Source of the DNA: a virus
Lineage: Duplodnaviria > Heunggongvirae > Uroviricota > Caudoviricetes
Length of the DNA stretch: 11,372 nt
Reading direction: 5' to 3' (one strand)
IMG/VR virus record: IMGVR_UViG_2529293140_000004
Span: 1 to 11,372 of that record
In this document: piece after piece, positions 1-11,372 of the stretch
How positions within the stretch are numbered: the stretch's first letter is position 1
Layout of the letters: each line of letters opens with the position of its first letter
Notes under the pieces: model-generated
What the model saw: the letters and a program-made list of their open reading frames with translations, nothing else
The model's database searches: none
Told to the model about the DNA's origin: nothing
Made by a program: the position numbers and the translations under genes

Positions 1-201
1 TTACCCATTGGCGCGGCTTAAGAGCTTATTTTTGAATTCACAATGGTCACGATATAACCATCTTGCTCGACCGTGGATAACTTTGGCTTTTGGCAGGTCT
101 CCGGACTTAATCCGGTCATAGATGAAGGTCTTACCGAAGCCAGTATCGGCCATGATGAATTTCAAATCAACCAGTGAATCAGGCTGTAGTTCGTGTTGCA
201 T
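1..201 (-). CDS. xis: Excisionase-like small DNA-binding protein (Xis/AlpA-type), 66 aa
   Basis: ORF-track 66 aa product (…LVDLKFIMADTGFGKTFIYDRIKSGDLPKAKVIHGRARW…) has the pattern of AlpA/Xis-type winged-helix excisionases; it is the last gene of the leftward operon, where lambdoid phages place xis upstream of int. ATG at 201..199, stop at 1..3 on the window edge. Confidence 0.6.
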   Translation of the reverse strand: MQHELQPDSLVDLKFIMADTGFGKTFIYDRIKSGDLPKAKVIHGRARWLYRDHCEFKNKLLSRANG

Positions 202-243
202 GAGTGCTATCTCCGAATAGGGAATCGAACCTGCAAATCAGGT

Positions 244-267
244 AATAAAAAACCGCCATCAGGCGGC
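244..267 (-). terminator. Putative intrinsic terminator (minus strand)
   Basis: Short GC stem ccgcc(253-257)/ggcgg(262-266) with 4-nt loop; on the minus strand it is followed by a T-tract (plus A-run 245-252). Overlaps the stop codon of the 55-aa ORF. Confidence 0.4.
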
Positions 268-426
268 TTGGTGTTCTTTCAGTTCTTCAATTCGAATATT
301 GGTTACGTCTGCATGTGCTATCTGCGCCCATATCATCCAGTGGTCATAGCAGTCGTTGATGTTCTCTGCTTCGATAACTCTGTTGAATGGTTCTCCATTC
401 CATTCACCTGTGACTCGGAAGTGCAT
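259..426 (-). CDS. Hypothetical small protein, 55 aa (MHFRVTGEWNGEPFNRVIEAENINDCYDHWMIWAQIAHADVTNIRIEELKEHQAA)
   Basis: Hand-translated minus-strand ORF below the 60-aa track threshold; ATG at 426..424 preceded by GGAG with 7-nt spacer; bracketed by two minus-strand terminator hairpins. Preferred over the antisense plus ORF 193..441. Confidence 0.45.
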   Translation of the reverse strand: MHFRVTGEWNGEPFNRVIEAENINDCYDHWMIWAQIAHADVTNIRIEELKEHQAA

Positions 427-436
427 TTATCATCTC

Positions 437-464
437 CATAAAACAAAACTCGCCGTAGCGAGTT
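437..464 (-). terminator. Putative intrinsic terminator (minus strand)
   Basis: 7-bp stem aactcgc(447-453)/gcgagtt(458-464), loop cgta; on the minus strand the hairpin is followed by TTGTTTTAT (plus 437-446). Confidence 0.45.
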
Positions 465-514
465 CAGATAAAAGAAATCCCCGCGAGTGCGAGGATAGTT
501 ACTTGTTCATATTA

Positions 515-796
515 TTAATCGTCAATGTATTTTGAGCATTGTGGGCAATCATCGATCCCACAATACGATTCATATGCATCCTTTATTGCGTCGCGGGCTT
601 CAGTAAGAGTATTGAATAAGTTGCAGCTATTATCTTTTTGATATAGGTAAGTTCCTAATTTATAAGCAGAAGAAGCATCATTTCCGCTGTCTAAAATTAC
701 ATCGTTATGGATTCTGCACCTTGCAAGAACTCCTGATCCCATAAGGGTCTGCATAGCCCATTGCTCTTGATCTTCACACAAATCATGAATGCTCAT
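515..796 (-). CDS. Hypothetical protein, 93 aa, Cys-containing C-terminus (…YCGIDDCPQCSKYIDD)
   Basis: ORF track 515..814, which begins at GTG; trimmed to the ATG at 796..794, which has a strong SD (AGAGAGGTG, 5-nt spacer). AT-rich gene with an AT-rich upstream region. Confidence 0.55.
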   Translation of the reverse strand: MSIHDLCEDQEQWAMQTLMGSGVLARCRIHNDVILDSGNDASSAYKLGTYLYQKDNSCNLFNTLTEARDAIKDAYESYCGIDDCPQCSKYIDD

Positions 797-910
797 TTCA
801 ACACCTCTCTTCACGTTTCACACACGTTAAGATTAACAGTGTTATTACATGCTTTGGAAGATTTATTTTATAAAAACTCTTTTAATACAAATAGATATAA
901 TAGTTCACTA

Positions 911-1483
911 TTATAGCTCCTTTAATCGAGGCGGTTCTGGTAGAGGCATCCAGTGGGTTACCTCTTTGAGATACAGGTCTTCGCCATCACCGTCATCCCA
1001 AGTGGGATTGCCATCATTAAACCAGTCGCCATATACGCCGACCTGAGTGTTGGGGATGTTTGGTGGGTAGTTGTTTTTAAAGTCAGCTGCTAACACATAG
1101 CATTGTCGCTCTCCCATTTCTGGCATTCGCTCACTACAGCTTATCCAACCATCCGGAGTTACCGGAGAGTTGCCATTTACATCGAAGTTTGGCTCTGCGT
1201 CCTGAACCAGGAGGATGTAACCATTCTTGGCAGTATCAAGTTCTAACGCCTCGGTGACGGTACCGAAATAGCGATTACCTAAATCCGCATCACAAGTGCT
1301 TACATCAATGGAAACCTCCATGCCTTCGATTAATTCTGGCAAGTTGTAAGTTTGGCTTACAAGTTCGGCTTCCAGCGATGCCAGTGCAATCCGTGCCACT
1401 TCCATTTGTTCGCCACGAGTAAGTCCATTATCAAGCGGCTTTTTAATGAATAATTCGATACGCTCTTTGGTAATAGTGGTCAT
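911..1483 (-). CDS. Phage protein, 190 aa, DUF551-like C-terminal region (tentative)
   Basis: ORF track; SD AAGGTGA 7 nt before ATG 1483. C-terminal W/P-rich motif (…THWMPLPEPP) recalls DUF551 phage proteins; family assignment is from memory only. Confidence 0.55.
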   Translation of the reverse strand: MTTITKERIELFIKKPLDNGLTRGEQMEVARIALASLEAELVSQTYNLPELIEGMEVSIDVSTCDADLGNRYFGTVTEALELDTAKNGYILLVQDAEPNFDVNGNSPVTPDGWISCSERMPEMGERQCYVLAADFKNNYPPNIPNTQVGVYGDWFNDGNPTWDDGDGEDLYLKEVTHWMPLPEPPRLKEL

Positions 1484-1485
1484 AG

Positions 1486-1677
1486 CTATTTCACCTTAAT
1501 CTCAACATTTCGCAGCTTTAGCTCTACTGGCAGGTCTGACTTTCCTGTTAATGCTAATGCGAGATTTTCAGGAGTAATGAGAGCAGTTATTGTTTTCCCC
1601 ATTGCCAGACGAATAATCATTCGTATCTCGCGATCGTCACATGCTCCCGGTCGAACAATTGAGATTTGTCCGTTCAT
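1486..1677 (-). CDS. Hypothetical protein, 63 aa
   Basis: ORF track 1486..1719 trimmed to ATG 1677..1675: SD AAGGAG 6 nt upstream, and this ATG sits 1 nt after the TGA stop (1681..1679) of the upstream gene (TGAgATG coupling). Confidence 0.5.
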   Translation of the reverse strand: MNGQISIVRPGACDDREIRMIIRLAMGKTITALITPENLALALTGKSDLPVELKLRNVEIKVK

Positions 1678-1678
1678 C

Positions 1679-2395
1679 TCACTCTCCTTTGATGCGAATG
1701 CCAGCGGCGCGGATTGCATCGATGACTTCAGAAACTTTGTATGCCATTACCGTTTGGTAATCATCGTGAAAAGCTGTTCGATGAAGCATGCTGCTACGTT
1801 CTGGGAGCGATATTTCCCGTGCTTCCAGTTCTGCAATGCGCTTCTCTGCGGCTTCCAGCTTCTCGCGCATATCGTCAACGTACTCGACAAGAGAACCGCC
1901 AGCAGGAATTTCGCACTCCTCGACCAGTTGGAAGTAGATATCAGCTGCGGCCCGTGTGTTGCTATGCCTAGCGTCGCCCATCTCACCTTCACGAAGAGCA
2001 TCGCGTTCGGCGGTAAGATTGGCTATTTTGCTGTCTTTGCCTTCTAGCTCAACGCGCAGCCTCCCAACAGTAAGCGCAATATCCTCGTTCTCCTGGTCGC
2101 GGCGTTTGATGTATTGCTGGTTTCTTTCCCGTTCATCCAGCAGTGCCAGCACGGTAGCCGGATTGGCTGCAGCGATGAATTCAGCATTGGCCTGCTGTTC
2201 CATTTGGAAATCTTCATCGAAACCGCTTTCTGGATGCGCTCCTTCAATTCTGCAAATGGGAATATATCCAGCAGCCTCGCGATGAATTAGTGCATCATCA
2301 CCATCAAAGCTGCCATCTCCATATTCGATCGACCACTCACCACACGTTGCTTTCTCTGCCTTGTCACGCAGTGCCTGATAGTCAATCTCGCTCAC
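1679..2395 (-). CDS. Ead/Ea22-like phage protein, 238 aa (tentative family call)
   Basis: ORF track; start codon is GTG at 2395..2393 preceded by a strong SD AAGGAGG (6-nt spacer). N-terminal MSEIDYQALRDKAEKATCGEW resembles the Ea22-like family of lambdoid b-region proteins (from memory). Confidence 0.6.
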   Translation of the reverse strand: MSEIDYQALRDKAEKATCGEWSIEYGDGSFDGDDALIHREAAGYIPICRIEGAHPESGFDEDFQMEQQANAEFIAAANPATVLALLDERERNQQYIKRRDQENEDIALTVGRLRVELEGKDSKIANLTAERDALREGEMGDARHSNTRAAADIYFQLVEECEIPAGGSLVEYVDDMREKLEAAEKRIAELEAREISLPERSSMLHRTAFHDDYQTVMAYKVSEVIDAIRAAGIRIKGE

Positions 2396-2546
2396 TGGCT
2401 GCCTCCTTTGCTGTGCTTTCTAACTTCTGAGTGGTTGTATCAAACTCAAACAACTTAACCACGTCATCAAACAGGACATAATCGCCATCAGAATCTTCAG
2501 TCATGTCAGCGCCACAATCCTGACCGAACGAGTCACAACCATCCAT
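2382..2546 (-). CDS. Hypothetical acidic small protein, 54 aa (MDGCDSFGQDCGADMTEDSDGDYVLFDDVVKLFEFDTTTQKLESTAKEAASERD)
   Basis: Hand-translated; ATG 2546..2544 lies 6 nt after the stop of the upstream 48-aa ORF; no clear SD; 3' end overlaps the start of the Ea22-like gene by 14 nt. Confidence 0.3.
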   Translation of the reverse strand: MDGCDSFGQDCGADMTEDSDGDYVLFDDVVKLFEFDTTTQKLESTAKEAASERD

Positions 2547-2552
2547 ATCAAG

Positions 2553-2699
2553 CTAGTATCGCTTGAGTTTTGCGATATTTGATAAATTCAGCGCCAGTAC
2601 AGCCAGGTCATAAACCTCTTCGGCGGTATACCCTGCGCCATGCCCATACATTTCAATGCGGGATATGATTTCTTCTACCCGTTGTTTTGTGATCGTCAT
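2553..2699 (-). CDS. Hypothetical small protein, 48 aa (MTITKQRVEEIISRIEMYGHGAGYTAEEVYDLAVLALNLSNIAKLKRY)
   Basis: Hand-translated; strong SD GGGAGGTGA 6 nt before ATG 2699; its ATG overlaps the TGA of the upstream ORF (ATGA). Confidence 0.4.
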   Translation of the reverse strand: MTITKQRVEEIISRIEMYGHGAGYTAEEVYDLAVLALNLSNIAKLKRY

Positions 2700-2809
2700 T
2701 TTTGCTCACCTCCCTGTTCTTCCAGAAAAATACGCATAGCCTCAAGCATCTCTTCTGTGTCATACGGTGACAGCTTGTCACGTAGAGGCCGCTTGTCGAT
2801 ATTGCTCAT
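2696..2809 (-). CDS. Hypothetical small protein, 37 aa (MSNIDKRPLRDKLSPYDTEEMLEAMRIFLEEQGGEQK)
   Basis: Hand-translated; ATGA overlaps at both ends (with the 61-aa ORF upstream and the 48-aa ORF downstream); SD GAGGT 4 nt upstream. Confidence 0.35.
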   Translation of the reverse strand: MSNIDKRPLRDKLSPYDTEEMLEAMRIFLEEQGGEQK

Positions 2810-2991
2810 TGGAACCTCGCATGATTCTTCCAGCGATTCTGTGCTGCGCTGTTTTTGAATTGATGCCCTTCACGGCTAACACCACCTAGCGTGAAGAGAA
2901 CCATGCGTCGATTGCTTACATTCAGCCATTGGCGCGGGTAGCAGTTTTTCAGAGCGCGAAGAACGATGATTTTGGCTTTACGGTTTTTCAT
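2806..2991 (-). CDS. Hypothetical basic small protein, 61 aa
   Basis: ORF track; ATG 2991..2989 overlaps the TGA (2990..2988) of the upstream gene; SD AAGGAG 7 nt upstream. Confidence 0.5.
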   Translation of the reverse strand: MKNRKAKIIVLRALKNCYPRQWLNVSNRRMVLFTLGGVSREGHQFKNSAAQNRWKNHARFQ

Positions 2992-3428
2992 GACTGCACT
3001 CCTTTGCGAATCTTCTGCGCTAAATCATCGAGCATGTTTGCGTAATTGAACTGGTTTACGTCATCAAGGGCGCAAGCTGCCATATCTACACCCTGCGCTC
3101 GAACTTCAGCTAGGAAAGCGTCGGTGGCTGGGGTTTCAGTAACATCATCTTCCCATTCGCTAAACTCCTCACGACAAAAGTCATTAAATTCCTTCTCAGA
3201 TTGCTTAAGTGAGGTATTTTCAGCAGCCATCTTCGCGCATTTAGCCTCAAGGTTATCAATCGTGATTCCAGCAGAACGACACTCCCGCAACGCCGTTTCC
3301 AGTTTTGATTCAAGTTCACCGAACTTACGGACAAGATATTCAGCGTTTGTTTCGTTAACCTTTAAATCACTTGGGATGCATTTACCTTTCAGAAATCCAT
3401 CCATCTCAATTAGTGTCATTTGTTTCAT
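2988..3428 (-). CDS. Hypothetical protein, about 146 aa
   Basis: ORF track 2988..3446 begins at GTG without an SD; the ATG at 3428..3426 overlaps the TGA of the upstream 54-aa ORF (ATGA), so 3428 is taken as the start. Confidence 0.5.
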
Positions 3429-3589
3429 TTCTTCCCACTCCGCCACATAGCATTCAGATATTTGTTGTCATTAACAGAACCGAAACTATTTCTCTTAAGT
3501 AATTCCTCTCTCGATGGCATTGGCTTTACGCGTTGGCGAATAATCATTTCTGCCGGAAGAATGCCGGGATTGTATGCAAGTCCTCTCAT
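3425..3589 (-). CDS. Hypothetical small protein, 54 aa ([15 protein letters not shown]…)
   Basis: ORF track 3425..3742 overlaps the better-supported 98-aa ORF by 143 nt in another frame; trimmed to ATG 3589..3587, which lies after that gene's TAA stop and has SD AAGGA with 7-nt spacer. Confidence 0.45.
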
Positions 3590-3599
3590 TGTAAATTCC

Positions 3600-3896
3600 T
3601 TAGTCATTACTGATAGCGCCATAGCGTGAGCGGTAATTACGCAGGCGCGGGTCGATATATTCAGGGAAGTGGGTATATGTGGCTTTGCGGAACGGTCGGA
3701 TTGATGTCTGGTAAATTCGCTCGCGTTCTTCTTTCTCTGCAAGCCATATACAATGGCGAAATTCCTTTTCCTCTTTCGTTTCCTGCGGTAGCGACATTAT
3801 CCGGTTGTAGTTTTTCCTGAATTTATCCAGCACCTCCGATACGGAATTGCCGGAACAGCGGCGCGCGTCATCCGCACCATACAGAGGCGCTGGCAT
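3600..3896 (-). CDS. Hypothetical protein, 98 aa
   Basis: ORF track; strong SD AGGAG 6 nt before ATG 3896; immediately downstream of ssb. Confidence 0.6.
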
Positions 3897-3909
3897 GATT
3901 TTCTCCTGA

Positions 3910-4416
3910 TTAAATTGCGTGAATAGCGTGACGAGGGAAGGGGAGAGTTACTGGTGCAAAGGGTATATCGTCGTCAAAATCCATCGGAGGTTCGTTGTGT
4001 TGTGCTGGTGATGATTGCTGCTGTGGCTTCTGTGATTGCCTGCTGGCTGCTTGTTGTTTGCTGTCGCCAATGCCGCCAAGCATTTGCATCACGCCATTAA
4101 TTCCGACATGAACCTCGGTTGTGTAACGGTCTTGTCCTGACTGGTCTTTCCACTTTCTGGTTCTCAGCATTCCCTCGAAATAAATCTGATCACCTTTTTT
4201 CACATACTGCCCCACGACCTCAGCCAGTTTCCCGGATACAGCAACACGATGCCATTCAGTCAATTCCTTTTGCTCGCCAGTATTTTTATCTCGCCATTGT
4301 TCTGACGTGGCTATTGTCAGGTTAGCGAACGCTGTACCTGATGGTGAGTATCGAACTTCCGGATCTTGTCCTACCCGACCAAGGATAATCACCTTATTTA
4401 CGCCTCTGCTTGCCAT
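3910..4416 (-). CDS. ssb: Single-stranded DNA-binding protein (SSB), 168 aa, with a 15-aa extension beyond the canonical acidic tip
   Basis: ORF-track product has the SSB OB-fold N-terminus ([44 protein letters not shown]…) and the acidic motif [11 protein letters not shown], followed unusually by [15 protein letters not shown] before the stop. Confidence 0.9.
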
Positions 4417-5124
4417 TTATGCCGCCTGTTTTAGTTCGTTAACTCTGATGTTCATTACCTGAACGCATTTAGCCTGCGCCTCCTCGTTGCCAGCCATTAA
4501 TTGCCAGTCACGCTGATAACGCTCGATGAGTTTTTTCTTGTCAGTTTCTGTTGACGCATAATCGCTGAAGTCTTTCAGGATTTGCTCGCAGTCAACCGAT
4601 GGAGATTTCTGGTTGGTATTTTCTGGTGATGGTTTGTTATCTGATGCTGGGATTGCCCATCCCGGCAGCGATGGAGGGAGCCAGTAAAATCCTGTTCCAT
4701 CCTTGAGTTTTGCCCTGTGCCATCCCTGCTTTTTATCGAGAGATGTTTGTGCGAAACCTTCCTCAAGGTTATACAGATACCGACCGATTCCCCACTGAAC
4801 GGCAGCGCGCTTCATTGCACCGGAACGACCACCTTTTACGGCTTCTACCTGCGTGTTTTCAGCAGCATCCCATTTGGTTACCCATTCGGAATCAATCCTG
4901 ATTGATATGCCGCATTCAACGCCTCCGTTGTTGGGAATATCGCGGTATTCATTGCGCCATCCCGCTTTGCCGCAAACATCGTCCAGGCGTTTCATGATTG
5001 CCCTGTTCGTGACATAAGCCAGCACCATAGCCCACACCTTTCCATCGCGTGTTTTACCGCTTTGCTGTATTCGCCATTCGATATCTTCAGGGCTGAATGG
5101 CTCATCGAATTTATTCAAATCCAT
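4417..5124 (-). CDS. Rad52-family (Sak-like) single-strand annealing protein, 235 aa
   Basis: ORF-track product contains …LDDVCGKAGWRNEY… and …EAVKGGRSGAMKRAAVQWGIGRYLY…, matching the two conserved blocks of the Rad52 annealing domain (from memory of eukaryotic Rad52 and phage Sak). Directly abuts ssb (TAA then ATG). Confidence 0.7.
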   Translation of the reverse strand: MDLNKFDEPFSPEDIEWRIQQSGKTRDGKVWAMVLAYVTNRAIMKRLDDVCGKAGWRNEYRDIPNNGGVECGISIRIDSEWVTKWDAAENTQVEAVKGGRSGAMKRAAVQWGIGRYLYNLEEGFAQTSLDKKQGWHRAKLKDGTGFYWLPPSLPGWAIPASDNKPSPENTNQKSPSVDCEQILKDFSDYASTETDKKKLIERYQRDWQLMAGNEEAQAKCVQVMNIRVNELKQAA

Positions 5125-5132
5125 AATTCACC

Positions 5133-5303
5133 TCAGAATGGACATGGCCCAAGGAAATAACGCTGATTTAATACTTCTACTCGGGACAAATTAAGGCATA
5201 CCCGCATTCCTTCGCGGTCACCATTATGGCGATACCAGAGAGCTTTCTGCGTGTACATGCGTCTCTGTAACTTGCTCTCCTTCACTGTGGTTGCAAGTGA
5301 CAT
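5133..5303 (-). CDS. Hypothetical small ORF, 56 aa (ambiguous)
   Basis: Hand-translated; strong SD AAGGAG 6 nt before ATG 5303; stop lies in the SD of the Rad52-like gene. Overlaps the next candidate ORF (5224..5382) by 80 nt in another frame, so only one may be real, or the two may be halves of one frameshifted gene. Confidence 0.3.
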   Translation of the reverse strand: MSLATTVKESKLQRRMYTQKALWYRHNGDREGMRVCLNLSRVEVLNQRYFLGPCPF

Positions 5304-5382
5304 GAATATCTCCTTCGTTACCGATTAATTCTTTCATCTGACGAATGAATTCTTCGTCTGACCAGTTATTTGTAAAACTCAT
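5224..5382 (-). CDS. Hypothetical small ORF, 52 aa (MSFTNNWSDEEFIRQMKELIGNEGDIH…) (ambiguous)
   Basis: Hand-translated; ATG 5382..5380 overlaps the TGA of the kil-like ORF (ATGA). Overlaps ORF 5133..5303. Confidence 0.3.
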   Translation of the reverse strand: MSFTNNWSDEEFIRQMKELIGNEGDIHVTCNHSEGEQVTETHVHAESSLVSP

Positions 5383-5531
5383 TTCCTACGATACCACGGA
5401 AGGTTGATAGCTGATTTCATCGCTTTATTTGCTTCAAGCCACATTTTTGAATCACCAATAAATCTGGCTATTACTGCTTTGTTCTGTGCTGCACGAAGCA
5501 TCTGGTGATTGAAGGCTATTTCATTGCGCAT
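5379..5531 (-). CDS. kil: Kil-like small protein, 50 aa (MRNEIAFNHQMLRAAQNKAVIARFIGDSKMWLEANKAMKSAINLPWYRRK)
   Basis: Hand-translated ORF below the track threshold; SD GAGGT 6 nt before ATG 5531. The motif IARFIGDSKMW resembles my recollection of lambda Kil (IATFIGDEKMF); sits immediately downstream of cIII as in lambda. Confidence 0.5.
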   Translation of the reverse strand: MRNEIAFNHQMLRAAQNKAVIARFIGDSKMWLEANKAMKSAINLPWYRRK

Positions 5532-5647
5532 AATAAGACCTCAACTCTTTTCCATCCGTCACGTAATTTACGGGTGATTCGTTCAAGTAAAGATTCATTT
5601 AGTTGGAAGGCACCCATGCGAGCGCCTCCCGCGATTGCGTAAATCAT
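5516..5647 (-). CDS. cIII: cIII-like protease inhibitor, 43 aa (MIYAIAGGARMGAFQLNESLLERITRKLRDGWKRVEVLLCAMK)
   Basis: Hand-translated codon by codon; SD AAGGA 7 nt before ATG 5647. The core ESLLERITRKLRDGWKR is identical to the conserved central helix of lambda CIII as I recall it. Confidence 0.8.
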   Translation of the reverse strand: MIYAIAGGARMGAFQLNESLLERITRKLRDGWKRVEVLLCAMK

Positions 5648-5784
5648 GGGTGGTTCCTTATGTTGGTTTTATTAGTAGGTTATTTTTGTTGCGAATACTT
5701 CGCCTTTTACGATGGCTGTTATGATATTTTTAGCAACATCTTCTGATGCACCAACCTTGATAAGGTCAGCAAGTATTTTGTTAT

Positions 5785-6639
5785 TTACTTCTTTCCGGTG
5801 AGCTTTATCCTTTGCTCTACGCTCTTCTTCGTCCTTGGTTCTTTTTCTTCTGCTATTCTGGCTTGCTCTTTTGCTTCAGCCTCGCGCCTGATTCGTTCAG
5901 CCTCCTCCTGTGCTTTTCGGCGTTCTGCTTCAATTGCCGCCTGCTTTTCTCTTTCAGCTCGTTCTGTTGCCTCTTTTGCTTCGCGCTGTGCTCGTTGCTC
6001 GGCTTCAATGCGTTCACGCTCTGCACGTTCCGCTGCTGCCTTAGCTTCTGCTTCTCGCCTTGCTGCCGCTTCAATTTCGGCTTTTGCCTTTGCTTCGGCT
6101 TCTGATCTGGCTTTCTCTTCAGCTTCTCTTTTTAAGCGTTCTTCATGCTCTCGCTTTTCCTGCTCCGCTTTGAGTCTTGCCTCTTCTCTTTGGCGGTCAA
6201 ATTCGCGATCCATCAAAATCGCTATTTCATGGTCAGACTCAATTTGCTTTGCGAGAGCTTCAGCTGCTGCCTTAGCTTCTTCTTCAGCTTTAATCCGCGC
6301 CTGTTCCTCTTCATAATCAGTAAGAGGCTGGCGTGCCTTGGCTTTCAGTTCATCAAGGCGGTCGCGCACTGTCTTGCGGTTGGCATCAATTAGCTTTGGA
6401 ATTTCCTTCAGTTCAGCAACAAGGTCTTTGCCAAGACCATCGAGATATGTTTTCGTCTGCGCAACTTTATACGCCAGAGAAGCGATCTCCTTTCTGCCCT
6501 TTGCCGTTGTGATATCAGGCACAAAGGACATAACTTCACGTTCAACCTTTTGGAGGATTTCTTCAATCTGGTCGGCAGACTGAAATACAGTCATTGCATT
6601 TGCTTTTTCAATAACAACTAAATCTGTTACTTCACTCAT
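5785..6639 (-). CDS. Coiled-coil phage protein, 284 aa, globular N-terminal third plus long E/R/A/K-rich low-complexity region
   Basis: ORF track; strong SD AAGGAGG before ATG 6639. Residues from about 100 onward are almost entirely E, R, A, K, Q. Sits upstream of cIII/kil and the recombination genes. Confidence 0.6.
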   Translation of the reverse strand: MSEVTDLVVIEKANAMTVFQSADQIEEILQKVEREVMSFVPDITTAKGRKEIASLAYKVAQTKTYLDGLGKDLVAELKEIPKLIDANRKTVRDRLDELKAKARQPLTDYEEEQARIKAEEEAKAAAEALAKQIESDHEIAILMDREFDRQREEARLKAEQEKREHEERLKREAEEKARSEAEAKAKAEIEAAARREAEAKAAAERAERERIEAEQRAQREAKEATERAEREKQAAIEAERRKAQEEAERIRREAEAKEQARIAEEKEPRTKKSVEQRIKLTGKK

Positions 6640-6674
6640 ATATCCTCCTTAATTTGTATGCGTCAAATCCGCGC

Positions 6675-6986
6675 TCAGGCTGCTGAGGTTTCTTCTTTCA
6701 GGCTTTCGATATATTTACGTGGGTCGTCGTAACATTGGCATTCGCTGTACCAATCTACCCAGCGATCCGTAAGCCCCATCTCTGATAAATCTTCATCAGT
6801 AATGCTCTCATCCCACATCTCAAGGCCGTTAGCATTGCAGTAGTCAGGCTTGATATTGTTGTCATACTGAAAGGCATCATAATCAGCCAGTGCATCCATC
6901 AGGCGAACACCCTCTTCAACACTTGCCACTTCTACAATGAACGGCTTCATAGGTACTTGCGGGATATGCCAGACACGTAATTTCAT
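6675..6986 (-). CDS. Hypothetical protein, 103 aa (MKLRVWHIPQVPMKPFIVEV…)
   Basis: ORF track 6675..7040 trimmed: ATG 6986..6984 has a strong SD (GGAGG), and the 5' extension would run through a terminator hairpin at 6999..7027. Confidence 0.55.
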   Translation of the reverse strand: MKLRVWHIPQVPMKPFIVEVASVEEGVRLMDALADYDAFQYDNNIKPDYCNANGLEMWDESITDEDLSEMGLTDRWVDWYSECQCYDDPRKYIESLKEETSAA

Positions 6987-6998
6987 ATATCCTCCATC

Positions 6999-7027
6999 AA
7001 AAAAATTGCCCTCACACTGGAGGGCAA
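6999..7027 (-). terminator. Putative intrinsic terminator (minus strand) between the accessory block and the recombination block
   Basis: 8-bp GC-rich stem ttgccctc(7006-7013)/gagggcaa(7020-7027) with 6-nt loop; on the minus strand it is followed by T7 (plus A-run 6999-7005), then SD and ATG of the 103-aa gene. Confidence 0.5.
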
Positions 7028-7087
7028 AGAAGATTTCCAATAATCAGAACAAGTCGGCTCCTGTTTAGTTACGAGCGACATTGCTCC

Positions 7088-7115
7088 GTGTATTCACTCG
7101 TTGGAATGAATACAC
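7088..7115. repeat. Perfect 9-bp inverted repeat gtgtattca N10 tgaatacac
   Basis: Read directly from the sequence in the intergenic region between the 62-aa ORF and the terminator; no adjacent T-tract, so more likely a protein-binding site or RNA hairpin than a terminator. Confidence 0.4.
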
Positions 7116-7120
7116 AGTGC

Positions 7121-7309
7121 TTATTCGTCATGCATTTCAGGTAATTCTTCGTATTCGACGCCCCATACGTTTTCACACCAACTAACTCGCTCATATCTTT
7201 TACAAAAATCAGACCACATAACTTGTGTTCCATCATGGTTTGTTATTATTTCTGTAATATCACCAACACTAACAAAACTGGTATTAGAAGCAGTTATTTT
7301 TACTTTCAT
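7121..7309 (-). CDS. Hypothetical small protein, 62 aa
   Basis: ORF track; SD GGAG 7 nt before ATG 7309; start overlaps the stop of the upstream gene (TAATG). Confidence 0.5.
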   Translation of the reverse strand: MKVKITASNTSFVSVGDITEIITNHDGTQVMWSDFCKRYERVSWCENVWGVEYEELPEMHDE

Positions 7310-7656
7310 TACTTATCTCCAAGAGCTTTTCTGATTGCTGCAAGACCTTTATTAACAGCTCCATACCATTCTGGATATGTTGTCGTTGTTCTATTTTTGG
7401 TTTGCTTAAGTAGTAACTGAAGTGCTTCGAGAAGGTCAGGCGCTGCCGATATTAGATTGGCATCTTCAATGCATTGAACTTCCTCACAGATTGCAATATA
7501 CGAACGCCAGCCTGTGCCATTTTCAAGAGAGTCTGCCTGGATGATTTTAATCTCATCGCCATCCATCATTATTTCCCACTTACCTTTAGTACCTTTAAAT
7601 TCCATGTTATCCTCTGTTGTTTGTGCCAAAAATAAAGGCCGAATATTCTGCTTCAT
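7309..7656 (-). CDS. Hypothetical protein, 115 aa
   Basis: ORF track; ATG 7656..7654 overlaps the TGA of the upstream ORF (ATGA). Alternative start at 7605 (MEFKGTKGKWEI…) has a better SD (GAGGA). Confidence 0.5.
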   Translation of the reverse strand: MKQNIRPLFLAQTTEDNMEFKGTKGKWEIMMDGDEIKIIQADSLENGTGWRSYIAICEEVQCIEDANLISAAPDLLEALQLLLKQTKNRTTTTYPEWYGAVNKGLAAIRKALGDK

Positions 7657-7853
7657 TCCTCAAACTTAATCTCTGCTATTTCCCGGTCACCATCGCAAAA
7701 CAGGTAAGATTCAGGGAACTGGTTTATAAATGAAATTATTCTTTCAATTTTAATTAGCGAATATTTCTGCTCTAATGGGTTATGCGGCTTAAACGAAGCA
7801 CAGTCCAGAATCGCAGAATTGTATAAGATCCATTTGTGCATTTTTACCACCAC
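7653..7853 (-). CDS. Hypothetical small protein, 62-66 aa (weak call)
   Basis: ORF track; start is GTG at 7853 or ATG at 7841 (SD GGTGG); either overlaps the 3' end of the PP-loop enzyme gene by 50 nt or more, so the call is uncertain. Confidence 0.3.
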   Translation of the reverse strand: MVVKMHKWILYNSAILDCASFKPHNPLEQKYSLIKIERIISFINQFPESYLFCDGDREIAEIKFEE

Positions 7854-8646
7854 TAGGTGTTAGTGGTGCCTCAGATAGTGGAACACCATATTTAGTAAGC
7901 CACAAATGAGGCCACTTCATTTGTATCTCTTTTTCATGCTGACATGCTCTTTCAAAATCAGATGGGACGTTATTTTTCATATAAAGCCACAGATCATCAT
8001 CTCTGTTAGGGCACATCCAGCAAAGCGAGGCAGGTGGTGTAGGAAGACCATAATCCTCGACACATTGAATTGCCATCTGTTTAGTCATTAGCATTTCAAT
8101 AAGTGGATAGCGCCTCTGCCACTTGCCAGTTGGGTATTTCGCTCTTCGTTTAGCCTCTTCAATGCTTATCCCCATCCAACTATCCACTCCTCTTGCTGTA
8201 AGATACTTCTCTCCATATCTTTCATTTAAAAATCTCTGAATAACTTCAGTTTTCCACTTTATAGAACAAAATGCTGGTTGCTTTCCAGCGCACATTCCTT
8301 TTGAATCCCTTCCCTCGTATTCTGTGAAATATCCAGGTAGAGGAACGTCTGGATCAGGCCCATCAATGTCGTAGGTAGCAAATCTACTTTTAGGAACAAT
8401 CAGGTAATCAACACCCATATCTTCACAAATAGGAGCTATATATTTTTTCTGATATTCAAATACATTACTTGCCTCACGTTCTGTATCTGACATAACGATA
8501 ATGTCAGGCTTTGGAAGAACGCCAGCATGTACTAAGCAGATTATTGCGTTACTTTGAGTACCACCACCGGAAGAAATAACATTTAGTCTTTCTGGATTAT
8601 GCTTGAATTCTCTTCTTGGTATGAATTTACTTGTAAATCCTGGCAT
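7789..8646 (-). CDS. PP-loop ATP pyrophosphatase superfamily protein (PAPS reductase/DndC-like), 285 aa
   Basis: ORF-track product carries an N-terminal PP-loop (SSGGGTQS) and C-terminal cysteine pairs (CWMCP and CDSGLC); strong SD AAGGAG 5 nt before ATG 8646. AT-rich by eye compared with neighbouring genes. Confidence 0.75.
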   Translation of the reverse strand: MPGFTSKFIPRREFKHNPERLNVISSGGGTQSNAIICLVHAGVLPKPDIIVMSDTEREASNVFEYQKKYIAPICEDMGVDYLIVPKSRFATYDIDGPDPDVPLPGYFTEYEGRDSKGMCAGKQPAFCSIKWKTEVIQRFLNERYGEKYLTARGVDSWMGISIEEAKRRAKYPTGKWQRRYPLIEMLMTKQMAIQCVEDYGLPTPPASLCWMCPNRDDDLWLYMKNNVPSDFERACQHEKEIQMKWPHLWLTKYGVPLSEAPLTPSGGKNAQMDLIQFCDSGLCFV

Positions 8647-8647
8647 G

Positions 8648-8779
8648 TTATCTCCTTGTCTTTACAATTTGATAATCCTGACCTGTTTGTTTAGCGTATT
8701 GCTCAGCCTGTTCTTTTGTTTTGAAAGAGTTTCCGCAAACCCATCTACCGCAACTTCTGTATTGAATTTGGTAGCTCAT
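8648..8779 (-). CDS. Hypothetical small protein, 43 aa (MSYQIQYRSCGRWVCGNSFKTKEQAEQYAKQTGQDYQIVKTRR)
   Basis: Hand-translated ORF below the track threshold; SD GAGGGGTGA upstream of ATG 8779; its TAA stop sits inside the SD of the PP-loop enzyme gene. Confidence 0.4.
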   Translation of the reverse strand: MSYQIQYRSCGRWVCGNSFKTKEQAEQYAKQTGQDYQIVKTRR

Positions 8780-8838
8780 ATCTCACCCCTCATACAGTGG
8801 TTTGCTGCCTAATTTCATTTTCTGGCGACCAACACAAG

Positions 8839-9222
8839 TCACCTTGCTGTCAGTTGTTTTGATTTCCTGTAGCCTGCCGCGTAAAGAGCTACATTTGGAA
8901 GACATACACCAGTTTCTGGTTGCCTATGCCCAAACTCATTCGCGTACACAATGGCCGCTCTCTCCAGATTGCGTCTGTATTCTTTCTGTTGCCAGATCAC
9001 GTCCTGTGCCATGAACTTAATTGGCTTAGCGTCTTCTATGCGCTCAGGCGTTTCGTGAGTACCTTTAGCCTGAATCTGCGCTCTGCTTAGAGTAGGGCGG
9101 TGTAATACTTCTGAACTTATTGCTTCTTCGCGGGCCAGTACGCCGTTAGCTAATGCCTTTGCCTTTAAACGCTCACGACGACGAGAACGTGAATTGCCTT
9201 TGAACTGAGTTCTGCGTGTCAT
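8839..9222 (-). CDS. N: N-like transcription antitermination protein, 127 aa
   Basis: First gene downstream of pL/nutL; strong SD AGGAGGT before ATG 9222; N-terminal arginine-rich motif (KGNSRSRRRERLKAKALA) like the ARM of lambdoid N proteins; the upstream boxB is P22-type. Confidence 0.6.
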   Translation of the reverse strand: MTRRTQFKGNSRSRRRERLKAKALANGVLAREEAISSEVLHRPTLSRAQIQAKGTHETPERIEDAKPIKFMAQDVIWQQKEYRRNLERAAIVYANEFGHRQPETGVCLPNVALYAAGYRKSKQLTAR

Positions 9223-9387
9223 ATAGACCTCCTGATGAACTTTGGTGGTGTGGTAGGTGGGAGACCCATTTCGACCTGTTTCGGCCTACTTCAATTCGGC
9301 AATAGTCCCGCAGGCCTCGCCGCTTTACGTGCGACATATTCCCGTCCATGAACCCTTCACCACACCCCAAAGTTCACTTTGGTTATT

Positions 9388-9402
9388 GCGCTTTGTCAGC
9401 GC
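9388..9402 (-). promoter_or_regulatory. nutL boxB hairpin, P22-type (minus-strand GCGCTGACAAAGCGC)
   Basis: Exact match on the minus strand to the P22 boxB sequence as I recall it (5-bp GC stem, GACAA-containing loop), between pL and the N-like gene. No convincing boxA was found upstream of it. Confidence 0.5.
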
Positions 9403-9463
9403 CGTAGATTCATATTCGAATCGTTGTATATTCACCGCCCTGGTGAGTAGTGCGTCCTGCTGA

Positions 9464-9500
9464 TGTGTTTAGTATCACCGCCAGTGGTATTTATGTCAAC
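9464..9500 (-). promoter_or_regulatory. pL promoter (leftward): -35 TTGACA at plus 9494-9499, -10 GATACT at plus 9471-9476
   Basis: Minus-strand read GGTGTTGACATAAATACCACTGGCGGTGATACT matches lambda pL with the operators overlapping it. Confidence 0.75.
9473..9489. promoter_or_regulatory. Operator OL1 (TATCACCGCCAGTGGTA)
   Basis: Exact 17-bp match to lambda OL1 as recalled. Confidence 0.85.
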
Positions 9501-9513
9501 ACCGCCAGAGATA
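9497..9513. promoter_or_regulatory. Operator OL2 (CAACACCGCCAGAGATA)
   Basis: Exact 17-bp match to lambda OL2 as recalled; 7-bp AT-rich spacer from OL1. Confidence 0.85.
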
Positions 9514-9516
9514 ATT

Positions 9517-9533
9517 TATCACCGCAGATGGTT
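9517..9533. promoter_or_regulatory. Operator OL3 (TATCACCGCAGATGGTT)
   Basis: Exact 17-bp match to lambda OL3 as recalled. Confidence 0.85.
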
Positions 9534-9680
9534 ATCTGTATGTTTTTTATATAGATTTATTTTTTTGCAGGGGTGTGTGGCTTGGGAGGTGATCGAGAGA
9601 TCTGAATTGCGATGTTTAGTGAGTTGTATCTATTAATTTTCAAATAAATACAATTGGTTATGTGTTTTGGGGCGAACGTG

Positions 9681-9720
9681 AGGCAAAGAAAACCCGGCGC
9701 GGTGGCCGGGTTTATTTATT
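9681..9720. terminator. tIMM-like terminator (hairpin with U-rich flanks on both strands)
   Basis: Stem cccggc(9693-9698)/gccggg(9705-9710), 6-nt loop; T-rich runs on both sides (plus tttatttatt 9711-9720; minus TTTTCTTTG from plus 9681-9692). Lies just after the stop of the 216-aa gene, and resembles the lambda terminator that follows rexB. Confidence 0.6.
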
Positions 9721-10366
9721 GCTTAGGAGCTTGTTGTGATGACGATTGGTTAGTTGGAGCGCTCGTTAATGGTTGCTGTGTCGGTACCTGTATTATAATT
9801 GGAGCCGGGCTGGTTACTGATGGTGACTTGTCATTGCCGGAGATAATCCAACTTGAGGCTAACATCACGCCAGACAGAATCACAGTAACTAAAGTCAAGC
9901 CAACGGCCATCGCCCACTGAGTCGTTGTAAGTCCCGTTTTCAAACCGCCGATTTCACCTTTAATTTCAGCAATACCTCTCTCAATAGAAGAAAATTGCTG
10001 AGTATAATAGGTTTTAAAGTCAGCTGATTCGCGACGCATTTCCGCAGCAATAGACTCTACCTCTGATTTGTTTTGTGAAAGCTTTGCGTCAAGTTCTTCT
10101 CTGGACATTCCGCTCACGCTTACCTCCAGGGTATCACTCTTCATCGCTACATCTTCCTTACTTGGGCGCAAACCCGTTTCGTCCATGGCGTATGAAACTC
10201 TATTTGATACCTTAGCATCAATACCAATACTTTGGTACTGAGATGGATCCCCATAAGGAGAAACGGTTGTCGCTGCTAGGGTTGCACTAACTATAATACT
10301 TGGAAGAACTGATGATGTTGTTCCTGAGGTAGGTTGAACTGAAGAAACTGGCTTCAGTCTTTCCAT
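9716..10366 (-). CDS. Single-pass membrane protein, 216 aa: S/T-rich N-terminus, central coiled-coil, one TM helix, S/T/P/Q-rich C-terminal tail
   Basis: ORF track. Hydrophobic segment WAMAVGLTLVTVILSGVMLASSWII; charged helical region SREELDAKLSQNKSEVESIAAEMRRESADFK. Open frame of 74 codons upstream of an alternative start (M75, with SD AAGGAAG) argues that the long form is coding. Occupies the lambda rexB position. Confidence 0.6.
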   Translation of the reverse strand: MERLKPVSSVQPTSGTTSSVLPSIIVSATLAATTVSPYGDPSQYQSIGIDAKVSNRVSYAMDETGLRPSKEDVAMKSDTLEVSVSGMSREELDAKLSQNKSEVESIAAEMRRESADFKTYYTQQFSSIERGIAEIKGEIGGLKTGLTTTQWAMAVGLTLVTVILSGVMLASSWIISGNDKSPSVTSPAPIIIQVPTQQPLTSAPTNQSSSQQAPKQ

Positions 10367-10761
10367 AGCCCATTATCCCTGAGAGCTACCTGTAATGATT
10401 TTACTAATGCAACAGCTTGATCCGGGCTCATTGAGACTGACATGTTAGGGGTCAACTCAACTTTTACTTGGAAGCTATTATTTCCTTGCTCATCAGACTG
10501 CATGTGATGCTCAAATTCATGGCGGTAAAAAGTAATGATTGTTTCAGCACGATCAGGCGTAATAAGAACTGATGTGGCGGTCATGTGCTGAGGTATGATT
10601 TTAATAGTGTTATCTGACATAAGTATCCTTTTTGTTTCCTTAGTATTTTTTTGCATTGACATCAGAAATAGCGAATCCACAAGAGTATGAGTAAAGCTAA
10701 TCAGTTTAGTGATACGGTGACTATTAAAGTGGTAAACCACATCAAAGCTCGCAGAGTGCAT
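10354..10761 (-). CDS. Hypothetical soluble protein, 135 aa (alternative 88-aa form from ATG 10620)
   Basis: ORF track; overlaps the downstream 216-aa gene by 13 nt. ATG 10761 has no SD, whereas ATG 10620 (MSDNTIKIIPQ…) has a strong AAGGA SD, so the start is uncertain. Confidence 0.5.
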   Translation of the reverse strand: MHSASFDVVYHFNSHRITKLISFTHTLVDSLFLMSMQKNTKETKRILMSDNTIKIIPQHMTATSVLITPDRAETIITFYRHEFEHHMQSDEQGNNSFQVKVELTPNMSVSMSPDQAVALVKSLQVALRDNGLWKD

Positions 10762-10812
10762 ACCAGGCTGTCACACATGACAAAGTAACGAGGATGCCTG
10801 ATCTCATAGCGC

Positions 10813-10968
10813 TCAAAGAGACATGCCGATAATGGCATTAACCACGCATGACGCCATAAACACGCCGCCAACGATGAAGCTGGCTTGGTTCTTCCTGGTA
10901 GCGCCAAGAGTCAACAGAACCACTGAAAGGGCAAAAAAAGGTATCGCGATTATGCTGAACGTGTTCAT
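10813..10968 (-). CDS. Small two-TM membrane protein, 51 aa (MNTFSIIAIPFFALSVVLLTLGATRKNQASFIVGGVFMASCVVNAIIGMSL)
   Basis: Hand-translated codon by codon, below the track threshold; SD GAGGT 4 nt before ATG 10968; two hydrophobic helices separated by TRKNQ; first gene downstream of cI, same orientation. Confidence 0.4.
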   Translation of the reverse strand: MNTFSIIAIPFFALSVVLLTLGATRKNQASFIVGGVFMASCVVNAIIGMSL

Positions 10969-11045
10969 GTTGACCTCAACTTATTTCGATTCTCCATCAC
11001 CCTTAATCCGCCGCCCCATGTGTTTGTTGTGATCCGTTGCTGGCC

Positions 11046-11372
<327 letters not shown>

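Follow-up and report, generated by a model that had tools for sequence, protein, structure and literature searches.

An internal acidic tip in the SSB of a lambdoid recombination module and the wider occurrence of extended phage SSBs

The SSB encoded in the window (the whole stretch of 11,372 nucleotides analysed here) does not end at its acidic tip. The reading frame continues for 15 residues past DDDIPF to a TAA, as an earlier note on this DNA had described, and the ORF translation confirms both that description and its coordinates. Comparison with homologous sequences shows that this cap is the usual state of the SSB clade in Enterobacterales. It also shows that the cap is one instance of a wider pattern among SSBs of Proteobacteria phages, in which DDDIPF is followed, usually by way of Ala-Pro, by a short lineage-specific tail. 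The best explanation that we can offer from the comparative data, and one to which we give slightly less than even confidence, is that the cap blocks the docking of host partners and insulates phage recombination intermediates, perhaps adding a private docking site.

The ssb gene and its module

In our analysis the window protein has the parts of a bacterial-type SSB. Pfam PF00436 matches residues 6-104 (E 1.6e-36), E. coli-type SSB structures in the PDB are matched at E 1e-58 to 1e-59 (phmmer), and AF2 predicts a confident beta-barrel for the OB domain, with a pLDDT of ~82-87 at residues 11-80 and ~70 near residue 110. The OB fold is followed by a disordered linker, which is hypervariable among relatives to the extent that no consensus can be defined there, and by the D-D-D-I-P-F tip. 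In the encoded protein this tip is not the extreme C-terminus and has no free Phe alpha-carboxylate. The Phe153 codon TTT (3958-3960, minus strand) runs uninterrupted into those for Ala and Pro (TTT GCA CCA), and the window thus carries an allele free of the HNH cassette described below. The cap, which ends non-polar (...HAIHAI) before the TAA stop at 3910-3912 (minus strand), has low confidence in the AF2 model of the SSB monomer (pLDDT ~55), with a four-residue strand at 164-167. The earlier note had stated that SSBs normally end at the tip. This is correct for most SSBs and incorrect as a statement about all of them: among the best 150 representatives in a profile search of 1.84 billion 50%-identity representatives, 71 have the canonical tip and 12 have short extensions, while the rest resemble fragments or frameshifts, and about one in seven of the tip-bearing representatives is therefore extended. 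A cause of the tail at the nucleic acid level was ruled out, since no promoter-like or terminator-like sites were seen in 3500-4600 and the RNA fold of 3885-3985 is weaker than that of shuffled sequences (z = +1.5).

The gene lies within a minus-strand lambdoid early-left operon (Table 1). Its ATG abuts the TAA of the annealing-protein gene upstream, and the ribosome-binding site of the adjoining Abc2 gene downstream begins right past the ssb stop. N, the kil/cIII-sized ORFs and cI are located upstream of these three genes. In a 2025 survey of 325 lambdoid phages, the trio of annealing protein, SSB and Abc2 makes up the HK75-type Rec module, which is nuclease-free and consists of an anti-RecBCD protein, an SSB-1 and a strand-annealing protein (PMC12315714). 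In the window the three genes are contiguous and tightly packed with no nuclease gene between them, and the module has the same gene order as that of HK75 and 98% nucleotide identity to it. PADLOC matched neither ssb nor the neighbouring unknown ORFs to a defence system, with the exception of a weak SspD-like match on 7789-8646. Domain content and gene context together show the window protein to be a phage SSB that is intact and looks expressed, and that corresponds to 'SSB-1' in the HK75-type recombination modules of lambdoid phages. The SSB-1 proteins are stated to be experimentally unstudied (PMC12315714).

Table 1. Genes of the early-left operon and parts of ssb in the window, from right to left
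Feature	Position	Strand	Basis
CI-type repressor, C-terminal half	11046-11372	-	Peptidase_S24
Three unknown ORFs	between CI-type repressor and N	-	
N	8839-9222	-	
PAPS-reductase/SspD-like gene, then gp17 superinfection-exclusion gene, then kil/cIII-sized ORFs	N to annealing protein	-	
Rad52/22-type single-strand annealing protein	4417-5124	-	Pfam PF04098, E 7e-26; phrog_1097
Annealing-protein C-terminal three-helix-bundle domain (predicted)	4420-4590	-	hhalign, AF2
Complete ssb gene (168 codons + TAA)	3910-4416	-	Pfam PF00436; phrog_44 (SSB)
OB-fold ssDNA-binding domain, residues 1-112	4081-4416	-	PF00436, AF2, alignment to E. coli-type SSB structures
Disordered Gln/Pro/Ser-rich linker, residues 113-142	3991-4080	-	AF2 pLDDT 29-45
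Acidic tip, residues 143-153, internal rather than C-terminal	3958-3990	-	translation, alignment of relatives
Phe153/Ala154 codon junction, insertion point of the HNH cassette in relatives	3957-3958	-	nucleotide alignment
15-residue C-terminal cap, residues 154-168	3913-3957	-	translation, conservation in relatives
Abc2 anti-RecBCD	3600-3896	-	Pfam PF11043, E 1.9e-60
Ead/Ea22, DUF551 and ea8.5 genes, then Xis-like gene	left of Abc2	-	

Distribution of the cap and constraint on its sequence

Phages mEp235, mEpX2 and HK75 share 98% DNA identity with the locus, which is matched by 228 phage records. The ssb region is matched in 413 of 5426 complete E. coli genomes, with 115 records at 99% identity or more, and the NCBI pipeline annotates the gene plainly as ssb. 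Because the 168-aa SSB is identical in the independently sequenced phages HK75 and mEp235, and because the same tail is found on the diverged SSB bodies of epsilon34 and ECP1, an artefact of sequencing or assembly is excluded. Among the best 90%-identity clusters from a collection of 5.8 billion proteins, 112 out of 120 have the tail, with substitutions in it that are conservative; cluster sizes go up to 1030 members, and one of the 112 (P0001) has a shorter, 12-residue tail ending ...PRHAI. The tailed clusters come from at least eight enterobacterial genera, including E. coli, Salmonella, Klebsiella, Citrobacter, Enterobacter, Kluyvera, Pluralibacter and Phytobacter. The earlier note had left a choice between a stop codon lost by mutation and a genuine variant class, and had named an assembly error as a possible refutation. 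The tailed clusters, the constraint described below and the analogous extensions in phage SSBs of other Proteobacteria favour the variant class, and the independent phages and the derived condition of canonical-ended relatives speak against the other origins.

Both tip and tail are conserved among 49 aligned relatives that were collected by similarity and are 68-90% identical to the window SSB. In the tip, F147, P152 and F153 are invariant and P143, P144, M145, D148, D149, D150 and I151 are conserved in at least 90%; in the tail, P155 and L158 are invariant and P159, F160, R162, H163 and I168 reach at least 90%. The tail pattern, P-x-x-L-x-[FY]-P-R-H-x-I-[HY]-x-[IL], is retained in the diverged tails APVGLPYPRHCIYLI, APIGLQFSRHSIHAI and SPVGLQYGKHRVYAL. 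Among 60 unique genes the conserved tail residues are each encoded by three to five synonymous codons (CTC, CTT, CTG, TTA and CTA for Leu, all four for Pro, and CGT, CGC, CGG, CGA and AGA for Arg), and 36 distinct tail DNAs encode 22 distinct peptides. The alignment to phage SSB homologues proposed in the earlier note thus finds the extension conserved, with its key positions kept despite synonymous codon changes. Over all pairs, pN/pS is 0.37 for tail residues 156-168, 0.48 for the OB domain and 0.65 for the linker, the highest value in ssb. The loci used for the codon and pN/pS comparisons were mostly collected by a DNA pattern forcing DDDIPF[AS]P, and those eight residues are invariant by construction, so that the evidence for a conserved tip and Ala-Pro comes from the sets gathered by similarity, namely the 120 clusters and the alignment of 49 relatives. 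Codon variation and pN/pS indicate that protein-level constraint acts on the tail. Constraint does not account for all of its uniformity: in moderately diverged pairs synonymous divergence (pS) is 0.05 in the tail versus 0.26 in the OB domain, so that part of the uniformity reflects recent recombinational spread of the segment downstream from the tip rather than selection. The window, ECP1 and Sf6 have near-identical tails and downstream DNA on different ssb bodies.

Extensions of the tip are also found well outside the Enterobacterales. A scan for DDDIPF[AS]P in one genome per species gave at least 120 matches, as did the same scan of a viral-contig collection. The Enterobacterales tail has 15-16 residues (AP-x-[GT]-L-x-[FY]-P-R-H-x-I-x-x-I), and the tail of Alteromonadales, Vibrionales and their relatives is APIGLQYPALLSVM-like (APIGLQYP...). 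Other classes are APLGLQRRFSTYSM in Chromobacterium, APLHHLAGA-like tails and APISRLLLNII in Pseudomonas, APEWR or APEVR in Rhizobiales, APHFDGQF in Psychrobacter and APLLARCEYVI in Paenalcaligenes. When Ala-Pro was not forced (FDDDIPF followed by a codon not starting with T) at least 120 matches were again obtained; among the matches listed about two thirds have AP, and the non-AP tails include ADPYRGARSLLI, MRHGHRGADVCWRAM, GTSVA and a single N. Across lineages the tails therefore range from one to ~24 residues of unrelated sequence, all of them after DDDIPF.

The genes upstream, among the matches listed, encode Rad52-like proteins in 41 cases, every one with the enterobacterial tail, the YqaJ exonuclease in 32, and AAA_24/Sak4-like ATPases in three clusters of 13, 12 and 6, the first barely above the Pfam threshold. 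A RecT gene lies downstream of the ssb of the APISRLLLNII class. The enterobacterial tail adjoins three unrelated gene families (Rad52-like, AAA_24 and HNH), which indicates that the tail class tracks the host taxon and not the recombinase family. A tail bound to a single annealing-protein family is ruled out by these neighbours. With SSBs of conjugative plasmids the match to the query seems to be confined to the tip part; matches extending into the tail were seen in 28 records, several of them non-conjugative and ~40-95 kb in size. In the open-access literature we found no description of the cap under the junction sequence, tip extensions or notes on the Sf6 and ES18 genes, and a remark in a subscription journal is possible. 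Sequences of capped SSBs have long been present in the databases.

Canonical-ended relatives

Some close relatives of the window SSB end at the tip. The SSB of Sf6 (gp27) ends ...DDSDIPF and stops there, and the next gene, gp26, which encodes an HNH endonuclease of 159 aa, ends in the SSB tail. Similarly, in Salmonella prophages the HNH ORF ends with a complete SSB tail, which differs from that of the window by four synonymous and no non-synonymous changes. In a nucleotide alignment the HNH cassette (TAG GAG ... GAC GAG), which is ~0.5 kb long, sits exactly between the Phe and Ala/Pro codons, and its ORF ends ...PDE[E/A] followed by 14 tail residues. The profile of the gp26 family (phrog_2340, endonuclease) stops at residue 143, and alignments with gp26 homologues from Vibrio, Pseudomonas and Staphylococcus phages, including I-KsaII, end at residue 134-151 of 159. 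As the endonuclease profile and homologues stop short of the tail, the tail is part of ssb and not of the endonuclease. The same end points rule out the possibility that the tail is native to the HNH family and that the extension was born by deletion of an HNH gene.

The HNH-bearing lineages have two different ssb bodies with a common altered flank, MNFDDSDIPF, which contains an extra Ser codon. We infer that this shared flank is the expected product of co-conversion during homing combined with self-immunity of the target site. The predicted cut on the HNH-free allele would fall near the point where GATATACCCTTT meets GCACCAGTAACTC, and the DDSDIPF allele would be left uncut. The only earlier trace of the cap that we found is the GenBank note to Sf6 gene 26, which refers to '14 contiguous amino acids identical to ... 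SSB'. In the survey of lambdoid phages the HNH of ES18-type modules is treated as the probable nuclease of the recombination module, and its insertion into ssb is not described there (PMC12315714). The 'HNH nuclease' of ES18/Sf6-type recombination modules can be reinterpreted as a cassette within ssb.

The HNH cassette does not explain every canonical end. The SSBs of clusters P0008 and P0011 are 88-91% identical to that of the window, and their genes close with TTC TGA, beyond which lie unrelated DNA, a hairpin and another gene, with HNH absent. Among close relatives a canonical end is thus the derived state, arising by HNH insertion or by replacement of the 3' end, and the cap has been lost more than once. 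Modules that are nearly identical in other respects may have either a capped or an uncapped allele (Sf6, the Salmonella prophages, P0008 and P0011), and the cap is therefore dispensable for phage viability.

Possible functions of the cap and comparison with known systems

The free C-terminal Phe of SSB is regarded as a handle common to the whole network of bacterial genome maintenance, and it is an antibiotic target. From recBC sbcB genetics, ExoI, which SSB recruits and stimulates, would be the main threat to 3' single strands once RecBCD has been neutralised. Partner proteins recognise the final residues of SSB by accommodating the side chain of Phe in a hydrophobic pocket; in DnaG the terminal Phe carboxylate is salt-bridged by a conserved Arg, and similar pockets are present in ExoI, RecO, chi and PriA (PMC5872125). 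If host partners generally grip the tip in this way, with the last Phe buried and a salt bridge to its free alpha-carboxylate, the Phe-Ala-Pro peptide bond would abolish that carboxylate and add bulk, making the capped tip a poor ligand for the host interactome. A capped SSB could then coat phage ssDNA while being inefficient at recruiting host SSB-dependent enzymes, of which ExoI may be the clearest case. With RecBCD disabled by Abc2, the capped SSB would shield from ExoI the 3' tails that the annealing protein needs. The HNH insertion seen in relatives might in turn serve as a naturally occurring switch back to a free tip. The functional guess of the earlier note, a masked tip with altered partner binding that is possibly dominant-negative, is therefore plausible when set against these known interactions.

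All tail classes have just one thing in common, namely that Phe is followed by something, if only a single residue, and this fits masking as their shared function. The extended SSBs are also set in phage recombination modules, with Rad52-like, AAA_24/Sak4-like, RecT, YqaJ or Abc2 proteins, and in phage HK620 there is a precedent for the C-terminus of a cognate phage SSB driving the neighbouring annealase, Sak4 (PMC5928155). If insulation were the sole benefit, however, the tip would be free to decay, whereas few parts of the protein are better conserved. In addition, the enterobacterial tail is conserved far beyond the needs of capping, which points to a specific partner or structure. Conservation of both tip and tail sequence thus argues for more than masking alone. 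The tip may be conserved for roles independent of the carboxylate, such as back-binding to the OB fold and cooperativity. Alternatively, tip and tail could form one extended epitope, 'IPF-AP-x-x-L-x-F', for a private partner. More speculatively, and we regard this as possible rather than probable, capped-tip SSBs may constitute a widespread undescribed phage class in which Ala-Pro plus a lineage-specific tail blocks the universal docking peptide for host enzymes, ExoI above all, the SSB is reserved for phage recombination, and a mobile HNH endonuclease aimed precisely at the junction of tip and cap toggles phages between capped and uncapped states.

The main rival to masking, or complement of it, which we again regard as possible rather than probable, is that tail and tip form a private docking site for a phage recombination protein or a host factor, with recruitment and not masking as the main role. 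The tail is conserved in its specific sequence and is not merely present, and the synonymous-only differences of the Salmonella HNH-borne tail point the same way. The most obvious candidate for a partner is the predicted three-helix-bundle C-terminal domain of the adjacent annealing protein (AF2 pLDDT >90). A C-terminal domain of ~60 aa is homologous between the Rad52-like and AAA_24/Sak4-like proteins beside extended SSBs (hhalign 97%, E 6e-11), and HK620 Sak4 requires the six C-terminal residues of its cognate SSB (PMC5928155). On the other hand, the tail class follows the host taxon and not the recombinase family, the shared domain is found alongside two tail classes, the enterobacterial one and that of Pseudomonas, and Sf6-type phages manage without a tailed SSB. 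Fold and sequence searches with this domain of the annealing protein also returned only generic helical bundles and coiled-coil noise, with no specific link to the SSB-binding C-terminal domain of Red-beta, and a protein search with the domain fragment alone returned only fragments.

Roles as a degradation tag or in clamp binding are weaker rivals than docking. In the first, which we consider improbable, the tail would be a C-terminal degradation signal, its non-polar end replacing the stabilising acidic one and exposing a potentially toxic SSB to rapid turnover by ClpXP, FtsH or Lon. C-terminal degradation signals include ssrA and the MuA-type ClpX motifs, and non-polar C-termini were reportedly identified as determinants of degradation in E. 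coli by Parsell, Silber and Sauer in 1990. Most tail classes do end in small or hydrophobic residues (...HAI, ...YAL, ...SVM, ...LAGA, ...NII, ...LLI and ...RAM), and the FtsH inhibitor CIII is encoded in the same operon. A non-polar end is missing, however, from APEWR, APEVR and the tails of a single N, R or D, and conservation covers all 15 residues, including internal Pro, Leu, Phe, Arg and His, and not just the last three to five. In the second, which we think still more doubtful, the enterobacterial and Vibrio-type tails would be a degenerate beta-sliding-clamp motif that tethers the host clamp to SSB-coated DNA. Clamp motifs for comparison are QLSLPL in Hda and QLVLGL in Pol IV. The core P-[VI]-[TG]-L-[PQ]-[FY] fits positions 2, 4 and 6 of the clamp-binding consensus Q-phi-x-[L/M]-x-[F/L], and acidic residues stand before it, as they do in many clamp ligands (PMC11139829). 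In the window, though, P-V-T-L-P-F has Pro in place of Gln, the main contributor to affinity; the last position of the core is often Tyr, His or Cys, and the Pseudomonas, Rhizobiales, Psychrobacter and other tail classes fail the motif entirely.

That the tail is a functionless relic of read-through, from a recent stop-codon loss or a sequencing error, has a negligible chance of being right: canonical-ended close relatives do exist (P0008-P0013) and the low synonymous divergence of tail DNA among moderately diverged genes is what recent spread predicts, but the relatives are accounted for by insertion or replacement, and the idea is already contradicted by the identical protein in independent phage genomes, by the presence of the tail in nearly all of the best clusters, large ones included, by the many tail DNAs that leave key residues unchanged, and by diverged tails (SPVGLQYGKHRVYAL and APVGLPYPRHCIYLI) that still fit the pattern.

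If masking by the cap is the correct reading, a large conserved class of SSBs that keeps the handle and caps it would show that phage recombination takes place on SSB-coated DNA shielded from host nucleases and helicases. Capped SSBs would also provide natural orthogonal pairs of SSB and annealing protein for recombineering. The paired alleles (capped, uncapped by HNH interruption and uncapped by 3' replacement) could serve as natural controls for the in vivo role of the free carboxylate.

The closest well-studied protein is the chromosomal SSB of E. coli (PF00436; PDB 1EQQ/4MZ9), to which the window SSB aligns in the OB fold over residues 1-115 and with which it shares a disordered Gln/Pro-rich linker and an identical tip. 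The E. coli protein stops at Phe, with the free carboxylate in the partner epitope (PMC5872125), whereas that of the window has 15 more residues. All SSBs in the PDB align only to residue 153 (phmmer), and no tail like that of the window was found in any solved SSB. As in the window, the SSB of HK620 (HkaK) is encoded beside an annealase, Sak4, in the same operon position, and its C-terminus is needed for loading and stimulating Sak4 (PMC5928155). The HK620 protein differs in that it is not homologous to bacterial SSB and has a free, uncapped, tip-like end, NDYPPF. Lambda Red-beta resembles the window annealing protein in having a small helical C-terminal domain, which in Red-beta binds the C-terminus of host SSB according to work by Zakharova et al. 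2024, as cited in PMC12315714. Lambda, however, has no SSB of its own and relies on the free tip of the host's, while the window module encodes a capped SSB.

The closest genetic counterparts are Sf6 gp27/gp26 and the equivalent alleles of Salmonella and E. coli prophages, which have the recombination module, the SSB clade and the tail-coding DNA in common with the window; the Sf6-type alleles are split by the HNH cassette and that of the window is uninterrupted. The free-standing homing endonuclease mobE reportedly splits the nrdA gene of phage Aeh1. The HNH gene in relatives of the window is like such gene-splitting homing endonucleases in being inserted in conserved coding sequence with a co-converted and altered flank. 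This likeness concerns the relatives and not the window itself, and both homing and the cleavage site are putative.

Gene insertions and a mosaic boundary at the end of ssb

The DNA encoding the 15-residue tail of the window SSB (3913-3957), together with the DNA downstream from it, is nearly identical across phages in which the ssb bodies are strongly diverged (the window, Sf6, L004 and epsilon34), synonymous divergence being 0.05 in the tail versus 0.26 in the OB domain. The tip-coding sequence is therefore a mosaic recombination boundary. Close relatives of the window SSB also have other ends. Two SSBs that are 88-91% identical to it (L297 and L300) end canonically, with ...DIPF followed by TGA, beyond which there are unrelated DNA, a hairpin rich in GC and an ORF for 112 aa with no known function. 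The Salmonella cluster P0001 (588 members) is a 165-aa variant whose end (12 protein letters not shown) reads as though the tail had lost one of its two terminal HAI repeats.

Further relatives have an HNH endonuclease cassette (159 aa) at the exact junction of the tip Phe codon and the tail codons, and as a result of this placement the endonuclease ORF terminates in the SSB tail. The flank MNFDDSDIPF, altered by an extra Ser codon, is common to two different ssb backgrounds with the cassette, and this similarity suggests a mobile cassette with co-conversion of its flank. Several gene callers, including PGAP, leave the cassette ORF without annotation. In some relatives a DnaQ-like exonuclease gene has been inserted right behind the tail, in the interval between the ssb stop codon and abc2. 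The SSBs of three viral contigs (L265, L282 and L293) have a single extra residue after the tip, ending DDDIPFN, and the gene behind them belongs to a different HNH endonuclease family. Phage ssb genes recurrently have an endonuclease gene at their 3' end.

Features in the window and in related loci
Feature	Location	Strand	Remarks
C-terminal domain of Rad52-like annealing protein	window 4420-4590	-	about 60 aa
Low-complexity protein	window 5785-6639	-	284 aa, Glu/Ala/Lys/Arg-rich
gp17-type superinfection-exclusion gene	window 6675-7040	-	PF17420
PAPS-reductase-like protein	window 7789-8646	-	285 aa; phrog_424; weak PADLOC SspD match, E 3e-7
Three ORFs of unknown function	window 9716-10968	-	between cI and N
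Canonical-ended SSB relatives	L297:1501-2040; L300:1501-2040
HNH endonuclease cassette	L003:1809-2288 (Sf6 gp26); L006:4460-4955; L007:3709-4210; L008:2347-2826; also L295, L296 (E. coli)
DnaQ-like 3'-5' exonuclease gene (Rv2179c-like)	L002:1812-2360 (mEp235); L005:1808-2356 (epsilon34); L006:4956-5504

C-terminal domain of the annealing protein

The window annealing protein's C-terminal domain, a predicted three-helix bundle, is homologous (hhalign 97%) to one in AAA_24/Sak4-like ATPases, the genes of which adjoin extended SSBs in Enterobacterales and Pseudomonas (upstream in L012, L041, L098, L178 and others). It looks like a candidate shuffled partner-interaction module carried on two unrelated recombinase cores.

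Other genes of the early-left operon

The low-complexity gene adjoins the superinfection-exclusion gene, and at the same position in L296 its homologue is, according to PGAP, a frameshifted TolA-like pseudogene. The PAPS-reductase-like gene, with N on one side and the recombination module on the other, may have a DNA-modification or counter-defence function. The three ORFs between cI and N encode 51 aa (probably a membrane protein), 135 aa (phrog_26809) and 216 aa (phrog_5820; its C-terminal segment is hydrophobic). None of them matched Pfam; in PADLOC the 51-aa and 216-aa ORFs had no match and the 135-aa ORF only a marginal one to PDC-S52 (E about 0.01). They occupy the position that rexAB has in lambda.

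Follow-up and report, generated by a model that had tools for sequence, protein, structure and literature searches.

The 285-aa protein encoded directly after N in this lambdoid prophage is a rare, stand-alone, SspD-like member of the PP-loop/PAPS-reductase superfamily, akin to the proteins that insert sulfur in bacterial DNA phosphorothioation, and the reading we tentatively prefer, with confidence just short of even, is that of a sulfurtransferase of the SspD/DndC type, expressed early, reliant on host IscS and acting in counter-defence. Host sulfur is probably tapped early in infection as a means against the defences of the host and not for sulfur metabolism.

The block that carries the gene (7121-8779) has a GC content of 38.7%, compared with 45.8% in the rest of the window (the whole analyzed stretch of 11,372 nt), and this value is the lowest among all sliding windows of 1659 nt (mean 44.9%, sd 2.4%), so that the AT-richness ascribed to it in the preliminary description is real. 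The ORFs, motifs, N gene and terminator named there are all present as well. All of these features are on the minus strand. The variable cargo slot that houses the 285-aa gene is bounded upstream by the N antiterminator (8839-9222; PF25694, 1.7e-15; phrog_271, 3.8e-38) and is closed by an intrinsic terminator-like hairpin followed by a T-run (6997..7027 or, more narrowly, 7006-7027; 8-bp stem with 5 GC pairs, TTTTTTT), homologous to an annotated putative terminator of HK97. The downstream boundary of the slot is a gp17-type superinfection-exclusion-escape gene (6675..6986; PF17420, 2.7e-55), whose start is probably ATG 6986 and not TTG 7040, as the PF17420 match begins at residue 19 of the listed ORF. 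The slot contains, in the order of transcription, a 43-aa ORF (o43, 8648-8779, with the ribosome-binding site GAGGGG), the 285-aa gene (7789-8646), an ORF of about 66 aa with a putative GTG start that overlaps the 3' end of the 285-aa gene (o66, 7653-7853), a 115-aa ORF (o115, 7309-7656; phrog_1273) and a 62-aa ORF (o62, 7121-7309; phrog_10407). No promoter-like site is present on the minus strand upstream of the 285-aa gene as its own, which lies inside the pL operon. The block is composed of two modules that differ in their distributions, one at approximately 7613/7647-8800 and the other at approximately 7040-7646.

The AF2 model of the 285-aa protein (pLDDT 90.5) has the Rossmann-like alpha/beta/alpha fold of the adenine nucleotide alpha-hydrolase/PP-loop superfamily, which is common to GMP synthase, TilS, TtuA, LarE and PAPS reductase. 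Together with the matches to phrog_424 ("PAPS reductase", 4.7e-35, residues 11-284) and to the PADLOC SspD profile (3.1e-7, a weak match covering residues 120-252 only), the model confirms the earlier assignment to PP-loop/PAPS-reductase-type enzymes and places the protein among superfamily members of the DndC/SspD type. The nucleotide-binding loop SSGGGTQS, called a canonical PP-loop in the preliminary description, is indeed found at residues 25-32 (8551..8574; alignments A1/A2) and follows the motif S25-x-G27-x-G29-x-Q31-S/T with invariant S25, G27, G29 and Q31, but it departs from the canonical SGGxDS in having an invariant Gln at the position of the Asp, as CysH does, and is thereby a PAPS-reductase-type variant; hhalign sets it onto SSSFGIQA of CysH. 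As the PP-loops of ATP pyrophosphatases have Asp where this loop has Gln, the use of ATP by the enzyme is not assured.

Five cysteines are invariant in alignments A1 and A2. These are Cys127 in the motif FCSxKWK (8266..8268), conserved also in the plasmid homologues with 26-30% identity, the pair C209-x-x-C212-P213 (CWMCP, residues 209-213; 8008..8022; pLDDT above 90), and the pair C278-x4-C283 (CDSGLC, residues 278-283; 7798..7815). The four loop residues and all of C127, C209, C212, C278 and C283 are retained down to 26-30% identity, and the DT motif, K132 and R168 are, like the five cysteines, unchanged even though sequence divergence exceeds 70%. Cys127 may be the first ligand of a putative Fe-S site and C209/C212 its further putative ligands, positionally resembling the CxxC of APS reductases, while C278/C283 may be the persulfide acceptor. 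An Fe-S site made of the four C-terminal cysteines, which structure prediction was initially proposed to test, is unlikely, as residues 269-282 have pLDDT below 50, with C278 inside this tail segment and C283 just past it; moreover, the initial list of cysteines was incomplete, having missed C127. The median pI of the family is 6.6, which is atypical for a nucleic-acid binder. In the Pfam scan of the longest family members, a zinc ribbon and an Ead/Ea22 match below the threshold are all that appears, with no informative domain fusions. Long family ORFs in high-GC loci are calling artefacts.

Among defence-system profiles, SspD is the only one matched by all family members (40/40, the best at 8e-21); DndC and BrxP are matched by 0/40 (for DndC at E<=0.01) and not by the 285-aa protein either (for DndC at E<=1). 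The plasmid homologues and PptA, the solved relative described below, match SspD only. E. coli CysH, taken as a control, shows the opposite preference (BrxP 4.9e-11, SspD just 0.006). The search for PF01507-like domains, proposed as a check, leaves the 285-aa protein without any Pfam or NCBIfam match up to E 0.1-1, PF01507 included, and it is SspD and phrog_424 that match instead. PF01507 is matched by 5/40 members, none better than E 0.002, and PRK02090 by one of the 40 (0.0014); PRK08557, an archaeal "hypothetical protein" family, is matched by 22/40 members at 3.8e-5 or weaker, an uninformative result, and there is no other NCBIfam match. The ECGLH motif is absent from the 285-aa protein, the C-terminus of which reads FCDSGLCFV (family consensus C-[DS]-[ST]-G-x-C). 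APS reductase and TtuA entries of PDB are not reached by the family sequence search at E<=10, and the BFVD fold search yields weak matches alone, to phage "PAPS reductase" entries.

The closest solved relative of the 285-aa protein is, by sequence comparison, PptA (PDB 21fy; chain 21fy_C at 4.8e-9 with profile A2 against PDB; hhalign of the family against PptA, probability 97.3%, E 1.8e-11). Tblastn traces it to Vibrio phage vB_VhaP_VH-5, a T7-like member of Autographiviridae. The same PDB entry also contains E. coli IscS, for whose sequence 21fy is one of the listed entries; our literature searches found no paper on PptA. Like the 285-aa protein, PptA is phage-encoded and stand-alone, belongs to the SspD-like branch and to the size range of 250-285 aa, and is expressed among early or middle genes. 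It also has the cysteine layout of the family, namely the Cys of a CxxxxK motif, a CxxC and a C-terminal pair: its C92 (CTTQLK) aligns with C127, C173xxC176 with C209/C212, and C237xxxC241 is analogous to C278/C283. On the other hand, its loop is SCGAPS and not SGGGTQS, it comes from a T7-like vibriophage and not from a lambdoid prophage, and its identity to the family profile is only about 18%, which is the distance over which a partnership of the 285-aa protein with IscS may be transferred. The presence of IscS in the PDB entry of the nearest solved homologue may explain why no cysteine desulfurase partner is encoded with the enzyme, and it is paralleled by SspD, which binds the desulfurase SspA (PMC7188994).

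The preliminary description treated the four small ORFs as partners of the enzyme. Their co-occurrence, proposed there as a check, was analyzed by tblastn of the four ORFs in 82 loci, all-against-all clustering of 80 viral loci and phmmer clustering of 46 dereplicated loci, and the idea of a functional unit is not borne out: no conserved neighbours emerge among the 80 viral loci, no neighbour family occurs in more than 3/46 dereplicated loci, and PADLOC matches are absent among the neighbours of the enzyme in the window. An operon with four partners is rejected, as conserved partners are found neither in the 82 loci nor in the 80 or the 46. The ORFs o115 and o62 are found without the enzyme and the enzyme without them (E. 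coli JNE082640 has the enzyme and lacks o115, and in E. coli XH2172 o115 adjoins an Nmad5 gene), while o43 and o66 accompany the enzyme only in some of its closest relatives. The four ORFs thus appear not to be required partners of the enzyme, and o115 and o62 belong to one module independent of it.

The individual ORFs differ in their credentials. By its sequence features, o43 is a real gene confined to the closest relatives of the enzyme: tblastn in 82 loci finds it only in L001, L003-L008 and L012, comparison with L007 gives 16 synonymous to 2 non-synonymous changes, and it matches phrog_15891 (4.7e-5). In the case of o66, a start codon is reached only if the ORF extends 53-65 nt into the 3' end of the enzyme gene; its C-terminal 44 codons are open in relatives, with no stops, and moderately conserved, with synonymous to non-synonymous ratios of 13:10 (L007) and 12:14 (L012), and it is missing from most of the 82 homologous loci. 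The phrog_1273 match to o115 begins at residue 17, and gp46 of mEp043 has 98 aa; the true start of o115 is most likely ATG 7605, which gives the same 98 aa. The tight coupling described for these ORFs holds for o43 and the enzyme gene (TAA, one base, ATG, with AAGGAG six bases upstream) and for o115 and o62, whose stop and start overlap (TAATG), but, given the start at ATG 7605, the ATGA coupling of o66 and o115 is probably not real.

Of 5426 complete E. coli genomes, 2 carry the 285-aa gene, and 50,697 phage records yield no close match to it, in agreement with its initial description as an accessory, not a core lambdoid, gene. At 50% identity, the subfamily falls into more than 7,000 clusters, and a homologue with 65% identity is found in a Gilliamella genome. 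Among the distant plasmid homologues, those of pTi-SAKURA and of a Mesorhizobium conjugative plasmid directly follow an ArdC gene, their start overlapping its stop; others adjoin ParB-like genes and lie near SSB. The homologue of a Pseudomonas D3-like phage lies in the early-left operon. Aca-regulated phage PAPS reductases have been put forward as anti-defence genes (PMC13551039), and a two-gene vibriophage region with a PAPS-domain/Dam fusion has anti-Dnd activity (bioRxiv 10.1101/2021.05.05.442762). The counter-restriction role suggested earlier is therefore plausible, being supported by this published region and by the plasmid homologues next to ArdC and ParB-like genes.

In the mechanism that we propose, phages and plasmids would carry the sulfurtransferase gene and express it upon cell entry. 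Transcription from pL would reach it directly after N and before the first terminator, and due to this position the protein should appear very early. The enzyme would dock on IscS, with persulfide sulfur passing to the mobile C-terminal Cys278/Cys283, as the PDB entry with PptA and IscS and the invariant tail, mostly of low confidence in the model, suggest. The nucleotide loop (S25, G27, G29, Q31 and the DT motif) would, considering the fold, bind ATP and activate the substrate by adenylation at a phosphate or carbonyl, and the site formed by Cys127, Cys209 and Cys212, probably an Fe-S cluster, would deliver sulfur. The most likely substrate would be the element's own nucleic acid, the first candidate reaction being phosphorothioation (PT) of the DNA backbone, and the modified incoming DNA would escape PT-dependent or nuclease-based host restriction. 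Host IscS would be the sole required partner. Known PT synthesis requires two further proteins, one of them a P-loop ATPase (DndD, SspC or BrxC) and the other a partner that recognises DNA (DndE or SspB) (PMC12914056, PMC12707154), and neither kind of partner is encoded near the enzyme in the 80 viral and 46 dereplicated loci. The strictest form of the proposal, a minimal single-protein thiolation enzyme that with IscS alone would transfer sulfur, as phosphorothioate or thio-base, to incoming phage or plasmid DNA, is rather unlikely.

The substrate may also be RNA: in this case sulfur derived from IscS would go to host or phage tRNA, as with TtuA, TtcA and NcsA, and could shield these tRNAs when anticodon nucleases act as a defence, or could adjust translation, an alternative that we consider improbable. 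The same low probability is assigned to the protein acting as a blocker or decoy that binds and sequesters host IscS or mimics SspD or DndC, starving PT- and Fe-S-dependent defences or reprogramming sulfur traffic, with catalysis being secondary. The co-occurrence of PptA with E. coli IscS in 21fy, the stand-alone organization and early expression of the gene, and the dependence of the Dnd and Ssp systems on IscS in E. coli (PMC12707154) agree with such a role, but the invariance of the five cysteines, K132, R168, the DT motif and the nucleotide loop across the observed divergence argues for an active enzyme; moreover, stopping modification alone would leave the restriction modules armed.

[quoted passage not shown] For the 285-aa protein this is very unlikely: PF01507 and NCBIfam profiles fail to match it and PF01507 barely reaches the family, CysH groups with BrxP and not with SspD, the ECGLH motif is lacking, the contexts, among them conjugative plasmids and a T7-like phage of Autographiviridae, are those of anti-restriction and DNA entry, and the PDB entry of the homologue holds IscS, with which CysH does not partner. 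Still less probable is a prophage-encoded defence, offered as an alternative in the preliminary description, in which the protein would be expressed in the lysogen and modify host DNA or otherwise exclude superinfecting phages. Prophage morons commonly supply defence, and both the neighbouring gp17-type gene and the lambda sieB region concern superinfection; however, the gene belongs to the early pL operon and has no promoter-like site of its own, PptA comes from a T7-like Autographiviridae phage, other homologues reside in plasmid entry regions, and no restriction or effector partner is seen nearby in the 46 dereplicated loci.

If the counter-defence reading is true, the ecological interpretation of the "PAPS reductase" AMG needs revision, and mobile elements would have a new way to exploit host sulfur trafficking. 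If the single-protein thiolation is true, the enzyme would be a portable means by which mobile elements mark their own DNA against restriction systems, PT-sensing ones and others, and many "cysH/PAPS reductase AMGs" of viromes would be counter-defence genes. Since the gene is carried by a lambdoid prophage with E. coli relatives that have the same gene, the question is directly testable by standard lambda/E. coli genetics, with iscS mutants and Dnd/Ssp hosts.

The PAPS-domain/Dam fusion of the anti-Dnd vibriophage region, p0018 of Vibrio crassostreae phage 44E38.1 (Piel et al.), likewise has a PAPS-reductase-type domain and is phage-encoded in a variable anti-defence position, the counter-defence role of its two-gene region being shown by experiment, but its 479 aa include a fused Dam methylase, and it needs or travels with a second gene; as it is not recovered by tblastn with the 285-aa protein at E<=1e-5, it represents a different subfamily. 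Only one phage PAPS-domain protein has a published phenotype, and its target is Dnd, the system of DndC. DndC and BrxP, the PAPS-reductase proteins for PT modification in Dnd and BREX type 4, share the superfamily and the presumed sulfur-transfer role with the 285-aa protein, which is, however, much smaller, lacks DUF4007 or extra domains, and has neither DndD/E nor BrxC/Z/L neighbours. SspD, the ATP pyrophosphatase with a PAPS-reductase domain in the SspABCD system, is encoded in a defence island, unlike the 285-aa gene, which is encoded by a mobile element without SspA, SspB, SspC or SspE nearby. The operon of SspD includes SspB and SspC, in most cases along with SspA and SspE or SspFGH. Neither an operon of SspB (DUF4007 nickase) and SspC (ATPase) in the 80 viral or 46 dereplicated loci nor DndD/DndE neighbours in the 46 dereplicated loci are found, and for this reason the locus is not a standard Dnd/Ssp module, as had been noted. 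CysH belongs to a separate profile branch, and the context of the 285-aa gene is that of mobile-element entry. Finally, lambda Ral and P22 Ral have no sequence or fold relation to the 285-aa protein and an unrelated mechanism, but they occupy the same slot directly downstream of N in the pL operon, which on the lambda and P22 maps carries an early counter-restriction theme.

The studied window, read on the minus strand, corresponds to the pL (early-left) arm of an HK97/P22-like lambdoid prophage. From the cI-type repressor at the right end, the gene order continues with two ORFs without known function (9716-10366 and 10354-10761, both minus strand; phrog_5820 and phrog_26809), N (8839-9222, minus strand; PF25694 at 1.7e-15), an AT-rich block (7121-8779), a terminator-like hairpin followed by TTTTTTT (7027-7006, minus strand), a gp17-type gene (listed at 6675-7040, minus strand; PF17420 at 2.7e-55), the gene of a charged 284-aa protein (5785-6639, minus strand; phrog_1376) and, last, Rad52/Erf-type and SSB genes. 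The ORFs between cI and N occupy the place of rexAB in lambda, and may be morons that the lysogen expresses. With the listed start at TTG 7040, the gp17 ORF would cross the terminator hairpin; since the Pfam match begins only at residue 19, the ORF probably starts at ATG 6986, which lies downstream of that hairpin. The 284-aa protein is extremely charged, being rich in Glu, Ala, Lys and Arg, with relatives annotated as 'TolA'; its gene accounts for a strong skew in AT (-0.75) and for long but spurious ORFs on the other strand.

The GC content of the block is 38.7%, compared to 45.8% for the remainder of the window, and is the lowest among all windows of this length across the whole sequence, in agreement with the AT-richer block of the preliminary description. 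All five ORFs described there are found at the same coordinates, and the SSGGGTQS, CWMCP and CDSGLC motifs are present. The 285-aa enzyme of the PP-loop/PAPS-reductase superfamily (7789-8646, minus strand) had been assigned four small partners, but this assignment does not hold, as the block is mosaic in structure and does not form a partner operon. The DNA of the 115-aa and 62-aa ORFs (7309-7656 and 7121-7309; region 7000-7646) matches phages mEp043 and APC_JM3.2, both lacking the enzyme, at 96-97% identity. In E. coli XH2172 (locus L002, NZ_CP116900.1, 3522-4667) the slot behind N holds a gene for a 'Nmad5 family putative nucleotide modification protein', with the same two-ORF module 3' of it; therefore, two unrelated putative nucleic-acid-modifying genes alternate there, upstream of the module. 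In HK97, this slot holds the unrelated gp45. Conversely, the cassette from ~7613 to 8800, comprising the enzyme and the 43-aa and 66-aa ORFs (8648-8779 and 7653-7853), is found without the other two ORFs in E. coli JNE082640 and MB06231. According to tblastn, the 43-aa and 66-aa ORFs are restricted to the very closest relatives, and in loci with the enzyme 74-84% identical they are already gone, with the exception of one locus (L012). Unbiased neighbour clustering of 80 viral loci, and of 46 loci dereplicated at 70% identity, yielded no conserved neighbour family in more than 3 of the 46, and thus the enzyme is encoded by a stand-alone gene. The neighbours share only a general theme of replication, recombination and early genes (SSB, DnaB, RecT, DNA methylases, HNH, integrase).

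A good ribosome-binding site precedes the 43-aa ORF, whose stop lies one base ahead of the enzyme's ATG and which contains the AAGGAG of the enzyme gene. This ORF is a real gene, as 16 synonymous and 2 non-synonymous changes separate it from L007, a relative of 83% nucleotide identity. Its product contains two cysteines (CGRWVC) and has a below-threshold Pfam match to NDUS4 (E 4.4e-4, 20.9 bits, cut-off 31.9), probably due to chance. For the 66-aa ORF, no start codon exists 3' of the enzyme's stop, and it must overlap the enzyme gene by 53-65 nt; it is probably real, though poorly defined, since its final 44 codons are open and moderately conserved (72-83% nucleotide identity). The true start of the 115-aa ORF is almost certainly the second ATG, at 7605, giving 98 aa, which is also the length of gp46, its homologue in mEp043; the PHROG match, too, begins only at residue 17.

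The enzyme matches phrog_424 'PAPS reductase' at 4.7e-35 and the PADLOC profile of SspD at 3.1e-7. The SspD profile is matched by all 40 aligned family members (best 8e-21) and DndC or BrxP by none, while the control, E. coli CysH, matches BrxP at 4.9e-11 and SspD marginally (0.006); hence, judged by profiles, the family belongs to the SspD-like and not the CysH branch. In the same control, plasmid homologues and PptA, a protein of Vibrio phage VH-5, match SspD only. The subfamily is well-defined and very large, with no Pfam or NCBIfam model detecting it above cut-off (no match with the window protein). The profile search retrieved 7,276 relatives among 1.84 billion representatives (4,423 at E<=1e-10, 1,782 at E<=1e-30), almost all of 240-300 aa. 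The homology search gave 100 clusters, mainly from Enterobacterales, Orbaceae and Vibrio; homologues are also present in Acidobacteriota, Planctomycetota and Verrucomicrobiota. Homologues from insect-gut Orbaceae are 59-73% identical (Gilliamella sp., L093; Orbus, P0012; Zophobihabitans, P0023/L088). Among 5426 complete E. coli genomes the gene occurs in only 2, and a translated search of cultured phages gave no close match, the best being 43.8% identical.

Except for residues 269-282, AF2 models the enzyme with confidence (pLDDT 90.5). Residues S25, G27, G29 and Q31 of the loop, as well as E58, C127, K132, R168, P181, L182, C209, C212, P213, C278 and C283, stay invariant even in plasmid homologues that are only 26-30% identical, and D54 is kept in at least 90% of aligned sequences. 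The loop, initially called canonical, departs from SGGxDS: hhalign places SSGGGTQS on CysH SSSFGIQA, and DTE on DTG. The initial cysteine list also lacked the invariant C127. Fe-S APS reductases have the order C...CxxC followed by a mobile, cysteine-bearing C-terminus, and the arrangement in the enzyme looks alike. C127, C209 and C212 are predicted to form an Fe-S or sulfur-handling site, and C278 and C283 a mobile acceptor pair.

In the D3-like Pseudomonas phage BUCT566 (L131), a homologue with 40% identity (4498-5238) lies in the early-left operon between recombination genes and int/xis; an annotated AcrF2 anti-CRISPR gene is located at 9617-9732, past the integrase. Full-length plasmid homologues (~25-35% identity, tblastn) occur in 172 records, 104 of them from Agrobacterium. 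In pTi-SAKURA (L117, 6066-7930) and a Mesorhizobium conjugative plasmid (L118, 6072-7861), the start of the homologue and the stop codon of an anti-restriction gene, ArdC, overlap; these two proteins, 25-27% identical to the enzyme, retain all five cysteines. In Phaeobacter, Sphingopyxis and Streptomyces replicons the homologue adjoins ParB-family genes, and in two of the three an SSB gene is a few genes distant. The homologue of a Deinococcus element has early genes around it, with those for a cytosine methylase and a primase close by. Such positions belong to genes acting on DNA entry into a new cell.

By sequence, the family connects to a single solved structure, chain C of PDB 21fy, 'PptA' (0.011 with the first family profile, 4.8e-9 with the more diverse one; 97.3% hhalign probability for the full protein against the family). 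A hypothetical protein of the T7-like Vibrio phage vB_VhaP_VH-5 has the identical sequence (100%); its gene directly follows that of the phage RNA polymerase (L128, MN497414.1, 5713-6465). PptA shares the enzyme's cysteine layout (C92, C173xxC176, C237xxxC241). The PDB search with wild-type E. coli IscS, the host cysteine desulfurase, found this sequence in 1p3w and 21fy and in no other entry; as both sequences are among its chains, 21fy holds PptA together with IscS. This would explain why no desulfurase is encoded beside the enzyme gene. A literature search for PptA found no paper.

We tentatively propose that the enzyme is an IscS-dependent SspD/DndC-type sulfurtransferase for counter-defence. 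It would bind host IscS and take sulfur from it, use ATP, handle sulfur on C127/C209/C212 and C278/C283, and most likely modify the nucleic acid of the phage or plasmid itself. A tRNA thiolase seems unlikely, and a decoy sequestering IscS equally so. Such genes are usually read as auxiliary metabolic genes (PMC13369170), but a true PAPS/APS reductase is quite improbable here, given that CysH separates from the family in the profile control and that the enzyme has no ECGLH motif, together with the genomic contexts of homologues and the IscS link through PptA. The honey-bee gut phage 'PAPS reductase AMG', with predicted hosts including Gilliamella and linked to land use in a recent catalogue (PMC13369170), may be of the SspD-like family and not a sulfate-assimilation gene. 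Least probable of all is a prophage defence gene, against which stand the position in the pL operon and the occurrence of PptA in a T7-like phage (Autographiviridae).

Genes of this kind are known: phages have 'PAPS reductases' (phrog_424), a PAPS-Dam fusion is encoded in a phage region with anti-Dnd activity (Piel et al., bioRxiv 10.1101/2021.05.05.442762), an anti-defence role has been proposed for PAPS reductases under Aca control (PMC13551039), and PptA has been solved in an entry with IscS. The gene studied here is neither CysH nor, as had been suggested from the start, a member of a standard Ssp/Dnd module, and it offers a practical lambdoid, E. coli-based handle on a widespread, probably mis-annotated family. 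The main difficulty for the sulfurtransferase proposal is that known phosphorothioation requires, besides an ATPase, a partner for DNA recognition or nicking (PMC12914056, PMC12707154), and both are missing here. SspA is known to interact with SspD, and DndA/IscS helps to assemble the cluster of DndC (PMC7188994), to which PptA and IscS in one entry form a parallel.

What the first reader, a model, noticed from the sequence alone, without database searches (positions are those of the whole stretch)
9716..11045. Three-gene membrane-associated cassette in the rexAB slot, between lambda-type cI and a tIMM-like terminator
The flanks are lambda-like: the cI 3' end at 11046 and the terminator at 9681..9720. 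Where lambda carries rexA-rexB, this prophage has three co-oriented genes instead: a 51-aa two-TM protein (10813..10968), a 135-aa or 88-aa soluble protein (10354..10761) and a 216-aa single-pass membrane protein with a coiled-coil and S/T/P/Q-rich tails (9716..10366). The last two overlap by 13 nt. The position downstream of cI means expression in lysogens from pRM/pRE, which is the signature of superinfection-exclusion or abortive-infection cargo such as RexAB. I recognise none of the three proteins as RexA, RexB, SieB or Cor; the TM-plus-soluble architecture suggests a membrane-acting exclusion system. This is my best candidate for an undescribed system.
Basis: partly seen in the sequence, partly recalled or inferred. 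Interest (0 to 1): 0.8.

Follow-up and report, generated by a model that had tools for sequence, protein, structure and literature searches.

The report
HK97 gp48-gp49 repressor-linked membrane module
The rexAB position of this HK97-type prophage holds a small two-helix membrane protein gene and, separately, a coupled pair (a small soluble protein plus a tail-anchored coiled-coil membrane protein) from an uncharacterised family that sits almost always just downstream of prophage repressor genes, which makes it a good but untested candidate for a new phage-exclusion module.

Summary
Window 9600-11100 is phage HK97 (99.8% identity). The 216-aa ORF is HK97 Gp48 and the soluble ORF is Gp49, whose real form is 88 aa, not 135. 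The 51-aa two-TM ORF is a real, conserved gene that HK97, RefSeq and HK225 records do not annotate.

The flanks are a cI Peptidase_S24 end, a tIMM-like terminator, pL and N.

None of the three proteins matches RexA, RexB, SieB, any Pfam or NCBIfam family, or any PADLOC defence model.

The "three-gene system" reading is only partly right. The block moves as a unit behind three different repressors among close relatives. At greater distance the 51-aa gene occurs alone in chromosomal loci, or ahead of a different cargo.

The gp49-gp48 pair is the conserved unit. Gp48 defines a family of about 200 clusters at 50% identity in Enterobacterales and Neisseriales. In most loci examined it lies directly downstream of a prophage repressor (cI type, or Mnt in one); the Zn-ribbon-class loci lie beside an Arc/Ant-type region instead. 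In all but one locus a small soluble partner from at least five classes precedes it.

The most likely function is a lysogen-expressed sensor/adaptor plus membrane-effector exclusion module. That function is inferred, not shown. The genes are known, the function is not, and I found no characterisation in the literature I could search.

The parts
11046..11372 (-). 3' part of the cI-type repressor gene (C-terminal Peptidase_S24 domain; the window cuts the gene)
   Evidence: Pfam Peptidase_S24 E 3.5e-26. Annotated cI / LexA-family regulator in HK97.
10813..10968 (-). 51-aa two-TM small inner-membrane protein gene. Not annotated in HK97, the E. coli S1 RefSeq record or HK225. It is an independent unit from a family of enterobacterial small membrane proteins.
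   Evidence: GAGG lies 5 nt before the ATG. 11 of 16 substitutions versus L009 are at codon position 3, with no indels. 36 homologue clusters, nearly all 51 aa. Two hydrophobic segments flank a TRKNQ loop. Contexts.
10621..10812 (-). 192-nt spacer between the 51-aa gene and gp49. It is the most divergent part of the cassette and is not coding (the 135-aa reading is rejected).
   Evidence: 13.5% divergence, a 10-nt insertion and a 1-nt deletion versus L009. No promoter or terminator call on the minus strand. No Rfam match.
10354..10620 (-). gp49: an 88-aa soluble partner protein (class A partner), predicted as beta-strands followed by a C-terminal helix
   Evidence: HK97 Gp49 NP_037734.1. PHROG 26809, E 1.5e-69. 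An 88-aa, 66%-identical Klebsiella homologue in the same position. AF2 secondary structure only, pLDDT 45.
9716..10366 (-). gp48: a 216-aa tail-anchored inner-membrane coiled-coil protein. Its start overlaps the gp49 stop by 13 nt.
   Evidence: HK97 Gp48 NP_037733.1. PHROG 5820, E 9.6e-69. Family of 203 representative clusters. The same 13-nt overlap and a conserved ME[RG] start occur in Klebsiella.
10232..10366 (-). gp48 residues 1-45: the partner-class-specific N-terminal segment (PSIIVSATLAATTVSPYG motif, shared only with other class A pairs)
   Evidence: N-terminal clusters nest within partner classes (ARI 0.58), whereas the C-terminal part does not (ARI 0.10).
10013..10105 (-). gp48 residues 88-118: the family hallmark helix SREELDAKLSQNKSEVESIAAEMRRESADFK
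   Evidence: Across 154 representatives: E91 97%, A94 94%, L96 93%, N99 75%, E102 88%, E/D113 93%. AF2 pLDDT is 85-90 here.
9842..9916 (-). gp48 residues 151-175: the single transmembrane helix, preceded by a conserved Q-W
   Evidence: Mean Kyte-Doolittle hydropathy 2.25. AF2 helix at 148-177. Q150 79% and W151 78% conserved.
9719..9841 (-). gp48 residues 176-216: the Pro/Gln/Ser/Thr-rich tail, predicted periplasmic, with the PIIIQVP strand motif and a near-terminal Lys (…APKQ)
   Evidence: Family tail composition P 18%, Q 15%. P189 is 98% conserved. 54% of family members end in Lys.
9682..9713 (-). tIMM-like intrinsic terminator (hairpin plus T-run). It is the right-hand boundary of the mobile cassette.
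   Evidence: Hairpin at 9690..9713. 92% identity to the lambda tIMM region. The same element is annotated Timm in HK542. All cassette copies end their homology at window 9681/9682.
9471..9499 (-). pL-like promoter (TTGACA-17-GATACT) with OL operators. Context only.
   Evidence: compare the HK542 annotation.
8839..9222 (-). N antiterminator gene. Context: the left flank of the cI-to-N accessory slot.
   Evidence: Pfam N_peptide E 1.7e-15.

Best explanation
The interval carries two separate accessory units of the immunity operon. Both are read with cI from pRM/pRE and end at the tIMM-like terminator.

Unit 1 is a 51-aa two-TM inner-membrane protein. It was captured from, or is shared with, a family of chromosomal enterobacterial small membrane proteins.

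Unit 2 is the translationally coupled pair gp49-gp48.
- Gp48 is a tail-anchored inner-membrane protein. Its cytoplasmic part is a variable N-terminus, an almost invariant hallmark helix and a (probably trimeric) coiled coil. One TM helix follows, then a roughly 40-residue Pro/Gln-rich periplasmic tail with a conserved hydrophobic strand and a terminal or near-terminal Lys.
- Gp49 is a small cytoplasmic protein that I infer docks on the class-specific N-terminus of Gp48.

I think the pair most likely works as a prophage-encoded exclusion or abortive-infection module, analogous in logic to RexA/RexB but unrelated to it. The exchangeable small partner would be the specificity or sensor (or restraining) subunit. 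The conserved coiled-coil/TM protein would be the effector at the inner membrane, acting when a superinfecting phage is detected.

Shown here: the gene structure, conservation, family size, genomic linkage to repressors, partner modularity, and the lack of similarity to known systems.

Inferred: expression in lysogens, membrane topology, the partner-to-N-terminus contact, trimer formation, and the defence function itself.
For: Identity and reality of the genes.

Operon position:
- Only the tIMM-like terminator lies on the path from cI.
- GC is 38-46%, against about 49-50% in cI and N, which is typical of accessory cargo.

Family and context:
- The Gp48 profile finds 203 representative clusters (107 at E <= 1e-10), 130-280 aa long.
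- In most loci examined the family gene lies directly downstream of, and co-oriented with, a prophage repressor: HTH_3 plus Peptidase_S24, HTH-only CI, or Mnt in one locus (L057). The Zn-ribbon-class loci lie instead beside an Arc/Ant-type region, or have no recognised regulator upstream.
- Plasmids almost never carry it (2 records).

Partner modularity:
- In all but one locus (L044) a small soluble ORF lies immediately upstream, overlapping or less than about 15 nt away. It falls into at least five classes: gp49 type, two weakly related types, a Zn-ribbon type and the HK542 144-aa type.
- hhalign gives weak support (probability 54%) that three of the classes are remote homologues.
- Every N-terminal sequence cluster of the membrane protein lies within a single partner class (ARI 0.58). 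The TM and tail types are shuffled independently (ARI 0.10).

Precedent for the slot: this slot and the Mnt-adjacent slot hold the known lysogen-expressed exclusion genes rexAB, bstA, stk, hex and sieA (papers PMC8585504, PMC7067206, PMC3564112, PMC10461980).

Precedent for unit 1: HK97 gp15 is a small membrane exclusion protein derived from the chromosomal YebO family (PMC3594210).
Against: - There is no experimental datum on these genes in any text I could search.
- No similarity to any defence protein in PADLOC 2023, and only coiled-coil noise in Pfam and the PDB.
- The only exclusion function of HK97 described in what I could read (PMC3594210) is assigned to gp15, not to genes 48/49.
- Co-variation of the partner with the Gp48 N-terminus could be mere physical linkage, because the two are adjacent DNA, rather than a protein contact.
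- The AF2 models are poor (pLDDT 45 and 52), so no fold evidence exists.
- Other occupants of this slot have non-defence roles. 434 Hex modulates repressor cleavage, and RexAB also affects the lysogeny-to-lysis transition.
Confidence: 0.4

Rival explanations
1. Gp48 is a superinfection-exclusion protein of the SieA / HK97 gp15 type. It sits in the inner membrane and uses its conserved periplasmic Pro-rich tail (the PIIIQVP strand) to interfere with the genome-delivery conduit of incoming phages, or with a host factor they need. Gp49 is only an assembly or stability factor.
For: The periplasmic tail carries strongly conserved positions (P189 98%, P204 93%, a hydrophobic strand and a terminal Lys). 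In one locus (L057) the pair lies directly downstream of mnt; from memory, sieA lies next to mnt in P22, but only the sieA-orf59a-mnt plasmid of PMC10461980 was seen here. Known injection blockers are inner-membrane proteins.
Against: Known blockers act as single proteins. A purely periplasmic or membrane mechanism does not explain why a cytoplasmic partner of at least five exchangeable classes always accompanies the gene, or why the most conserved element is a cytoplasmic helix. TM and tail types are shuffled among members.
Confidence: 0.15
2. The pair is not anti-phage. It serves the prophage or the host in another way: tuning induction or repressor stability (like 434 Hex, or the RexAB role in the lysogenic-to-lytic transition), envelope or stress physiology, or virulence-type lysogenic conversion.
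For: The cI-to-N slot also holds non-defence cargo. Tight linkage to the repressor gene across many immunity types would also fit a function connected to the switch itself. No defence-family similarity was found.
Against: Rapid modular exchange of partners, N-termini, TM helices and tails is the pattern expected under an arms race rather than housekeeping regulation. The pair works behind repressors of unrelated types (S24-cleavable, HTH-only, Mnt), so a repressor-specific mechanism is unlikely.
Confidence: 0.25
3. One reading: all three genes (51 aa, gp49, gp48) form one obligate three-component membrane system.
For: The three genes travel together at 94% nucleotide identity or more, behind three different repressors, always with the same right boundary at the terminator.
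Against: The 51-aa gene stands alone in chromosomal, non-prophage loci. It precedes a different 331-aa cargo in L070/L071. The Klebsiella gp49-gp48 pair and about 25 distant pairs have no such gene.
Confidence: 0.07
4. A toxin-antitoxin-like addiction pair. Gp48 is a membrane toxin, and the upstream, translationally coupled Gp49 is its antitoxin, stabilising the prophage with or without an abortive-infection side effect.
For: A small upstream gene overlapping a larger downstream one is the usual antitoxin-toxin layout. The partner is matched to the N-terminus of the membrane protein.
Against: Known membrane toxins of such pairs are far smaller peptides (from memory). No similarity to any TA family in Pfam, NCBIfam or PADLOC. 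Natural short family members exist with no class-matched partner region (L043).
Confidence: 0.1

Closest known systems
Lambda RexA/RexB
   Same: Same genomic slot (between cI and tIMM, in the cI transcript) and the same two-part logic of one soluble and one membrane protein. The flanking DNA is homologous.
   Different: No sequence similarity: no Pfam RexA or RexB match even at E <= 1. RexB is described as an ion channel and, from memory, has four TM helices, whereas Gp48 has one TM helix and a long cytoplasmic coiled coil. Gp49 is 88 aa, much smaller than RexA and without its fold evidence.
HK97 Gp48 / Gp49 themselves (NP_037733.1, NP_037734.1; PHROG 5820 and 26809)
   Same: 99.8% nucleotide identity. 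These are the same genes.
   Different: The database entries give no function. The 51-aa gene upstream is missing from the HK97, RefSeq and HK225 annotations.
HK97 gp15 / YebO family (a moron-encoded small inner-membrane exclusion protein)
   Same: For the 51-aa protein: a small prophage-borne inner-membrane protein whose closest relatives are chromosomal, non-prophage enterobacterial genes (PMC3594210).
   Different: No sequence relation was tested or seen. A different locus (immunity operon, not tail operon). Function untested.
P22 SieA, and other repressor-adjacent cargo (BstA of BTP1, Stk of 933W, Hex of 434)
   Same: Lysogen-expressed accessory genes placed next to the maintenance repressor (cI or mnt). 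One family member (L057) lies directly downstream of mnt; from memory, that is the neighbourhood of sieA in P22 (PMC10461980, shows only that sieA, orf59a and mnt were cloned together on one plasmid).
   Different: SieA has three TM helices and acts alone. BstA, Stk and Hex are cytoplasmic single proteins. No homology.
CCDC90-like / DUF1640 (PF07798) architecture, and trimeric coiled-coil proteins
   Same: A coiled coil followed by a C-terminal TM helix. 11 of 48 family members give sub-threshold to modest hits (best E 2.4e-7). PDB noise hits are mostly trimeric coiled coils.
   Different: HK97 Gp48 scores 12.6 bits against a 33.5-bit cutoff. The similarity is probably compositional. No head domain is shared.
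Braun lipoprotein Lpp (C-terminal Lys cross-linked to peptidoglycan), recalled from memory
   Same: A trimer-type coiled-coil protein of the envelope ending in Lys. 54% of Gp48-family members end in Lys, against 7.6% of neighbouring ORFs.
   Different: The Gp48 coiled coil is on the cytoplasmic side. There is no lipobox and no YRK end. HK97 Gp48 ends in K-Q. Cross-linking is entirely untested.

Membership tests
RexA/RexB (lambda Rex exclusion system) | Sequence membership in the RexA and RexB protein families | tested here: not met
   Pfam-A scan of all three proteins at E <= 1 returns no Rex family. PHROGs gives only unknown-function families. PADLOC gives nothing.
RexA/RexB (lambda Rex exclusion system) | Location between cI and tIMM in the cI (pRM/pRE) transcription unit | tested here: met
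   cI S24 end at 11046, terminator at 9682..9713 homologous to the lambda tIMM region, and no other terminator call on the minus strand.
RexA/RexB (lambda Rex exclusion system) | Polytopic (four-TM) channel-type membrane subunit | tested here: not met
   Gp48 has a single hydrophobic helix at residues 151-175. The 51-aa protein has two.
RexA/RexB (lambda Rex exclusion system) | Exclusion of T4 rII and other phages with membrane depolarisation | not testable with these tools
   Needs plaque assays and membrane-potential measurements.
Known anti-phage defence systems (PADLOC-DB 2.0, 2023) | A significant match of any component to a defence-system model | tested here: not met
   Best hit is PDC-S52 at E 0.0095 for the rejected 135-aa reading. 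Nothing for Gp48, the 51-aa protein, five partner proteins or two distant family members beyond coiled-coil noise.
SieB / Cor / other named lambdoid exclusion proteins | Sequence membership (Pfam or NCBIfam models) | tested here: not met
   No such family in the Pfam or NCBIfam output.
HK97 Gp48 family (PHROG 5820) as delineated here | Hallmark helix [ST]RxELxAxLxxNKAEV..VAAxMRx[ED]MAx[WF]R, then a coiled coil, one C-terminal TM helix preceded by QW, and a Pro/Gln-rich tail | tested here: met
   Window protein residues 88-118, 150-175 and 176-216. Conservation table over 154 representatives. PHROG 5820 E 9.6e-69.
HK97 Gp48 family (PHROG 5820) as delineated here | Position directly downstream of a prophage maintenance repressor, preceded by a small coupled soluble ORF | tested here: met
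   In the window, the order is cI, 51-aa gene, gp49, gp48. The same rule holds in most of the other loci examined; the Zn-ribbon-class loci lie beside an Arc/Ant-type region instead, and L044 has no co-oriented partner ORF.
CCDC90-like / DUF1640 (PF07798) | Score above the Pfam gathering threshold | tested here: not met
   12.6 bits against a 33.5-bit cutoff for the window protein. 11 of 48 relatives reach E <= 0.01, best 2.4e-7, probably coiled-coil composition.
Lpp-like peptidoglycan-linked proteins | Lys as the last residue, exposed in the periplasm | tested here: not met
   The window protein ends …APKQ, with Lys at position -2. 83 of 154 family representatives do end in Lys. Covalent linkage is not testable here.
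Type II toxin-antitoxin pairs | Membership of either protein in a known toxin or antitoxin family | tested here: not met
   No TA family in the Pfam, NCBIfam or PADLOC scans. Toxicity itself is not testable here.

The most novel reading that the evidence does not exclude
The Gp48 family is a new class of prophage-encoded trans-envelope device. It would be a trimeric, tail-anchored inner-membrane protein whose rigid Pro-rich tail, about 35 residues long, is just long enough to reach the cell wall. The tail would dock there, perhaps covalently through its terminal Lys as Lpp does, or through its TonB-box-like strand. This would couple an envelope event such as a phage breaching the wall to a cytoplasmic coiled-coil switch that is gated by exchangeable sensor subunits (gp49 and at least four other classes). 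In many members, an internal translation start just before the hallmark helix would add a short self-regulating isoform, as in P22 sieB/esc.
Probability: 0.07. Interest if true: 0.9.

Novelty: new member of a known kind. Interest (0 to 1): 0.6.

Why it matters
HK97 is a model phage. Its genes 48 and 49 have been annotated only as hypothetical proteins, and no study of them turned up in the searchable literature.

This analysis shows that Gp48 is the founding member of a sizeable, prophage-restricted family. The family keeps one strict address, just behind the maintenance repressor, and one strict grammar: an exchangeable small partner plus a conserved membrane-anchored coiled coil. That turns an anonymous pair of ORFs into a defined candidate for a new lysogen-expressed exclusion system.

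If the function is confirmed, it would add a mechanistically different occupant to the classic rexAB slot. It would also give a tractable system for asking how a soluble sensor controls a single-pass membrane effector, since HK97 lysogens, E. coli K-12 and existing phage panels are all at hand.

The analysis also adds a missed 51-aa membrane-protein gene to a reference phage genome.

Tried and rejected
- 135-aa reading of gp49: rejected. There are frame-breaking indels in the N-terminal extension in a close relative, the 66%-identical homologue is 88 aa, and the AGGA Shine-Dalgarno sits before the 88-aa start.
- AlphaFold2 of Gp49 (3-sequence alignment) and Gp48 (9 sequences): pLDDT 45 and 52. 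I used only the secondary structure. No fold search was run, because matches to such models are meaningless.
- Profile and sequence searches of the PDB with the Gp48 family, both partner alignments and the HK542 144-aa partner: only coiled-coil or chance hits.
- Pfam scan of 48 family members: only generic coiled-coil families such as Baculo_PEP_C, NPV_P10 and CCDC90-like.
- NCBIfam: nothing.
- Rfam on 9400..11372: nothing credible.
- The search for related loci with the 48-sequence alignment failed because it was too divergent. The 9-sequence alignment worked.
- Literature: no text mentions these genes by name or accession. Juhala 2000, Degnan 2007 and Cumby 2012 are not held. I cannot rule out a remark there about transcription of genes 48/49 in lysogens.
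- Antisense ORFs annotated in HK225 over the 51-aa gene region: rejected in favour of the minus-strand 51-aa gene, on codon-position evidence and family conservation.
Full report
**What is there**

The minus strand of window 9716..11045 carries three ORFs exactly as described: 10813..10968 (51 aa), 10354..10761 (135 aa, or 88 aa from 10620) and 9716..10366 (216 aa). The last two overlap by 13 nt.

The right flank, 11046..11372, is the Peptidase_S24 half of a cI-type repressor. The left flank has three elements:
- a hairpin at 9690..9713 followed by TTTTCTTT, lying in DNA that is 92% identical to the lambda rexB-end/tIMM region;
- a pL-like promoter at 9499..9471;
- the N gene at 8839..9222.

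The scan finds no other terminator on the path from cI. GC falls to 38-46% inside the cargo, against about 49-50% in cI and N.

**Identity**

Window 9600..11100 is 99.8% identical to phage HK97 and 100% identical to an E. coli S1 prophage. 52 of 5,426 complete E. coli genomes carry the whole block.

The 216-aa ORF is HK97 Gp48 and the soluble ORF is Gp49. Both are deposited as hypothetical proteins.

The 51-aa ORF is not annotated in HK97 or in the RefSeq prophage. In HK225, antisense ORFs were annotated over that region instead.

**Are the ORFs genes?**

I compared the window with a 94%-identical copy from Citrobacter-type prophages (L009):
- The 51-aa ORF differs at 16 bases, 11 of them at codon position 3, with four conservative replacements and no indel.
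- Gp48 shows 15 synonymous and 5 non-synonymous codon changes.
- Gp49 shows 6 synonymous and 5 non-synonymous changes.
- The 192-nt spacer is the most diverged segment (13.5%). It carries a 10-nt insertion and a 1-nt deletion, which break the 135-aa reading.

A 66%-identical Klebsiella michiganensis homologue of Gp49 is exactly 88 aa. The gene is therefore 10354..10620.

The 51-aa protein has 36 homologue clusters at 67-98% identity, nearly all exactly 51 aa, with an invariant MNTFSIIAIPFF start. Its two hydrophobic segments flank a basic TRKNQ loop.

**Known families**

Pfam, NCBIfam and PADLOC give no credible match for any of the three proteins. PHROGs places Gp49 and Gp48 in unknown-function families 26809 and 5820. 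They are therefore not RexA, RexB, SieB, or any defence protein catalogued up to 2023.

**One cassette or two units?**

Among close relatives the block 9682..about 11021 moves intact behind three different repressors:
- the lambda-like cI of HK97;
- the HK225 repressor, with the junction at window 11070;
- a 133-aa HTH-only repressor, with the junction at window 11021.

The right end is always at the terminator.

At greater distance the block falls apart:
- 70-86%-identical copies of the 51-aa gene lie in ordinary chromosomal loci of Atlantibacter, Lelliottia, Klebsiella and Raoultella.
- In L070/L071 a 90%-identical copy follows a prophage repressor but precedes a different 331-aa ClpP/SDH-protease-like cargo.
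- The Klebsiella gp49-gp48 pair follows its repressor directly, with no 51-aa gene and the same 13-nt overlap.

The 51-aa gene is therefore an independent unit. Its history resembles that of HK97 gp15, which was derived from the chromosomal YebO family (PMC3594210).

**The Gp48 family**

The word-indexed search found only 11 relatives. An exhaustive HMMER search with their alignment found 203 representative clusters, 107 of them at E <= 1e-10, with lengths of 130-280 aa. Named members come from Enterobacterales and from Aquitalea and Chromobacterium, and all are called hypothetical.

The conserved features over 154 representatives are:
- a hallmark helix [ST]-R-x-E-L-x-A-x-L-x-x-N-K-A-E-V…V-A-A-x-M-R-x-[ED]-M-A-x-[WF]-R, with E91 at 97%, A94 at 94% and L96 at 93%;
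- a coiled coil of variable length;
- Q-W followed by one TM helix;
- a tail of about 35 residues (P 18%, Q 15%) with a near-invariant Pro (98%) ahead of a hydrophobic strand, PIIIQVP in HK97.

AF2 supports only the long helix, with pLDDT 85-90 over residues 90-130, and the TM helix.

In the hallmark helix the heptad core includes Asn and Glu. PDB noise hits are mostly trimeric coiled coils. From memory, Asn in that core position is typical of trimers. I therefore regard a trimer as likely but unproven.

The protein has no signal peptide, it has a 150-residue charged N-terminal part, and its partner is cytoplasmic. From these I infer an N-in, C-out tail-anchored topology.

**Context of the family**

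In Yersinia, Kosakonia, Klebsiella and Citrobacter, in the lambda-immunity phages HK542 and HK244, and in most of the 25 divergent IMG/VR prophage loci, the family gene is co-oriented with and just downstream of a repressor. The repressor type varies:
- HTH_3 plus Peptidase_S24: L044, L046, L058, L060, L062, L065.
- HTH-only CI: L050, L053, L056, L059.
- Mnt: L057.

The Zn-ribbon-class members are the main exception: the Xenorhabdus locus L004 lies beside an Arc/Ant-type region, and the ORFs upstream in L045, L052 and L055 gave no Pfam match. L043 follows an Ant-like (KilA-N/Rha) gene.

Plasmids almost never carry the family.

Published work describes the cI-to-N interval as a known hotspot for lysogen-expressed accessory genes such as rexAB, bstA, stk and hex. 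From memory, sieA is the neighbour of mnt in P22; the paper read here shows only that sieA, orf59a and mnt were cloned together on one plasmid.

**The partner**

In all but one of these loci (L044, where my ORF picking found no co-oriented partner) a small soluble ORF of 84-165 aa lies immediately upstream, overlapping or within about 15 nt. BLAST clustering gives at least five classes:
- A, the gp49 type;
- B and C, two further beta-plus-C-terminal-helix types;
- D, a CxxC…CxxC Zn-ribbon type;
- E, the 144-aa HK542 type.

hhalign gives weak support (probability 54%, 57 aligned columns) that A is remotely related to B and C.

The part of the membrane protein that precedes the hallmark helix follows the partner class. 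Every N-terminal sequence cluster lies within a single partner class (adjusted Rand index 0.58). The post-hallmark coil, TM helix and tail do not follow it (0.10).

HK97 Gp48 is itself a mosaic. It has a class A N-terminus (PSIIVSATLAATTVSPYG) joined to the TM and tail type seen in Yersinia and Xenorhabdus members.

I read this as the partner binding the N-terminus. The caveat is that the two are adjacent DNA and could simply be co-inherited.

**Most likely function**

Five points bear on function:
- The position predicts expression in lysogens.
- The family is prophage-restricted.
- The modules are exchanged in the way arms-race genes are.
- The architecture is one soluble, variable subunit plus one conserved membrane subunit.
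- The same slots hold known exclusion genes.

I therefore favour a two-component exclusion or abortive-infection module (confidence 0.4). In this model the partner senses or restrains, and the coiled-coil/TM protein acts at the inner membrane.

The rivals are:
- an entry blocker of the SieA/gp15 type that acts through the periplasmic tail (0.15);
- a non-defence role in switch control or host physiology (0.25);
- a toxin-antitoxin-like addiction pair (0.1);
- the original single three-gene system (0.07).

No experiment bears on any of these. In what I could read, the only described exclusion function of HK97 is assigned to gp15.

**Novelty**

The genes are already in the databases. The kind of element, repressor-linked prophage cargo, is well known. 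The slot is a recognised hotspot.

What is new:
- the delineation of the family and its rule of position;
- the modular partner classes;
- the missed 51-aa gene;
- the separation of the cassette into two units.

I rate it a new member of a known kind. A small chance remains that the mechanism is of a new type (see the novel case).

Noticed in passing
window 10813..10968 (-): A conserved 51-aa two-TM gene is missing from the HK97 GenBank and RefSeq records and from the PGAP annotation of the E. coli S1 prophage. In HK225, antisense ORFs (gp44, gp45) are annotated over the same DNA.
   Followed up: yes
Gp48 family; window 9719..9841 for the HK97 tail: 54% of 154 family representatives end in Lys as the very last residue, and 74% have Lys in the last three. 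Among neighbouring ORFs the figure is 7.6% (binomial p about 3e-51, not corrected for phylogeny). The tail is Pro/Gln-rich, sometimes (AP)n, with a PIIIQVP-type strand that looks like a TonB box. HK97 ends …APKQ. The meaning is unknown. The Lpp-like and TonB-box resemblances come from memory only.
   Followed up: partly
L003, L004, L048, L050, L052, L060-L063, L065 and others; window 10106..10108 (M87) in HK97: 64% of family members have a Met 1-5 residues before the hallmark helix. In 13 of 21 loci an in-frame ATG there is preceded by GAGG, GGAGG or AGGAGG at 5-8 nt. This suggests either an internal start that gives a short isoform (compare P22 sieB/esc) or a relic start codon at a recombination joint. 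In HK97 the GGAGG is 14 nt away, and other class A members lack the Met. Natural short forms exist, such as L043.
   Followed up: partly
L070 4296..5291 and L071 (same coordinates): The same repressor-proximal 51-aa gene (90% identical) is followed by a different 331-aa cargo with a weak ClpP-like SDH-protease / NfeD N-terminal match (E 3.7e-7). It has no PADLOC hit. It is another uncharacterised occupant of the slot.
   Followed up: partly
L003 3746..4691: In the Yersinia intermedia prophage, two paralogous 132- and 135-aa proteins lie between cI and the partner/Gp48-like pair. They share 28% identity over 57 residues, and each has an N-terminal hydrophobic helix. They are extra cargo of unknown function.
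   Followed up: no
E. coli genomes, cI-to-tIMM slot: Other annotated occupants of the same slot, flanked by the same terminator DNA, include rexAB, a P63C-domain protein, a DUF1828-domain protein and further hypothetical proteins.
   Followed up: no
window 7789..8646 (-): A 285-aa ORF lies downstream of N. HK97 has the 156-aa Gp45 at this position instead. The ORF has no Pfam match at E <= 1e-3, and its SGGGTQS motif recalls PP-loop ATP pyrophosphatases (from memory). No complete E. coli genome matches more than 64% of the window in one place, so the window is a mosaic rather than HK97 itself.
   Followed up: partly
window 10777..10791 (-), in the spacer after the 51-aa gene: A short perfect palindrome, TGTCA-TGTG-TGACA. 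It was not called as a terminator or promoter, and its significance is unknown.
   Followed up: no
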